Below are positions 1 to 64,000 of a stretch of 64,000 nucleotides of DNA, piece by piece. Source of the stretch: Thermoproteota archaeon (lineage in GTDB: Archaea; Korarchaeota; Korarchaeia; Korarchaeales; Korarchaeaceae); contig JAOZFH010000007.1 of assembly GCA_027491415.1 (NCBI GenBank), positions 17,266 to 81,265 on the forward strand, read 5' to 3'. How positions within the stretch are numbered: the first letter of the stretch is position 1; each line of letters opens with the position of its first letter. The notes under the pieces were generated by a model that was not told the origin of the DNA, did no database searches, and saw nothing but the letters and a program-made list of their open reading frames with translations. The position numbers and the translations under genes were made by a program.

Positions 1-1522
1 AGCTGGCTACCTATCCTACTTCTTCCCTCAAATAGCCTCCTTCTCTCACCGCGTGCTCGGTGTGGAGCTGAACGGGTTCGCCGCGTGCTCCATAGTCATG
101 ATACTGGCTCTGATAGGTCTCAACGTGCTAGGGATCAGGGAGTCCTCTCGGCTGAACGAGATAATGGTCTCCCTCGGCTTGGCCGTTCAGGGCGCCCTCC
201 TGCTGATCGGCCTCGCCTACATGAGAGCCGACACGCTCAGGGAGAACCTCCGGGAGGTCGGCTACCCTGGGGTGAGGGAGGAGGTCGCCTACCTGCCCGG
301 AATCGGCGTGAGGGAGCAGAACTTCATCTACGGCACCACGCTGGCCATGAGCTCCTTCATAGGCGTGGAGTCTATCGCCCAGGCAGCTGAAGAGATAAAG
401 AGGCCCTACAAATGGATCCCACTGGCCACCAAGCTCTCGGTGGTGGCCGTCCTGGTTTTCGCGCTCGGACTCTCTCTGGTGGGAGTTGGGACCGTCGGCT
501 GGCGGCCCCTGGCCGAGAACGCGGAAAGGCCCCTCACGGTCTTGGCGGAATCCCTCCCCGTGATCAGGGGAGTTGCCCCGGCGCTGGTGGCCGCCACCGG
601 ATTCGTGATCAACCTGGTCTCGGCGAACACCGGGATAATCGGCGTCTCAAGAGTGGTCTACTCCATGGGCAGGTTCCAGCTGATGCCCTCCTGGTTCAAG
701 GCCATACATCCTAGGTTCAGGACGCCGATCAGGACGATAGTCCTCTTCGGCCTCCTCGGAGGGCTCTTGACGCTGCTCGGCAGCCTTGAGAAGATCGCGG
801 ACGTGTACGCCTTCGGGGCCCTTGCTTCTTACGTCTTGGTAAATGTCTCCATGATCCGGCTCAGGGAGATAGATAGGGATGCCTACCGGCCGTGGAAGGC
901 GCCGGGCTCCATTGAGGTGGGCGGGAGAGAGATCCCCCTGGTGGGCCTCATGGGCGCCCTGGCCACGGGCATCATGTTCGTCCTAGTGGCGGCCCTCCAC
1001 CCTGTGGGCCGGTCGCTGGGCACGGCGTGGTTCGTGGTAGGCCTCGCGGTCTTCGCGGCCTATCGGACGGCAGTGGGCCTGCCGATCACAGGGAGGATAA
1101 GTGGAGAGATGTCCAGGCCCGCCAACTACCTCATGGACGCCCTTGTGCTCTTCAGACCCTACGACGATCCGGAGAAGGTGGCGCGCGCTGTCGCGGAGGG
1201 CCTCAGGGGCAGGTTCAGGGTCCACCTGCTCAGCGTCGTTAACCCCGCGGGCATGTCGCCCGACGAGCTCTCCGACGAGGCTGGCAGAATCCTTACCTCA
1301 CTTGAGGAAACCGCCAAGAGGCTCAGATCCCGGGGGATCCTCGTGACGACTTCGGTCATGTACGGCGAGCCAGTGGAAGTGGCCGTCATGGAGGGCTCGA
1401 GCGACAGGTACGACCTCGTCGTGGTGCTCACATCGAGGCGAGCCATGAAGTCTAAAGAGAGGGGCCTGGCCAGGGTAGTGTCGGCGAGGCTTCCCGGGAA
1501 GGTGTTGGTCCTCAGGAGGTGA
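1..1522 (+). CDS. APC-family amino acid permease with C-terminal universal stress protein (USP) domain, 5'-truncated by window
   Basis: Frame open from base 2. Multiple TM helices, APC motifs (FIGVES.AQAAEE, SRVVYSMGR, HPRFRTP), soluble USP-like tail (VHLLSVV...GEPVEV...DLVVV). Confidence 0.88.
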   Translation, partial: AGYLSYFFPQIASFSHRVLGVELNGFAACSIVMILALIGLNVLGIRESSRLNEIMVSLGLAVQGALLLIGLAYMRADTLRENLREVGYPGVREEVAYLPGIGVREQNFIYGTTLAMSSFIGVESIAQAAEEIKRPYKWIPLATKLSVVAVLVFALGLSLVGVGTVGWRPLAENAERPLTVLAESLPVIRGVAPALVAATGFVINLVSANTGIIGVSRVVYSMGRFQLMPSWFKAIHPRFRTPIRTIVLFGLLGGLLTLLGSLEKIADVYAFGALASYVLVNVSMIRLREIDRDAYRPWKAPGSIEVGGREIPLVGLMGALATGIMFVLVAALHPVGRSLGTAWFVVGLAVFAAYRTAVGLPITGRISGEMSRPANYLMDALVLFRPYDDPEKVARAVAEGLRGRFRVHLLSVVNPAGMSPDELSDEAGRILTSLEETAKRLRSRGILVTTSVMYGEPVEVAVMEGSSDRYDLVVVLTSRRAMKSKERGLARVVSARLPGKVLVLRR

Positions 1523-1788
1523 GTTCCATGCTCGTGATAATCAACCTCTATGTTGAAGCGAAGTATCTGGAGTCTCTAGTTGACGAGCTCAAGCAGATGC
1601 CTGAGGTGGTCGACCTGTTCGAGGTCACGGGAGACCAAGACTTGGTCTTGATAGTCGAGGCCGAGTCCATCGAGCACTTCAGGAGCGTACTCGTGAAGAG
1701 GATCCTCAAGAAGCAGGGCATCAACGGCTCCAACAGCCTAGTTGTGCTCCACACCCACAAGAGGATGGGGAGGCTGTTGGAGGAGTGA
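1519..1788 (+). CDS. Lrp/AsnC ligand-binding-domain protein (no HTH)
   Basis: PEVVDLFEVTGDQDLVLIV motif, 89 aa, GTGA overlap with permease. Confidence 0.85.
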   Translation: MSSMLVIINLYVEAKYLESLVDELKQMPEVVDLFEVTGDQDLVLIVEAESIEHFRSVLVKRILKKQGINGSNSLVVLHTHKRMGRLLEE

Positions 1789-2231
1789 GCGAAGGAGGCA
1801 AGAGGGTCCTAGTCCTCTTAGATGAGCCCGTCAGCGCGGAGTGCCTCGTGGGCCTCCTGGCCGGGACCCTCGGACTGACCTCGGCGGAGGTGACCCTCCT
1901 CCACGTGGTGACGGTGCCCAGGACGAGCCCCCTCGAGACCTCTGCCCTGAGGGAGCCCTCGCGCGAGGCGCTCGAGTGGCTCGATGCGCTGGCCAGCAGG
2001 CTGGCAGAGCACGGCCTGGCGGCCAGGGCCAGGGTGGCCATATCAAGGGACGTCGAGACCGCCCTGGTCGAGTCGGCGGAGGGGCAGGACCTGATGATCA
2101 TTCCGACCCGGTCTATGGGGTCGGGCCTGCTGAGGGCCCTCCGGGGGTGCCCAGCGGAGAAGCTCGCTGATAGCATCAGAATTCCGGTGGTGCTCGTGAG
2201 CAGAGACCTCATGACCTGCCCGAACCTTTAG
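1785..2231 (+). CDS. Universal stress protein family
   Basis: RVLVLLD...VTLLHVVTVP...DLMII...AEKLADSIRIPVVLV. Confidence 0.8.
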   Translation: MSEGGKRVLVLLDEPVSAECLVGLLAGTLGLTSAEVTLLHVVTVPRTSPLETSALREPSREALEWLDALASRLAEHGLAARARVAISRDVETALVESAEGQDLMIIPTRSMGSGLLRALRGCPAEKLADSIRIPVVLVSRDLMTCPNL

Positions 2232-3339
2232 GCAGGTGGGTCTCTGCCAGCCTCACTATCCTCGCGTAACCCTCTGCGGCCGCCCTTAGGTCGGCCACCC
2301 TGACCCTTTCGTTCGGCCTGTGGGCCAGGGTCTCGTCGCCGGGCCCGTACCCGATTGTCAGGATGCCCGCCTCTCCAGCAGTGTAGGAGCCGTCCGTCCC
2401 GAACCTCCACGTTACCAAGTCGCCCCCCAGCTCCCTGGCCGCCAGGCTGGCGAAGTCGCTGGGCATGTACCACGCCGGGAAGTACGCCCTCACCCGGTTC
2501 TCAAGGCCGGTGTAGCACCTTATGGTCTTGGTGACGACCGAGGCCTCGACCCCTGGCCTCAGTAACCTCATCCTGGACAGGATCGACTCGAGCGTCTCGT
2601 CCGGCACCATCCTGTAGTCCAGCAGGGCCTCGCAGGCGTCTGGGATGACGGGAATGACCCCGGGCGAGCAGCGTATCGCGACCGGCGCGACGGAGGATCT
2701 CCCCAGGACCTCGTGCTCAGGTAGCTCGCACGAAATCTCCCTGAGCCTGACCAGCGCCTCCACCAACTTGTAGAGCGCGCTGTCCCCCAGGTCGGGCATG
2801 CTGGAATGGGCCGTCCTTCCCCCCGCGGAGAGCCTGATCTCGACCCTCCCCCTGTGCCCCACCGCTACGTTGAGTCTCGTGGCCTCCCCCAGGACCACGA
2901 GATCTGGCCTTATTCCGGCCTCCTCGAGGAACATCCTGATTCCGAAGCCCTCCTGGTCCTCCTCGTGCACCACGAAGGCCATGTACACGTCGGCGTCCAG
3001 CGAGTCCAGCAGGGGCGCGGAGTGCACCATGGCCGCTATGGCCCCCTTCATGTCAACGGAGCCCCTGCCGAACAGCCAGCCGTCCCGAACCTCCCCAGAG
3101 AACGGGTCGACCCTCCACTCTCCCACCCTCCCCGGGGGGACGGTGTCCATGTGTCCCTCTAGCACTACCACGGGCCCGGCTCCGGACCCCCTGATCAGCC
3201 CGCCGACGTTTCCAGCTCCGTCTATCCACGTCCTGTCGAATCCCAGTGAGTTCATCTCATCTCGGATCAGGCCAGCGACCTCACCCTCATCCCCCGAGAG
3301 GCTGGGAGTCTGGACAAGCCTGGAGCAGAACTGTATCAC
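2209..3339 (-). CDS. M20 metallohydrolase (YgeY/ArgE-like)
   Basis: GHMDTV, GRGSVDMKG, HEEDQEG, GEAT, GRTAHSS, FGTDG, GYGPG...AHRPNE. Start may be CTG at 3357. Confidence 0.85.
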   Translation of the reverse strand: MIQFCSRLVQTPSLSGDEGEVAGLIRDEMNSLGFDRTWIDGAGNVGGLIRGSGAGPVVVLEGHMDTVPPGRVGEWRVDPFSGEVRDGWLFGRGSVDMKGAIAAMVHSAPLLDSLDADVYMAFVVHEEDQEGFGIRMFLEEAGIRPDLVVLGEATRLNVAVGHRGRVEIRLSAGGRTAHSSMPDLGDSALYKLVEALVRLREISCELPEHEVLGRSSVAPVAIRCSPGVIPVIPDACEALLDYRMVPDETLESILSRMRLLRPGVEASVVTKTIRCYTGLENRVRAYFPAWYMPSDFASLAARELGGDLVTWRFGTDGSYTAGEAGILTIGYGPGDETLAHRPNERVRVADLRAAAEGYARIVRLAETHLPKGSGRS

Positions 3340-3444
3340 CTCCTCTCTGCCGCTCAGGCCCCCTCCACCCTCCGAGGGCGGATTGGGTGCATGTTTTTAA
3401 CCCTCCGGAGGGCGGCGCTTCCCGCGTCTCGGAGGTGAAGGCGC

Positions 3445-4410
3445 TTGACCGACTTGGGGAAGAGGATACTGATCGCCCTGGGCGGAAACGCCATCAAGCA
3501 GGCTCACGAGAAGGGCACCTATGAGGAGCAGCTCCGCAACGTGGAGAAGACCGCCGCCCAGCTGGCCAAGCTCGTGCAGAGGGGGTACCACCTGGCCATA
3601 ACCCACGGGAACGGCCCTCAGGTGGGCGCCCTCCTGATTCAGCAAGAGGAGGGGCAGAGGCTCGGGATCCCGCCCCAGCCCATGGACGTGTGCGGCGCCA
3701 TGACCCAAGGTCAGATAGGGTACATGCTCCAGCAGGCCCTCATGAACGAGTTCAGGAAGATAGGCTTGGACAAGCTCGCGGCCACCGTGGTGACTAGGGT
3801 GCTCGTTCGGAAGGACGATCCCGACTTCCAAGACCCGTCCAAGCCCGTAGGCCCGTTCTACGACGAGGAGACCGCCAAGAAGCTCGCTGAGGAGAGGGGA
3901 TGGGTCATCAAGAAGGTGAAGCCCAATGCGGACAAGCCCTACAGGAGGGTGGTTCCCTCCCCAGATCCCATCAGGCCGCTAGAGGCCGACGCGATCAAGA
4001 AGCTCTACGACAGCGGCATCATAGTGATCGCCAGCGGAGGCGGCGGGATACCGGTCATCGAGGAGGACGGGAAGATCAAGGGCGTCGAGGCGGTCATCGA
4101 CAAGGACCTCGCCGGCGAGAGGATGGCCGAGGTCCTTGGCGTCGACATCTTCATGATCCTCACCGACGTGGAGAAGGTCAAGCTGAACTACGGGAAGCCT
4201 GACGAGAGGGAAATAGACAGGATGACCGTCTCCGAGGCGAAGAAGTACTACGAGGAGGGCCACTTCCTGCCCGGCAGCATGGGCCCGAAGGTCAAGGCCT
4301 GCATCAGGTTCGTCGAGGAGGCCGGCGGGAAGGCCGCTATAATCACCCACTTGGAGAAGGCCCTCGACGCTCTGGAGGGGAAGACCGGGACCTGGATAGT
4401 CCCGGACTGA
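3445..4410 (+). CDS. arcC: Carbamate kinase
   Basis: [47 protein letters not shown]. Confidence 0.96.
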
Positions 4411-4462
4411 ACCCTCCCGCACCTATTTCTGTGTCACCCGCCCTGGCCCCCTCGGTGTTGAT

Positions 4463-5395
4463 TTGAGGGCGGCGGTGATCGGGGGAGGGCGCGTCAGGTT
4501 CGTCCCGGATTACAAGGACCCTAGGCCCCGGCCAGGCGAGGTCCTGGTTAGGATCAAGCTCGCGGGGATATGCGGGACGGACCTGGAACTCCTCAGGGGC
4601 TACAAGGGATTCTCCGGGGTCACGGGACACGAGTTCGTTGGCGTGGCCCAGTCCGGAAAGTACGCCGGGAGGAGGGTGGTCGGAGAGATCAACGTCGGCT
4701 GCGGCGAGTGTGAGTTCTGCAGGGCCGGCGTGAGGGAGCACTGCCTCCGCAGAGAGGTAATAGGCCTCACCAGAGACGGCGCCATGGCCGAGCTCGTAGC
4801 AATGCCCGAGGAGAACCTCCATCCAGTCCCAGATGAGGTTCCAGACGAGGCGGCTGTGTTCACAGAGCCCCTGGCGGCGGCCTTGAGGGTGCTGGAGTCC
4901 GCACGGGTGAGGCCCAGAGATCGGGTGGTTGTCCTGGGGGCGGGCAGGCTGGGCCAGCTGGTGGCGAGGGTCCTGGCCCTCACGGGGTGCAGGCTCACCG
5001 TTATCGACAGGAACGATTGGAAGCTCGGCCTCCTCCGCGGACTGGGAGCGGAGCTCCGGAGCAGCGCGGAGGGGATTGAGAATGCGGCCGACATGGTCGT
5101 CGAGTGCACCGGCAGGCCAGAAGGTCTGAAGACGGCCCTGCGCCTGGTCAAACCGATGGGGACGGTCGTCCTGAAGTCCACCACCGCGGAGGGCGCCGAG
5201 GTCGACCCATCCCTGGTGGTGAAGGAGGTGGGGGTAGTGGGGAGCAGGTGCGGGCCATTTGAGCCGGCGATTTCGCTCCTCAGACGCGGGCTGGTGAGGG
5301 TGGACGACCTGATCTCATCGATTTATCCTCTGGAAAGGGTCGAGGAGGCCTTCGAGGAGGCCAGTAGGTCAATGAAGGTGCTCCTTCGGGTCTGA
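4463..5395 (+). CDS. Zn-dependent alcohol dehydrogenase (MDR family)
   Basis: GICGTD, GHEFVG, CGECEFC...C, GAGRLG. Confidence 0.92.
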   Translation: MRAAVIGGGRVRFVPDYKDPRPRPGEVLVRIKLAGICGTDLELLRGYKGFSGVTGHEFVGVAQSGKYAGRRVVGEINVGCGECEFCRAGVREHCLRREVIGLTRDGAMAELVAMPEENLHPVPDEVPDEAAVFTEPLAAALRVLESARVRPRDRVVVLGAGRLGQLVARVLALTGCRLTVIDRNDWKLGLLRGLGAELRSSAEGIENAADMVVECTGRPEGLKTALRLVKPMGTVVLKSTTAEGAEVDPSLVVKEVGVVGSRCGPFEPAISLLRRGLVRVDDLISSIYPLERVEEAFEEASRSMKVLLRV

Positions 5396-5427
5396 CCGGT
5401 CGACTACTCGACGGGGACCTCGGCAGA

Positions 5428-6291
5428 TCAGTCCTCCAGCGATCTGAACACTTTCGAGTAGTCGAGATCTCCCAGGCCGAGCCTCTTCGCGCGAAGGAAG
5501 GTCTGCTGGACCTCCGCCATGATTGGAAGCTCCCTGACGAGATCCGCCGCCGTCCGGAGCACGTACCTCATGTCCTTCTCGGCCAGCCTGAGGGCGAACC
5601 TCACTGGGGCGGAGTCGTCCAACATCCTCCTCCAGTAGTACCCGGCCGCCTTGCCCACGGGGTGCTCCCCCATCACCTCGAGCGCCGACTCCGGGTCCAC
5701 GCCCATCGCCTCGGCGAGGGCGAGCCCCTCTGCCATGACACCGACCATGGAGATCAGGATGGCGTTTATCACGAGCTTGTAGGCGGTCCCCATCCCGACT
5801 GGCCCGACCAGCCTGTGTGAGCCGAGCGCGTCCAGAACGGGGCGAGCCCTCTCGTAGACATCCTCGTCGCCGCCTACCATGATGGACAGCCTACCCTCTC
5901 TGGCCTGCGTCGTGCTGCCCAGCACGGGGGCGTCTAGCAGACCTATATCCCTCTCCCTCGCCGCCTCCTCCAGCTCTCTGACGAACTGCGGGTAGAGGGT
6001 GCTCATCTCTACCACCACCGCCCCGGGCCTGGCCCCGGTGATGGCTCCATCCTCGGACAAGAGCGTATTCCTGACCGCCGCCTCGTCGCTGACCATGTCT
6101 ATGATTACGTCCGCCCGATAGGCCAGTTCTCTGGGACTTGAGGCCACCTCTGCTCCCCTCTCAGCCAGTGGGAGTGCCCTCTCCCTCGTTCGGTTGTACA
6201 CGATCAGCTGAAAGCCCTCATCCAGAAGGCGCTCGGCCATGCGGTACCCCATGTTTCCCAAGCCGATCAGCCCAACCCTCATGGTTACCAC
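5428..6291 (-). CDS. NAD(P)-dependent beta-hydroxyacid dehydrogenase (3-hydroxyisobutyrate dehydrogenase family)
   Basis: GLGNMG, YNRT, DAPVLG, KLVIN, KDM motifs. Confidence 0.9.
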   Translation of the reverse strand: MVTMRVGLIGLGNMGYRMAERLLDEGFQLIVYNRTRERALPLAERGAEVASSPRELAYRADVIIDMVSDEAAVRNTLLSEDGAITGARPGAVVVEMSTLYPQFVRELEEAARERDIGLLDAPVLGSTTQAREGRLSIMVGGDEDVYERARPVLDALGSHRLVGPVGMGTAYKLVINAILISMVGVMAEGLALAEAMGVDPESALEVMGEHPVGKAAGYYWRRMLDDSAPVRFALRLAEKDMRYVLRTAADLVRELPIMAEVQQTFLRAKRLGLGDLDYSKVFRSLED

Positions 6292-6364
6292 ATGCGGCGG
6301 GTGAGAGCGGGCCGATTTAACTTGGTGACATCTGCGAGAAGGGATCAGAGAACCATTTTCGTGC

Positions 6365-6474
6365 GATTACCAATTACAACTATCAGATTTTGGCCTACAC
6401 TTGATTGGTATCCAGTATTTCTTCTGAACAGCCACTCGGCGGGACGCCCGATTAATATTGGATAATCTTTTAAC
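6365..6474 (+). promoter_or_regulatory. AT-rich divergent promoter region with repeated GAT(T)A(T)CCAAT-like boxes and TATA box for cysK
   Basis: GATTACCAAT 6365-6374, ATTGGTATC 6404-6412, ATTGGATAATC 6457-6467, then TTTTAAC 6468-6474. Confidence 0.5.
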
Positions 6475-6502
6475 CCCTTGTCGCTATGAGATTTAGGGTG
6501 TC

Positions 6503-7567
6503 TTGTTGGGAAAAGTAGACTGGCTGAGGCACTCAAAGGCGCTGGATGAAATCACCCAGGCCGTTGGCTTAACCCCGATGGTCAGACTGAGGAGGATTCC
6601 AAAGGAAGAGGGAGTTTCCGCCGACATCTACGTGAAGCTCGAGTACTTCAGTCCGACTGGGAGCCTGAAGGACCGCATCTACCTGGAGATGTTCAGGCAG
6701 GCCATTGAGAGGGGCGAGCTCAGGCCGGGCATGGAGGTGATCGAGGCCTCGACTGGAAACGCGGGCATAGCCTGCGCGTGGGTGGGTTCGCTCCTTGGGT
6801 ACCCGGTGACCATAGTCATGCCCGAGGGGATGAGCGAGGAGAGGAAGATGCTGATGCGGGCGTACGGCGCCAAGCTCGTCTTCGTGCCCGGCGCAGAGAG
6901 CGACGTCGACCTGGCGCTCGAGAAGGTCGGGGAGCTCAAGGAAAAGAACCCCGGCAAGTACTGGGAGCCCAGCCAATTCTCCAACCCGGCCAATCCGGAG
7001 GCGCACTACACGACTACGGGCCCAGAGATCTGGGAGCAGATGGACGGGAAGGTGGACGCCTTCCTGGCGGCGGCCGGGACGGCCGGCACCATCACTGGAG
7101 TCGGCAGGTACCTCAAGGAGAGAGATCCCCAGGTCAGGATCTACGTGGTGGAGCCGACTGAGGCCCCCGTGCTGGCACAAGGGGAGTGGGGATCCCACCG
7201 CATAGAGGGCATAGGAGACGGCTTCGTCCCTGACAACCTTGACCTCGGCGTTGTCGACGGTGTTATACTGGTCTCGTCGGACGAAGCGATCGAGATGGCC
7301 AGGAGGATGGCCCGGGAGGAGGGCATACTGTGTGGCATATCCTCAGGGGCAAACGTGGCGGCCGCCATCAAGCTGGCCAGGAGGAGGCCCGACCTACGCA
7401 GGATAGCCACGATGGTCAACGACGATGGGCGAAGGTACTTCTCGACGCCCCTCTTTGGTGTTGAGAAGAAGCTTAGGATACCCGAGAGGGCTCACGAGGT
7501 GGTGCGCGACCCCCAGAGGGCAAGGGAGCTGGCGGATGCGAGAAGGCGCTGGGAGATCGTGCGCTGA
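6503..7567 (+). CDS. cysK: Cysteine synthase family PLP enzyme
   Basis: KLEYFSPTGSLKDR, STGNAG, QFSNPAN, TTGPEIW, GTAGT, IEGIG, GISSGAN. Confidence 0.88.
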   Translation: MLGKVDWLRHSKALDEITQAVGLTPMVRLRRIPKEEGVSADIYVKLEYFSPTGSLKDRIYLEMFRQAIERGELRPGMEVIEASTGNAGIACAWVGSLLGYPVTIVMPEGMSEERKMLMRAYGAKLVFVPGAESDVDLALEKVGELKEKNPGKYWEPSQFSNPANPEAHYTTTGPEIWEQMDGKVDAFLAAAGTAGTITGVGRYLKERDPQVRIYVVEPTEAPVLAQGEWGSHRIEGIGDGFVPDNLDLGVVDGVILVSSDEAIEMARRMAREEGILCGISSGANVAAAIKLARRRPDLRRIATMVNDDGRRYFSTPLFGVEKKLRIPERAHEVVRDPQRARELADARRRWEIVR

Positions 7568-7583
7568 GACCCTCCTCTGAAGC

Positions 7584-7603
7584 AAAAAACTCCCCGCGGG
7601 GAG
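7584..7603 (-). terminator. Hairpin plus T-tract terminator of the aminotransferase gene
   Basis: CTCCCC-GC-GGGGAG palindrome (7590-7603) followed on the minus strand by T6, right after the stop codon. Confidence 0.55.
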
Positions 7604-7604
7604 C

Positions 7605-8945
7605 TCAACTCCCCGCAACCTCCTTTATCGTTTCCTCCAGGATGTCGAGACCTACGTCCGCCTCTTCCTCCGTGATTACCAGCGGAGGGGCCAACCTGAG
7701 GCTGGACTTGCCAGCCCCCAGCAGTAGCAGGCCCTTCTTGAAGGCCTCCTGCACGATCTTCCCTCTCTCTTTCGTTGCGGGCTCCTTGGTGCGCCTGTCC
7801 TTCACGAACTCCACGCCTACCATTAGTCCTATGCCCCTGACGTCGCCTATGATCTCGTGCCTCTCCTGCATCTCCTTCAGCCTCTTGATCATGTGCTCCC
7901 CTACCTTCCTGGCGTTCTCGAGCAGCCCCTCTTTCTCGATGATGTCTATGACGGTGAGGGCCACGCTGGCCAGCACCGGGTTCCCGCCGAGCGTGTTCTC
8001 GTGGGCCCCTGGTCCCCACTCCAGTATCTCGGCCTTCGCAACGCAGGCGCCGAAGGGGAAGCCGGCGGCTATGGCCTTGGAGATCAACACGACGTCCGGC
8101 TCAACTCCGAAGTGCTCGATGGCCCACCACCTTCCGGTCCTGCCCATGCCAGCCTGGACCTCGTCGTCCATGAGGACTATGCCGTGCTCATCCGCTATCT
8201 TCCGGAGACCCCTGACCCACTCCGCGGGCGGCACGATGTAGCCTCCCGCCCCCTGGACGGGCTCAAACAGTATTCCGGCGACCTCGTCCGGCGGGGCCAC
8301 GTGCCCGAGGATCTCGTTCTCCAGGTAGTCGAGGCAAGCGAGTCCGCACTCCGGGTAGCCCTCCTTATGGCCGAGCGGGCACCTGTAGCAGTACGGGTAC
8401 GGGGCGTGCACCACGCCGGGCATCATGGGCTGGAACCTCCTCCTGGCGGCGGGTGAGGTTGTGGTGAAGGCAAGGGAGCCCATGGTCCTGCCGTGGAACC
8501 CGTTGATGAACCCGACGAAGTAGTACCTTTGGGTGTAGTACCTCGTGGCCTTGATCCCGCACTCCACCGCCTCCGTCCCGCTGTTCACGAAGAAGACCCT
8601 CTTCTTGAAGCTGCCGGGCGTAATCTCCGTCAGCTTCTTGGCCAGGTGCACCTGGGGGATCGTGTAGAAGTCGCAGCTGTTGACGAAGATGAGCCTGTCG
8701 ACCTCCCTCTTGACGGTCTCGACGACCCTGGGGTGCCTGTGCCCCACGTTGGTGACGGCTATGCCGGATCCAAAGTCCAAATACTCGTTCCCGTCCGGGT
8801 CTCTCACCCACACCCCCTCGGCTTCGTACCCCACGAGGGGGGCGGTCCTGGTGAGGGCTGGCGAGAGGTACTGACGATCGATCTCGATGAGTTCCCTCGC
8901 CTTGGGTCCCGGGGGCTCAACCACGATCTTCGGCCTGCGAACCAT
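7605..8945 (-). CDS. Class III PLP aminotransferase (4-aminobutyrate/acetylornithine family)
   Basis: NSGTEAVE, FHGRTMG, EPVQGAGG, DEVQAGMGRTG, SKAIA, TLGGNP. ATG at 8945 follows a GGGGTGA RBS. Confidence 0.93.
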   Translation of the reverse strand: MVRRPKIVVEPPGPKARELIEIDRQYLSPALTRTAPLVGYEAEGVWVRDPDGNEYLDFGSGIAVTNVGHRHPRVVETVKREVDRLIFVNSCDFYTIPQVHLAKKLTEITPGSFKKRVFFVNSGTEAVECGIKATRYYTQRYYFVGFINGFHGRTMGSLAFTTTSPAARRRFQPMMPGVVHAPYPYCYRCPLGHKEGYPECGLACLDYLENEILGHVAPPDEVAGILFEPVQGAGGYIVPPAEWVRGLRKIADEHGIVLMDDEVQAGMGRTGRWWAIEHFGVEPDVVLISKAIAAGFPFGACVAKAEILEWGPGAHENTLGGNPVLASVALTVIDIIEKEGLLENARKVGEHMIKRLKEMQERHEIIGDVRGIGLMVGVEFVKDRRTKEPATKERGKIVQEAFKKGLLLLGAGKSSLRLAPPLVITEEEADVGLDILEETIKEVAGS

Positions 8946-8998
8946 GCGATCACCCCTAATGTGGGGTCCAGGTTGCCCGGTCCGGGTGCTCAATAACT

Positions 8999-9712
8999 TT
9001 ACCTCGGGGAGAGGCCGCTGTCTGGACCGTCTCTCCCTTCGGAGGATTCCCCAGGCGGCTTAACGGCCGCAAGGCAGTGAAAGCCCTTCTCCAAGTCCAA
9101 ACCGGGTGTTGGCTCCTCAAACACGTAGGGACCATCGCCAGGCGGCCTGGAGATCGTGGAGCTCCACCCAACGGGTTTCAGGCCTGATTCCCTGACGAGG
9201 CGAATCAGCTCATCTGACGAGAAGAATCTAGCGGCCCTGTAGAAGGGATGGCCTTCCTCCTTCTTGCTCAGGTAGAACCTGCCCCAGGGACTCTCTCTGA
9301 GGACCAGGCCCAGCACGAGTCCCCCTCCAGGCTTGAGAACCCTGCTCGCCTCCCTGAGGGCTCTCTTGGGGTCGTCGAGGAAGCACATGGTGACCACCAT
9401 CACCACAGCCCCGACGCTCGAGCCCCCGAGCGGCAGGCTCTCGGCCCTCGCCCTGATCACTTCTACCCCCCTGCGCCTGGCCAGCCTAAGGGGGGCGAGG
9501 GCCGGGTCGATCCCCAGGTCGATCTCCAGTCCCTCGGCGAACCTACCGGATCCCACCCCTACCTCGATCCAGGGTCGGGGGAACCCTCTCAACATCCTCT
9601 GAACGCAGGCGAGTTCTGACTCAAAGAGCGGCACGTTCTCCGGTCTGTCATACCAAGAGTCGTACCTCTCGGCCAGCCGCTCAAATACTCGGAAGGACCC
9701 CGGGTCGAACAA
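8999..9712 (-). CDS. Class I SAM-dependent methyltransferase
   Basis: YDSWY, EVGVGSGRF, GIDP, LKPGG. Confidence 0.9.
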   Translation of the reverse strand: MFDPGSFRVFERLAERYDSWYDRPENVPLFESELACVQRMLRGFPRPWIEVGVGSGRFAEGLEIDLGIDPALAPLRLARRRGVEVIRARAESLPLGGSSVGAVVMVVTMCFLDDPKRALREASRVLKPGGGLVLGLVLRESPWGRFYLSKKEEGHPFYRAARFFSSDELIRLVRESGLKPVGWSSTISRPPGDGPYVFEEPTPGLDLEKGFHCLAAVKPPGESSEGRDGPDSGLSPR

Positions 9713-10006
9713 CCCACCCTCCCCTCACATCGACGACCTTTAAGGCTCTCTCCTTCTGATCGCCGCCCACAAAACGTCCCTCTGTACTAAAGAGGCTCTC
9801 GATGTAAGCAATCATCACAAACTGAGAGAGAAAAGGAAAGGGGAGAAGGGGGAGGGTTCCCCGCCGACGGGGGCCACCACCAAGATCCGATCAGGGGCCC
9901 CCTCGAGGTCCGCTCGCCGATTACCGGGAGGGACTGGGGTCCGCCCCTCCGAGGTGAGGGGAGGGGTTATCCACTTTTAACCAGCCAAACCGCGAGGAGG
10001 CCCGAG

Positions 10007-11350
10007 ATGGGGGAGCTGGACTCGATATTCAATCCGGGCTCTGTGGCGGTGGTAGGTGCATCCAGGACGCCCGGAAAGCTCGGGTACGAGATCCTGAAGA
10101 ACATAATCGACGCGGGCTTTCGGGGCAAGATATACCCGGTGAACCCGAAGGCGGACGAGATCATGGGGCTGAAGTGCTACCACTCCATCTTCGAGATCCC
10201 CGAACCCGTTGACCTGGCCGTGATAGTCATCCCCGCCCGGTTCGTGCCCGACACGGTGAAGGAGGCTGTCCGGAAGGGGGTCAAGGGATTCGTCGTGATC
10301 TCGGGCGGGTTCAGGGAGGTAGGCGGCGAGGGAGTCGAGCTGGAGAGGAGGCTCGTCCGGGCGGTGAGGGAGGGCGGGGCCAGGCTCATCGGGCCGAACT
10401 GCCAAGGCATCAACAATCCGCACGTCGGCCTATGCGCCACCTGGCCGCTCTCCACAAGGAGGGGACCCGTGGCCGTCGTGTCCCAGAGCGGGACGGTCGC
10501 CGCGTTCATGGCCACCGGCCTGGAGGGGGAGGGCATAGGCATGAGCAAGTTCGCCGCCCTCGGCAACAAGGCCGATGTGGACGAGGTGGACATGCTGAAC
10601 TACCTCGCCGACGACCCCGACACGGAGGTCGTTGCTCTCTACCTGGAGGGCACGTCGAGGGGCAGGGAGCTCATGGAGGCCCTCAGGAGGTGCGCCTCCA
10701 GGAAGCCCGTGGTGGTGATCAAGGCCGGTAGGACGGAGACCGGGGCGGAGGCGGTGGCGTCGCACACGGGAACGCTAGCCGGCTCGGCGGAGGTCTACGA
10801 GGCGGTGTTCAGGCAGACAGGCGCCGTATCCGTCGATACTCTGGAGGAGTTCTTCGACGCGGCCAAGGCCCTCGCGGCCTTCAAGCCTCCTAAGGGCCCG
10901 AGGGTCATGGTGATTACGAGTTCCGGCGGCTCCGGCATACTGGCCGCCGACGCAATAGAGTCGAGAGGGATGGAGCTAGCTAAGCTGTCTGAAGATGTGC
11001 TCAGCAGGCTCAGAGAAGAGCTCCCACACTTCTGCGTGATCAGGAACCCTCTGGACCTCACTGGGAGCGCATACGCAGAGCTCTACGACAAGGCACTAGA
11101 GATCACGAAGGATCACGATGGAATAGACTCTTACATACTAATATTCGGTGACCCAATAGCGGGCGCCTTTGAGGTGATCGAGAAGCACCTCAGGGAGACC
11201 GAGAAGCCAATCCTCGTCGCCTACTTGGGCGGGGGAGACGTCGAGGTCGAGGAGAGGAGGAAGTTCTACGAAGCTGGGATACCGGTTTATCCCACGCCGG
11301 AGAGGGCTGTGGTCGCGCTCTATAACCTGTGGAGGTCCAGAAAGGAATAG
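10007..11350 (+). CDS. acdA: ADP-forming acetate/acyl-CoA synthetase alpha subunit
   Basis: VAVVGAS, YPVNPK, GPNCQG, SQSG, GNKAD, SHTG phospho-His, NPLDLTG. Confidence 0.92.
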   Translation: MGELDSIFNPGSVAVVGASRTPGKLGYEILKNIIDAGFRGKIYPVNPKADEIMGLKCYHSIFEIPEPVDLAVIVIPARFVPDTVKEAVRKGVKGFVVISGGFREVGGEGVELERRLVRAVREGGARLIGPNCQGINNPHVGLCATWPLSTRRGPVAVVSQSGTVAAFMATGLEGEGIGMSKFAALGNKADVDEVDMLNYLADDPDTEVVALYLEGTSRGRELMEALRRCASRKPVVVIKAGRTETGAEAVASHTGTLAGSAEVYEAVFRQTGAVSVDTLEEFFDAAKALAAFKPPKGPRVMVITSSGGSGILAADAIESRGMELAKLSEDVLSRLREELPHFCVIRNPLDLTGSAYAELYDKALEITKDHDGIDSYILIFGDPIAGAFEVIEKHLRETEKPILVAYLGGGDVEVEERRKFYEAGIPVYPTPERAVVALYNLWRSRKE

Positions 11351-11447
11351 AGAACGACCTCTCAGAGCAGTTCTTCGATAGCCTCCGTGCTCCTCAAGTA
11401 GGGCCACCGTTTTTTACAGTCCGGACTCGGCGGTCGGGGGGTCGACT

Positions 11448-13412
11448 TTGAGGATCGATGAGGATGCCCCTGGAAAGAGAGTGCTCCTGATGGGAAACCA
11501 CGCAGTGGCCAGGGGGGCCATAGAGGCAGGCGTTCAGCTGGTCTCCGGCTACCCCGGCACTCCCTCTTCCGAGGTCATAGAGGCGCTCAGCGAGGCCGAC
11601 ATAGACGCCCATGTCGAGTGGGCGACGAACGAGAAGGTTGCCTTCGACGTCGCCGTCGGCGGGGCTATAGTAGGCGCGAGATCCATGGCCACCATGAAGA
11701 ACGCGGGCCTGAACTGGATCATGGACATGCTGATGACCGTCGTGTACGGGGGAGTGAGGGGAGGGCTCGTCGTCTACGTGGCCGACGACCCCGGCGCCCA
11801 CTACTCGTCCAACGAGCAGGACACCAGGATGGTCGCCATGTACGCCAAGATACCCTGCCTGGAGCCGGCGAATCAGCAGGAGGCCAAGGACCTCACCAAG
11901 ATGGCCTTCGACCTCTCTGAGAGGCTCGAGCTCCCGGTGATGGTCCGCTCGCTGACCAGGATCAGCCACTCCAGCGGGGACGTCACGCTAGGCGAGATGA
12001 GGAGGGAGAGGAACAGGCTGGCCTTCGACAGGCACTGGAAGATGCCCTACCGGTGGAACGTCTACGGTCCCCCAGGGCCCGTCGCCAAGCACAAGTGGCT
12101 ATTCGAGCAGCTCCCCAAGGTGAAGGGGACCGTCGAAGAGATTGGAGAGCCGTTCAACGTCCTAGAGATCAACGACTCCGACGTGGGAGTGGTGGCCTGC
12201 GGCATTGCCTACGGCTACGTCAGGGAGGCCGTCGAGCGCCTGGGAATCGAGGTCAACCTCCTGAAGCTCGCCACCCCGTTCCCGCTGCCGGAGTCCAAGG
12301 TCAGGAGGCTGATCGAGAGCTCCAAGAAGATCCTCGTCGTCGAGGAGAACGAGCCCGTGGTCGAGCTACAGCTGAGGGACCTCGCGCAGAGGATGCACGC
12401 GGACGTCGAGATCTACGGGAGGCACGAGAACTCCCTGATAGAGCCATACGACGAGCTCTCGCACAACAGGGTCACGGCGGCGCTGGCCAGGCTGGCGGGG
12501 GTGGAGTTCAAGCCGCTTAGGCCGGCGGGGGAGGCCCTGAAGGACCTCGTGGCCCCCAGATCCTCGATGCTGTGCGCCGGATGTCCGCACCTCGGGACCT
12601 ACTGGGGCCTCAAGCTGGCTCTGGCCAGGAAGGGAGGCAAGGTTCCCATCGTGAACGGCGACATAGGGTGCTACGAGCAGGGAGGGTACGGCATAGTGGC
12701 CAAGAAGGTGGAGCCCAGCTTCTCCGAGGAGTCCAGGAAGTACGTCGCCGAGGCCCCGTACGAGATGATAGACACCAACTACATCATGGGCGGCGGGTTC
12801 GGCACCTCGATAGGCGAGTTCCACGCCGGGTACAGGGACGGAAAGATAGTGGGCCTCGCGGGAGACTCCACGTTCTTCCACGCCGACCTTCCGGCGGTGG
12901 TCGAGGCCGTGGTGAACAAGGCCAAGGTGCTCCTCTTGGTGATGGACAACAGGTGGACGGCCATGACCGGCCACCAGCCCAGCCCCACCACGGGCATCAC
13001 GGCCAGGCGTCAGCCCACGAACAGGCTGGACATAGAGGAGGTCGCCAGGTCCATGGGCGTCCGCTTCATCAGGAGGGCAGACCCGTGGGATCTCAAGGCC
13101 ATCCAGCAGGCCATAGAGGAGGCCCTCGACTACCTGTCCAGTCCCGAGGCCGACGGCCCCGCGCTGGTGATCGCGGACAAGGTGTGCACCCTGCAGGCCA
13201 TGAGGCTGAGGGAGTACAGGCCCACGAGGACCTACGTCGTCATCCCGGACAAGTGCATAGGCTGCAGGCTCTGCGTGCAGTTCGGCTGTCCGGCGAACGC
13301 GTTCGACGTGGACACGAACAAGGCCTTCATCGACCAAGTCCTGTGCGTGGGATGCGGCATGTGCGCGCAGGTGTGTCCGACCGACGCGATAGTCCCGAAG
13401 GAGGGCTCCTGA
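11448..13412 (+). CDS. iorA: Indolepyruvate ferredoxin oxidoreductase alpha subunit family
   Basis: GYPGTPSSE, NEKVA, SSNEQD, CAGCPH, GDIGCY, GDSTFFH, TAMTGHQP, two C-terminal 4Fe-4S motifs. Confidence 0.92.
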   Translation: MRIDEDAPGKRVLLMGNHAVARGAIEAGVQLVSGYPGTPSSEVIEALSEADIDAHVEWATNEKVAFDVAVGGAIVGARSMATMKNAGLNWIMDMLMTVVYGGVRGGLVVYVADDPGAHYSSNEQDTRMVAMYAKIPCLEPANQQEAKDLTKMAFDLSERLELPVMVRSLTRISHSSGDVTLGEMRRERNRLAFDRHWKMPYRWNVYGPPGPVAKHKWLFEQLPKVKGTVEEIGEPFNVLEINDSDVGVVACGIAYGYVREAVERLGIEVNLLKLATPFPLPESKVRRLIESSKKILVVEENEPVVELQLRDLAQRMHADVEIYGRHENSLIEPYDELSHNRVTAALARLAGVEFKPLRPAGEALKDLVAPRSSMLCAGCPHLGTYWGLKLALARKGGKVPIVNGDIGCYEQGGYGIVAKKVEPSFSEESRKYVAEAPYEMIDTNYIMGGGFGTSIGEFHAGYRDGKIVGLAGDSTFFHADLPAVVEAVVNKAKVLLLVMDNRWTAMTGHQPSPTTGITARRQPTNRLDIEEVARSMGVRFIRRADPWDLKAIQQAIEEALDYLSSPEADGPALVIADKVCTLQAMRLREYRPTRTYVVIPDKCIGCRLCVQFGCPANAFDVDTNKAFIDQVLCVGCGMCAQVCPTDAIVPKEGS

Positions 13413-13424
13413 GGGGGTGGTCAC

Positions 13425-14045
13425 ATGGGAGAGAGAGTGGGAGCGGGAAGGGCCGTCTTCCAGATGCTGGTCGCAGGAGTTGGCGGCCAGGGTTCCGTTC
13501 TGATATCTCACGTTATAGCCGACGCGGCCATCAGGTCGGGTTACAGGGTCAGGGTCGGGGAGAAGTTCGGCGCGGCCATGAGGGGAGGCGCCGTCTCCAG
13601 CCACATCAGGATGTTCAGGGAGGGCGACCTCGCCCCCCTGATACCGGAGGGGGAGGCGGACGCCGTCATGGCGCTGGAGCCGCTGGAGGGGCTGAGGATA
13701 TCCTCGACGTACCTCAGGCCCGGCGGGGTCGTAGTCATGAACGTGGTTCCGGTGTATCCCATGGACGTCAACGCCGGGTGGGCCAGGTACCCAGACGTGG
13801 ATGCCATCGTCGAGGGCCTCAAGGGGATGGGGGCCAGGGTCTACACTCTCAACGCCACAGACCTGGCCATTCAGGCGGGAACCGCGAAGGCGATGAACTC
13901 CGTGGTTCTCGGCGCCTTTTACGCGACCGGCGTTCTCCCAATCGACCGAGGCGTGCTGCTCGAGGCCCTGATGGAGGGCGTCCCTGAAGGAACTCAGGAA
14001 GTCAACAGGAGGGCCTTTGAGCTTGGGGAGCGTTCAGTCAGGTGA
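13425..14045 (+). CDS. iorB: Indolepyruvate oxidoreductase beta subunit family
   Basis: GVGGQG, RGGAVSSHIR, EPLEGLR, VNRRAFELG; directly after iorA. Confidence 0.9.
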   Translation: MGERVGAGRAVFQMLVAGVGGQGSVLISHVIADAAIRSGYRVRVGEKFGAAMRGGAVSSHIRMFREGDLAPLIPEGEADAVMALEPLEGLRISSTYLRPGGVVVMNVVPVYPMDVNAGWARYPDVDAIVEGLKGMGARVYTLNATDLAIQAGTAKAMNSVVLGAFYATGVLPIDRGVLLEALMEGVPEGTQEVNRRAFELGERSVR

Positions 14046-14162
14046 TGCCCCCAGCGGGGCGTCCTCCCCCCTTTCTGAACTTTAACTACGCCAATCTAAA
14101 CTTAGGTCGGGTGGGGAAGTGCTGAAGACAGCGGCAGAGGCGTTTGATCAGATACGTCGGCT

Positions 14163-14636
14163 TTAGGCGCTCACCAACGTTCTCCTCAGCTCCTCTATGC
14201 CCTCTCCGGTGTTGGCACTCACCAGAATCACTTCGTCTGCCCCCAGCTCGGCGGCGACGCGCCGGACTTCCTCCAAGTCCACTCTCATGCCGAGGTCGAC
14301 CTTGTTCCCGACCAGCAGGATCCTCGCGTCGCTGGCGCCAGACACGGTGGCCCACTCGCGCAGGGAGTACAGCGTGCTCGGACGGCTCACGTCAAACACA
14401 AGGAGGACCATGCTGGCGCCCCTCCCCATCCCCTCGATGACCGGCCTGAACCTGTCCTGCCCCGCGAAGTCAAACACCACTAGCTTCACGTTCCCTTCCC
14501 TCACCGTGAAGAACTCGACCCCGACCGTCATCCTAGTGTCCTCGGTGTACCTGCCTGTGAGCCTCTTGGCCAGGGTCGTCTTCCCAACCCCGCTGTTTCC
14601 GGCGAGGACGACCTTCTTTTTGACTATCCCGGACAT
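14163..14636 (-). CDS. Rab/Roc-like small GTPase (157 aa)
   Basis: G1 GNSGVGKT, G2 TVGVEF, G3 DFAGQ, G4 NKVD, G5 SAN. ATG at 14636 has AGGAGG RBS, 1 nt after upstream stop. Confidence 0.93.
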   Translation of the reverse strand: MSGIVKKKVVLAGNSGVGKTTLAKRLTGRYTEDTRMTVGVEFFTVREGNVKLVVFDFAGQDRFRPVIEGMGRGASMVLLVFDVSRPSTLYSLREWATVSGASDARILLVGNKVDLGMRVDLEEVRRVAAELGADEVILVSANTGEGIEELRRTLVSA

Positions 14637-14637
14637 G

Positions 14638-15690
14638 TTATTCCCTCCTGCTGGCTCTGAGAAGCACAACCCCCCTCCCCTTGATCAGCTCCCGCGAGCG
14701 ATAGCCGGATAGCTTTAGAGCGTACTCGAGCTCACCCCTCGTGGGTGGGAGCGAGCCCCCGAGGAGGGCATAGGGGATACCTATAACCTGTGAGTCCCCT
14801 TCCCGCAGGGCCTGGAGGAGAAACAGGGGAGCCTCTTCGGCTAGAACTCCATCGAGCGACTTTAAGAGGGCCTCAAAGCCGGCCCCAGCCCACTGAACCG
14901 CGTCTATGAGAACGGCAGCGTCGGCCTGTCCCTCCACCAGACCCGGGCTCGATCGTACCTTCTGCCCAAAAGATTCTAGGTCGGACTCTACCAGCCGGAG
15001 CCTGCCGGCCTCTGGCGCCCTCAGCGTTGACACTACGAGCCGCGCCGCCCGCAGGTCTCCGGGGGGAACACCCGCGACGATCTTGGCTCCGATGAGCCTC
15101 AGGGCGTCGACCGCCACCATCCCGATACCGGACCAGGGGAGGAGCACGGTCGCCGGTATGAGCCCCACGTCGGCCCATCTCCTTATGAGCTGAGCGTCCG
15201 TCATCCCCATCCCGAGGAGCGCGAGCGCGGACTGGAATCTAGCTACGGGGTTGTCGTACATCGCCAGCGTGGCCAACCTCCTCGTCTCGCGATCCAGCTT
15301 CGGTTGGGCTCCGGATATGAGGAGATCGGGAAGGGCCTCGAATGCAGACCTAAGGGAGCGCATGATCCGGTCCACCCAGGGAACCGTCTCTGGCGGCGGA
15401 GTGAGATCTAGAAACCTGCTAACTCTCCCGCCGACAAGTCGGACGTATCCTCCCCTTGCCATGGCCTCTACCACGGCCTCCATTAGCTCGGGATAGGCCG
15501 AGACCTCCTTGAGCTTGGAGAGGCTAACCCCCTCCATTCGCCTAGCGAGGCCGGACGCATAGAGGGCACGATAGCACTCGTATCCCAGGGACTTCACCAG
15601 GCTGTCGTGCCCGACCGCCAGCTCCGTCGGCTCAATCCCCGCGTACTCGAAGGCCCTCGCCTCAACGAGCTCAGGGGCGGCCCCCGTCAT
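14638..15690 (-). CDS. Methyltransferase-fold protein with degenerate SAM motifs, paralogue A
   Basis: Helical N-terminal region plus Rossmann-like pattern (VLLPWSGIG, ADAAVLIDAVQW, PTRGELEYAL). Clearly similar to 15707-16729. Confidence 0.6.
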   Translation of the reverse strand: MTGAAPELVEARAFEYAGIEPTELAVGHDSLVKSLGYECYRALYASGLARRMEGVSLSKLKEVSAYPELMEAVVEAMARGGYVRLVGGRVSRFLDLTPPPETVPWVDRIMRSLRSAFEALPDLLISGAQPKLDRETRRLATLAMYDNPVARFQSALALLGMGMTDAQLIRRWADVGLIPATVLLPWSGIGMVAVDALRLIGAKIVAGVPPGDLRAARLVVSTLRAPEAGRLRLVESDLESFGQKVRSSPGLVEGQADAAVLIDAVQWAGAGFEALLKSLDGVLAEEAPLFLLQALREGDSQVIGIPYALLGGSLPPTRGELEYALKLSGYRSRELIKGRGVVLLRASRRE

Positions 15691-15706
15691 CAGGGACCCA
15701 TACAGG

Positions 15707-16729
15707 CTACCTCACCCCCGTGGTCACCTCCAGTGCCACCGCGCTGCCCGTCCTCGATATGACCCTCCACCCCACGCCCGCCCCCCTGAGGGACCTCTCC
15801 AGTTCCTCCCAAGTGGGAAGCAGGTTACCCCCGAGCAGCCGACCCAATATAACCATTGGGAGGCTCTCACTCGATCTCAGCGTCTGAAGAATGTAGACCC
15901 GCCCCCCTGACCTCACTCCGGTCACGGCCGATCGCACCGCGGCCTCTGGAGATGAAGACCACTGAATCGCGTTCAGGAGCAGGGCTGCTTCTGGAGGGGT
16001 CCCAGTTCCCTCCACCTGCTTCAGGCACTCCAGTCCGGCCACCTCCGGCCCGGCCGAGAAGACTGTGATCGTGCCGCCCTCGTAGACCCCCCTCGTCCTG
16101 AGCGCCAGCCTGACCACCCTCTCCAGCCCGGGTGGAGCCGCGGCCATGATCCTTACGTCGCCCAGGATGGATCTGAGTGAGAAGACGTACTCTCCGAGTC
16201 CAGACCAGGGGAGCAGGAGGGCACCGATGTCGGCCCCCAACCCGAAACCTTCCACGGCGAGCCCCGTCTCTAGGAGCGTGAGTGGGTTGTCGTACATCGC
16301 CAGCGTGTGCGCGGGGTCTTGGGAAGGTTTCATCCCCGACCTGACATCTTCCGCGAGCTGGCTGAACCTATCCTCCAGTCCGGTGAGGGCTCTCTTCAGC
16401 CACCAAATTGACAGAGTGGGCCTGTCAGGCTCAGCCTCAAAGGAGAATATATCTTCGTACGACCTCAGCACGTCAGCGTCGAGGAGTAGATCGAGGATGG
16501 CGTCCAGAAGGGCTGGGTTCCTAACCGATCGGCGTATCCTTCGCCTGTAGCTTCCCTCTATCTCCTTAAGGAGCCCGGAGTCGGATAGAGCCGCGTAGAT
16601 CCAGTATACAACGTAGCTCCTGAGTTCCCTGGAGGCCGCCCTCACCTCCCTCTTGTCCAGCCCGGCGTGTCGGAGCGCGGAGGAGTAAGTCCCCCTCCCG
16701 AACAGTCCCTGCGTGTAGAGGGCGAACAA
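15707..16729 (-). CDS. Methyltransferase-fold protein with degenerate SAM motifs, paralogue B
   Basis: LLLPWSGLG, AALLLNAIQW...P...VRSGGRVYI, PTWEELERSL. Shares TLAMYDNP with paralogue A. Confidence 0.6.
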   Translation of the reverse strand: MFALYTQGLFGRGTYSSALRHAGLDKREVRAASRELRSYVVYWIYAALSDSGLLKEIEGSYRRRIRRSVRNPALLDAILDLLLDADVLRSYEDIFSFEAEPDRPTLSIWWLKRALTGLEDRFSQLAEDVRSGMKPSQDPAHTLAMYDNPLTLLETGLAVEGFGLGADIGALLLPWSGLGEYVFSLRSILGDVRIMAAAPPGLERVVRLALRTRGVYEGGTITVFSAGPEVAGLECLKQVEGTGTPPEAALLLNAIQWSSSPEAAVRSAVTGVRSGGRVYILQTLRSSESLPMVILGRLLGGNLLPTWEELERSLRGAGVGWRVISRTGSAVALEVTTGVR

Positions 16730-16744
16730 CGGGACTCCCTCTGG

Positions 16745-17083
16745 TCAGGTCGCGGCGCGCGCCTTCCTCCTCACCACGCCGAGCTCCTCCAAGAGCATTA
16801 GGACGTCTATGTCCTCAGAGCTAGGCCTGACCCTTCCGGAGAGGAGCGCCCTCACCCTGTCCATGTCGACCCAAGAGGGCGCCAGCGGAGCCCTCTCCTG
16901 AATCAGCTCGAAACCCACCTTGGAGAAGACAGACTCAGCCACGTCCACCTCTCTCACCATGCCGCCGCTCACCCAGATGACGAGGTCGTGATCCTCCCCA
17001 CACGGCAAGAAGAACCTCCCGTCTGGGTGATCAGGGGGAATCTCGTGGACCCTCCCGCACTTGGGGCACCGGACCCTGCGCAA
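16745..17083 (-). CDS. Small putative Zn-binding protein (CPKC...CxxxH)
   Basis: CPKC and CGEDH ligand pairs; first gene of the co-oriented cluster. Confidence 0.6.
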   Translation of the reverse strand: MRRVRCPKCGRVHEIPPDHPDGRFFLPCGEDHDLVIWVSGGMVREVDVAESVFSKVGFELIQERAPLAPSWVDMDRVRALLSGRVRPSSEDIDVLMLLEELGVVRRKARAAT

Positions 17084-17155
17084 ACCGACCCCCCCGGGGC
17101 TCTTGGGGATCTCAAGAGGTCTACATAATAACGTCTCAGGGTTGCGAGTCAGCCG

Positions 17156-17701
17156 ATGAGAGGGGTCGTGGTGGCCGTCGGTTCTGAGAACCCGGTTAAG
17201 GTCGAAGCTGTGAGGAGGGCCTTCACCAGGGCATATGGGTCAGTTGAGGTTGTCCCAGTGGCGGTGAGTTCGGGAGTCCCCCCTCAGCCGGTCAACGATG
17301 AGGGGCCTATGGGGGCCCTCAATAGGGCGCAAGGGAGCCTGCGCGAAGTCTCCAGGGCAGAATTCGGAGTCGGAATAGAGGGTGCGCTGGTCGAACTATA
17401 CGGGCAGACCTTCTGCACGGGCTTCGTGGCGATCGTCCGCAGGGACGGGCTGACTGGGCTCGGCACCAGTGGGTGGTTTCAGTGCCCTGACTACGTCGTC
17501 GAGAAGATGCTCGAGGGCGTCGAGTTGGGGAAGCTGATAGACGAGAGGGTGGGTCGGATCGGAGTAAAGAGGGCCGAGGGGGCAATAGGCATATTCACGA
17601 GGGGGCTCGTCTCACGGACGGACCTCTATGAGCACGGGGTATACATGGCATTAGCTCCTTTCTTGGCCGAGGGCCTGTGGAGCAGATCGAAGGGGCTGTG
17701 A
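17156..17701 (+). CDS. yjjX: Inosine/xanthosine triphosphatase (YjjX family)
   Basis: GSENPVK, SGVPPQP, GALNRA, GVGIEG, ELG, GAIGIFT. Confidence 0.88.
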   Translation: MRGVVVAVGSENPVKVEAVRRAFTRAYGSVEVVPVAVSSGVPPQPVNDEGPMGALNRAQGSLREVSRAEFGVGIEGALVELYGQTFCTGFVAIVRRDGLTGLGTSGWFQCPDYVVEKMLEGVELGKLIDERVGRIGVKRAEGAIGIFTRGLVSRTDLYEHGVYMALAPFLAEGLWSRSKGL

Positions 17702-17704
17702 GCT

Positions 17705-18217
17705 TCATGGATGGGTCAGCGTCTCACGCGCCCGGAGGTGCCTCAAGGTTGCCCCCCTCCTAACATCCACCTCCAGCTCGATTGACACCTGGTCGGGCCG
17801 GATCAGCAGAAAGTCGACTGTCAGGCCGTCGGCCCCCGAGGCTCCTATCCCCTCCAGGGCGAAATTGTAGACTCCCTGAGACTCATTGACGTAGAGCCTA
17901 CCGTCTAGGGGTCTCATAGTCGATAACCCGAGCCAGCTGAAACTCCCGGTGAGGTTTGTGCGGACGGCCTCAACGAGCGAGCCCTTGTGCGCCCTCACTG
18001 CGATGGTGAGTCGACCGACTCCATCCTCTTCCCCCCTAAGCCGCAGCTCGACGATCTCCTCAGTTTCGTAAGTCAGTCTGACGGCATCGCCCCCGCTGAC
18101 GGGGAGGCGGTCCTCGCTGACCACCGAAGGAAATTCTTCCTTGGTTCTCGTCGAGTATAGGACGGAGACGGCCAATCCCAGTACTAGCAGCAGGTAGGCC
18201 AGCTGGTAGCGATCCAT
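17705..18217 (-). CDS. Hypothetical membrane-anchored protein
   Basis: N-terminal TM helix followed by beta-rich domain; fills the gap between genes. Confidence 0.6.
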   Translation of the reverse strand: MDRYQLAYLLLVLGLAVSVLYSTRTKEEFPSVVSEDRLPVSGGDAVRLTYETEEIVELRLRGEEDGVGRLTIAVRAHKGSLVEAVRTNLTGSFSWLGLSTMRPLDGRLYVNESQGVYNFALEGIGASGADGLTVDFLLIRPDQVSIELEVDVRRGATLRHLRARETLTHP

Positions 18218-18380
18218 GCCCGAGCGAACTGACTCCGCTGCGTTATTAACCCAACTTGGGGGGCACCCGGCCTGCTCTCAGCACCCCCCGACCCGTCCGT
18301 TTCAACAAAAGTCTTAATTAGGATCGACAGATTGCCCGTGGGGGGCAAAGACCCCTAAGACCCCCCGGCGGGGGATAGTA

Positions 18381-20219
18381 ATGGAGACGAAGACCTTAGT
18401 CGGCGTTTTCATCGTCCTCCTGATAGTGGTCGGAGGACTGGCCTACATCGCCGGCAAGAAGGCGGCGCCACCCGCGACGACGGCCCCACCCGCGACGACC
18501 GCTCCGCCAGCGACCACGGCGCCGCCCGAGACCACGCCGCCGCCGATGGAGGTGAAGAACCCGGACAAGCTCATAGTGGCCACCATCGGTGAGCCCGAGA
18601 CCCTCGACCCGGCGTGGGCGTATGACACCGCGAGCGGAGAGGTGATCTTCAACATCTACGAGACCCTCATCTTCTTCGACAGGGATAAGGTGGACCAGTT
18701 CATACCCATAATTGCCGAGCAGGTTCCGTCCGTCGAGAACGGCCTGATCAGGGACAACGGCACGACCATAGTTTTCCCGATCAGGTCGGGCATCAAGTTC
18801 CACTCCGGCAGGGAGCTCACCCCGGAGGACGTCGAGTACTCCCTCGAGCGCGTGCTCGTCATGGACAGGGACGGCGGTCCGTCCTGGATGCTCCTCGACC
18901 CGCTCCTCGGGGTCGAGACCACCAGGGACAGCGATGGCAACCTGATCGTCACTTGGGAACAGATCGACCAGGCCGTCGAGGTCGAGGGCAACAACGTCGT
19001 GCTCCACCTGGCCAAGCCGTACCCGATCACCGTGCTCTTCCAGATCCTGTCCCAGACCTGGAGCAGCATAGTGGACAAGCAGTGCGCCATCGAGCACGGC
19101 GCCTGGCCGGGGACCCCGGAGACCTGGCAGGACTACAACAACCCCGAGGTGCCTCCGCTCCAGGAGGCCGACTGCGGCTCCGGTCCGTTCATGCTCGACA
19201 GGTGGGAGCACGGCAAGCAGGTCGTCCTGAAGAGGTTCGACGACTACTGGAGGGGACCGGCCAACTTCAGCGAGTTCATCATCATGAAGGTCGACGAGTG
19301 GGCCACCAGGAAGCTCATGTTCCTCAAGGGCGACGTTGACATGGCCTACGTGCCCGCGCAGCACATGAAGGAGATCGAGGGCGCCGAGGGCATCAGGGTC
19401 TACAAGAACCTGCCCACGGTGTCCAACGCCGCGGTGTTCTTCACCTTCGAGGTCGATCCGAACAGCCCCTACATAGGCAGCGGCAAGCTCGACGGCAACG
19501 GCATCCCGCCCGACTTCTTCTCCGACATCAACCTCAGGAAGGCGTTCGCCTACTCCTTCGACTTCGACAGGTACATAGAGGAGGCTTGGTTCGGCGAGGC
19601 CGCGAGGACGCCTGGTCCAATCCCGCAGGGCCTGCCTGGCTACGACCCCAACCTGCCGATGTACGAGTTCAACCTGACCAAGGCCGAGGAGTACTTCAAG
19701 AAGGCCTGGGACGGCCAGGTCTGGGAGAAGGGCTTCTACTTCGAGCTGCTCTACAACGTGGGCAACGTCCAGAGGAAGACCGCCGCTGAGATGATCAAGG
19801 AGAATGTGGAGAGCCTCAACCCGAAGTTCAAGATCTACGTAAGGGGCGTCGAGTGGCCCGAATACCTCAAGGCCATGGTCAGGCGCCAGCTGCCGATGTT
19901 CATCATCGGCTGGCTCGCCGACTACCCCGACCCGTACAACTTCGTCTTCCCGTACATGCACTCCTCCGGAACCTTCGCCGCCTGGCAGGGCTACAGCAAC
20001 CCGCACGTTGACGAACTCGTCGAGGAGCTGATCACGACCTCGGACCAGAACAGGAGGATCGAGATCTGCAGGGAACTCACCCAGATCTACTACGAGGAGG
20101 TACCCAGCTTCATCATCTACCAGCCGCTCGGCAGGCACTACGAGAGGACCTGGGTCCACGGCTGGTACTACAACCCGATCTACCCAGGAGTCTACGCCTA
20201 TCCGCTCTGGAAGGGCTGA
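18381..20219 (+). CDS. dppA: Peptide ABC transporter substrate-binding protein (family 5), N-terminal anchor
   Basis: TM + PPATTA linker, PETLDPAWAYD, IYETL, GSGPFML, GWLADYPDP. Confidence 0.9.
   Translation: METKTLVGVFIVLLIVVGGLAYIAGKKAAPPATTAPPATTAPPATTAPPETTPPPMEVKNPDKLIVATIGEPETLDPAWAYDTASGEVIFNIYETLIFFDRDKVDQFIPIIAEQVPSVENGLIRDNGTTIVFPIRSGIKFHSGRELTPEDVEYSLERVLVMDRDGGPSWMLLDPLLGVETTRDSDGNLIVTWEQIDQAVEVEGNNVVLHLAKPYPITVLFQILSQTWSSIVDKQCAIEHGAWPGTPETWQDYNNPEVPPLQEADCGSGPFMLDRWEHGKQVVLKRFDDYWRGPANFSEFIIMKVDEWATRKLMFLKGDVDMAYVPAQHMKEIEGAEGIRVYKNLPTVSNAAVFFTFEVDPNSPYIGSGKLDGNGIPPDFFSDINLRKAFAYSFDFDRYIEEAWFGEAARTPGPIPQGLPGYDPNLPMYEFNLTKAEEYFKKAWDGQVWEKGFYFELLYNVGNVQRKTAAEMIKENVESLNPKFKIYVRGVEWPEYLKAMVRRQLPMFIIGWLADYPDPYNFVFPYMHSSGTFAAWQGYSNPHVDELVEELITTSDQNRRIEICRELTQIYYEEVPSFIIYQPLGRHYERTWVHGWYYNPIYPGVYAYPLWKG
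18465..18545 (+). repeat. Degenerate 18-bp tandem repeat encoding Pro/Ala/Thr linker (APPATT x3, APPETT)
   Basis: About four imperfect units in the coding sequence. Confidence 0.8.
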
Positions 20220-20227
20220 GTCAACCC

Positions 20228-20244
20228 TTCCACCCTCTTTTTTG
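20228..20244 (+). terminator. Pyrimidine/T-rich archaeal terminator after the SBP gene
   Basis: TTCCACCCTCTTTTTTG directly after the stop codon. Confidence 0.5.
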
Positions 20245-20394
20245 AAGCTTGGTAAAGAATCTCCGAGTTTACCAGACCTCCTGGCGTTCAAGGGACCTTC
20301 CGCCAGCCGGCTGGCCGAAAGCACCTTTTGGGAACACTTTTTTACCATAGCGGGGAAAGATCCCCGCCCTCGGAGATCCGTCGGGTGAACCCGA

Positions 20395-21435
20395 ATGGGA
20401 GGTATGAGAACTTACATAATCAGGCGGCTCCTCCTAATAATACCCACGCTGCTCGGCGTTTCAATACTCGTGTTCTCCGTATCAATGGTGTTCTCCCCCG
20501 AGGAGAGGGCCGCGCTGTACGTCGGCGAGGGAGGGTTCAAGGCGGCCGCAAGGATTCAGGCGATAATCAAGAAGTACGGCCTGGACCAGCCAGTCTACGT
20601 TCAGTACTATAACTGGCTGAAGAACGTTCTTCAAGGCAACCTCGGGTGGTCGAAGTCGCTGAACATCCCAGTCGCCAGGGCCTTCACCGAACTCTGGCCC
20701 GCGTCGGTAGAGATAGCGATCTACGCGGCCCCCCTCATAGTAATAACCGGAATCATGCTCGGGAGGATATCGGCCGTCCACAGGGACAGGTGGCCCGACC
20801 ACATCTCGAGGATATTCGCTATAGTTGGTTGGTCCCTCCCCACCTTCTGGTCCGCGATCGTACTTCTCGCCATATTCTACGGGGCGCTGGGATGGTTCCC
20901 GCCGGGGAGATTGAGCCCCGAGGCGCAGAGCATTGTCCACTCTGCAGAGTGGGTGAGCTACACGGGGCTCTACACAATAGACGCCTTACTCAACAGGAAC
21001 CTGTTCGTGTTCGCTGACGCGCTCAGGCACCTCTTCCTCCCCGTCCTCAACCTCGTCATCGTCGGAAACGCCGGCATAATGAGGGTGATGAGGTCCAGCC
21101 TGCTCGAGGAGCTCCACAAGGAGTACGTGATGGCCGCCAGAACCAGGGGGGTGCCCGAGAAGGCGGTGATAAACAAGCACGCTATGAGAAACGCCATGAT
21201 ACCGGTCGTCACGATGGCCGGGGTGCTGGTGGCCGGCTTCCTGACGGGGCTTGTCATCACGGAGACGGTCTTCGAGTTCAAGGGCCTCGGGTACTGGGCC
21301 GCCCACGCCGCCACGCAGCTGGACTTCCCGGCCGTGCTGGCGTTCGCCCTGTTCTCCGGGATAGTGTTCGTTGTCTCTAACCTCTTGGTGGACATACTCT
21401 ACGCTTATCTGGATCCGAGGATAAGGCTGGGGTGA
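20395..21435 (+). CDS. dppB: Peptide ABC transporter permease
   Basis: YIIRRLL, YGLDQP, SLPTFW, EYVMAARTRG, HAMRNA, DPRIR. Confidence 0.92.
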   Translation: MGGMRTYIIRRLLLIIPTLLGVSILVFSVSMVFSPEERAALYVGEGGFKAAARIQAIIKKYGLDQPVYVQYYNWLKNVLQGNLGWSKSLNIPVARAFTELWPASVEIAIYAAPLIVITGIMLGRISAVHRDRWPDHISRIFAIVGWSLPTFWSAIVLLAIFYGALGWFPPGRLSPEAQSIVHSAEWVSYTGLYTIDALLNRNLFVFADALRHLFLPVLNLVIVGNAGIMRVMRSSLLEELHKEYVMAARTRGVPEKAVINKHAMRNAMIPVVTMAGVLVAGFLTGLVITETVFEFKGLGYWAAHAATQLDFPAVLAFALFSGIVFVVSNLLVDILYAYLDPRIRLG

Positions 21436-21442
21436 TGTTGAG

Positions 21443-22384
21443 GTGGCAGGGAGTAAGGAGAAGGAGCTCGGCAGGGTGCCTTTGCGAGAGAGGGCGTGGT
21501 TCAAGGAGCTGGTTTTCACCCTCAAGAGAATAAGGGAGAGTCCGCTCTCTCTGGCGGGCCTGACGATCGTCGCTTTCTTCGCGATCATAGCCATATTCGC
21601 GCCGCTGATAGCCCCGCCCCAACCCGGCAGGGATCCATACGTCATGCCCAGGCATGGTTACTTGGCGACTCCAAAGCCTCCGAGCGACGAGTTCCCATTC
21701 GGGACCACCGAGGGCCAGTACGACATGTTCTACGGCTGCATTTGGGGGACTAGGACGGCCTTCAGGGTTGGCCTCCTGGTCGTTGGCGGGGCCCTGGCCA
21801 TAGGGGTGACCCTCGGGGCCCTGTCCGGGTACTTCGGCGGAATCCTGGATGAGATAATCATGAGGATCACCGACATTATGTACGCATTCCCGGGGCTGAT
21901 CCTGGCCATGGCGTTCGTGACGGCCTTTGGGGTCGGCCTGGACAACGTGATCAAGGCGCTCATCCTGGTGGGCTGGCCCACCTACGCTCGACTCACCAGG
22001 GCCGGAGTGCTTCAGGTCAGGCAGGAGGACTACGTCGAGGCGGCTAGGGCGATAGGCGCGTCAAACGCTAGGATACTGCTGAAGCACGTCCTGCCGAACA
22101 GCATCTACCCAGTCGTAATAGTCTCAACCCTCGACATCGGATCCATGGTGCTCACGGCGGCCGCGCTGAGCTTCCTCGGCCTGGGCGCGCCCATAGGCTA
22201 CGCGGACTGGGGCCAGCTCATATCCATGTCCCGAAACTGGATACTGGGAGAGGCTGGCAACCCGTTCGCCTACTGGCACACCTACACGATCCCCGGCATC
22301 TTCATCTTCACGTTCGTCCTAGGCTGGAACCTGCTCGGCGACGCGTTCCGAGACATACTGGATCCGACCCTCAGGAGGAGGTGA
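21443..22384 (+). CDS. dppC: Peptide ABC transporter permease
   Basis: FPFGT, YVEAARAIGA, HVLPN, LSFLGLG, GDAFRDILDP. Confidence 0.92.
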   Translation: MAGSKEKELGRVPLRERAWFKELVFTLKRIRESPLSLAGLTIVAFFAIIAIFAPLIAPPQPGRDPYVMPRHGYLATPKPPSDEFPFGTTEGQYDMFYGCIWGTRTAFRVGLLVVGGALAIGVTLGALSGYFGGILDEIIMRITDIMYAFPGLILAMAFVTAFGVGLDNVIKALILVGWPTYARLTRAGVLQVRQEDYVEAARAIGASNARILLKHVLPNSIYPVVIVSTLDIGSMVLTAAALSFLGLGAPIGYADWGQLISMSRNWILGEAGNPFAYWHTYTIPGIFIFTFVLGWNLLGDAFRDILDPTLRRR

Positions 22385-23637
22385 GAATGCCCAACCCCGA
22401 TTCCGATCCCGGCGCGCTTGAGGCGGTTGAGGAGAGGCCCGAGGTCAAAGCCTCGGCCCAGGAGAGGAACGTGCTGATGGAGGTCAGGGACCTGAAGGTC
22501 CGATTCTACACCTACGAGGGGGTCGTGAAGGCCATTGACGGCGTCGACTTGGACATCCTGGACGGGGAGACCCTGGGGATCGTCGGCGAGACCGGCAGCG
22601 GGAAGTCCGTCACTACCTACGCTATGATGAACCTCATCCCGCCCCCCGGGAAGATCGTCGCCGGCAGAGTCGTCTACTACATGGATGGGAAACCCCTGGT
22701 CCTCACGGAGATGGATGAGGAGGACCTCAGGAAGCTGAGGGGGGCCGAGATCTCGAGGATCTTTCAAGAGCCGAAGGCCGCCCTGAACCCAGTCTTCAAG
22801 GTCGGTGACCAGGTGGCCGAGGCCATCCTGATACACAGGATGGACGAGATGATCGGGAGGGCGATAGCGACCCTCGAGGAGGAGTCCAAGGCAGGCGGCC
22901 TGAGGGGGGCGCTGGCCAGGGCCAAGCTCGCAGTCATGAGGATGGCCAAGGAAAACCCCAGCGGCCTCGCCCTGAAGCTCCTCCTAAGGGTCCCAATCCT
23001 CAGGAGACTCTACTGGTCTCCGGTGAGCGCAGAGGCCAGGAGGGATGTTGTTAGACTCCTCGGCCTCATGGGGATCCCGGATCCGGACCGGGTTTACGAC
23101 ATGTACCCGCACGAGCTGAGCGGGGGGATGCAGCAGAGGATAGTGATAGCGACAGCCCTCTCCTGCAACCCCAGGATGCTCATAGCCGACGAGCCAACCA
23201 CCAATTTGGATGTCACGGTTGAGGCCCAGATAATTGAGCTCATGAAGGAGCTGAAGAAGCAGTTCGGCTCCACGCTCGTATACATAACCCACGACATGGG
23301 GGTCATAGCGGAGGTCTCCGACAGGGTCGCTGTTATGTACGCCGGCAACATATGCGAGGTCGCCGACGTCTTCACGCTGTTCAAGGAGCCCCTCCACCCC
23401 TACACAAAGGGACTGCTTGAGGCCATTCCGATGCCCGGCAGGGAGCTGAAGGCCATCCCGGGCACCGTCCCCAACCTGATCAACCCGCCGACGGGATGCA
23501 GATTCCATCCCAGGTGCGCCCACGCGATGCCGAAGTGTAAGGAGCACAAGCCGAGGCTCATCGAGGTGAGGCCGGGTCACAAGGTTGCCTGCTTCCTCTA
23601 CCACGATCAAGTGGCCGACGAGGGGGGCGAGGAGTGA
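22381..23637 (+). CDS. dppD: Peptide ABC transporter ATPase with helical insertion
   Basis: GETGSGKS, LSGGMQQR, ADEPT, HPYT, CRFHPRC. Confidence 0.92.
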   Translation: MRMPNPDSDPGALEAVEERPEVKASAQERNVLMEVRDLKVRFYTYEGVVKAIDGVDLDILDGETLGIVGETGSGKSVTTYAMMNLIPPPGKIVAGRVVYYMDGKPLVLTEMDEEDLRKLRGAEISRIFQEPKAALNPVFKVGDQVAEAILIHRMDEMIGRAIATLEEESKAGGLRGALARAKLAVMRMAKENPSGLALKLLLRVPILRRLYWSPVSAEARRDVVRLLGLMGIPDPDRVYDMYPHELSGGMQQRIVIATALSCNPRMLIADEPTTNLDVTVEAQIIELMKELKKQFGSTLVYITHDMGVIAEVSDRVAVMYAGNICEVADVFTLFKEPLHPYTKGLLEAIPMPGRELKAIPGTVPNLINPPTGCRFHPRCAHAMPKCKEHKPRLIEVRPGHKVACFLYHDQVADEGGEE

Positions 23638-24734
23638 TGATCGCGAGGGAATACGCGGAGAGCTGGCTGGAGAAGACTCAGGGTGCCCTGCTCCGAACGA
23701 TGGGACTCAAGAAGCACTTCCCAGTCTTAGGGGGAGTGCTCAAGCGTCCCGTGGCCTGGGTCAGGGCCGTCGACGGCGTGGACATCTGGATTCAGAGGGG
23801 GGAGACGCTCGGGCTGGTGGGCGAGTCGGGCTGCGGAAAGACCACCCTGGGGAGGACCATAATCAGGCTGCTCGATCCGACCGAGGGTCACATATTCTAC
23901 GACCTGCCCGAGGAGACGATAAAGCGTATAATCGAAGCAGAGGAGCGCGGCGACAAGCAGGAGCTGAAGAGGCTGAGGGAACAGTTCGACCTGGCCGCAA
24001 TGAAGGGCAAGAAGCTGAAGGAATATAGGAGAAGAATGCAGATTGTGTTCCAGAACCCGCTCACGGCCCTCAACCCTAGGATGATGGTGAAGGACATCGT
24101 CGCAGAGCCACTCGTCGTCCAGAGAATCGCGAAGGGCGAGGCGGCGATGGAGCGCGTGCTCGAGGCGCTCCAGGCGGTGGGCCTGGGCAGGGAGCACCTC
24201 AGGAGGTACCCCCACGAGTTCAGCGGGGGGCAGAGGCAGAGGATCGCCATCGCCAGGGCGCTGGTCCTAAGGCCGGAGTTCCTCGTCCTCGACGAGCCCA
24301 CCTCAGCGGTTGACGTATCGGTCAGGGCCAGGCTGCTGAAGCTCCTCGGGGAACTCCAGGAGAAGTACGGCCTTACCTACCTGTTCATAAGCCACGACCT
24401 CTCTCAGGTGCAGGTGATCAGCGACAGAGTCGCCGTGATGTACCTCGGCAAGATCGTCGAGCTTGCGGACACGCAGACCATCTTCGAGAAGCCCCTGCAC
24501 CCATACACCCAGGCCCTCTTCTCCGCGAAGCCTGTGCCCGACCCCGTGCTCGCAAGGAAGAAGAAGAGGATCGTGCTGAAGGGCGACGTTCCCAGCCCAG
24601 TGAATCCGCCGTCAGGCTGCAGGTTCCACCCACGCTGCCTCAAGAGGTTCGAGCCCTGCGACAAGGAGGAGCCGCACCTCATTGAGGTCGAGCCGGGCCA
24701 CTGGGTGGCCTGCCACCTCTACCCGCCTGGGTAG
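23634..24734 (+). CDS. dppF: Peptide ABC transporter ATPase
   Basis: GESGCGKT, FSGGQRQR, LDEPT, HPYT, CRFHPRC. Confidence 0.92.
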   Translation: MMIAREYAESWLEKTQGALLRTMGLKKHFPVLGGVLKRPVAWVRAVDGVDIWIQRGETLGLVGESGCGKTTLGRTIIRLLDPTEGHIFYDLPEETIKRIIEAEERGDKQELKRLREQFDLAAMKGKKLKEYRRRMQIVFQNPLTALNPRMMVKDIVAEPLVVQRIAKGEAAMERVLEALQAVGLGREHLRRYPHEFSGGQRQRIAIARALVLRPEFLVLDEPTSAVDVSVRARLLKLLGELQEKYGLTYLFISHDLSQVQVISDRVAVMYLGKIVELADTQTIFEKPLHPYTQALFSAKPVPDPVLARKKKRIVLKGDVPSPVNPPSGCRFHPRCLKRFEPCDKEEPHLIEVEPGHWVACHLYPPG

Positions 24735-24793
24735 GGGCGGCCCAAATTCTTTATTGACGCGAGAACAACCAGGGGCGTTGAGAGGAGGTTCAG

Positions 24794-25363
24794 ATGCCTC
24801 GGAAGAAGAGAGCCAAGTCTAGACGCTTGATGGCCCTGGCGTTCATAGGGATCATGGCTTTCGGCTCCCTGGCCTACGGGCTCACGCTGTTGACGAGGGA
24901 GAACTACCCAGTCCCCCCCAAGGACGTAACAATCGAGCAGATAAGGTACACGTTCGACTGCCCCGGTAGGGCCATAATCAACAGCGCCATGATGCTCTCG
25001 ACGACCCCCGAGGGCTTCCTGCTTGAGGGCGGGGAGGGCGTGCAGTTCTTGGCCGAGTACAGGTACCCGAGGGTCATGGTCATGATAGCGTTCATGAAGT
25101 TCGACAACAGCACGTCGGCCAGGCGGATAGGGGAGAAGATCGCGGACTACGCCGCCAACTTCACTGCGAACTACACGAGCTGGGAGTGCGACGTCGGGGG
25201 TGACGAGGGCCATGCGAGGTTCGAGTACCCCGGCCTAACTTGGGAGATGTGGTACTCCGGTGACTGGGTCATTGAGCTGATAGTTGGGGAGTCCGGCGGG
25301 ATAGGAAGGCGGATAGCAGACGACGTAAAGGCCTGCATAGCCCAGCTACCTGCTAGGGCCTGA
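24794..25363 (+). CDS. Hypothetical membrane-anchored/secreted protein
   Basis: GAGGAGG RBS, basic N-terminus plus TM helix, host-like codon usage. Confidence 0.7.
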   Translation: MPRKKRAKSRRLMALAFIGIMAFGSLAYGLTLLTRENYPVPPKDVTIEQIRYTFDCPGRAIINSAMMLSTTPEGFLLEGGEGVQFLAEYRYPRVMVMIAFMKFDNSTSARRIGEKIADYAANFTANYTSWECDVGGDEGHARFEYPGLTWEMWYSGDWVIELIVGESGGIGRRIADDVKACIAQLPARA

Positions 25364-25667
25364 GCGCGGTTCCTTTAGTACAGAACCCCGCGACTGGAGT
25401 GTTAAGACTGGTACCACAGCGCCCCTCAGGTCCGCCCGGATCCGCGGGGGTCGTTGACTTTGAGTGGGCGGCAGACACAGGGGCTCTGGCCTACTGGGTT
25501 CTCGGCGCCCCCTCGCCACAGGGACCTGAAAGATTAGGTCTGTCAAACCGCTTGAATCTTGGGATTTCGGAGTTGGCCTCATGAAATAGCCTTTTTATTT
25601 GTGATCTTCAGCAGTCTTCAACAGCCCAGCCCTAAGGGCGGGGTGATATCCCCGGCCTAGAGGGGGT

Positions 25668-28385
25668 ATGCAGATGTGGGGTAGAAAGAGAATAGGTGTA
25701 GCCGCACTGGCCTTCGTCCTCACTGTGCTCCTGCTTCCGCTCGGGACCATCTCTGCTCAGCCGAGGAAGGGACCGGCAGTCGACGAGGTCATAGTAGAGA
25801 CCAGGGCCACTGGAGAGGTGGCGGTTGGCGACGTAGCCACGGGCAGACTCGACTTCTACGCTAAGTCTCTGGCCCCAACGGTCTACGAGGGCCTCCCGGA
25901 GTACCTCAAGGAGAACCTGAGGCTCATACCCAACGCGGGAGGTACCTGGGAGATAACTCTGAACCCGTACTATGAGGAGGGCACCCCCTACCTCGTCAAC
26001 GTCGAGGGCAAGACGTACTTCAACCCCTTCGCCATCAGGAAGGTCAGGTTCGCGATGAACTACCTGATCAACAGGAAGTACTTGGTGGACGAGGTCCTCA
26101 AGGGAGGCGGCGAGGTTGCCTACTCGCCGATATCGCCCTCTCACCCAGCCTACAAGTACTTCGAGGACATCTTCAAGAACTTTGGATTCACTCCGGAGGG
26201 CAACGAAGAACTTGGACTTCAGATGATCGACGAGGCGCTCACCCAGGCCGCTGAGCAGCTCGGCGGTAGGCTCAGGAAGGTACCAGATCCAAGGGCCCCA
26301 GCTGGCTATTGGTGGACCTTCGACGGCGAGCCTGTCACCGTGAAGTTCTTCATAAGGATAGAGGACGAGAGGCACGAGGAGGGCCTCTACGTCGCCAGCC
26401 AGATAGAGAAGGCTGGCATCAAGGTTGAGAGGATAGAGGCCAACTTCCTCAAGTGCATCTACACGGTCTACTTCAGCAACCCTGCGGACTACGAGTGGAA
26501 CCTCTACACCGCCGGGTGGGGCGCTACCGCCGCTTCTCCGTTCGTTGAAGGCGACCTGGCTTGGTACTACTCGCCTGAGTTTGGGTGGATGCCAGCCTAC
26601 CAGATGGCCGGTTGGTGGGAGTGGCAGAACGAGACGATCGACAAGTTGACGGAGGACTTGGTGTTCATGAACGTCGCTAGTGCCGACGAGTACTGGGAGA
26701 AGGCTAGGAAGGTAATGGAGATGGGAGTGAGCGAGAGTATCAGGGTCTTCACGGCGACAACCATAGACTACTTCCCGGTCAACAAGGAGAGGGTGACTAG
26801 GATAGGCTACGATGCGGTGACTGGTCTGTGGTCCTTCTGGCCCTGGAGAACCGTAGAGACCGTTGACGGGAAGCTTAGGGTGGCGGTCGAGGCCCAGCAG
26901 GCGCAGATGTACACGAGCGCCTGGAACCCGCTCGGGGGTCTCGACGATGTCTACTCCCACCTGATTGCTAGGGCCACCTACGACCAGGGCGCTGCCAGAC
27001 ATCCCACAAACGCTGAGTACATGCCGGTGAGGGCGTCTTGGGAACTTCAGATCGACTACACCGTCGATGAGGAGGGCAACAAGGTCGGCAACATCGATGT
27101 GCCCTCCGACGCCGTCGTGTACGACTCCGTGAAGAACGAGTGGGTCACCGTGGGCTCCGGCCAGAAGGCCGTAGTCAAGGCCGTCATCAAGTACAAGCTC
27201 GGTAACTGGCATCACGGCATCCCGATGACACTCGACGACATCAAGTACGCCATTGCCTTCGCCTACGAGTGGTCTCACGAGGACGAGGAGGGCGACCCCT
27301 ACTACCACCCAGAGTACGCCTCTGGCATGGCTCCTCAGCTTGAATACTACAAGGGCTTCCAGTTCGTGGAGCCCGACACCATCATCGTCTACGGCGACTA
27401 CCTGCACATTGTGTCTGAGAACGAGACCGCCAGCTTCTACGTCTGGTGGCCCGTGCTCCCATGGGAGGTCTACGAGGCTGCCTCTTACATCATAGCCAAT
27501 GGCGGCCCAGTCAGCGGAAACGAGTACAGCTGGTACAAGGAGGAGGGCAAGGAGTACCTCGACTTAATCTCCCCGGCCCACCTCGTCGACCTGAGGGCGG
27601 CCGTAGAGGAGCTGAGGCTCGAGGGCCACATACCCGACGCGCTGAAGGGAGGCATCACCCCGACTCAGGCTGTCGAGAGGTACAACGCACTGCTCAGGTT
27701 CATGGACCAGTATGGCACTGCATGGGTCTCCAACGGTCCCTTCATGCTCGTGAAGTACGATCCTCAGAAGATGTACATGAGGCTCGTCGCCTTCAGGGAC
27801 CCGACCTACCCGTTCACAGAGGACTACTGGGTGAACAAGTTCTTCGTAGTCAGGGAGCGCGTTGAGGCTATCAACGCCCCAACGAGCATAACCGCCGGTG
27901 ACTCAATTGACGTGACCGCGAGCGTGATAGAGTCTCAGGAGTATCCTGAGGTCAAGGAGTACCCAGCTGAGGAGGCGTACGTTGCTGTCAGGCTCAAGGA
28001 CTCCGCTGGCAACATAGTCTACGAGACCGAGATGTCCATGGTGTCACCCGGCCAGTTCAAGGCAACAATACCGGGAAGCGCCACCGAGGGCAAGGAGGGG
28101 GCATTCACCATTGAGGTGCTTGCTGGCAAGACCTCCACTCTCGTGACCGGGACTTCCAGCGTTGACATAATCATAACAGCCCCCGCCCCGCCGCCGACCA
28201 CCGAGGCTCCGACCACCACCGCCCCGCCCGCCACGACCACCGCCCCGCCCGCCACGACCACCGCCCCGCCGCCGACCACTGCTCCGCCAGCAGGGCCAAA
28301 CTGGACCCTCATCGGCGGCGTCATAGTGCTGATAGTGATCGTAGCCGCCGCCTTCCTGCTGACCAGGAAGAAGTCCACTGAGTGA
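25668..28385 (+). CDS. oppA: Large oligopeptide ABC substrate-binding protein with C-terminal Pro/Thr linker and TM anchor
   Basis: Signal peptide, FNPFAIRKVRFAMNYLINR, WHHG, SNGPF, C-terminal TM + RKK; upstream of permeases. Confidence 0.85.
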   Translation: MQMWGRKRIGVAALAFVLTVLLLPLGTISAQPRKGPAVDEVIVETRATGEVAVGDVATGRLDFYAKSLAPTVYEGLPEYLKENLRLIPNAGGTWEITLNPYYEEGTPYLVNVEGKTYFNPFAIRKVRFAMNYLINRKYLVDEVLKGGGEVAYSPISPSHPAYKYFEDIFKNFGFTPEGNEELGLQMIDEALTQAAEQLGGRLRKVPDPRAPAGYWWTFDGEPVTVKFFIRIEDERHEEGLYVASQIEKAGIKVERIEANFLKCIYTVYFSNPADYEWNLYTAGWGATAASPFVEGDLAWYYSPEFGWMPAYQMAGWWEWQNETIDKLTEDLVFMNVASADEYWEKARKVMEMGVSESIRVFTATTIDYFPVNKERVTRIGYDAVTGLWSFWPWRTVETVDGKLRVAVEAQQAQMYTSAWNPLGGLDDVYSHLIARATYDQGAARHPTNAEYMPVRASWELQIDYTVDEEGNKVGNIDVPSDAVVYDSVKNEWVTVGSGQKAVVKAVIKYKLGNWHHGIPMTLDDIKYAIAFAYEWSHEDEEGDPYYHPEYASGMAPQLEYYKGFQFVEPDTIIVYGDYLHIVSENETASFYVWWPVLPWEVYEAASYIIANGGPVSGNEYSWYKEEGKEYLDLISPAHLVDLRAAVEELRLEGHIPDALKGGITPTQAVERYNALLRFMDQYGTAWVSNGPFMLVKYDPQKMYMRLVAFRDPTYPFTEDYWVNKFFVVRERVEAINAPTSITAGDSIDVTASVIESQEYPEVKEYPAEEAYVAVRLKDSAGNIVYETEMSMVSPGQFKATIPGSATEGKEGAFTIEVLAGKTSTLVTGTSSVDIIITAPAPPPTTEAPTTTAPPATTTAPPATTTAPPPTTAPPAGPNWTLIGGVIVLIVIVAAAFLLTRKKSTE
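28215..28270 (+). repeat. Exact 21-bp tandem repeat (ACCACCGCCCCGCCCGCCACG x2.7) in the SBP linker
   Basis: Units 28215-28235, 28236-28256, partial 28257-28270. Confidence 0.85.
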
Positions 28386-28393
28386 GGTGGACT

Positions 28394-28420
28394 TCCCCCC
28401 TCCTCTTTTCTTTAAATTTT
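28394..28420 (+). terminator. T-rich terminator after the SBP gene
   Basis: CCCCCCTCCTCTTTTCTTTAAATTTT after the stop codon. Confidence 0.5.
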
Positions 28421-28523
28421 GGGGGACAATAACAAAAATACCTGTCCTTCCCAAACAATGTTTTTGATCTGCTTGGCTAACCATTTTATATGCTGGTAGA
28501 ACGCCGCACATCGGTGCTGGCTA

Positions 28524-29591
28524 TTGGGGTACGGCCGGTACATCGTAGTTAGAGTGCTAAACGCTTTACTAGTGCTGGTTATAGCGGTCTTCCTAGTCTC
28601 CCTCATCTTCTCCAGCGTTGCAGACAGGGAACTCCGTGCGCAGATAGAGGAGCAAATTGCCGCCCAGATGAAGAACCCCGAGTTGCTGAAGATCTTCTCC
28701 GTGAACAAGACTGCGAGGGACATATGGTATCAGACGCAGAAGGAGATCCTCTACAAGAGGTACGGCCTCGACAGGCCCCTGCTCCAACGGGTCATGTCAC
28801 GGGCCATTGATCAGCTCAAGCTAGACATGGGGAAGTCTCACACCCTCAGGTCCGCCACTGGATCCAGCGACGTGTCTAGGATAATACTGGAGGCCCTGCC
28901 GAGGACGATCCTCCTCTTCACCACTGCGACCATAATAGTCACGATAATCGGCCTGATCCTCGGCCTCAAGGCGGCCCAGAGAGCCGGCAGCATGCTCGAC
29001 AAGTCCCTGTCCATATTCGCCCTGATCACCTACAGCTTCCCGATGTGGTGGGTCGGGATGCTCGCCATCATCTTGTTCTCCTACTACCTCGATCTGCTTC
29101 CCTCCGGCGGCATGACCTCCATACCCCCGCCGGAGGGCACGCTGGAGAGGATCGCAGACATAATCTACCACATGATCCTACCAGTGTCGACCGCCGTCTT
29201 GGTGAGCTTCGGAGGGTGGGCGTATACCGCGAGGAGCGTAGTTCTCAGCCAGTTCCAGGAGGACTACGTAATGGCCGCTCGGGCCAAGGGCGTGCCAGAG
29301 AGGAAGGTCCTCTACAAGCACGTGCTGAGGGCCGCGGCCCCGCCGATCGTAACGATGATGGTCTTCGGCCTCCTGGGCTCGCTGGGCGGCGCGATGATAT
29401 CCGAGATAGTGTTCAACTGGCCCGGCATGGGGAGGCTGTACTGGATCGCGCTGCAGGAGCACGACGTCCCGGTGCTCCTCGGAAACACCACATTCAGCAT
29501 AATCCTTTACCTCGCGTCGCTTGTCATAATGGACCTGATCTATGGCCTGCTCGATCCGAGGGTGAAAGTCGGGGCCCAGGTGGCGGTCTGA
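28524..29591 (+). CDS. oppB: Oligopeptide ABC permease
   Basis: YGLDRP, SFPMWW, DYVMAARAKG, FNWPGMG, DPRVK. Confidence 0.92.
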   Translation: MGYGRYIVVRVLNALLVLVIAVFLVSLIFSSVADRELRAQIEEQIAAQMKNPELLKIFSVNKTARDIWYQTQKEILYKRYGLDRPLLQRVMSRAIDQLKLDMGKSHTLRSATGSSDVSRIILEALPRTILLFTTATIIVTIIGLILGLKAAQRAGSMLDKSLSIFALITYSFPMWWVGMLAIILFSYYLDLLPSGGMTSIPPPEGTLERIADIIYHMILPVSTAVLVSFGGWAYTARSVVLSQFQEDYVMAARAKGVPERKVLYKHVLRAAAPPIVTMMVFGLLGSLGGAMISEIVFNWPGMGRLYWIALQEHDVPVLLGNTTFSIILYLASLVIMDLIYGLLDPRVKVGAQVAV

Positions 29592-29600
29592 GATAAGGAG

Positions 29601-31037
29601 GTGTCTGGCGTGCGCTGGGAGGATTTCAAGGCCAGCCTATCGGACTTCTGGTTTGAGTTCAGGAGGGAGAAGAGCGGGATAGTGGGGATGGTCATCCTGA
29701 TATTCTTCATAGTTCTGGCGGTCTTCGCGCCGTACATAGCTCCCGCCGACGCAAGCGCCCATTGGCGAGACGTTCCCTACTGGCAGAACCTCCCCAGGGC
29801 CGTGCCACCAGCCTGGACAAACGTGTTCTCCACCAAGAAGAAGCCACCCCACCTGATCCTGCAGCCTGCCTCCACCGATGTCCGCCAGATGGGGCAGATA
29901 ACGGAGAACACATTCGTGTTCGAGTACGACTTCACCTACGACGACTATCCGACGGACCTAATGCTCCTGATATCCGCCAACATAACAGACCCTGCGAAGC
30001 CGCCCACACTCGTCCTCACAGCGACTAGGCCCGATGGGACCACGGTAGACCTGGTGTCCACCAAGCTCGCCGGGAGCGGGGTAGGAGAACAGAGGCTCTT
30101 GATCTCATCGCTGAAGGACTTCAAAGCCCGACTAGTGGGCTTTGCGAGGGAGTACGAGAACCCGGAGGTCGCCTCCACGCTGGAGTACCAGCTCATAGAT
30201 CCCATGAGGATACTCTTCTCAGAGGCCAAGGAGGGCATTATGACTGCCAAGGGCGCAGCCCCCCTCAAGGGCAAGTACGTCTTCACCGCGAAGGTGTACA
30301 CATTCAATCCGGCCGACGAGATTTCTGAGCCTAAGCTCGTCATGGCAGGCAAGGTCTACGGACTCTTGGGCACCGACACCCTGCGGAGGGATCTCTTCTC
30401 CGGCCTGGTCTGGGGAACGAGGGTCTCGCTTGCGGTGGGGATCGTGAGCTCCGTCCTGACCACGCTAATTGGAGTGATCTACGGGGTGGCGAGCGCCTAC
30501 TTCGGGGGCTGGACCGACGAGGCGATGCAGAGGGTGGCGGAGATCGTCGCCTCGATCCCCGTTCTGCCCCTCCTGATCATCATCTTCGAGTTCTACAAGC
30601 CCACGATCTGGCCTGTGATCATTCTGATGACCCTCTTCTCCTGGCCTGGCACGAACAAGGTCGTGAGGAGCATGGGGTTCCAGCTCAAGGAGATGCAGTA
30701 CGTCGAGGCGGCTAGGGCCCTGGGCGCCGGCGGCAGGTGGATAATACTGAGGCACATGATGCCCCAGATCTTGCCGTACGTCTTCGCCTCCATAGCTCTG
30801 GGCGTTCCCGGCTACGTGCTTCTAGAGGCGGGGTTGTCGTTCCTGGGATTGGGCGACGTCAGCAGGGTGACCTGGGGGCAGATACTCCACGACGCGCAGG
30901 GATCCGCCGCCGCCCTCAACGGGATGTGGTGGTGGGTCGTGCCCCCTGGGCTCGCCATAGCGATGCTAGGCCTCTCCTTCGCGCTCCTCGGCTCGGCGCT
31001 GAACAAGATCCTGAGTCCGAAGATGAGGACCCTGTGA
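29601..31037 (+). CDS. oppC: Oligopeptide ABC permease with large extracytoplasmic insert
   Basis: LLGTDTLRRD, YVEAARALGA, LSFLGLG, WWWVVPPG. Confidence 0.9.
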   Translation: MSGVRWEDFKASLSDFWFEFRREKSGIVGMVILIFFIVLAVFAPYIAPADASAHWRDVPYWQNLPRAVPPAWTNVFSTKKKPPHLILQPASTDVRQMGQITENTFVFEYDFTYDDYPTDLMLLISANITDPAKPPTLVLTATRPDGTTVDLVSTKLAGSGVGEQRLLISSLKDFKARLVGFAREYENPEVASTLEYQLIDPMRILFSEAKEGIMTAKGAAPLKGKYVFTAKVYTFNPADEISEPKLVMAGKVYGLLGTDTLRRDLFSGLVWGTRVSLAVGIVSSVLTTLIGVIYGVASAYFGGWTDEAMQRVAEIVASIPVLPLLIIIFEFYKPTIWPVIILMTLFSWPGTNKVVRSMGFQLKEMQYVEAARALGAGGRWIILRHMMPQILPYVFASIALGVPGYVLLEAGLSFLGLGDVSRVTWGQILHDAQGSAAALNGMWWWVVPPGLAIAMLGLSFALLGSALNKILSPKMRTL

Positions 31038-31047
31038 GGTGTTTGCG

Positions 31048-32010
31048 ATGCCCCTGCTAGAGGTAAGGAACCTGAAGGCCTATTACCTGACCAGTAGGGG
31101 GCCCGTCAAGGCCGTGGACAACGTCTCCTTTGATCTTGAGAGGGGGGAGTCCCTGGGTCTGGCGGGCGAGTCCGGCTGCGGGAAGAGCACCCTCGGCTTT
31201 TCCCTCATCAACCTGCTTCCGCCGCCGGGGAAGATCGTTGACGGGAGCATAAAGATAGACGGGATAGAGGTTGTGGGCAAGCCGGACGAGGAGCTTAGGA
31301 GGGAGGTCCGGTGGAAGAAGATCTCGATGATATTCCAGGGAGCCATGAACGCCCTCAACCCTGTCCTGACGATCGGCGACCAGCTCTCTGAGCCTCTAAT
31401 ATATCACCAGGGCGTGTCAAAGGTGGAGGCCACAGAGAGGGTGAAGGAACACCTCGAGCTGGTGGGACTCGACCCAGACATCTACAAGAGGTACCCGCAC
31501 GAGCTAAGCGGCGGGATGAAGCAGAGGGCCGTCATCGCCATGGCCCTGCTGGAGCACCCGGACGTCATCATAGCGGACGAGCCGACAACGGCTCTCGACG
31601 TCATCGTTCAGGCTCAGATCCTCAATCTTCTAAAGTCCCTGAAAAAGAAGCTTAACCTCTCCATAATCTTCATCTCCCACGACCTGGCGGTCATATCGGA
31701 GATAGCCGACAGGCTCGCGATAATGTACGCTGGCGAGATAGTTGAGATAGGACCCTCCGAAAACCTCTACCTCAACCCGCGACACCCATACACTCAGAAG
31801 CTGCTGGGCGCGATTCCGAGGCTGAAGAAGAAGGTGGAGAGACTGGAGTTCATTCCGGGAGCCCCGCCCAACCTGATACACCCGCCATCGGGCTGCAGGT
31901 TCCACCCGCGCTGCCCGTACAGGTTCGAGCCCTGCGACAAGGAGGAGCCGCCGTTCATAGAGGTCGAGCCGGGCCACTACGTGAGGTGTCACCTGTTTGC
32001 CAAGAGGTGA
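31048..32010 (+). CDS. oppD: Oligopeptide ABC ATPase
   Basis: GESGCGKS, LSGGMKQR, ADEPTTALD, HPYT, CRFHPRC. Confidence 0.93.
   Translation: MPLLEVRNLKAYYLTSRGPVKAVDNVSFDLERGESLGLAGESGCGKSTLGFSLINLLPPPGKIVDGSIKIDGIEVVGKPDEELRREVRWKKISMIFQGAMNALNPVLTIGDQLSEPLIYHQGVSKVEATERVKEHLELVGLDPDIYKRYPHELSGGMKQRAVIAMALLEHPDVIIADEPTTALDVIVQAQILNLLKSLKKKLNLSIIFISHDLAVISEIADRLAIMYAGEIVEIGPSENLYLNPRHPYTQKLLGAIPRLKKKVERLEFIPGAPPNLIHPPSGCRFHPRCPYRFEPCDKEEPPFIEVEPGHYVRCHLFAKR
31891..31978 (+). repeat. 88-bp exact direct repeat, copy 1 (3' end of oppD)
   Basis: Identical to 32898-32985. Confidence 0.9.
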
Positions 32011-32015
32011 GGAGC

Positions 32016-33017
32016 GTGGCGGAAGTGGTGGTTAAGGTAGAAAACCTGAAGAAGTACTTCCCGCTCAGGAGATCCGTCGTTGAGTTCCTTAGGGGATCTC
32101 CACCGCGGAGCGTGAAGGCAGTGGACGATATTTCCTTTGAGATCCACAGGGGCGAGGTCTTCGCGCTGGCGGGCGAGTCCGGCTGCGGGAAGACGACCAC
32201 GGGGAGGTTGATCGTGAAGCTCCTCGAGCCCACGTCTGGGAAGATCTACTTCAACGGGACCGACGTAACGACCCTCAGCAGGGAAGAGGAGAAGGAGTAC
32301 AGGAAGAAGGCCCAGATAATCTTCCAAGATCCCTACGGCTCGCTCAACCCGAGGTTCAGGGTCTACAACGTTCTGGAAGAGCCGCTTATCCTGCAGGGCA
32401 TCGGAGAGACGAAGTCAGAGAGGGAGGAGCTGATCATAAGGGCCCTAGAGAGCGTGCGCATGGTTCCCCCAGAGGAGTTCTTGGGGAGGTTCCCGCACCA
32501 GCTCTCCGGAGGTCAGAGGCAGAGGGTTGCAATAGCCAGGGCGCTCATCCTAAACCCCGAGTTCATAGTGGCCGACGAGCCGGTGTCCATGCTAGACCTG
32601 TCGATCAGGGCGGAGATACTCAACCTGATGGAGGACGTGAAGAAGAGGTTCGGCCTGACCTACCTCTACATCACCCACGACCTTTCCACGGCTCGGTACT
32701 TCTCAGATAGGATCGCCATAATGTACCTCGGCAAGATCGTCGAGCTCGCAGATTCGGACACCCTAGTTGAGAACCCGCTGCACCCCTACACAAAGGCGCT
32801 CATAGCCGCCGTCCCTGAGCCCGAGCCCAGCATGAAAGACGTGATCAAGGAGATCCCCATCAAGGGAGAGGTCCCGAGCGCCGCCAACGTCCCGCCCGGC
32901 TGCAGGTTCCACCCGCGCTGCCCGTACAGGTTCGAGCCCTGCGACAAGGAGGAGCCGCCGTTCATAGAGGTCGAGCCGGGCCACTGGGTGGCCTGCCACC
33001 TGTACTCCAAGAGGTGA
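32016..33017 (+). CDS. oppF: Oligopeptide ABC ATPase
   Basis: GESGCGKT, LSGGQRQR, ADEPVSMLD, HPYT. GTG start after GAGGTGAGG. Confidence 0.93.
   Translation: MAEVVVKVENLKKYFPLRRSVVEFLRGSPPRSVKAVDDISFEIHRGEVFALAGESGCGKTTTGRLIVKLLEPTSGKIYFNGTDVTTLSREEEKEYRKKAQIIFQDPYGSLNPRFRVYNVLEEPLILQGIGETKSEREELIIRALESVRMVPPEEFLGRFPHQLSGGQRQRVAIARALILNPEFIVADEPVSMLDLSIRAEILNLMEDVKKRFGLTYLYITHDLSTARYFSDRIAIMYLGKIVELADSDTLVENPLHPYTKALIAAVPEPEPSMKDVIKEIPIKGEVPSAANVPPGCRFHPRCPYRFEPCDKEEPPFIEVEPGHWVACHLYSKR
32898..32985 (+). repeat. 88-bp exact direct repeat, copy 2 (3' end of oppF)
   Basis: Identical to 31891-31978. Confidence 0.9.
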
Positions 33018-33080
33018 GGGGGCAATTTGAGACACCGCGGCCCCCCACCCACCATTTTCGCGCTCTCTGAGCCTCCTCCA

Positions 33081-33290
33081 ATGGAGTCGATCGTTCCCCG
33101 GGCAGTCAGGCTGACTGTGCTGGGTCTGACCCTCCTTTTGATCGCTCTTGTGCTCTCCTTCGCCATGGTAATGGATTGGAAGACCCCGGATTTCCCAAGC
33201 GTCATGGTGGCGTTTATGTCGGCTGTGGCGGGGACCGTCCTGAGCTACTTGGGCCTGTATGGTCTCTTGGCGAGGCCTAGACGTGTTTAA
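33081..33290 (+). CDS. Small two-TM hypothetical membrane protein
   Basis: Two hydrophobic helices; ATG at 33081. Confidence 0.5.
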   Translation: MESIVPRAVRLTVLGLTLLLIALVLSFAMVMDWKTPDFPSVMVAFMSAVAGTVLSYLGLYGLLARPRRV

Positions 33291-33315
33291 GAACACTGGA
33301 CTCAGCTAAACTCGG

Positions 33316-34107
33316 TCAGAGGGCCTCTTCCTCTCTCCTCTTGGCCTTCACCATTCTCTCAACCACTTTGGGGGGGAGGGCAACGTCTTCTGCCCTCATG
33401 TCCCCCGGCCGGAGGACGACCAACCCGCGCCCATCCTCGATGGAGATCTCGTACATCCTGAGGTCGTGGGGGGTCTGCCTCATCTTCTCGACCATCACGT
33501 ACCTGCGCAGAACCCCGCTCCGCACGAACCTCCGAAAGCGGATGATGCCGTCGGCGACGTGCTCTATCCCCCAGCCAAAGGCCTCTGAAGTCGTTATGGC
33601 GTACTGGCTGACGGCTAGGACCGTGAAGTCCCACCTGGACAGGACCTTCTTCACGTAGTAGCTGTACTTCCTGGCCATAGCCGGCTTGTCGAGCCAGAAG
33701 GCGCTCATGCTGTCGATCACCAGCCTCGCCCTCCCGTAGCCTAGGTACCTCTTGGCCTTCAGGACGATCTCCACCAGGTCCTCCGGGTTGAGGGAGCGGA
33801 GGGACCACTGGTCGCTGGCCCTGCCCATGAGGGCGTCGATCACCACGGCCTTGCCCTCGGCGACGGCGCCCCTGAGATCCATGTTGAACTGCTCGGCCTG
33901 GCTCAGTATCGACTCTCTGCTCTCCTCCGTGGTCACGTAGACGACCTTGTCTCCCTCCTTAACCCCCTGCCACGAGAAGTGCAGGCAGAAGATGGTCTTT
34001 CCAGTCCCGGGCTCTCCCGTCACGGCTACGAGGAACCCCCTGGGTATGCCGCTGCCCAGCATGCCGTCAATTCCCGGGACGCCGGTGCTCAGCCTCTCTA
34101 CGGGCAC
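33316..34107 (-). CDS. KaiC/RAD55-like RecA-superfamily ATPase (single domain)
   Basis: LSTGVPGID, GEPGTGKT, VTTEE, LVIDS, EHVADGII, VEKMRQT. Confidence 0.9.
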   Translation of the reverse strand: MPVERLSTGVPGIDGMLGSGIPRGFLVAVTGEPGTGKTIFCLHFSWQGVKEGDKVVYVTTEESRESILSQAEQFNMDLRGAVAEGKAVVIDALMGRASDQWSLRSLNPEDLVEIVLKAKRYLGYGRARLVIDSMSAFWLDKPAMARKYSYYVKKVLSRWDFTVLAVSQYAITTSEAFGWGIEHVADGIIRFRRFVRSGVLRRYVMVEKMRQTPHDLRMYEISIEDGRGLVVLRPGDMRAEDVALPPKVVERMVKAKRREEEAL

Positions 34108-34185
34108 CTTGTAAGGAGGCCCCCTTCGGGCTCATAAATGGCGCGCTTAAGTGGTCCCTCTGCCGATGGGCGAGGTCGACCGAAG

Positions 34186-34620
34186 ATGCGTCGTCTGAGT
34201 CTTGAGGAAGCGGGTGTGTTCCACGGGCACCTGGGGCCCTACCTGACCCTGGGGTACCTTGCGGGGGAGCTGGCCGTCTCTCAGCTCGATCCCCAGTCGG
34301 AGTTCGACCTCACGGTCAGGGTCGAGCTCCCCCTGAGGAGGCCGGAGACCTGCTTCTTGGATGGCGTCCAGTGCTCGTCGCGCTGCACGCTGGGCAAGCT
34401 CAGCATCGAGGTTGCCGAGTCCCCCTCCGGCAAGGGGATTTTCGCCACCTTTATGAACGTCAAGTCGGGCGAGAGGCTAGAGGTCGCCGTGAGAGAGGAG
34501 GTCCTAGCGAAGCTCCGGTCGATGGAGGGAAGCCTGAGCGAAGCGGTAGACTGGGTCCTCTCTCAGCCGGTGGATTCACTCTTCAGGGTGCGCCGCTCGA
34601 GGGGCCCGAGCCTGGGCTGA
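34186..34620 (+). CDS. FmdE/FwdE family protein
   Basis: FHGHLGPYLTLG, CFLDGVQCSSRCTLGK. Confidence 0.85.
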   Translation: MRRLSLEEAGVFHGHLGPYLTLGYLAGELAVSQLDPQSEFDLTVRVELPLRRPETCFLDGVQCSSRCTLGKLSIEVAESPSGKGIFATFMNVKSGERLEVAVREEVLAKLRSMEGSLSEAVDWVLSQPVDSLFRVRRSRGPSLG

Positions 34621-35158
34621 CTTCCCCCAATTGAATCGCCTGCCAAGCCAAGAGGATTCCGAGCGCAGTCTTCAGGTCGCGAATGAGCCCCGTTCGGACC
34701 ATGCGGACGGCCTCTCGAAGCGGCATTCTCACGACCTCCAAGAACTCGTCCTCCTCTAAGTCGCGTTCAACGTGCTCCAGGTCCAGCCCCAGGAAAATCG
34801 CCAACCTCTCGCTCCCGTATCCAGGGGTGGGGTACCCTTCGAAGAGCCTGACCAACCTCCCCGCCCGCAGGCCCGCCTCCTCCACCAGCTCCCTGGACGC
34901 GCACTCCTCTAGGGTCTCCCCCTCCTCCCTGGTACCCGCGGGGATCTCCAGGAGGTCCTCGCCCACCGCGTACCTCCACTGCCTCACGAGATATACGGCC
35001 CCCGCCTCCACCGGGACGACGGCCGCGGCTCCCGGGTGTTCGACGAGCGGCCTCTCCCTCTCTCCAGACCTCGTCCGGATTCGGATCGCCCTGACTCTTA
35101 TCGGCCAGAGGACGAACTCGCCCCCAGGGCGCACCTCACCGCCTCTCTCCCCATCCAT
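34583..35158 (-). CDS. NUDIX hydrolase (ADP-ribose pyrophosphatase-like)
   Basis: HPGAA, QWRY, EIPAG, Nudix box RELVEEAG, DLKT. Confidence 0.9.
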   Translation of the reverse strand: MDGERGGEVRPGGEFVLWPIRVRAIRIRTRSGERERPLVEHPGAAAVVPVEAGAVYLVRQWRYAVGEDLLEIPAGTREEGETLEECASRELVEEAGLRAGRLVRLFEGYPTPGYGSERLAIFLGLDLEHVERDLEEDEFLEVVRMPLREAVRMVRTGLIRDLKTALGILLAWQAIQLGEVSPGSGPSSGAP

Positions 35159-36518
35159 TGAGCCTCACCCCCCGTAACGCCCTCAGGACCTCGTTAACGA
35201 GCTTCTCCGCCTCCCCTCTCAACTTGGACTCGGCGGTCACGCGTATCAGGGGTTGCGTGTTCGACGCACGTATCAGCACCCACGATTCGCCGAACCAGGC
35301 CTTCACCCCGTCCAGCCGATCGACCCTGTCTGCCGCCCCGGCAATCTTCTCGGCGACGGCCTCCACCACGGTCCTCTTCAGCTCGTCTGGACACTCGACC
35401 GAGGCCGAGGTCATGTGGTACCTGGGGAGAGAATCGACCAGGGCGGATAAGGGGCCCAGGCGATCGACGACCTCGACCATCTTCAGCGCAGCGAACGTGG
35501 CGTCGTCTGTCCCGCCGAGTTCGATGAAGTACAGGTGCCCGCTCCGCTCCCCACCCAGGACCGCGCCAACCTCCAGCATCTTCTCCTTGACGAACGCGCT
35601 GCCCACCCTCACCTCAACGGGTACCCCGCCGAGCCCCTTCACGACATCCCTCACGACCGACGAGGAGGAGACGTCGAAGACGACGGCCCCCCCCGGGTGA
35701 TCCTCCAGGTACATCATGCTCAGGATCGCGAGGGCTTGGTCTCCCGTCAGCACCCTACCGCGATCGTCAACGTAGGCGGACCTGTCGCCGTCTCCGTCGA
35801 ACGCCACGCCCAGATCGTACCCTCCCCTCCGAACCTCACCCCTCAGCTCACCCAAGTGCTCGGGTAGGGGCTCCGGTGGGTGGGATGGGAACCTCCCATC
35901 TATCTCTCCATTCAGAACCCTCACCTCGCATCCAATTTGACTCAAAGCCTGTGGGGCGGTGAGAGCGGCCACCCCGCTCGACGTATCCACCGCGACTCTG
36001 TGCGAGCCGCCGACGGACGCCAGGTCGGAGATCTCCGTGACGTATTCATCCAGGATCTCGAGCCCTCTTCTGGTGCCCCTCTCCCCGGACACGAGCATAC
36101 TGAGATCGGAAAGAGCCAGCTCCTCGACTACCTCCAGTCCGAACCCGCGAGCGAGCGGCTTAGCATCTTCTTTGACAAGCTTGAAGCCGTTCCACTCGGG
36201 GGGGTTGTGACTGGCTGTCACCATCGCTCCCCCTCTGGCCCCGAGTCTCCTGACGGCCCAGTAGAACGCGGGCGTGGGCACCATCCCGATGTCCAGCACG
36301 GAGCACCCGCGATCCAAGAGGCCCTCAATCACTCCGGAGGCCAATTGCGGGGAGGACAGCCGGCCGTCCCTGCCGACCACCACGTCGCCGCACCTGAGGT
36401 ACTCTCCCAGAGCGAGTCCAACCCTGTACGCCCCCCCCGCATCTAGGTCTCTACCGTAGACCCCCCTGATGTCGTACTCACGGAAACAGGTGCGCGACAG
36501 CAGGCCGTCACTTCCCAT
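35136..36518 (-). CDS. Phosphomannomutase/phosphoglucomutase
   Basis: FREYDIRG, TASHNP, DGDGDR, GERSGH, RASNTQP. Confidence 0.93.
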   Translation of the reverse strand: MGSDGLLSRTCFREYDIRGVYGRDLDAGGAYRVGLALGEYLRCGDVVVGRDGRLSSPQLASGVIEGLLDRGCSVLDIGMVPTPAFYWAVRRLGARGGAMVTASHNPPEWNGFKLVKEDAKPLARGFGLEVVEELALSDLSMLVSGERGTRRGLEILDEYVTEISDLASVGGSHRVAVDTSSGVAALTAPQALSQIGCEVRVLNGEIDGRFPSHPPEPLPEHLGELRGEVRRGGYDLGVAFDGDGDRSAYVDDRGRVLTGDQALAILSMMYLEDHPGGAVVFDVSSSSVVRDVVKGLGGVPVEVRVGSAFVKEKMLEVGAVLGGERSGHLYFIELGGTDDATFAALKMVEVVDRLGPLSALVDSLPRYHMTSASVECPDELKRTVVEAVAEKIAGAADRVDRLDGVKAWFGESWVLIRASNTQPLIRVTAESKLRGEAEKLVNEVLRALRGVRLNGWGERR

Positions 36519-37329
36519 AGCGCCTCTGCCTCCTCTGAAAGTCTCTGATGGCCCTGAGGAAGTCCACCTTCCTTAGAGCTGGCAGATAGGCCTCCATGAA
36601 GTAGAACTCGGAGTAGGCGGAGTGCCACAGGAGAAAGTTGCTTATGCGCTCCTCCCCCGAGGTCCTTATGATCAGGTCCGGATCGGGAACGTCCGGAAGG
36701 TAGAGGAACTTCTTGAACGTCCCCTCGTCTATCTCATCGGGGCTGAGCTCCCCAGCTTTTACCTTCCTGGCGATTTCCCTCACCGCGTCGATTATCTCAG
36801 CCCTCCCTCCGTAGGCGAGCGCCACGTTGACCGTCCGCTCCCCAAAGTCCCTCGTGGCTGACTCCAGCCGTCGGGTCGCTTCCTTGAGGTCCTCTGGGAG
36901 GAGATCGAGCCTGCCAATGAACCTAACCCTGACCCCCCTCCTCCTGAGGTCGTCGAGCTCGCTCCTGAGCCGGTCAATCTCCTCTCGGATGACTGACAGA
37001 ACGGCTCTGACCTGTTCCGGAGGTCTCGAGAAGTTTTCAGTCGAGAAGGCGAAAAGGGTAACGTGCTTGACGCCGATCTCGTCGCACCACTCAAGTATCT
37101 CCCTGACCTTCGCGGCCCCGAGCCTGTAGCCCTCAGCGATGTCGAGCCCCATCGATCTGGCGAACCTCCTGTTTCCGTCGAGGATTATCCCGATGTGCTC
37201 AGGAATCGCGCCCTCACGGACTTTGCGGGACAGGTACCTCTCGTATACGGGGATCTGTATCCTTCCCAGAAGGGAGTAGACGAGGTCCCCCAGCCTGACC
37301 GTGAGAGACCTTCCTCGGATCTCGGCGAT
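36508..37329 (-). CDS. uppS: cis-prenyltransferase (polyprenyl diphosphate synthase); probable ATC start at 37329
   Basis: In-frame extension upstream of ATG 37152 contains IPEHIGIILDGNRRFA; also FSTENF, YGGR, RTSGEERISNFLLW. Confidence 0.9.
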   Translation of the reverse strand: MAEIRGRSLTVRLGDLVYSLLGRIQIPVYERYLSRKVREGAIPEHIGIILDGNRRFARSMGLDIAEGYRLGAAKVREILEWCDEIGVKHVTLFAFSTENFSRPPEQVRAVLSVIREEIDRLRSELDDLRRRGVRVRFIGRLDLLPEDLKEATRRLESATRDFGERTVNVALAYGGRAEIIDAVREIARKVKAGELSPDEIDEGTFKKFLYLPDVPDPDLIIRTSGEERISNFLLWHSAYSEFYFMEAYLPALRKVDFLRAIRDFQRRQRRYGK

Positions 37330-37350
37330 GGGACCTCACCCCAGGCGCTA

Positions 37351-38280
37351 TCAGAGCTTGGTTAGCGCGACCTCCAGCTGCTCCCTCGGGATCTCGAACT
37401 CGACCACAACGACGCCGTCGCCGGAGTAGGATTCTGTGGGAGAGAGGCTCACGCCCTGCAGGGAGGAGAGGTTGGATACGGCGCGCTCGAGGACCTCTGG
37501 GCTCAGCTCACCCGTCCCCCCCGTCGCCGCAGCGGCCCGCAGCCTCACACCCCCCTCCTCGTCTATGCCGAGCGTGAGGACAACCCTCCTGGCCTGGACG
37601 CCTATGAGGTCTCCGCCGCCCGCCCTGAGCTTCAGTTGTCTGAGGCCGGAAGACGTGATTGCGAAGGCCTTCCTCATCCCCTCGTCGTCAAACAGCTTCT
37701 CACCCTCGGACAGCGTCAGGAGCTGCTCCAGGGCGGCCTTGGCCTCTTTGGGGGAGCCCCACACCAGGACCATCAGGTCATCTCTGAAGGCCGCCAGGGA
37801 GGCGTAGTCCCTGTCCCTCTTTCCATCCGGCATTCGGCCTACGGCGAAGAAGACGGTGAAGCCCGAGTGCCTGTATCTCAGAGTCCCACTCACGGCCATC
37901 GCCTTGTAGAGCCGCCTCGCACTCTCGTTCTTCAGTAGGTAAATCGTGGCTCTGGTGGGGACGGGAGAGTCGCAATCGGCCAGGCAGCCGCCCGGCGGGA
38001 GGACAAGCACCTCCACATCTTTTGGTGCGAAGGTCGCCCCCCTTACACCGAGAAGCTGTATGCTCGGCCCGGTGAGGTGCTTCTCCAGCTCGGGATCCCC
38101 CGACCAACGCCCAAGGAAGAGGGCGGTCACCTGATCCCAGCCCGTGGGCACCACATCCATCCATGGCTCGTGTTGGAACGTATACTCTCGCAGGGGGTTG
38201 TTACGAAGTCGCGGGTAAAGGAGCGCCACTGAGGCTACAGCTACTGCAACCAGCGCCAGGGCCGCGACTCTCCTCATCAT
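37351..38280 (-). CDS. Hypothetical membrane-anchored protein
   Basis: N-terminal signal/TM helix; 309-aa ORF heading the uppS-PMM-NUDIX run. Confidence 0.65.
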   Translation of the reverse strand: MMRRVAALALVAVAVASVALLYPRLRNNPLREYTFQHEPWMDVVPTGWDQVTALFLGRWSGDPELEKHLTGPSIQLLGVRGATFAPKDVEVLVLPPGGCLADCDSPVPTRATIYLLKNESARRLYKAMAVSGTLRYRHSGFTVFFAVGRMPDGKRDRDYASLAAFRDDLMVLVWGSPKEAKAALEQLLTLSEGEKLFDDEGMRKAFAITSSGLRQLKLRAGGGDLIGVQARRVVLTLGIDEEGGVRLRAAAATGGTGELSPEVLERAVSNLSSLQGVSLSPTESYSGDGVVVVEFEIPREQLEVALTKL

Positions 38281-38402
38281 GCTCGAGCGAGAACCGTCTT
38301 GGGATTATTTAAGGAAGATTTTGCGTTCTCCGTGCGGCGCTTCCGCCGCATCTACACCCTTACAAAGTATTTATCCCGCATGGGGGTGGTCCCGCGACGG
38401 AG

Positions 38403-41060
38403 ATGGGACGCCCCTGGCACGCGATGACCGTCGAAGAGATCCTAAACGAGTTAAAGACGTCTCTCAATGGTCTATCCTCCCGAGAGGCGTCTGTTAGGCT
38501 TCGAGAATTCGGCCCTAACGAGCTTGAAGAGACCAAGAAGAGGGGAGTGTCGGAGATATTCGTCGACCAATTCAAGAGCGTCCTAGTGGCGCTCCTGATC
38601 TTCGCCGCCCTCTTCAGCGTCCTAATCAGGGAGTACGTGGACGCCGCTGCGATAGGAGCAATCTTGGTTGTGAACTCTATCCTGGGGACGGTTCAGGAGT
38701 ACAGGGCAGAGCAGGCCCTCGAGGCCCTGAAACGGCTCGCCGCCCCGAGGGCAACCGTGATCAGGGACGGCGTGCAGGTGAAGATCGCCTCTCCCGAGGT
38801 CGTGCCCGGGGACATAATCGTCCTCCAGGCGGGCGACAGGGTCCCGGCAGACGCCAGACTCATCGAGAGCGCGCACCTGAAGGTGGACGAGTCGGTTCTC
38901 ACCGGAGAGTCGGTTCCCGTCGAGAAGTTCGCGGACCTGGTGCTGGACGAGGACACCCCCCTGCCGGAGCGGAGGAACATGGTCTACTCCTCAACTGTCG
39001 TGGCCTACGGGCGCGGCAAGGCCGTGGTGGTCGAGACGGGAATGAACACGGAGATAGGCAGGATCGCGGCCATGGTGCAGCTGGAGGAGAAGGAGGAAAC
39101 GCCCCTGCAGAGGAGGCTGGACAGCTTCGGAAAGAAGCTGGGGGGCTTCATACTCCTCCTGACCGCCCTCGTGACCGTCGAGGGAATCTACGAGCTTGGA
39201 GGGCTCGAGAGCCTGTCCGTCCTCGAGGAGGTCGTGCTGACCGGAATAAGCTTGGCAGTCTCCGCCGTTCCGGAGGGGCTTCCGGCCGTCGTCACGGTGG
39301 CCCTCGCCATAGGCGTTCAGAGGATGGCCTCGAGGAATGCCATTGTCAGGAGGCTGGCCGCCGTCGAGACCTTGGGGAGCGCCACGGTCATCGCCACCGA
39401 CAAGACCGGCACGATAACCATGAACGAGATGACCGTCCGGCAGGTCTGGGTGTCGGGGAGGCTGCTGGACGTTGGCTCTCTAGAGCTCTCTTTGGCCCCT
39501 GAGATAAGCTTACACTCCCCGGTCGACGCCCTAGTAAAGGGGTCAGTCCTCTGCAACGACTCAGACGTTGAGGAGCGCGGTGGGAAGTTGGTGAGGGTTG
39601 GGGACCCGACGGAGCTGGCTCTTCTCTCAATGGCCCGGAACCTGAGAGTAGACCACAGGGAACTCAGAAGGCTCTATCCCCGCGTGGCTGAGGTTCCGTT
39701 TGACTCGTCGAGGAAGAGGATGACGACCTTCCACTCCATGGGAGGGGAGATGCTCGCCTTCACGAAGGGCGCGCCGGAGGTCGTACTCTCGCTCTGCGAC
39801 AGAGTGCTCTGGGATGGGGGCGAGCTCAGGGAGCTTGACGAAGAGCTGCGGGCGAAGATAAATGGGGTCACGAGGGACATGGCGGCCAGGGCCTTGAGGG
39901 TCCTCGCGGTCGCTTACAGGAGGATCCCCGAGGGGGAGGAGCTGGGGGCCCACCAGGAGTCAGGCATGGTGCTGGTTGGCCTGGTGGGCATGATGGACCC
40001 TCCGAGGCCGGAGGTTCCAGACGCGGTGCGGAAGGCTAAGAGGGCTGGGATCAGGATCGTGATGGTCACGGGAGACCACGCGCTCACGGCCGCCGCCGTG
40101 GCGAAGGAGGTGGGAATCGACGACTCCGGCAGGGTCGTAACCGGGTGGGAGCTCGACTCAATGAGCGACGAGGAGCTCCAGGAGGTCGTCAGAGAGGTAT
40201 CCGTGTTCGCCAGGGTGAGCCCCGAGCACAAGCTCCGGATACTGAAGGCCCTGAAGGCCGGCGGAGACATCGTGGCCATGACCGGAGACGGCGTGAATGA
40301 CGCCCCCGCCGTCAAGAAGGCTGACATAGGCATAGCCATGGGCGTCAGGGGATCTGACGTGACTAGAGAGGCCTCGGACATGGTCCTGACGGACGACAAC
40401 TTCGCAACAATCGTAAACGCCATAGAGGAGGGACGTCGAATCTACGAGAATATTCGGAAGTTCGTCAGGCTCCTCCTGTCCGCGAACTGGGACGAGATAA
40501 TGGTGGTCTCCGCCGCGGCATTTCTGGATCTCCCCCTGCCCTTCCTCCCGCTCCAGATCCTGTGGCTCAACCTGCTGACGGACGGTTTGCCCGCCATGGC
40601 GCTCGGCCTTGACCCGCCAGACGAGGACGTTATGGAGAGGCCCCCAAGGGACCCGAATGAGGAGATATATCACGGCATGCTGTGGTACATCGTAGTGGCC
40701 GCCTTGGTCGCGGCCGCCGCTTCCCTCGTGCCATTCTGGCTCGAGCTGAAGGTGACCGGAGATGTTGCGCGTGCGAGGACGCTCGCCTTCACCATAGCCG
40801 TCGTCTTTGAGCTGTTCTTGTCCTTGAACTGCAGGTCTCCCAGGAAGTACGTCTACACATCTTGGTCCGCCATCACCGCCAACAAGGCCCTGTTGCTGGC
40901 GGTCGCATCCTCCTTCGCGCTTCAACTGGCCGCGATATACCTCCCCCCACTTCAGCTCGTGTTCAAGACCGCTCCGCTCAACTTCAGGGACTGGGTACTG
41001 GTGCTGATCGGCGCGTCGGGCGGGATAATCTTGTACCCTGGGCTGCTGGAGAGGGAGTGA
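38403..41060 (+). CDS. P-type cation-transporting ATPase (type IIA, Ca2+-like)
   Basis: TGES, PEGLP, DKTGT, KGAPE, DPPR, TGDGVND, NLLTDG. Confidence 0.95.
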   Translation: MGRPWHAMTVEEILNELKTSLNGLSSREASVRLREFGPNELEETKKRGVSEIFVDQFKSVLVALLIFAALFSVLIREYVDAAAIGAILVVNSILGTVQEYRAEQALEALKRLAAPRATVIRDGVQVKIASPEVVPGDIIVLQAGDRVPADARLIESAHLKVDESVLTGESVPVEKFADLVLDEDTPLPERRNMVYSSTVVAYGRGKAVVVETGMNTEIGRIAAMVQLEEKEETPLQRRLDSFGKKLGGFILLLTALVTVEGIYELGGLESLSVLEEVVLTGISLAVSAVPEGLPAVVTVALAIGVQRMASRNAIVRRLAAVETLGSATVIATDKTGTITMNEMTVRQVWVSGRLLDVGSLELSLAPEISLHSPVDALVKGSVLCNDSDVEERGGKLVRVGDPTELALLSMARNLRVDHRELRRLYPRVAEVPFDSSRKRMTTFHSMGGEMLAFTKGAPEVVLSLCDRVLWDGGELRELDEELRAKINGVTRDMAARALRVLAVAYRRIPEGEELGAHQESGMVLVGLVGMMDPPRPEVPDAVRKAKRAGIRIVMVTGDHALTAAAVAKEVGIDDSGRVVTGWELDSMSDEELQEVVREVSVFARVSPEHKLRILKALKAGGDIVAMTGDGVNDAPAVKKADIGIAMGVRGSDVTREASDMVLTDDNFATIVNAIEEGRRIYENIRKFVRLLLSANWDEIMVVSAAAFLDLPLPFLPLQILWLNLLTDGLPAMALGLDPPDEDVMERPPRDPNEEIYHGMLWYIVVAALVAAAASLVPFWLELKVTGDVARARTLAFTIAVVFELFLSLNCRSPRKYVYTSWSAITANKALLLAVASSFALQLAAIYLPPLQLVFKTAPLNFRDWVLVLIGASGGIILYPGLLERE

Positions 41061-41067
41061 GGGTTCG

Positions 41068-41955
41068 GTGACCAGGGAGTACGACTACCTCGCGGTTGGC
41101 CACCTCACGCTGGACGAGCTAGGGCGTGGAAGGTTGAGGATTGGCGGGGCAGCGGCGTACGGCTCCGTCTTCGCTGCCGGCTTGGGTCTGTCCGCCGGGG
41201 TGGTGTCCGTTGTCGGAGAGGACTTCCCGCGCGATAAGTTGGACTGGCTTAGACGACAGGGAGTGGATCTCTCTGGCGTCAGGGTTGGAGAGGGCCCCAG
41301 TACAAGATTCAGGATCGTTCTCGGGCCCAATAGAGTGGTTTCCTCCCTCTCTTCAAGGGCACGGCCACTACAAGTTGCCGACGTGGCGTCGTTTCGTGGG
41401 AAGGTCACCCATCTGGGCTCAGTGGCCGGTGAAATCTCGAAGCAGGTGGCGCTCCAGTGCGCGTCGTCGTGTGAAGTGCTTGTGATCGACCTCCAAGGAT
41501 TCCTGAGAAGGTTTGATCCTTCGGGTCACGTGTCTCTTGCCCCCGAGGGGATCAGCTCCCTGGAGGGGATTCAGGCGGTTGTACACGCCAACGAGTTAGA
41601 GGCAAAAGAGGCCACCGGTTTGACTGATCCGCTACTGGCGGCCCAGGCTCTCTCTAGAAGGTTTGGGGTGGCTGCCGTCACGCTAGGCGGGAGGGGCGCT
41701 GTCGTGTCGGGTCCAGACGGTACCCTCGTCGCCAGGCCTCCGGCAGTTAACGCCGAGGATGACGTCGGCGCCGGAGATGTCTTCTCTGCCGCGCTAGGAG
41801 CGGCCCTGATTAACAGTGAGCGAATCGATGGTGCGGCAAGATTTGCCGTCGCCGCAGCCGCCGCGTCAACGAAATTCGCAGGCCCGGAGCCAATCCCGTC
41901 GGATCTCATAAGGAGGCTCGAGAGGGGGGTTCGAATAACCTACCTCAGCCGCTAG
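41068..41955 (+). CDS. PfkB family carbohydrate kinase
   Basis: GHLTLD, GGAAAYG, VGEDF, DLQG, NELEA, DDVGAGDVF. Confidence 0.88.
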   Translation: MTREYDYLAVGHLTLDELGRGRLRIGGAAAYGSVFAAGLGLSAGVVSVVGEDFPRDKLDWLRRQGVDLSGVRVGEGPSTRFRIVLGPNRVVSSLSSRARPLQVADVASFRGKVTHLGSVAGEISKQVALQCASSCEVLVIDLQGFLRRFDPSGHVSLAPEGISSLEGIQAVVHANELEAKEATGLTDPLLAAQALSRRFGVAAVTLGGRGAVVSGPDGTLVARPPAVNAEDDVGAGDVFSAALGAALINSERIDGAARFAVAAAAASTKFAGPEPIPSDLIRRLERGVRITYLSR

Positions 41956-42563
41956 GTGGACACTGAATCCACCTTCACGGCCAATAGGTCGATCTGGCCC
42001 GCCCACCTTTCCCTCACCCCCACCACGCGCATGCCGAGCGACGTCAACCCCTCAACCAGGTGATCCAACGGGAGGAATGTCGAGTGGAGCCCCATCATTC
42101 TCTCAACCCCTCTCAAGATGCGAGTGGGGAATCTAGAATCGTCGAAATCGTAGACACCAAGCACGCCGCCGATTTTCAGGATCCTTACAGCCTCCCTGAG
42201 GGCCCTCATCGGCCCACGGATGTGGTGCAGGGAGTCAAAGAATATGACGAAATCGGCCACCTCGTCCCTTAGGGGCAGCATCCTGGCGTCCGCCCTCAGC
42301 ACGGAGACGTTGGGCATGTCCTCCAGGCGCCTCCTCGCCGACGAGGCCATCTCCCTGTCTACCTCGACCAGGATGAGGTGTCCAACCCTGTCGGCTATCA
42401 GCTCAGCGGAGAGACCGTAACCGGCCCCCACGTCGACGCCGATCGCCCCGGGGCCGACCACGCTTAAGAGCTCGGAGACCGGGCGGTATACGCTCCTGAG
42501 CCCAAGGGAGTAGACGACGCGGTAGGCGAGCGGGGTCTTCTCCTTCTCTTCCTCCTTTCCCAT
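41952..42563 (-). CDS. Class I SAM-dependent methyltransferase
   Basis: DVGAGYG, DARMLP, SLHH, LKIGG. Confidence 0.88.
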   Translation of the reverse strand: MGKEEEKEKTPLAYRVVYSLGLRSVYRPVSELLSVVGPGAIGVDVGAGYGLSAELIADRVGHLILVEVDREMASSARRRLEDMPNVSVLRADARMLPLRDEVADFVIFFDSLHHIRGPMRALREAVRILKIGGVLGVYDFDDSRFPTRILRGVERMMGLHSTFLPLDHLVEGLTSLGMRVVGVRERWAGQIDLLAVKVDSVST

Positions 42564-42621
42564 CCGACCTCCGGCCGATGGAGGTGCAAATCACTTTAAC
42601 CGTGCCCTGCCCGACCGGTCC

Positions 42622-43311
42622 GTGCGGGATCTCAAGAGCCTGATGCTGCGCAAGGTGATACACGCCGTCATGGCCCTGAGCCTCGCCGCACCGGCCGTGA
42701 TCCTCCCCAAGCTGCCGGAGTCTCTGTTTCTCCTCCATCGGCCGTCTCCTGCCGAGGTTTATGGCCTCCTGATGATCGCCGCCGCCTGGGTCAACGCGCT
42801 GAGGGTCAAGGGGCCCGCCGTAGAGGTCACCCCGGAGGAGCTGGAGAGGGTACTGCAGAGGACTCCGGTGGGCCAGAGCGTGGACGCGGTGGTCAGGTGG
42901 CTGGACTCCAAGATACGCCAGCTGGAGAGGGAGTACGAGAGGAGGGCCGGTTGGGTCGGCCTCATGTACGGGGTCATAGGCGTTGGGGTCTCCTACTTCC
43001 TCTTCGGCTGGAACTTCCTCTGGGGGGTCGTGGCGCTCGCCACTACCGACGTCGCCTCGGCCGTCGTGGGGGCGTACGCGGGGAGGCTGAGAATGCCCTT
43101 TGCGTCCACCTCAACGGTGGAGGGCACGGTCGCCGGGTTCCTAGCCATCCTCCCGGTGGCCCTCCTGTTCAGGGATCCCGCGAGCGCCGTTCTTCTGTCT
43201 GCGGCCGCCGCGTTGTCTGAGGCCTACGGAGTGGAGGACAACCTCGAGGTACCCTTCGTCGTCTCGGGGCTCGCCTGGCTCATGCCCCGCCTGGGACTAG
43301 GAGTTCCGTGA
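42622..43311 (+). CDS. Dolichol/phytol kinase-like membrane protein
   Basis: RKVIH, D.ASAVVG..G, TVEGT..F, DNLEVP. Confidence 0.75.
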   Translation: MRDLKSLMLRKVIHAVMALSLAAPAVILPKLPESLFLLHRPSPAEVYGLLMIAAAWVNALRVKGPAVEVTPEELERVLQRTPVGQSVDAVVRWLDSKIRQLEREYERRAGWVGLMYGVIGVGVSYFLFGWNFLWGVVALATTDVASAVVGAYAGRLRMPFASTSTVEGTVAGFLAILPVALLFRDPASAVLLSAAAALSEAYGVEDNLEVPFVVSGLAWLMPRLGLGVP

Positions 43312-44467
43312 TGAACCTCTCGAGCGCGGCAACGTCCTCTAGGTAGACGAACTCTAGGGGGGCGTGTATGTTGTTGTCCACCCTGATGGCGCCTATGGCG
43401 ACCGTGGGAACCCCCCTCGACGCGAAGAGGTAGCCGTCGTTCCCTCCCAGCTCTGCGGCCATCTTTCTCGTGCCCAAGGCCCTCTCCATGGCGTCAAGCG
43501 CCTCCCTCACGAAGGGGTGGTCGGGCGGGGTCATCCAACCGGTGTTCACCTCCCCCACGAGCTTCATCGACACCTCGAGGCTCAGCCTGGCCGCGGCGTC
43601 CGCGAGGAAGGACCTCAGCTCCTCGAGCGCCCGCTCTGGATCCTCTCCGGGCACGATCCTCATGTCGAACCCTAGCCTGGCCTCGCTCGGCACGGCGTTG
43701 TGCTTCTCCCCGGCGCGCAGCATCGTGACCGTGAACCTTCCCCACACCCTCTCCACGGGGGAGTCCGGCGGGCTCGGGAGGTCGGAGAGCCTCGTGGCCC
43801 TGTGCCTCGAGAAGCTCTCCAGCTCGCAGATGAGCCTGACCAGACCGTAGATGGGGTTTCTCGTCTTGTGCGGGTATCCGGCGTGCCCTCCCTTCCCCCT
43901 GACGGTTATCCAGCCGTCGGCCACCCCGCTCGCGCCCACGCTGAGGTGCTCTATGGCGGCGTCCAGTATGACCGCGGCGTCCCCCGTGATCCCGGCCCCC
44001 TCGACGACCTCCCTTATCCCCGCGCCGCCGACCTCCTCGTCCCCGACCACGATGGCCAGGGGGTTGTACCTCAGCTCACCCTCCCGCCCGCTCTCGACTA
44101 TCCGCCTGAGGGCACCCAGCGTGGCCGCGATGGCAGACTTGTCGTCGGCCGCACCCCTCCCGTAGAGGCGGCCGTTAACCAGGAGGGGCTCGAAGGGGTC
44201 GATCTCCCTGCCGTCCAGGACCCACGGTCCCCCGGCCGGGACGACGTCGTAGTGGCTCACGAGCGCGAGATCCCTCTCGGCACCGGCGTCGAGCCTCGCC
44301 ACGACGTTGGGTACCTCCTCCCCCACGATCTCGACGCTCAGGCCGATCTCCCTGAAGTACCCGGCCACCAGCTCGGCGGCCTCACTGTAGTTCTTCCTCT
44401 CGGTGGCGTCGGTGTCGAGAGCGACCAGGCGCTTGAGGACCTCAACCTCCCACTCCACGAGGCCCAC
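43280..44467 (-). CDS. M20 family metallopeptidase (ArgE/DapE-like)
   Basis: HYDVVP, GRGAADDK, DEEVGG, GGHAG, GGND, HAPLE. Confidence 0.9.
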   Translation of the reverse strand: MGLVEWEVEVLKRLVALDTDATERKNYSEAAELVAGYFREIGLSVEIVGEEVPNVVARLDAGAERDLALVSHYDVVPAGGPWVLDGREIDPFEPLLVNGRLYGRGAADDKSAIAATLGALRRIVESGREGELRYNPLAIVVGDEEVGGAGIREVVEGAGITGDAAVILDAAIEHLSVGASGVADGWITVRGKGGHAGYPHKTRNPIYGLVRLICELESFSRHRATRLSDLPSPPDSPVERVWGRFTVTMLRAGEKHNAVPSEARLGFDMRIVPGEDPERALEELRSFLADAAARLSLEVSMKLVGEVNTGWMTPPDHPFVREALDAMERALGTRKMAAELGGNDGYLFASRGVPTVAIGAIRVDNNIHAPLEFVYLEDVAALERFITELLVPGGA

Positions 44468-44518
44468 CCGAACGTGCTCAGAGGTTCAGGTTAATAGACT
44501 GACGAGGGAGTAGGCGGG

Positions 44519-45739
44519 ATGTCCGCGCGGGTGGCGCTCATCGGGACCGGGGTGACATCGAGGGTAGTGGCGATCTCGCTAGCCAGGGACGATCTCGCCA
44601 CCTGGGTGGGCGAGCTGCTGATAGCGGATAAGGACCCAGAGGCCGCCAAGAGAGCCGCAGAGGAGTCCCAGGCCCTTACGAGGTCGAAGCAGGTCTCGTG
44701 GACCCAGCTCGACGCGCGAGACGTGGACGCGGTCGCCCGCCTGGTCAGGGGGTACGACGTCCTGATCAACGGGGCAATCTTCAAGGTGATCCCGCCCCTC
44801 ACGAAGGCGGCCTTAGAGGCGCGAGTCCCCTACATTGACTTCGGCTCAGACAGGGAGACGCTCCAATGGCAGCTCTCCTTGAGCGAGGACTTCCGGCGAG
44901 TCGGGGTACCGGCCCTCCCCGCGATGGGCGGTTCGCCCGGCCTGATCAACGTCCTCGCGAGGCTGGCCGTTGACCAGCTAGATGAGGTCCGTGAAATCCG
45001 CATGAGAGAGGGCTGGATCGACCGGGTGGACTACGAGGCCCTGGGGATTCCACTCCCGGTGCCCTACTCCTTCGAGACGATTCTGGACGAGTTCGTCTAC
45101 GGGGGTGAAGTGTGGACCGCCGAGGGGCCGAGGCCCACGCCGCCCCTGGGTGGCAGGGAGGAGTTTGAGTTCCCCGAGCCAGTGGGGAGGCAGCCTTGCT
45201 ACTACGTCGATCACCCTGAGACGTGGAGCCTCGGGGAGACCTTCAGAGACCGCGGGCTCCAACTGGTCGACTACAAACTCTCGTTTCCGGATGACCTCCT
45301 CGAGAAGTACGATCTCTTGGTAAGGCTGGGGTTCGCCTCCGAGGATCCTCTTGATCTCCCGGGGTGCGGAAGGTCTCCTATGGAGATCTTGGAGTACCTA
45401 GTCAACAGGACCATCCAGGGGAAATCCTGGACCCCCGACGACGTAGACGTGATGGTCGTCACGGCCGTGGGGTCAATCTCAGTTCGGCCAGCTACGGTCG
45501 TTGTCACCGCATCGGCCGAGTCTTGGACGAGACCTCCAGCGTCGGCCCACGGCATCTTGGTGGCCGCTCCAGCGATAACGGCCGCCAGGATGTTGGTAGA
45601 GGGAGAACTGAAGCCTGGAGTTCACCTCCCCGAGCGCGCCATAGACCCGGAGCCCTTCCTCCGAGAGGTGGCCAGGTTCGGAGTCTCGGTGGACCTCACC
45701 GTGACCACGAAGAGACTCTCCCTCCAGCGCGAGGAGTAG
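44519..45739 (+). CDS. Saccharopine dehydrogenase-like oxidoreductase
   Basis: Rossmann N-terminus (IGTG, IAD), GGSPGLINV, YSFETILDE, FPEPVG, HPE, PGVHLPE. Confidence 0.8.
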   Translation: MSARVALIGTGVTSRVVAISLARDDLATWVGELLIADKDPEAAKRAAEESQALTRSKQVSWTQLDARDVDAVARLVRGYDVLINGAIFKVIPPLTKAALEARVPYIDFGSDRETLQWQLSLSEDFRRVGVPALPAMGGSPGLINVLARLAVDQLDEVREIRMREGWIDRVDYEALGIPLPVPYSFETILDEFVYGGEVWTAEGPRPTPPLGGREEFEFPEPVGRQPCYYVDHPETWSLGETFRDRGLQLVDYKLSFPDDLLEKYDLLVRLGFASEDPLDLPGCGRSPMEILEYLVNRTIQGKSWTPDDVDVMVVTAVGSISVRPATVVVTASAESWTRPPASAHGILVAAPAITAARMLVEGELKPGVHLPERAIDPEPFLREVARFGVSVDLTVTTKRLSLQREE

Positions 45740-45779
45740 GGTCGTCCCGATCCGAAAAATCATTTTACTTTAGGAGCCG

Positions 45780-46529
45780 TTGGAGAGTCCTGTGCCGACG
45801 GAGAGGCTGTACTACCAAGATCAGTACTTGAAGGAGTTCACCGCAATAGTCGCCTCGGTGGAGGAGCTCCCGGACGGCAAGGTAGGAGCGGTGCTGGACA
45901 GGACCGCTTTCTACCCCGAGGGCGGCGGACAGCCAGCTGACACGGGGGTTCTGGAGGGCCCCTCCGGAAAGCTCAAGGTTGTCTGGGCGGAGAATAGGGG
46001 AGAGGACGTGCTTCACATCGGCGAGCTCGAGGGGTCCCTCTCCCCGGGTGATGAGGTTAGGGGAGTGCTGGACTGGGATAGGCGGTACGCCATAATGAGG
46101 ACGCACACGGCGGCACACGTGCTAATGCACGCGGTCGATCGACTTTTCGGCCGAACGGCGCTGGCCGGCAGCGGCCTGAGTGTGGGCTCTGGCCGGCTCG
46201 ACTTCGCTGCGAAGATAACACGAGATCAGCTCCCCTCGATAGAGGAGGAGGCCAATAGAATAGTCCAGATGGACGCGGAGGTCAGGGCCAACGTGCTGCC
46301 GAGGGACAAGGCAGAGGAACTCCTAGCGAGGTACGGCGCGGGCCTGGGACCCGCTCAGGAGGGGATGGAAGAGGTAAGAATCGTGGAGATCGTGGGCGTG
46401 GGCGCGGACCCCTGCGGCGGGACTCACGTCGCGAGGACCGGGGAGATAGGAGGCATCAAGATCCTCAAGAGGAAGAGCAAGGGCAAGGGTGTGGTGAGGC
46501 TGGAGTACGCGGTCTCCGGGTTCTATTGA
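45780..46529 (+). CDS. alaX: Alanyl-tRNA editing protein (AlaX-M type)
   Basis: LYYQDQY, TAFYPEGGGQPAD, HTAAH, CGGTH. Confidence 0.9.
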   Translation: MESPVPTERLYYQDQYLKEFTAIVASVEELPDGKVGAVLDRTAFYPEGGGQPADTGVLEGPSGKLKVVWAENRGEDVLHIGELEGSLSPGDEVRGVLDWDRRYAIMRTHTAAHVLMHAVDRLFGRTALAGSGLSVGSGRLDFAAKITRDQLPSIEEEANRIVQMDAEVRANVLPRDKAEELLARYGAGLGPAQEGMEEVRIVEIVGVGADPCGGTHVARTGEIGGIKILKRKSKGKGVVRLEYAVSGFY

Positions 46530-46538
46530 GGCCCCGGG

Positions 46539-47390
46539 GTGTATCCATTGCGTCCGCGGCGGGGTGTCGCGCTGGCAATCGCGCTGATGGCTCTGGTTCC
46601 GCTGATTGTGGCCGAGGCTCAGGCCGAGCCGACCCCCTGCAGGGTCACCCTGTACGAGGACGGGTGGGCCCTCGTCTCTGTGAATTGGAGTTCCGAGGGG
46701 TTCGTGAGCGCGATACCCCTGCTACCCGGGGCCGAGTCTCTCCTCGTCTCGGACAACGCGGGCGTTCCTCTGGGCTACAACGTCTCAGAAGGGATCCTCC
46801 TGGTGTGGGAGGTCTCGGACTTCGTCAACGTCACATACGAGACCCAGGCCATAACTGCCAAGGAGGGAGACGTCTGGACGGTGAACTTGAGCGTCAACCT
46901 AGGTACCTGCGAGATCCGACTCCCGAAGGGCTCGCTCCTAGTCGGAATGTCTGAGCTGCCCTCCGCGGTCACCTCGGTGGATAACAGGACAATAGTCTTC
47001 ATGGAGACCCCCTGTTGGGTCTCTTACGTCCTCCTAGCGAGATCTCACGGACCACAGCCGGAGAGGGAGCTGAGATACCTTTGGGTCGGGATCGCGACCG
47101 CCGGGGCCGTCGTGGCGGCCGCTATAGCACTCTTCCTCCGGGCGCGAGGGAGGAGGACCTCCGGAGAGAGGCCCCCGCTCTCGTACGACGACATAGCCCT
47201 CCTCAGGAAGCTGGACCAGATGGGCGGATCTGCCTACCTGTCCGAGCTTAGGGCTGCCCTCGAGATGCCCAAGACTACGATCTGGCGCAGGGCTAGGAGG
47301 CTGAGCGAGGGGGGCTTCATCGAGATGGAGAAGACCCCGAGGGGGAGCATCCTCAGGATCACTGAGGAGGGCAGGAGGGTGATCTCCTGA
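46539..47390 (+). CDS. Membrane-anchored winged-HTH protein (signal peptide, beta-rich ectodomain, TM, cytoplasmic HTH)
   Basis: C-terminal GGSAYLSELRAALEMPKTTIWRRARRLSEGGFI. Confidence 0.75.
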   Translation: MYPLRPRRGVALAIALMALVPLIVAEAQAEPTPCRVTLYEDGWALVSVNWSSEGFVSAIPLLPGAESLLVSDNAGVPLGYNVSEGILLVWEVSDFVNVTYETQAITAKEGDVWTVNLSVNLGTCEIRLPKGSLLVGMSELPSAVTSVDNRTIVFMETPCWVSYVLLARSHGPQPERELRYLWVGIATAGAVVAAAIALFLRARGRRTSGERPPLSYDDIALLRKLDQMGGSAYLSELRAALEMPKTTIWRRARRLSEGGFIEMEKTPRGSILRITEEGRRVIS

Positions 47391-49747
47391 CCACAGGCGT
47401 CAGGCTCACGAAGATCAGGCTGAAGAACTTCAAGTCCTTCCGCAGCGCCGCCATAGAGTTCCCCTCCGACTTGACCGCCATCACCGGGCCCAACGGCTCG
47501 GGCAAGTCCAACGTGATGGAGGCAGTCATGTTTGCCATGGGCGCCAGGGGCAGCTGGCTCAGGTCCCAGGGGCTCAGGGGTCTAATCAGGAAGGGGGCCA
47601 CCAGCTGCTCCGTCGAGCTGATCCTCAGGCACCCGGGCGGGGCGCTGAGGCTCGAGAGGAGGATAACGAGATCCGGAGGATCCTACAGGCTCAACGGAAA
47701 GTTGGCGTCCGCCAACGAGGTCAGAGACGCCCTAGCGGAGCTCGGCCTCAGGGCCGATGGACACAACTTCGTTAGCCAGGGCGAGGTCACCGCGGTAATC
47801 GAGTCGACCCCCAGGGAGAGGGCCGCTCTGATCCTCGAGATCAGCGGGATTGAGGAGTTCGAGAGGAAGAGAGAGGAGACCCTGAGAGAGTTAGAGCGAG
47901 TGGGGGAGCGCATCAGGGTACTCAGAGCGCTTCAGAGGGACAGACTGGACAGGCTGGAGTTCCTGAGGAGGAGGGCGGAGGCGTACCGCGAGAGGGGAGA
48001 GTTGGAGCGCAGACTGGCCTCCCTGGAAAAGGCGGTCCTCCTGAGGAGGATAGAAAGGGCTGAGAGGGCCCTAGAAGAGCTTCAACCCCCCGAGGCCCCC
48101 GCCATATCTGAGGAGGAGATTGAGGAGATGAAGAGGGAGGTCAGGCGAGCTGAATCAGAACTCAGGAAGCTGGAGGGCTCGGAAGAGCTCAAGAGAGCTA
48201 GGGAGGCCGCCACAATCAAGACGCGCATATTGACTCTTCGGGAGAGGCTTAGGTCGCTGGATGCGGAGCTAGAGGGAGTAAGAACCCTCTTGGCGACTAT
48301 GGGGGCCTCTTCGCCGCCGAAGTCCGTGACGAGCCATCCGGATTACGTGGGGATAGTCGCGGAACTCGTCAGGCCTGTGAAAGGCTACGAGATAGCGTAC
48401 AGGGCGGTCGCCGGGGCGAGGGTGTGCGACGTGGTGGTCAGGACCCTGGAGGCCGGGCTCGAGATAGTGAAGTCCCTCAGAGACGCGCGCCTGAACCGGA
48501 GGATAAGGGTGCTCCCGCTCGACGTCTTGAGGCCCCCGAGACCTGTAGATCCACCTGAGTACTCCCTCGGGCTGCTCAGGGGCTATGTCCTGGCAGAGCC
48601 GGGGATGGAGGGGCTCGTGGGGGCAATGGTCGGGAACGCCGTGCTTGTGGAGGACCTAGATTCTGTCCCCAAGTCTGACGTTGGCAGGTACCGCTTCGTC
48701 AGCCTGCACGGTGAGATCCTCGAGAGGGACGGCAGCATTCTGTCCTCTCCCCCCTCCCCCGCGCAGGAGAGGCGCCTCAAGAGGAGGCTGGAAGAGCTGC
48801 TGGAGGAGCGGGAGAGGGTCAGAGAGAAGCTCGAGGAGCTTGAGGCTAGGGCGCGGGAGCTCCCACCGCCGGAGCGTGCGCAGGAGGTTGAGGAGGTCCT
48901 GAAAGAGGTAAGGAAGAGGATAGATGAGCTCAGAACCGAGCTGGAAAGGGCCATAAGTTCGAGGCTGGCCTACGAGCGTAGGATGCGCGCCGTCGCCGAG
49001 GAGAAGGGGAAGCTGTCCCAGAGACTCGAGGAGCTTAGGGCAAGGCTTGAGAGCCTGGAGGGCGTGGAGCCAGCCGAGTCCGACGACCCCGAGTCGGAGT
49101 ACGCCGCCGTGGCGGCTAGGCTTAGGACCATTCCGCTGGTCGGGCCCGACGTGTTGGAGGAGCTGAGGAGGGAGGAAGCGAAGGCCCGAGAGATGGATGA
49201 GACACTGGCCCAGCTGGAAGAAGCGAGGGCCTCGATAGAGAGAGCCCTCGACGAGATAGCCAAGGAAAGGGACCGGGTCCTGAGGGAGACCGTTGAGAAG
49301 GTGTCGAAGGCGTTCAACGATGCCATTGGAGAGATGTTCGGCGGAGAGGGCGAAGTCTGGCTTTCGGGCGAGTGGCCGAGACTGGAGCTCGAGGTCAGGG
49401 TTAACCTCCCGGAGAAGGGAGAGGTTCCGATGGAGGCGCTCTCAGGCGGAGAGAAGTCTCTCACGGCCCTGGCCTTCATATACGCCCTTCAGAGCGTCCG
49501 ACCCAGCCCGCTCTACTTCTTCGACGAGGCGGATATGATGCTGGACGGCAGGAACTGCAAGAGGTACGCAGCCCTGCTGAGGAGGATGGTGACAAGGGGG
49601 TCGCAGGTGATCATAATCTCCCTCAAGAAGGACACGCTCGAGGAGGCGGACGCCATACTTGGCGTGAGGATGGTGAACGGCGAGTCGAAGGTGGTGGGCG
49701 TGAGGCTCGATGAGTTCGATCGCGTCGAATATAATTCTGAGGGTTGA
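47387..49747 (+). CDS. smc: Short Smc-family chromosome segregation ATPase (about 786 aa); probable CTG start
   Basis: LKNFKSF, GPNGSGKSN, Q-loop SQGEV, hinge-like domain, LSGGEKS, FFDEAD; followed by scpA and scpB. Confidence 0.88.
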   Translation: MTTGVRLTKIRLKNFKSFRSAAIEFPSDLTAITGPNGSGKSNVMEAVMFAMGARGSWLRSQGLRGLIRKGATSCSVELILRHPGGALRLERRITRSGGSYRLNGKLASANEVRDALAELGLRADGHNFVSQGEVTAVIESTPRERAALILEISGIEEFERKREETLRELERVGERIRVLRALQRDRLDRLEFLRRRAEAYRERGELERRLASLEKAVLLRRIERAERALEELQPPEAPAISEEEIEEMKREVRRAESELRKLEGSEELKRAREAATIKTRILTLRERLRSLDAELEGVRTLLATMGASSPPKSVTSHPDYVGIVAELVRPVKGYEIAYRAVAGARVCDVVVRTLEAGLEIVKSLRDARLNRRIRVLPLDVLRPPRPVDPPEYSLGLLRGYVLAEPGMEGLVGAMVGNAVLVEDLDSVPKSDVGRYRFVSLHGEILERDGSILSSPPSPAQERRLKRRLEELLEERERVREKLEELEARARELPPPERAQEVEEVLKEVRKRIDELRTELERAISSRLAYERRMRAVAEEKGKLSQRLEELRARLESLEGVEPAESDDPESEYAAVAARLRTIPLVGPDVLEELRREEAKAREMDETLAQLEEARASIERALDEIAKERDRVLRETVEKVSKAFNDAIGEMFGGEGEVWLSGEWPRLELEVRVNLPEKGEVPMEALSGGEKSLTALAFIYALQSVRPSPLYFFDEADMMLDGRNCKRYAALLRRMVTRGSQVIIISLKKDTLEEADAILGVRMVNGESKVVGVRLDEFDRVEYNSEG

Positions 49748-50372
49748 GCGCGTCCTCTCGGAGTTCCGCCGAGCCAGGGACATGCCTTGGGCCGCCAGGA
49801 CCCTCTACTCCCTGGCGGTCGAGCTTAGGAGGTTTGCCGACTCACTCGTGAGGCTGGGTGAGGAAGAGGAGGCTCCCCAGGAGACCAAACCCAGGGTCAG
49901 GCGGATTAGGCTCGCTCCCGTGGCCACCATTCCCGAGCCCCTTCTGGGGAGGGTGCCGGCCCGGAGGACCAGACCCTCAGAGTTCGCCGCGGCGATGGAG
50001 TGGGCGAGAACACTCGGGAGGAGGGCCGAGGACGGCCTCTCCAGGATAATCTCGGCGGCAATGAGCTTGGCGGAGCACCTGGACAGGGTGAGGTCCAGGC
50101 TTCTGGAGTTGATCGGCAGATCGGGACGCCGCGAGGTTCCCTTCCACGAGCTGGCCAGGGACAGGTCAGAGGCGGCCGGGGCTATCGTCTCCCTCCTTCA
50201 CATGGAGCTGGAGGGGGAGGTCGAGCTTCAGCAGAAGATCCTTTTTGGTGAGATCCTCATACGGTTGAGGCGGGTTGACCAGACCGGAGTTGGTGATCGA
50301 GGCCGCGCTCTTCATCGCCGGAAGGCCGCTCTCGGAGGAGGAACTGGCCAAGGTCGCGGGTGTGCCCCCTGA
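49710..50372 (+). CDS. scpA: ScpA-like kleisin
   Basis: N-terminal helix AARTLYSLAVELRRFADSL, C-terminal winged helix SLLHMELEGEVELQQKILFGEILI; between smc and scpB. Confidence 0.75.
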   Translation: MSSIASNIILRVERVLSEFRRARDMPWAARTLYSLAVELRRFADSLVRLGEEEEAPQETKPRVRRIRLAPVATIPEPLLGRVPARRTRPSEFAAAMEWARTLGRRAEDGLSRIISAAMSLAEHLDRVRSRLLELIGRSGRREVPFHELARDRSEAAGAIVSLLHMELEGEVELQQKILFGEILIRLRRVDQTGVGDRGRALHRRKAALGGGTGQGRGCAP

Positions 50373-50748
50373 GGAGGTGCCCGGCTGGATATCCCGACTC
50401 GAGGAGGCCTACAGGGACAGGTCCATAGCCATCGAGCGGAGGCCCACCGGGTGGTACATGACCCTCAAGCGTGAGTTCCACGACATCGTGGGGAGGCTGG
50501 CCCCGAGACCGGAGCTGACCAGGGGAGAGCTCAGGACCCTCGCCTTCCTCTTGGAGAGGGGCGGCATGTACCTGGTTGACCTCGCCAGGGTGAGGGGGGC
50601 GTCGGCCTACAGGCACGTCAAGAGGCTCAGGCGCGAGGGCCTGGTCGGAGTGAGGAAGAAGAACGGCAAGATGTACGCTTGGGCCACGAGGATGGCCAGA
50701 AACTTCTTCGAAGTGGCGCCCAGCATCGATAAAAATAGGCGGCGGTGA
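50275..50748 (+). CDS. scpB: ScpB (KITE subunit)
   Basis: IEAALFIAGRPLS, ELTRGELRTLA, VRGASAYRHVKRL. Confidence 0.88.
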   Translation: MTRPELVIEAALFIAGRPLSEEELAKVAGVPPEEVPGWISRLEEAYRDRSIAIERRPTGWYMTLKREFHDIVGRLAPRPELTRGELRTLAFLLERGGMYLVDLARVRGASAYRHVKRLRREGLVGVRKKNGKMYAWATRMARNFFEVAPSIDKNRRR

Positions 50749-52715
50749 AACCCTCTGAGGTGCCTGCCCTGTCGGGCGGCGAGTCGAGCAGGGAATACGT
50801 CTTCAAAGAGCTGCAGAGGAGAGGGATCTCCAGCGAAGTCGCCGAGTACATGATCGAGAACCTGGAGATGGCGGGTATCTTGGAGGCCCTTGGGCTCCTC
50901 CTCCTGATGACGGCGAAGGGGGACGGCATACTCCAGAGGCTGGAGGATCTCGGAAGCCTCCAGGTGGAGGAGCTGAAGCCGAGACTCGCGAGCGTCGTGG
51001 AGAAGGTGGACGAGCTCGTTAGAGATATGGCCTCCGATCCCGACGTCGCCTCGAAGCCGGGTCCGCTCTCCAGAGCGCTGGGAAAGGCGTTCGGGAAGGG
51101 AGGGGTGGCCAGGCGGTACTCACCCAGGATAGAGTCCCTCATGGATTCGCTGGAGGCGGTTCTCTGGGCGATAGAGGAGGAGGCTAGGAAAGTCCTACTG
51201 AGGAAGCTGGAGACGCTCGAGGCAGATGCGAGGGAGCTGCTGGGCGCCGCCGAGAGGGGAGAGTTCTCCGAGATAGCTTCCAAGCTGAGGGGCCACCTGG
51301 CGAAGGTGGAAGAACTCCTGAGCTCTCCCCTGAAGTCGACTTCAGATCTCGAGGCCGCCCTTATAGAGACCCAGAGGATCGACTCAGAAATCAGAGAAAT
51401 CAGAGAGGTTCTCGCCAGGTCCAAGGAGGTTAGGGCAGCCCTCGCGGCGGAACTCTCTAGGATCAGGGGACAGATAGAGTCGATCCGCCTCAAGGCGAGC
51501 AGGATAAAGGAGACAGGGATAGACCCCGTGTACATCGAGGACTCGGTGAGGTGGATCGAGGCCAGGATCGCCCGGATCGAGAACCGGTGTCCTCCAGAGG
51601 ATTTGGAGTGCATGGAGACCGCCCTCGCGGACCTGAGATCTCTGGAGCAGAGGGCTCTCAAACCCCTGCTGGACGAGCTTGAGAAGCTAGAGAGACTGAG
51701 CTCAGAGTTTGAGAACACCTTCGCCCTGATCCCCGAGGCCGAGAGGGCTGCCGAGATGCTCGACGGTGAGTTCAACACGAATGCGTTCACCGCCCTGATA
51801 GGGTCGCTGGCGGTGAAGCTGTCCTCGATCAGGGCGGGTACGGTGGTCAGGGACTACGAGGACATAGAGAAGATCGCCCAGGAGGTAAAGAGTATCAGAG
51901 AGACTCTCGAACTCCTGATATTCATCAGGAGAGCCGAGCAGAGGTCCGGGCCCATCTCCCAGCAGCTGAAGCTCGTCTCAGACGGCGACGCCGTCCTGGC
52001 CACCATAAGGGCCGCCCTTCAGGTTCCCACCATGTCACCGGAGGAGAAGGCCAGGCAGGCGCTGGCGCCACTCAAGGAGGTCCAGAGAAAGCTGTCTGAG
52101 TACCTCGAGGCCGCGGCGGACGCCGAGAGGTTCTACCCATACTGGAGGGAGTACGTCCTCACATCCCTCTCCAGGACGGGAACTCTGAGGATGGCGGACC
52201 TGGTGAAGATACCGGAGAGGTGGAGGTCGTGGGTGATCGGGAGGCTGAGGGACGAGGGGCTCGTGGAGCTCGAGGGCGATCTGGTAAAGCCCTCAGGGGT
52301 CGAAGTCCCGAGGCCCAAGCCCGCTCCTCTGATGGAGGAACGACGCCTAGAGGCGGTTAAGCCAGCCGTACGGCCCCAGGAGCCTAGGCCGTTAGGGCCG
52401 GCCGCCGCAGAGGCGCCAGAACCGAAACTCGAGGAGGCGCCCACGCAAACACCCACGGCCCCGGCGACAGAGGAGGCCGCCTTGAGGCCCGCCATACCGC
52501 CCCAGGCTCCACCCTCAGCTCCTGAGGCGCCGCCTCCGACTCCAGCAGTCGACACGATAGCCGAACTGCTTGACCTTCTGGAGGAGAAGTTGGGCGCACC
52601 CGTCAGTTCAGGCTCGGTCGCCGAACTCAGAAGGGTACTCTCGGCGGGCGGGACCGGTCGCGCCGCCAGTGACCTGCCTGATCTCCTTAGCAGACTGGCG
52701 AGAAGGATACCCTGA
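50745..52715 (+). CDS. Hypothetical coiled-coil protein with putative winged helix and Pro/Ala/Glu-rich linker
   Basis: 656 aa, long heptad-like helical region; GTGA overlap with scpB; upstream of tubulin-like gene. Confidence 0.7.
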   Translation: MKPSEVPALSGGESSREYVFKELQRRGISSEVAEYMIENLEMAGILEALGLLLLMTAKGDGILQRLEDLGSLQVEELKPRLASVVEKVDELVRDMASDPDVASKPGPLSRALGKAFGKGGVARRYSPRIESLMDSLEAVLWAIEEEARKVLLRKLETLEADARELLGAAERGEFSEIASKLRGHLAKVEELLSSPLKSTSDLEAALIETQRIDSEIREIREVLARSKEVRAALAAELSRIRGQIESIRLKASRIKETGIDPVYIEDSVRWIEARIARIENRCPPEDLECMETALADLRSLEQRALKPLLDELEKLERLSSEFENTFALIPEAERAAEMLDGEFNTNAFTALIGSLAVKLSSIRAGTVVRDYEDIEKIAQEVKSIRETLELLIFIRRAEQRSGPISQQLKLVSDGDAVLATIRAALQVPTMSPEEKARQALAPLKEVQRKLSEYLEAAADAERFYPYWREYVLTSLSRTGTLRMADLVKIPERWRSWVIGRLRDEGLVELEGDLVKPSGVEVPRPKPAPLMEERRLEAVKPAVRPQEPRPLGPAAAEAPEPKLEEAPTQTPTAPATEEAALRPAIPPQAPPSAPEAPPPTPAVDTIAELLDLLEEKLGAPVSSGSVAELRRVLSAGGTGRAASDLPDLLSRLARRIP

Positions 52716-52774
52716 GCACGCGTCGGCGATCGTTAATATTATTCCCATCCGGGCCGTCAGGAAGAGGTGGCCTA

Positions 52775-53971
52775 ATGCGCTGGTTTGGAATAGGACTGGG
52801 CGGGGCAGGTGGTGCGATCATCGACAGGACATACGACACGTTCACGGGAGAGGCCCCGTCGGCCATGGTGGACGCCGTAGTTTTCAACACGTCTGTGTCC
52901 GACCAGGCCAAGCTTCAGGTGCTCAAGGACAGGTTCTACCTCTTTGGAAGATTCGGCGGCGCTGGGGTCGGCGCCAGGTGGAAGGACTCCATGAAGGCCA
53001 TGCTGGAGCCAGAGAGCAAGGAACTCTTCATGAGGGCCGTCACCGAGAGGGGCGTAGCGAACTCGACGGCGGTGGTGCTCTCTGCGGCCTTAGGAGGGGG
53101 GACCGGCAGCGGGTCCATGCCGGTGGTGGCCGACTACGTCAGGGAGATACTCAGCGAGGGAGGCCCGCCCACTCAGCCCATAGTCTCCGTCGGCGTGCTT
53201 CCCTTCAAGTTCCCCAAGGAGAGCATGAGGTTTGCCTACAACTCTGTCATCGCGATGGCCAACATGCTCGGCAGAGTCGACTCGCTGATACTCTTGGATA
53301 ACGAGACTGCCAGAGAGATAGTCCTCAGGGACGAGCCGGGGTTGAGCGACGAGCAGGTCCTCGACAGGATAAACTCCCTCGTGGGTCGCTGCATGGTCGC
53401 CATGTCCGCGGCCGACGTGGAGCCCTTGAGGGGCGGGTACAAGACCACCTTCGACTCGCAGGACCTGAAGTCCATCCTCAGGTTCTTCGAGGCCTCCCTC
53501 ACGGTACTCTGCTACATGAAGGCTAGGGTGGAGTCCGTCGGCGGGAGCCTGGAGTTCCTGACGGAGGCAGCCCTCAGGGAGGGCTGCCTGGCCGAGGTCA
53601 GGGCGGGCACTGCCCTGAAGGCCGCCCTCGTGGTCAGGGGCCCTGAGGAGTACCTCAACGTAGACGCGGTGTTCGAGGCCAAGAGACTCCTGAGCGAGAA
53701 GATAGCTGGGGTGGACGTTAGAGAGGGGCTGGCGGTCGCCCCTGGGTCTAAGTACTTCGAGATAGCCATCCTGCTGGTGGAGCCGGAGCTGGTGAGGCTT
53801 CCCTCCCTCCTGAAGGAGGCCAGGCTCTACTACGAGGTGCACGAGGAGGAGCTCACCAAGATGGAGGATACGCCGAGGGAGGAGTTCGAGTCCTACGTGC
53901 AGGCGGTTGAGAGGCACCTGCTGACCGCGGCCGAGGCCAGGGAGGAGGCCGAGTCGGCCCCCTCGTCTTAA
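52775..53971 (+). CDS. Divergent tubulin/FtsZ-superfamily GTPase (CetZ-like)
   Basis: GLGGAGG, FNTS..D, GAGVG, signature GGGTGSG, VLPF, LLDNE, T7-like FDSQDL. Confidence 0.9.
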   Translation: MRWFGIGLGGAGGAIIDRTYDTFTGEAPSAMVDAVVFNTSVSDQAKLQVLKDRFYLFGRFGGAGVGARWKDSMKAMLEPESKELFMRAVTERGVANSTAVVLSAALGGGTGSGSMPVVADYVREILSEGGPPTQPIVSVGVLPFKFPKESMRFAYNSVIAMANMLGRVDSLILLDNETAREIVLRDEPGLSDEQVLDRINSLVGRCMVAMSAADVEPLRGGYKTTFDSQDLKSILRFFEASLTVLCYMKARVESVGGSLEFLTEAALREGCLAEVRAGTALKAALVVRGPEEYLNVDAVFEAKRLLSEKIAGVDVREGLAVAPGSKYFEIAILLVEPELVRLPSLLKEARLYYEVHEEELTKMEDTPREEFESYVQAVERHLLTAAEAREEAESAPSS

Positions 53972-54013
53972 CGATTTTTAACGGAATGCGCCGGCCGGCC
54001 GCGCGGGATAACC

Positions 54014-55465
54014 GTGGGGCACCTAGACCCCTTCTTCTACCCGGAATCGGTGGCCGTGATAGGCGCCTCCCGGGAGCCGGGCTCGGTGGGGCACGAGCTC
54101 CTCAGGGTGATGGTCGAAAACCAGAAGAGCGGCCTCTACAAGGGCAGGCTCTACGCAGTGAACCCCAAGGCGAGGGAACCCATCTTGGGCGTGCCCACCT
54201 ATCCGAGCGTCACCGACCTGCCGGAGCCGGTGGACCTCGGTGTGATCGTTGTCCCTGCGAGGATAGTCCCGGCCGTGGTGGACGAGTGCGGCAGGAGGGG
54301 GATCAAGCACGTGATCGTCATCTCAGGTGGGTTCGCCGAGGTGGGAGGGGAGGGCGTCGAGCTTCAGGAGAAACTCGTTGAGGTGGCGAAGAAACACGGA
54401 ATACGCGTGGTTGGCCCGAACTGCGTGGGAATAGTGTGCCCAGAGACGGGAGTGGACACCATGTTCCTCCCCTACAGGAAAGAACTGGGTGGCAGGGACC
54501 TCCTGTCCCTCCCGAGGCCCGGGCCGGGTAACATATCCCTCCTCACCCAGTCCGGCGCGTTTGGCGTGGCCTGCGTGGACTACATGGCTGGCGAGGGCCT
54601 GGGTCTGGCGAAGTTCGTCAGCTACGGCAACAAGGCCGACATAGACGAGGTGGAGCTCATGGAGTACCTGGCCGACGACCCCAAGACCAGGGTGATCGTG
54701 ATATACGCCGAGTCGATCGAGGAGGGGAGGAGGTTCATCGAGGCCGCCAGGAGGACCGTCCCGAAGAAGCCGGTCGTGGTGCTCAAGGCTGGCAGGACCG
54801 GGGCGGGCGCCAGGGCGGCGAGCTCGCACACAGCCGCGCTGGCGGGGGCTGACGAGGTTTACTCCGCCGCCTTCAGGCAGGCTGGCGTCGTGAGGGTCTA
54901 CGAAGTGGAGGAACTCTTCGACGTCACCAAGGCCCTCTCCATGCAGCCTCCGGCCAAGGGGCCCAGGATAGCCGTCCTCACAGACGGAGGTGGGGCTGGG
55001 GTCATGACGGCCGACGAGCTCGAGAGCAGGGGGGCCGTGGTCGTTCAGCTCTCCGAGGAGACCCAGTCCAGGCTAAGGGAGCTGATGGACAGGGGCGTGA
55101 TCCCCCCCATCTCGGCCGTAGCCAACCCGGTGGACGTCACGGGGAGCGCCACGGACGACGCGTTCGTGGAGTCGCTCCGGATCCTCTTGGACGCACCCGA
55201 GGTCGACGGGGTGATAGTGCTCCCGCTGCATCACGTGCCGGGCCTCACGTCCGACCTCCCAGACAGGATCGCGGCCGAGGTGAGGGAGAGGCGGGACAAG
55301 CCCGTCCTGGTGGCTGACATCGGGCAGGGAGAGTACGGAATCGCCTACAGGGAGAGGTTCGACGAGCTTGGAATACCGGCCTACCCGACCCCAGAGAGGG
55401 CCGCGAGGGCGATGGTGGGCTTAATCAAGTACGGGGAGGCTTTGAGGAGGATTGGGGCTCTGTGA
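54014..55465 (+). CDS. acdA: ADP-forming acetate/acyl-CoA synthetase alpha subunit (second copy)
   Basis: VAVIGAS, GPNCVG, TQSG, GNKAD, SHTA, NPVDVTG. Confidence 0.9.
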   Translation: MGHLDPFFYPESVAVIGASREPGSVGHELLRVMVENQKSGLYKGRLYAVNPKAREPILGVPTYPSVTDLPEPVDLGVIVVPARIVPAVVDECGRRGIKHVIVISGGFAEVGGEGVELQEKLVEVAKKHGIRVVGPNCVGIVCPETGVDTMFLPYRKELGGRDLLSLPRPGPGNISLLTQSGAFGVACVDYMAGEGLGLAKFVSYGNKADIDEVELMEYLADDPKTRVIVIYAESIEEGRRFIEAARRTVPKKPVVVLKAGRTGAGARAASSHTAALAGADEVYSAAFRQAGVVRVYEVEELFDVTKALSMQPPAKGPRIAVLTDGGGAGVMTADELESRGAVVVQLSEETQSRLRELMDRGVIPPISAVANPVDVTGSATDDAFVESLRILLDAPEVDGVIVLPLHHVPGLTSDLPDRIAAEVRERRDKPVLVADIGQGEYGIAYRERFDELGIPAYPTPERAARAMVGLIKYGEALRRIGAL

Positions 55466-55471
55466 GGAGTC

Positions 55472-55762
55472 TTAGTCCTCCCCCTCTCCCCTGTCCGGCT
55501 CTCGGGCCTCCTCCAGCCTGACAGGCCGCACCACCTCCCCTTCCCTCTTTGGACGTAGCGCGTAATACAGGCTGGCGATTATCTTCACGGAGGCCGCGAG
55601 CGCTCCCCATACGAACCACACGATTATCGACAGGGCGATTAGAGTGAGGACGACCGCGCTCAGCAGGGGGAGGTACTTCAATATCGACAGGAGGATGACC
55701 GCCGACAGGACCAGCAGGAGGGTGGCGAGGGTCAGGATCGCCAGCATGTCCCTGGCCCTCAC
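55472..55762 (-). CDS. Small hypothetical membrane protein
   Basis: Two to three hydrophobic helices and charged tail; start uncertain (55747, 55762 or 55798). Confidence 0.6.
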   Translation of the reverse strand: MRARDMLAILTLATLLLVLSAVILLSILKYLPLLSAVVLTLIALSIIVWFVWGALAASVKIIASLYYALRPKREGEVVRPVRLEEAREPDRGEGED

Positions 55763-55802
55763 GTCTGAGCGCCCCTCCCTCGAGCCGGGTGTCCGCATGT
55801 GG

Positions 55803-56513
55803 TCAGTCTCCGAAGGTCAGCTGGAACCCGCTGCTCCCCCCTCTTGGGATGTACCTCGCGAGCTCCGCGGCCAGCGCCTGTATGTTCATGGACTGGAGGA
55901 TGACCTTCCCCGGGCCCCTCAGCGTCGCCAGGAACAGCCCCTCTCCCGCGAACAGGATCGATCTTATCCCGCCGACCCTCTCGATGTCGTAGTCCACGCT
56001 AGCGTCGAAGGCCACCAGCTGCCCGGTGTCGACCTTCAGCACCTGCCCGGGCTTGAGGTCGTACTCGAGGAAGTCTCCCGCCGCGTGCACGAAGACAGTG
56101 CCGACCCCGCTGACTTTCTCCATTATGAGGCCCTCACCTCCGAAGAGCGCCGCCCCGAGCCGCCTCGCGATTCCCGGCTTGACCGTGACGCCGTCGGTGG
56201 CGGCCAAGAACCCACCCCTCTGAACGTAGTACTCGATGGTCCCGTCCAGCTTCAGGGCCGTTATCTTGCCCGGCACCGTGCCGGAGAAGGCGACCACCCC
56301 AGGGCCTCCCTCGGCCGTGAACTCGGTTAGAAAGAAGCTCTCCCCCGCTATCTTCCTCATTATCCCCTGGATGAAGCCTCCCCTGACCGTGGCATTCAGC
56401 CGAACGTTCCCCGACATGTGGTTAAGGGCGCCCGCCTCGGCGTAGATCGTCTCGCCGGGCTCCAGCTCCACCAGAACCATCTGAAGGTTATCCCCAATTA
56501 TCTTGTACCTCAT
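55803..56513 (-). CDS. AIM24 / TIGR00266 family protein
   Basis: LEPGETIYAEAGA, GESFF, LFGGEG, GEGLF, GPGKVILQS. Confidence 0.9.
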   Translation of the reverse strand: MRYKIIGDNLQMVLVELEPGETIYAEAGALNHMSGNVRLNATVRGGFIQGIMRKIAGESFFLTEFTAEGGPGVVAFSGTVPGKITALKLDGTIEYYVQRGGFLAATDGVTVKPGIARRLGAALFGGEGLIMEKVSGVGTVFVHAAGDFLEYDLKPGQVLKVDTGQLVAFDASVDYDIERVGGIRSILFAGEGLFLATLRGPGKVILQSMNIQALAAELARYIPRGGSSGFQLTFGD

Positions 56514-56568
56514 GATATCACCCCAGAGCCAGCCCCGGGGTACGTTTTATTCCTGCTCCGCCGTCTGA

Positions 56569-56904
56569 TCACTCGAGCTCTATCTTGTCCTCCTCGATCC
56601 CCCACTCGTTCACGAGTATGTCCTTTACCTTCCTCCTGTGATCGCCCTGGAGGAGTATGTAACCCTCCTTGTAGGTCCCGCCGCAGGCGAGCTTGCTCTT
56701 GAGGTCCTTGAGAAGGCGCTTCATCATGTCCTTGGGAAGGTCGAGGCCCTCGATTATGGTGACGTGCTTGTGCCTCCTGCGCTCCGCCTTGATCCTGACG
56801 ATCTGCTGCTCCTTCTCAATCTCCTCCCAGGCAAGAAGATCGATCGGGAGTCCGGTGATAGGATCTCTGAGCCTCTCCCCTTCGATACTCTCTTCCATGA
56901 CCAC
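56569..56904 (-). CDS. Translation initiation factor SUI1/aIF1 homologue
   Basis: TIIEGL, LKSKLACGGT, LQGDHR. Confidence 0.92.
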   Translation of the reverse strand: MVMEESIEGERLRDPITGLPIDLLAWEEIEKEQQIVRIKAERRRHKHVTIIEGLDLPKDMMKRLLKDLKSKLACGGTYKEGYILLQGDHRRKVKDILVNEWGIEEDKIELE

Positions 56905-57002
56905 TTTCTGGCTCTCCCCCCTCGGGCAGAGAATAATAAGCTTGACTCAAAGACAGCCCGCTTGACACCAACTCCCCGAGCAGGGCGGAGTGCTACGCTC
57001 GC

Positions 57003-57728
57003 CTAAGGGCTTCTGGCGCCCCTCTTCTCCCTGATATCTCTGAGTATCGGCATGTCCCTCAGGGCCCCTTCCGATAGGAGTTCCCACTCAATGCGGGAAG
57101 GCTTCTTTCTCTTCGGGGCCCTGATGACCCTGGTAGGGGTCACTATCACGTCCACCGGGACGTCGTGGTCGGAGGAGAGGACCCGATCAACCACTTGGAG
57201 GTCGTGGACCGTCGTCACCACCGGCGTGTCCTGTGTGACCGCGCCCACCTCGCTCAAGATGGCGAACTCTAGGTCGGAGTACCCGTGCCCCTTACCGAGC
57301 CTGCTCCCGTCGGGGCTGACGGCCACGGACCCGACAACCTTCATGTCGACGCTGACGCTCCAGGGATCGACGGGTCGGCCGTAGCGGAACGCCCCCCTGA
57401 TGGTCGCTGCCCTTCGAAGTTCGCTCGGGGGGATCTCCCTCGGATCGAGGACTAGAAATCCCCTCCTCAGTCTGGGGGTGGCCATGACCACGACCTTCCC
57501 GTCGGCCAGCGCCATCCTTCTGACCGGGGCCTGGGGTGAGTCGGGGTTGCAGAAGATCACCCTCGCCTCTCGATACTCCGGGAGATTTCTCAGGTTCTCG
57601 GCAGCCCTCTCCGCGCCCTCGAAGTTGGGTATCCTACCCCTAATGGGCCTTGGGAACCTGGCGACACCCCTCTCTTCAAGTATCCTCCAAATCCACTCCC
57701 TCAGCGATGCCTTCTCGTCGACGCTCAG
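57003..57728 (-). CDS. 5-formyltetrahydrofolate cyclo-ligase family protein; start CTG 57728 or GTG 57782
   Basis: GRIPNF, NPDSPQ, TPRLR, GSVAV, GKGHGYSDLE, HDVPVDVIVTP. Confidence 0.85.
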   Translation of the reverse strand: MSVDEKASLREWIWRILEERGVARFPRPIRGRIPNFEGAERAAENLRNLPEYREARVIFCNPDSPQAPVRRMALADGKVVVMATPRLRRGFLVLDPREIPPSELRRAATIRGAFRYGRPVDPWSVSVDMKVVGSVAVSPDGSRLGKGHGYSDLEFAILSEVGAVTQDTPVVTTVHDLQVVDRVLSSDHDVPVDVIVTPTRVIRAPKRKKPSRIEWELLSEGALRDMPILRDIREKRGARSP

Positions 57729-58306
57729 TCGAACCAGCCCCCCGATGGAATACCATACCCGCGAAGTTCCTCCTCGAGCCACTCAAAGTTCTCGGATACC
57801 AGCCCCGCGAGCCACTCGTGTCCCTTCGCCAGTTCGAGGGCCTCCTCTAGGCAGGCTGCGCCGACCTCGCCCGCCCTGCGAAATCCCATTGAGGCGTATC
57901 TGGCTCCCTGGACGGCGGTGGCAAGTAGGTCCGAGACTCGGGCGACCAGCGCCTCTGGACTCCCCCCGGAGTTGAACTCCTCAACGAGCCGGAGCAGCTC
58001 GCCCTGAACCCTCAAGACCGACGCTGCCTCTGCGTCCATCGACCCGCACCGATCCTTGCTCCAGGGAGGCAGGTCTCCGGTAACCGCCTCAGGTAGATCG
58101 TGGACCGCGGCCATCGCCGCGGATCTGTCGGGGCTAATCGAGATTCCGCGCTCTTTGGCCTGCGACGCGAGGACCAGGGCTATGATCGATGCTTCGAAAG
58201 AGTGCGCCGCGACCGTCTCTCCCGCTGATGGTGGAACCGAGGACTGAGACCAACCAGTCCTAACGAGCGACTTCAGAGCCCCTAAGGCCTCTATCAGCCT
58301 CTTCAT
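57725..58306 (-). CDS. HD-domain hydrolase (YfbR/HDDC2-like)
   Basis: LKSLVRTGW, ETVAAHSF, HDLPEAVTGD, SPEA. Confidence 0.88.
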   Translation of the reverse strand: MKRLIEALGALKSLVRTGWSQSSVPPSAGETVAAHSFEASIIALVLASQAKERGISISPDRSAAMAAVHDLPEAVTGDLPPWSKDRCGSMDAEAASVLRVQGELLRLVEEFNSGGSPEALVARVSDLLATAVQGARYASMGFRRAGEVGAACLEEALELAKGHEWLAGLVSENFEWLEEELRGYGIPSGGWFD

Positions 58307-58359
58307 CCAGGCTAATCCAACAAGCCGAAATTTAAACGGGCCCCGGATTCGGGGGTCAG

Positions 58360-58938
58360 GTGCGGAGTCGGTCGAAGCCCGTCCACATCACGCTCCACCC
58401 CCTCGTGGACCCACTGACCAGACTGGCCCCGCCGTCTTGGCTCTTAGAGTTCCTACTGAAGAACATCCCTAGGGCGCTCGACTTCACGTCAGTCTCGCTC
58501 GGACCTTCCTTGGTGGCCCCCAAGTCCGCGTACAATTACCTCAGGGGTCAGTTCAGATCGAACCTGATCCTTGACTTCCTCAGGAGGAGGTCTAGGGTGG
58601 GAGAGCCCTTCGGGAAGGCCCTTGGCGTCATGGCGGCTGACGCCTACGAGGAGTCCCTAAACTTCGTCTTTGGACAGGCTGAGGTTGGGGGAACCTACGC
58701 CGTAATCTACTTGGATCGGCTCGCGGCGGGAGCGGACTCCAGGCTCCTCGCGGTGAGGGCCCTCAAGGAGGCCGTTCACGAACTCGGTCACACCTTGGGT
58801 CTGGGCCACTGCGACGACCCGAGGTGCGTCATGAGCTTCAGCAACTCGATCTCCGACGTGGACCGAAAGGGGTGGCGGCTCTGCACCAAGTGTGAGCGGT
58901 CAATCTCAGGCATGTCCTCACTGGCTGGGGGTGTCTAG
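58360..58938 (+). CDS. amzA: Archaemetzincin Zn metalloprotease
   Basis: NFVFGQA, KEAVHELGHTLGLGHC...CVMSFSNS...D.K...C..C. Confidence 0.92.
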   Translation: MRSRSKPVHITLHPLVDPLTRLAPPSWLLEFLLKNIPRALDFTSVSLGPSLVAPKSAYNYLRGQFRSNLILDFLRRRSRVGEPFGKALGVMAADAYEESLNFVFGQAEVGGTYAVIYLDRLAAGADSRLLAVRALKEAVHELGHTLGLGHCDDPRCVMSFSNSISDVDRKGWRLCTKCERSISGMSSLAGGV

Positions 58939-59197
58939 CTTGAGGGAGCTGGCCCGCCTCTCCGGAGAGTACTCCCTGCCGCTGGCTGAGGCAGTTAAGA
59001 GGGTTGTCTCCAAGCTCTTGGAAGCGGGCCACGACGTCGAGGTGAGTATCGAGGGTCCAGGAGTGGAGGTGAGGTTGAGGGAGCTCGGAGAGAGGAGGAT
59101 CGGATCCATAGTGATGGAGAGGACAGAGGTGCTCGCAGAGGGGGACTCGAAAGCGCTGGAGGTGGTTCGGAGATCCCTCATGCTTGGCGGCGGCTAG
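58931..59197 (+). CDS. Small hypothetical protein
   Basis: GTG overlapping amzA end; host-like codon usage. Confidence 0.5.
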   Translation: MSSLRELARLSGEYSLPLAEAVKRVVSKLLEAGHDVEVSIEGPGVEVRLRELGERRIGSIVMERTEVLAEGDSKALEVVRRSLMLGGG

Positions 59198-60581
59198 GCC
59201 CCCTGAGAAGAATTCGGACCTCGGGCATCACGTCGTCCCTGAGCCACTCCCAGGCTATCTCCCGCTTGGAAGCCCTGTGGGTCGGATAAGAGCCCAGTCC
59301 CAGTCGCAGGACCTCCAGAGCCCTCTCCACGCCCCCTCCAGTGGAGGCCACCTTCAGGAGCGTCTCTACGACGGGGGAGTCCGCCAGCAGGACCCCAGAG
59401 GCTTCGGCCTCCTCGATCACCTCGGAATCCAGCTCGCTCCTTCTCCCCACGAAGAAGAGGACCGGCACCACCTTTAGGCTGGTGGCGTAGGCCAGATCTT
59501 CAGCCCTCGAGCCGAGTATGGCCACCTTCTCCGGCTTGGGTGGGGCCACCGTGCACTCCACCAGAATGGCCCTGTCTCCCGAGACGGCCACGACGTCTGG
59601 GGAGTCGGACGGCATGTACCCCAGCCAGACCGGATCGAATCCAAGGACGTAGAGCAGGGAGAACACGGCAAACTCAAAGTTCCTGCCGTCCATCCTGTCG
59701 GCCTGCCTCAGCCAGGTCCTCAGCCTCCTGAGCCCGCGATCGAAGTGGCTGTAGACGGCCATCCTGGCCCCGGCGAGTATTCTCCGGGGTACCAGTGGGA
59801 CCTCGTCCACCGGCGCCCCGTCAAGGGTGAGCACGGCCGAGCCACCAACCGACCCAGAGAGGCGCAGACGCGCCCTCGACCTCACCAGCGAACCGGCCTT
59901 GGCAACCTCCTTCAGCCCCGCTCCCCCGTAATCACCCGGACTTTCGCCCCTCACTGCAGGGAGAAGCGATATCCTGCCAGAGAGGTCCTCGTGGTGTATT
60001 ACCGTCACTATCGCGTCCCTCCCAGAGAGCTTGACGTCGGTGATTCCGGCGTAGATGGGGAGCAGGAATCTGAGATACCCGCGACCGGGCCGCCACGCCG
60101 CGACCCCCTCCGGGATTATGACCTCCTGCCTCACTAGGGCGTCGAGGTCCTCGTAGGCCCTACCGTCCAGGACCACAGGCCCGATCTCGTTTGGGGGTCT
60201 CGTCGAGTTGGCCAGCTCCCCCACCACCAGGGGGAATGGAAACGCCCACACAACGGCCTGCAGCCACGGGGGCCTCTCAGACACGGTCGCCTCTGTGGGC
60301 CTGAGGTTCACCCTCGCGCCCGCCACGCTCACCTGTCCGGATGAGGCGGATTCCATGAGACCCTCGAGGATGTCGGGTCCGGTCACCTCCCTGATGAGGA
60401 CGAGGGAGTCCCCTAACCGGACCTTCTTCCTCCTCCCCGCCCTCCTGGTGGGGAGGGGGAGCACCCTGCCCGTCACGAGCTCAAGGAGAGACCCGCGCCT
60501 CGAGGCGAGCAGCCTGATGTCGAGGGATCGGTAGGTGCCCTCGACGCGCTCCATCAGCGTGTACAGCTCACTCCAGCCCAT
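59178..60581 (-). CDS. Hypothetical protein with C-terminal PD-(D/E)xK-type restriction-endonuclease-like domain
   Basis: GRNFEFAVFSLLYVLGF...SPDVVA...ILVECT pattern. Confidence 0.6.
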   Translation of the reverse strand: MGWSELYTLMERVEGTYRSLDIRLLASRRGSLLELVTGRVLPLPTRRAGRRKKVRLGDSLVLIREVTGPDILEGLMESASSGQVSVAGARVNLRPTEATVSERPPWLQAVVWAFPFPLVVGELANSTRPPNEIGPVVLDGRAYEDLDALVRQEVIIPEGVAAWRPGRGYLRFLLPIYAGITDVKLSGRDAIVTVIHHEDLSGRISLLPAVRGESPGDYGGAGLKEVAKAGSLVRSRARLRLSGSVGGSAVLTLDGAPVDEVPLVPRRILAGARMAVYSHFDRGLRRLRTWLRQADRMDGRNFEFAVFSLLYVLGFDPVWLGYMPSDSPDVVAVSGDRAILVECTVAPPKPEKVAILGSRAEDLAYATSLKVVPVLFFVGRRSELDSEVIEEAEASGVLLADSPVVETLLKVASTGGGVERALEVLRLGLGSYPTHRASKREIAWEWLRDDVMPEVRILLRGPSRRQA

Positions 60582-60644
60582 TTAACGAGAGGTTCAATTG
60601 AGCATTCTTATTAAAGGTTCCCCGCCCAGTCACCGGGGGCTGAG

Positions 60645-61823
60645 TTGGGCAGGCCCGCCGCGGAGAGGAGGGAGGAGGAGGTCAGGAAGGGACTCCGTGA
60701 GCTCCCGGAGGACCTGAGGGTCGCCCTGATCCGCTTCTACCAGGAGAGGAACCTGACTAAGGGGACGAGCAGGGCCCTCTACATCCACGCCTGCAAGGCC
60801 TTCATCCGAGAGATGGGAAAGAGCCCTCTCGAGGCTGGTGAGGAGGACTTCAGGGTGTTCCTGGAGAGGTTGAGGGCTAGGGGGCTGAGCGAGCGGACCG
60901 TCGCTACCTACATGGGTCACCTGAAGGCGATCCTGAGGTGGGCCAAGCCGGAGGAGAGCCCGCTGTCCTGGTGGAGGCCGCCCCGAAAGAGGTCGAGGGT
61001 TGAGAGGCTGAGGGATGAGCTCCTGAGCCCCGAGGAGGTCAAGGCCCTGGTCAAGGCGGCCCAGACCCCGAAGACCAAGGCCATGATCGCGGTGCTCTAC
61101 GAGGGGGCGCTGAGGGTCGGGGAGCTGTGCTCTCTCAGGATGAGGGACCTGGAGTTCACGGACTACGGGTTCAAGGTCAGGGTGAGGGGGAAGACCGGGG
61201 TCAGGACCATCCCGCTCGTCGACTCCGCGCCCTACCTGAGGGCGTGGCTGCAGGTCCACCCCGACCCCGGGGACCCGAACGCCCCCCTGTTCCCAAGCAC
61301 CTGGGGGGGTGGGATGAGCAGGATGTCGGAGGAGTCCGTGGCGGTCCTCGTGAGGCGCATAGCGAGGAGGGCGGGCATAGGCAAGAGGGTGCACCCCCAC
61401 ACGCTCAGGCACACCAGGCTGACCCACCTGGCAACCCAGCTCACCGAGCACGAGCTGAAGTCCTTCGCTGGGTGGGCCCAAGACTCGGGGATGGCGGCGG
61501 TCTACGTCCATCTGAGTGGCAGGGACGCGGAGAGAGCCATATTGAGGGCCTACGGTATAGAGAGGGCCGAGGAAGAGGAGAGGAAGAGGGTCCAGCCGCT
61601 CAAGCCCGAGGCCTGCCCAAACTGCGGGTACGTGAACCCTCAGGACGCGGAGTTCTGCCTGAGGTGCGGGTACCCGCTGAGCGAGAGGGCCAGGGAGGAG
61701 GCGATGAGGGGCAAGGAGCTGGTTGAGGCGGTCAAGAGGGCTCTGCTCTCTGACCCCAGGATCTCGGAGCTCCTGGTCAGGGCCCTGCGGCAGGTCTTGG
61801 AGGCCGAGGGGACTCGGGACTAG
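60645..61823 (+). CDS. Tyrosine recombinase/integrase with C-terminal Zn ribbon
   Basis: GALRVGEL (R), GKTG (K), HPHTLRH (HxxR), AGW, AVYVH (Y), CPNC...CLRC. Confidence 0.93.
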   Translation: MGRPAAERREEEVRKGLRELPEDLRVALIRFYQERNLTKGTSRALYIHACKAFIREMGKSPLEAGEEDFRVFLERLRARGLSERTVATYMGHLKAILRWAKPEESPLSWWRPPRKRSRVERLRDELLSPEEVKALVKAAQTPKTKAMIAVLYEGALRVGELCSLRMRDLEFTDYGFKVRVRGKTGVRTIPLVDSAPYLRAWLQVHPDPGDPNAPLFPSTWGGGMSRMSEESVAVLVRRIARRAGIGKRVHPHTLRHTRLTHLATQLTEHELKSFAGWAQDSGMAAVYVHLSGRDAERAILRAYGIERAEEEERKRVQPLKPEACPNCGYVNPQDAEFCLRCGYPLSERAREEAMRGKELVEAVKRALLSDPRISELLVRALRQVLEAEGTRD

Positions 61824-62044
61824 GGGAGGGGCCCCACCTCGGTCGGGTCCTCAGGGTGGGGCTGGTAACGCAGCCTGCACCCGGTCTGGTGGCCCCCGGC
61901 CCTCTCACCCACGGCCAGGACTGATGCGTTCGTTATTTTTCGAGTTTCGCGGGAGTTTCCTCCTGATCGGGACCAGTCAAGGCGAAGCTTCGCGCGTGTG
62001 AGACGCGAATAGGCCCGCCAATTATCAACAACTTTTAAGTAAAG

Positions 62045-62569
62045 TTGAGTAAAGAGGATCGGGTGGCCCCGGGGAGGCAGGATTCGGTGGGGATCACCTT
62101 GAGGAGGCGCAACATGCTCCTCTCCTTCATCAGGATGCTCGAGGAGAGGGGGATATTCAGGTTCGACCTGGACAGCTTCGAGTCCAGGCTCAGGCTGCAG
62201 AAGTACGTCTACCTGGCCAGGCCCTTCGGGCTGAGGCTGGGCTACGGGTACTCCCTCTACATAAGGGGGCCCTACTCCCCGGAGCTGGCCAGGGACTACT
62301 ATGCCCTGTCGGGGGACGTTGAGGGGGAGCCCCTACCAGAGGGGTTCAGGGCCGAGGAGTTCCTGGAGTTCGTGAGGGGAAGAGACGAGAGGTGGCTGGA
62401 GGCAGCTAGCACCCTGCTCATGCTGGCCGAGGAGAGCCCCGGAGACCTGGAGTGGGTCCTGTCTCGGACGAGTGAGCTGAAGCCCTGGGCCGACGAGGGT
62501 TGGCTCCGGGAGATACTGGAGGAGCTCCTGAAGTGGCGCCTCCTGCCTACGGGTTCTCCCCTATCCTGA
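62045..62569 (+). CDS. YwgA/SocA(Panacea)-like protein (start may be further downstream)
   Basis: RLRLQKYVYL...YSLYIRGPYSPEL...WLEAAST. Confidence 0.7.
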   Translation: MSKEDRVAPGRQDSVGITLRRRNMLLSFIRMLEERGIFRFDLDSFESRLRLQKYVYLARPFGLRLGYGYSLYIRGPYSPELARDYYALSGDVEGEPLPEGFRAEEFLEFVRGRDERWLEAASTLLMLAEESPGDLEWVLSRTSELKPWADEGWLREILEELLKWRLLPTGSPLS

Positions 62570-63047
62570 GCTTTCTCCTCCTTCTTCCCTCCTCCCCCAC
62601 CAGCTTCGCGTTCATCTCGTCAACGGCTCTTGACTTGATGACCTGCTGATCTGTGGTCACCAGCCGGATCGAGTCCGGGTCCAAGAGGGCGTGGGCTGTG
62701 ATGATCGAGTCCGCGTGCTCAATCTCGTAGTCCCTCTCGCGGATCTCCCCGGCGCACTCGCAGACCTCCTCATCGGGCCAGACGATCTTGGGGTCCAGCG
62801 CCTCGAACAGCTCGCGGAACCTGTGGACGGCCTCAACGGCCTCTGTCGGTTTAGGACGCTCCGCTATCCACAGGAGGACCTCGGCCAGAGCAGTGGAGGA
62901 GATCACGATCGTGGCGTTGCCCCTCTCTCGCTCCTTCCTGAGCCTGTAGACGACGCTGTGCCCGTACTCGTACTGGTCTCTGTCCGAGGTGTTCATGTAG
63001 GCTATGATCACGCTGGAGTCCAGGTGCGTCGTGCTTTTGTTCTCCAT
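62547..63047 (-). CDS. PIN-domain (VapC-like) ribonuclease
   Basis: LDSSVII, STALAE, ADSIITAHA, LVTTD acidic tetrad. Confidence 0.85.
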   Translation of the reverse strand: MENKSTTHLDSSVIIAYMNTSDRDQYEYGHSVVYRLRKERERGNATIVISSTALAEVLLWIAERPKPTEAVEAVHRFRELFEALDPKIVWPDEEVCECAGEIRERDYEIEHADSIITAHALLDPDSIRLVTTDQQVIKSRAVDEMNAKLVGEEGRRRRKLRIGENP

Positions 63048-63281
63048 CCTCGCCCTTCACGTCGCTTTGTCCTGATTCCCTTATTAAGGAGGTTCATATT
63101 TGTTGAGGGGTGCCTTTAGAAGAATCATCTCGGTATTTCCGCGCGGTTCTCTCCCCTAGCGGCCCCGCGCGCTCGAGACGCCCCTCTTGTGAGTTTTGTG
63201 AGCCTTTTGGACATGGGAGGTTTCGCTCGGTCAGGCTGGGTCGACACCCGAAGCAGAGTTCACCATCATGTTCAACCTCTT

Positions 63282-63609
63282 CCTGAAATTCCGGAACATC
63301 CTGACTTTCCGGGCCGGAGTCTCCGGAAGATCCGGTAAGCCAGGACTTCCGGAACCCCCTAAAGATGAGATGGTAGATCGCACCCCGAGAGAATGTCTGA
63401 CGCAGCTGCAACAGGCAGCCATCCGGGTCGGAACCCGAGCCTGAGGGAGGATGGGGTGCGCGCGTGGAGACGGGGGTCGATCCTCGCCCCCGTGGCAGCG
63501 GGGAGAACGTGCGTTACCACCTACCCACCCTCACCTCTGACGCAGCTGCAGCAGATATCGTAGGTCGGTGGACTTGGGTCCACCGGCCCCCCATATCCGA
63601 CGCAGCTGC
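63282..63609. repeat. Cluster of short imperfect repeats in non-coding DNA
   Basis: Four 13-mers ending TCCGG (63282, 63300, 63314, 63340); TCTGACGCAGCTGCA at 63396 and 63536; CCGACGCAGCTGC at 63597. Confidence 0.6.
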
Positions 63610-63715
63610 TGCGGACAAAATGCTCTGCAGTCACCGAGTTCCGGGTCATTTTGGGAGTTCGGTAAGCGCCTATGGGGAATTGAGGGTGTGGAAAAGGGTG
63701 ATTGGGCGGGCAGCG

Positions 63716-64000
63716 TCACTCTTGATCCCTTATGGCCTCTCTTAGAACCTCCTCCCTCTCCTCGATTACTTTGAGAAGGGACAGCGCCTCTTCCAGTAGA
63801 TATTCCTTTAGAGGCGTCTCCTTAGATATCCGTAGGAACGCTTTCAGAGCCTCCGTCAGGTCGATCTCCGCGGCCTCCCCATCGCAGGAGGAGTAGCGAG
63901 TCTCCCACCCGATGTTGTCCCGGAGGAAAACGCCGACGAACTCTTCCATCACCCGCCCCTCCCCAGCTTTTGAGAGTTCTTCCTCCGGAAGATAGAAGAT
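63716..64000 (-). CDS. Hypothetical protein, possibly 5'-truncated by window
   Basis: Frame open to the window end; GTG/ATG start near 63952 also possible. Confidence 0.5.
   Translation of the reverse strand: MFYLPEEELSKAGEGRVMEEFVGVFLRDNIGWETRYSSCDGEAAEIDLTEALKAFLRISKETPLKEYLLEEALSLLKVIEEREEVLREAIRDQE

Follow-up and report, generated by a model that had tools for sequence, protein, structure and literature searches.

The window, the 64,000-nt stretch of Korarchaeota DNA analysed here, holds six genes at positions 46539–53971, all on the + strand. The order put forward by a sequence-only reading (a membrane HTH protein, smc, scpA, scpB, a 656-aa protein and a tubulin-family gene) was confirmed, with the overlaps and the 59-nt gap included. 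The last two genes are referred to as CC656 and Tub. The features of the locus, together with the downstream neighbour of Tub, are as follows.

46539–47390, + strand: membrane/winged-helix protein, 283 aa; N-terminal signal/TM stretch, a further hydrophobic stretch, winged-helix at the C-terminus
47387–49747, + strand: Smc, ~785 aa, short-armed; Pfam SMC_N (PF02463) 9.3e-46, SMC_hinge (PF06470) 2.4e-15
49710–50372, + strand: ScpA (kleisin), 220 aa; profile matches to solved ScpA chains
50275–50748, + strand: ScpB (kite), 157 aa; PF04079 9.2e-23
50729–50737, + strand: AT run ATAAAAATA, within the scpB 3′ end; TATA-box-like, candidate CC656 promoter
50745–52715, + strand: CC656, 656-aa helical protein
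52733–52743, + strand: AT run TTAATATTATT, followed by GGAAGAGGTGG; TATA-box-like, candidate Tub promoter
52775–53971, + strand: Tub, 398 aa; PF00091 3.5e-17; CetZ-like tubulin-superfamily GTPase
54014–55465, + strand: ACS (ADP-forming acyl-CoA synthetase-like)

Scans of positions 44000–56500 for Rfam families and tRNAs gave no matches. An AT run at 53974–53981 precedes ACS. The first of the six proteins has weak Pfam winged-HTH matches alone, with E-values of 0.003–0.01 (HTH_27 0.0034 and MarR 0.0068, both below cut-off), and its gene occurs upstream of smc in genus g1 only (G003 and G004), being missing from that place in G007 and the remaining genera; it lies outside the conserved units.

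On sequence evidence, this Korarchaeota genome has smc-scpA-scpB as its housekeeping condensin, of a short-armed type found in most of the family. As in the prokaryotic condensin Smc-ScpAB, an Smc with both head halves and a hinge is combined with the kleisin ScpA and the kite protein ScpB, in the order smc-scpA-scpB, and the Smc encoded at this locus is the best SMC_N match in the genome. PF02463 spans residues 1–737 of the 758-aa frame. One departure is in length (~785 aa against profiles of ~1170 positions), which leaves the arms far shorter than usual across the family. The match to NCBIfam SMC_prok_A (TIGR02169; 2.1e-120) is split into three stretches and reaches 403 bits, below the cut-off of 729. 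The orthologues have open frames of 764–833 aa, and the gene encodes a short-armed variant and is not broken. Another departure is that three genomes of the genus have no canonical smc start codon. No ATG, GTG or TTG stands upstream of the Walker A motif before 47471, the first canonical start, which lies just in front of it and is disfavoured because the N-terminal strand would be cut off; the likely start is the CTG at 47387, which overlaps the upstream TGA and is preceded by GGAGGGTGA. ScpA, at 180–220 aa, is short, and as a single sequence it has no match in Pfam or NCBIfam. A profile built from eight orthologues finds solved ScpA chains in the PDB (4i99_C, 3e-10; 5xns_C, 3.5e-9, C-terminal part; 6ivh_A, 0.0017, N-terminal part), and the window protein extends 24 residues beyond the C-terminal end of the 195-aa G004 orthologue. 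ScpB scores 81 bits with PF04079, above the cut-off of 27.4, and matches TIGR00281 at 9.3e-12, below the cut-off. For all three of its Korarchaeota species, PMC7055376 records smc, scpA and scpB, with smc adjoining scpA.

Tub carries the GGGTGSG motif, invariant in 12 of 12 orthologues, and a T7-like TTFDSQD motif, and is one of three tubulin-family genes in the genome, the other two being FtsZ genes. By sequence and by fold it is nearest to CetZ, within a clade of its own. The top three PDB matches by sequence are the CetZ entries 4b46, 3zid and 4b45 (2.2e-15, 6.8e-15 and 1.1e-10 across the set), the best FtsZ match standing at 9.7e-07. A Foldseek search with the Tub model, the C-terminal domain of which has low confidence, likewise placed CetZ entries at ranks 1–4 (~1e-14), with FtsZ and tubulin at 5e-11. 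With CetZ_C (PF21011) the window protein scores 17.4 bits, short of the cut-off of 21.6 (E 0.0032), and eight of the 12 orthologues match this profile at E ≤ 0.01 (best 2.1e-07). FtsZ_C (PF12327), present in both FtsZ genes of the genome, does not match Tub, and the scores for the FtsZ equivalog TIGR00065 (42.7 bits, cut-off 295) and the TubZ-type Tubulin_2 (PF13809; 23.4 bits, cut-off 27) are both below threshold. In a small tree of 35 rows, which contained no named Thermococcales or Halobacteria references and in which the Tub branch (0.8) stands beside long-branch rows, the 12 Tub rows formed one clade (99) on the CetZ_C-bearing side (90 SH-aLRT), away from FtsZ1 and FtsZ2.

CetZ-type tubulin homologues shape haloarchaeal cells, and no partner protein dedicated to them is known to us. 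Tub shares with the euryarchaeal CetZs that are its nearest solved relatives (Haloferax volcanii CetZ1 and CetZ2, Methanosaeta thermophila CetZ) the tubulin GTPase domain with GGGTGSG, the CetZ_C match in most orthologues and the lack of FtsZ_C. It differs in being just 19–23% identical to the solved CetZ chains, in its separate, long-branched clade, in the sub-threshold CetZ_C score of the window protein, in a T1 loop that reads GGAGG where three CetZ_C-bearing references have GQCG, GHCG or GQAG, and in having a dedicated upstream partner gene. It also differs in its host: the 2023 CetZ survey (PMC9856176) bounds the clade by Thermococcales CetZs and names euryarchaeal orders only, 'Korarchae' and 'TACK' being absent from its main text, and the cetZ neighbours it gives include type IV pili, biosynthesis and sugar epimerase genes. 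In genus g2 the Tub orthologues are without the acidic residues of the T7-like motif, and GTPase activity coupled to polymerisation may thus not extend to the whole clade.

Among 40 genomes of the class surveyed, 16 have Tub, and in ten of these, from three genera, CC656 lies directly upstream. One orphan gene separates the two in G007, from a fourth genus; the CC gene and Tub are apart in three genomes (G014, G017 and G042), and in two the pair region is interrupted by contig ends. The intervening gene of G007 (464 aa) has a weak coiled-coil match alone and no homologue in the other 35 of the 36 family genomes searched, and is treated as a putative lineage-specific insertion. What flanks the pair varies by genus, with scpB, a 370-aa gene or a 426-aa gene upstream and ACS or a 257-aa gene downstream, and in g2 the CC and Tub genes overlap by 4 nt. 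The proposal that the 656-aa protein and the GTPase act as an adaptor–tubulin unit draws support from this adjacency, from the g2 overlap and from a complex model that passed its controls. Judged by gene order, CC656 and Tub form a conserved two-gene unit, so far from this family only.

CC656 had been taken for a coiled-coil protein. Its helical character stands, but the AF2 model (pLDDT 79.7) is not one long coiled coil: a small helical N-terminal domain (~14–68) is followed by stacked helical hairpins (~74–478), a winged-helix-like domain (~440–516, with the motif YPxW...IPxxWRxW, from AF2 and the orthologue alignment), a disordered Pro/Ala/Glu-rich linker (520–599) and C-terminal helices (601–654). 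The linker and C-terminal helices are found in g1 and g4 only, the g2 and g5 orthologues being without them. The family is tiny, with 31 representatives (E ≤ 0.001) among 1.84 billion proteins, and has no Pfam or NCBIfam match. A fold search of the PDB gave nothing at E ≤ 0.001, its top hits being aminomutases and designed helical bundles (E ~0.05–0.3, TM ~0.1), and the best ESM Atlas score, 0.81 for an archaeal cluster, was below the significance level. We also considered CC656 as a second kleisin or as a coiled coil of the Smc kind and rejected both, since it has neither ATPase motifs nor a kleisin match and its model is a hairpin bundle. The winged-helix-like motif is common to all CC656 paralogues, including those in genomes without Tub, and one paralogue of 1720 aa has at least six copies of the domain. 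Paralogues neighbour Ras/Arf-like small GTPases and Roadblock/LC7 genes in g3 and g2 and an XPD-like helicase in g5. The Tub-adjacent CC genes are an orthologous set (E 1e-59 to 1e-13, most paralogues lying at 1e-5 to 1e-12), although the g2 paralogues score as well as the Tub-adjacent copies.

Modelled as a complex, CC656 and Tub scored 0.70 (runs 0.70, 0.68 and 0.70) against 0.00 for the best of three controls, the score being a model confidence and not a measurement. This value was attained by 58 of 80 solved complexes and by two of 110 mismatched pairs, counts that are a rough guide here because the job had three chains and custom alignments, a setup unlike that of the calibration. The runs share at least 88% of contacts, with a partner pLDDT of at least 86. 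In the predicted complex, the winged-helix-like motif of CC656 sits against the C-terminal domain of Tub, through residues 452–470 and 487–493 of CC656 (including the invariant A460, W467, P490 and W493) and 250–269 and 326 of Tub (including the invariant R251, L262 and E264), with the linker and C-terminal helices of CC656 outside the interface. Conservation is higher at the interface columns of CC656 (0.64) than at its other columns (0.45), and 0 of 10000 random sets reach 0.64; for Tub the difference is mild (0.71 against 0.62; 900 of 10000 as high). Because all paralogues conserve the CC656 residues, the fold or a different partner may account for this. In the AF2 model of Tub (12 orthologues) pLDDT is <50 across 213–335, the interface region, and the interface was placed on the Tub fold by secondary structure and general tubulin/FtsZ architecture instead. 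On that architecture, we take the 250–269 strand-loop-helix to lie on the side of a protofilament and not at its ends.

FtsZ filaments are anchored or bound by ZipA and ZapA, and CC656 would share with such proteins the idea of a dedicated binder that ties a tubulin-family filament to something else. It differs from them in lacking sequence or fold similarity to any solved protein, in having no identified membrane-targeting element and in its predicted contact, which is with the folded C-terminal domain of Tub and not with a C-terminal peptide. SepF, described as the archaeal FtsZ anchor in PMC8178401, belongs in the same comparison.

The sequence-only reading had cautioned that AT-rich patches near 50728–50737 and 52733–52743 could be internal promoters. 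Both exist, at 50729–50737 and 52733–52743, and the caution has sequence-level support in the TATA-like boxes that precede CC656 and Tub in several genera. The first run lies ~27 nt ahead of GTG 50760, which corresponds to the start of CC656 in G004, and a comparable AT-rich box is found upstream of the CC gene in nine of nine genomes compared (g1, g4, g5 and g2), the weakest being that of G007. The second is 32 nt before the Tub ATG and has similar counterparts in G004, G003, G011, G008 and G014; no TATA-like box is visible before Tub in G009, in which CC and Tub overlap. Such AT runs are rare in the window and stand mostly before starts. CC656 and Tub are each probably transcribed from a promoter of their own. 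In g1 and g4, where the genes overlap or abut (a 4-nt overlap of scpB stop and CC656 start in the window, a 3-nt separation in G007), transcription may run on from scpB into CC656. All 17 sequencing runs listed as matching positions 49000–54500 do so as DNA contigs, in small shares (0.05–0.13), with no RNA run among them.

A functional tie of CC656 and Tub to Smc-ScpAB had been proposed from their adjacency, and is unsupported. When synteny was surveyed, smc-scpAB abutted the pair in genera g1 and g4 only. These genera are sisters in the Tub tree and share the collinear stretch Sacch_dh-AlaX-smc-scpA-scpB-CC-Tub-ACS, so the adjacency counts as one evolutionary event. Genus g2 retains CC-Tub, and none of its five genomes yielded an Smc orthologue at E ≤ 1e-20 or a ScpB over the cut-off, the sole Smc-like match being one of 2e-24 over residues 8–269 in a 609-aa frame; these genomes are 71–93% complete, so both proteins count as not found rather than as proven absent. 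Unrelated genes follow smc-scpA-scpB in g5 and g3, and in g3 Smc occurs in 15 of 16 genomes searched and Tub in one of 21. The metabolic gene ACS, used as a control for inherited gene order, adjoins Tub in g1, g4 and g2, more genera than smc does. On this evidence the condensin and CC656-Tub modules stand next to each other through a gene order that the two sister genera inherited.

We lean, with modest confidence, towards two separate modules standing side by side, a condensin and a CC656-Tub cytoskeletal pair. Tub, with its intact nucleotide-binding and T7-like motifs, would presumably polymerise with GTP. The elongated, helical CC656 would dock its winged-helix-like domain on the 250–269 strand-loop-helix of the Tub C-terminal domain and, because this region should lie on the protofilament side, may decorate, bundle or anchor Tub filaments, like the filament-binding adaptors of other tubulin homologues. 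If CetZ is a guide, the pair would most likely serve cell shape or internal organisation and not condensin-coupled DNA segregation. That CC656 instead links Smc-ScpAB, or the DNA that this complex holds, to a Tub filament in one segregation machine, at least in g1 and g4, seems to us very improbable. The tight packing at the scpB/CC656 junction favours it, and the g1/g4-specific linker and C-terminal helices, being outside the predicted Tub interface, would be free for another partner; but the adjacency amounts to one event, shared by sister genera whose surroundings are collinear, g2 keeps the pair with no Smc or ScpB found, the condensin operons of g3 and g5 stand alone, TATA-like boxes precede both CC656 and Tub, and ACS is linked to Tub more widely than smc is. 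The gain of the linker and C-terminal helices in g1 and g4 coincides with CC656 coming to abut scpB. That this tail binds ScpB, ScpA or Smc, and a CetZ-like filament thereby positions or moves the condensin-bound chromosome, is a long shot.

CC656 and Tub might also be inherited neighbours that do not bind, with CC656 a general scaffold of this Korarchaeal family that has other partners and Tub a CetZ-like filament on its own. This would fit the paralogues that adjoin other genes and share the winged-helix-like motif, the split pairs of G014, G017 and G042, and the ACS adjacency, which indicates that neutral gene order can persist in the family. We think it unlikely, given a complex model with all three controls at 0.00, a pair that persists where both flanks have changed, a 4-nt overlap in g2 that suggests coupled expression, and Tub-adjacent CC genes that form an orthologous set apart from the paralogues, the equally scoring g2 paralogues notwithstanding. 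Plasmids and phages have type III partition systems made of TubZ and TubR, with TubY in some, in which TubR engages the C-terminal tail of TubZ. The locus recalls them in placing a tubulin-superfamily GTPase gene beside that of a helix-turn-helix-type adaptor with a coiled-coil component (TubR being a winged-helix adaptor and TubY a coiled-coil/HTH modulator), and TubZ is among the fold matches of Tub, albeit at rank 50 (4ei7_A, 3.7e-10). Nevertheless, it is rather improbable that the winged-helix-like domain binds DNA for a Tub filament to move without condensin. Tub is nearer to CetZ than to TubZ and falls below the PF13809 cut-off, and positions 46000–54500 contain no iterons or centromere-like arrays, the direct and inverted repeats being scattered and the tandem repeats amounting to at most 2.4 copies of 9–12 nt inside coding sequence. 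The pair is moreover chromosomal and conserved across the lineage, with no plasmid or virus genes seen among its neighbours, and in the complex model the would-be recognition helix touches the globular C-terminal domain of Tub, not DNA.

Docking of the CC656 tail on condensin would, if true, amount to a tubulin-based chromosome-organising apparatus in an archaeon. As matters stand, the condensin-tubulin machine is a tempting idea that is unsupported and has been removed, and the locus illustrates how sister genera that share a collinear gene order can give the appearance of an operon. Two separate modules side by side are the reading we retain. The locus points to a CetZ-like clade in Korarchaeota (the survey in PMC9856176 places the family in Euryarchaeota only) and to a genetically linked Tub partner without Pfam or PDB relatives, and it offers a concrete, mutable predicted CC656-Tub interface. 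Korarchaeota are uncultured and their sole imaged member, as described in PMC7613921, is an ultrathin filament, and their cytoskeletal toolkit is for this reason of interest.

The locus comprises six genes, all on the + strand between 46539 and 53971, and re-reading of the window bears out the tight packing described in the sequence-only reading:

46539-47390, + strand: membrane/winged-helix protein of 283 aa, with hydrophobic stretches and, at its C-terminus, a weak match to a winged helix
47387-49747, + strand: Smc (Pfam SMC_N 9.3e-46; hinge 2.4e-15)
49710-50372, + strand: ScpA, 220 aa, matched via a profile of eight orthologues
50275-50748, + strand: ScpB, clearly assigned (PF04079, 9.2e-23)
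50745-52715, + strand: CC656, a 656-aa protein without a Pfam or NCBIfam match
52775-53971, + strand: Tub, a tubulin-superfamily GTPase (PF00091, 3.5e-17)

Scans of the opposite strand and for Rfam families and tRNAs at the locus found nothing competing with these genes. The assembly (1.78 Mb, 63 contigs, 96% complete) contains three tubulin-family genes, namely Tub and two FtsZ genes with FtsZ_C on contig C51.

The sequence-only reading had proposed a segregation machine in which CC656 links DNA or condensin (Smc-ScpAB) to a Tub filament. The relatives compared form one family of five genera (g1-g5), with the window's genome in g1. Tub is present (E<=1e-15) in 16 of 40 genomes of the class: 5/5 in g1 (the window's included), 1/1 in g4, 4/4 in g5, 5/5 in g2, 1/21 in g3 and 0/4 in two other families. 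Across these 16 genomes (the window's and 15 others), a CC656 orthologue lies directly 5' of Tub in ten (G000, the window's own, with G002, G003, G004, G008, G011, G005, G009, G012 and G015), is separated from it by one orphan 464-aa gene in G007, and stands apart in three (G014, G017 and G042); the arrangement is cut by contig ends in two (G001 and G018). CC656 and Tub overlap by 4 nt in g2. The G007 orphan (L032 10714-12108) has only a weak coiled-coil match and no homologue in the other 35 of 36 family genomes searched.

The gene 5' of CC656 is scpB in both g1 and g4; g5 has a 370-aa gene there and g2 one of 426 aa. Tub is followed by an acyl-CoA synthetase-like gene (ACS) in g1, g4 and g2 and by a 257-aa gene in g5. 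Only g1 and g4 have smc-scpA-scpB adjoining the pair; these two genera are sisters in the Tub tree (93) and share the whole order Sacch_dh-AlaX-smc-scpA-scpB-CC-Tub-ACS, so that the adjacency represents one event and not repeated association. The genes that follow smc-scpA-scpB in g5 and g3 are unrelated, and some are convergent. The g2 genomes (G005, G009, G012, G015 and G018) have the pair, and in all five we found neither an Smc orthologue, the sole match at E<=1e-20 (2e-24) covering the N-terminal 260 residues of a 609-aa frame, nor a ScpB over the Pfam cut-off. As these genomes are 71-93% complete, this counts as not found rather than as proven absence, and g2 may have lost Smc-ScpAB. Within g3, Smc occurs in 15 of 16 genomes searched versus the single occurrence of Tub, and the 99% complete G006 gave no Smc match at E<=1e-20. 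The synteny survey does not support the proposed condensin-tubulin linkage. The best account is of two modules that are neighbours by chance in one lineage, one a housekeeping condensin, the other a CetZ-like filament protein and its helical partner.

We file Tub as CetZ-like rather than as a proven CetZ. Its nearest solved relatives by sequence are 4b46, 3zid and 4b45 (E 2.2e-15 to 1.1e-10), named in the fold search as Haloferax volcanii CetZ1 and CetZ2 and Methanosaeta thermophila CetZ, with FtsZ chains appearing only from ~1e-6. The same CetZ entries occupy ranks 1-4 of the fold search (~1e-14), ahead of FtsZ and tubulins (5e-11), the AF2 model used being poor in the C-terminal domain. CetZ_C is matched in 8 of 12 Tub orthologues (E<=0.01), and the window's Tub scores under the cut-off. 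In a quick tree built from 35 tubulin-family proteins of this genome and its relatives, the 12 orthologues group as one clade (99); its branch is long and falls on the CetZ_C-bearing side (90), separate from the side of FtsZ1, FtsZ2 and four Korarchaeum FtsZ-like array genes. The motif GGGTGSG is invariant among the orthologues. At the T7-like stretch, g1 and g5 have TTFDSQD, the one g4 genome has TTLDSQD, and g2 has ELSAQS or DLSAQS; the g2 proteins may lack the ability to stimulate GTP hydrolysis within a filament. Both acidic residues of the stretch are lost in g2 (columns 231-240 of the Tub alignment A3; L037-L040). A word-seeded search through 5.8 billion proteins found just 14 at E<=1e-10 among the 7999 most word-sharing candidates scored; one orthologue, 86% identical, is filed under the NCBI name 'Candidatus Korarchaeota archaeon'. 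A survey of CetZ proteins bounds the family by Thermococcales proteins, and its main text has no mention of Korarchaeota or TACK (PMC9856176). Another study reports that Korarchaeia have FtsZ homologues and that other TACK lineages have a new clade placed between FtsZ2 and CetZ (PMC9723716), and Tub may be related to this intermediate clade.

AF2 gave a confident all-helical model of CC656 (nine orthologues; mean pLDDT 79.7), in which a small N-terminal helical domain is followed by long helical hairpins to about residue 478, a winged-helix-type helix-strand unit (helix 491-503, strands 507-516; domain taken as ~440-516), a Pro/Ala/Glu-rich disordered linker (520-599) and two C-terminal helices. 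The model matched no solved structure. A profile search of 1.84 billion representatives recovered 31 proteins at E<=0.001, of which 11 reach E<=1e-30, and all the better matches have in common the motif YPxW...IPxxWRxW. The domain carrying this motif is in no Pfam family, and one protein of 1720 aa (P0029) has at least six tandem copies of it (domains at 596-1472). In the Korarchaeum-like g3, a CC656 paralogue of 528-537 aa overlaps a downstream Ras/Arf-like small GTPase gene and lies ~3.5 kb from a five-gene FtsZ-like run, with an Arf-family GTPase (E 1.6e-49) nearby; at another g3 locus a Roadblock/LC7 gene and an Arf-family GTPase (4.4e-54) stand between two paralogues, and a 590-aa g2 paralogue is divergent from a Ras-like GTPase and Roadblock/LC7 (clusters at L046 3592-9158 and 12463-17547, L047, L057 and L048 5467-8529). 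Members of the CC656 family may act as scaffolds associated with GTPases. Two g5 paralogues lie directly 3' of an XPD/Rad3-like helicase gene (DEAD_2, HBB, Helicase_C_2; L049 26-2326, L051 3686-7081).

The link between CC656 and the GTPase fared better than that with condensin. We modelled the complex from three chains, each supplied as an alignment: CC656 14-520, CC656 596-656, and Tub, the partner that was scored. The model reached 0.70 (0.70, 0.68 and 0.70 in its runs), against 0.00 for the best of three controls; 58 of 80 solved complexes attain this mark, as do 2 of 110 mismatched pairs, a scale that is only rough for our own alignments and for three chains. Contact agreement between runs was at least 88% and partner pLDDT at least 86. 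The model supports binding without amounting to a demonstration of it. The predicted confident contacts join CC656 452-470 and 487-493, in the winged-helix-like motif with invariant A460, W467, P490 and W493, to Tub 250-269 and 326, in a strand-loop-helix of the C-terminal domain with invariant R251, L262 and E264; CC656 596-656, the C-terminal fragment, lies outside the interface. Conservation at the interface exceeds that of the remaining columns in CC656 (0 of 10000 random sets as high) and only slightly in Tub (900 of 10000). Paralogues from Tub-less genomes conserve these CC656 residues too, so that this conservation is not specific evidence for Tub binding.

The condensin genes have features of their own. 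The identification of smc stands: the gene is the top SMC_N match in the genome, others over the cut-off lying in open frames of 578, 912 and 250 aa, and it matches TIGR02169 at 2.1e-120, yet with 403 bits versus a cut-off of 729. Two points depart from the sequence-only reading, the start codon and the length. From the in-frame stop at 47363 up to the Walker A motif there is no ATG, GTG or TTG (47363-47471; G000, G004 and G002; L041, L071 and L042). A CTG at 47387, six bases 3' of GGAGGGTGA and overlapping the upstream TGA, is conserved in G004 and G002 and is the likely candidate for the smc start; G003 has a GTG three codons beyond this position. The window's Smc is only ~785 aa long. Because short frames (764-833 aa; 38-43% identity outside the genus) recur in g1, g3, g4 and g5, short arms are a family trait and not damage, and they would give an Smc rod much shorter than in studied condensins. 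The usual prokaryotic Smc profiles are ~1170 long, versus 764-833 aa family-wide. ScpA as a single sequence matched nothing in Pfam or NCBIfam; its eight-orthologue profile matched solved ScpA chains in both the N-terminal part (6ivh_A, 0.0017) and the C-terminal part (4i99_C, 3e-10; 5xns_C, 3.5e-9). The window's ScpA extends 24 residues (50298-50372) beyond where its alignment to the 195-aa G004 orthologue (91% identical) stops, deep into scpB, through a lost stop or a small 3'-end frame change.

The window is 62% G+C and has 15 A/T runs of at least 8 in 64 kb, four of them inside the locus; by rough ORF calls, 7 of the 15 are centred 28-48 nt 5' of a start codon. One (52733-52743) lies 32 nt 5' of the Tub ATG and has counterparts in G004, G003, G011, G008 and G014; none is visible before Tub in G009, where CC656 and Tub overlap. 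Another, within scpB (50729-50737), lies ~27 nt 5' of GTG 50760, the start used in G004, and comparable boxes precede the CC656 gene in all nine genomes compared (g1, g4, g5 and g2), the weakest in G007. The earlier caveat that CC656 and Tub could have their own promoters is thus supported at the level of sequence, and each gene group may have one. Further runs lie just inside scpA (49728-49736, ~25 nt 5' of a GTG at codon 16 of the called frame, near the G003 ORF start) and 33-40 nt 5' of the ACS start (53974-53981).

A condensin-coupled machine would be possible for g1 and g4 only. It draws on the extra flexible tail of CC656 in these genera, which is left free in the complex model; we consider it very improbable. 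A partition system like TubZ-TubR is also unlikely, as the locus differs from such systems in that no repeat arrays were found there and Tub is nearer CetZ than TubZ. On the preferred reading of two modules, CC656 would be a dedicated helical partner binding the side of the Tub filament.

The condensin module is not new, since smc, scpA and scpB are listed for 3/3 Korarchaeota species, with smc adjoining scpA, in PMC7055376. The literature searched has no description of a Korarchaeota CetZ-like clade with a linked partner from a tiny new family, and the role of CC656 and Tub is likely to be cytoskeletal.
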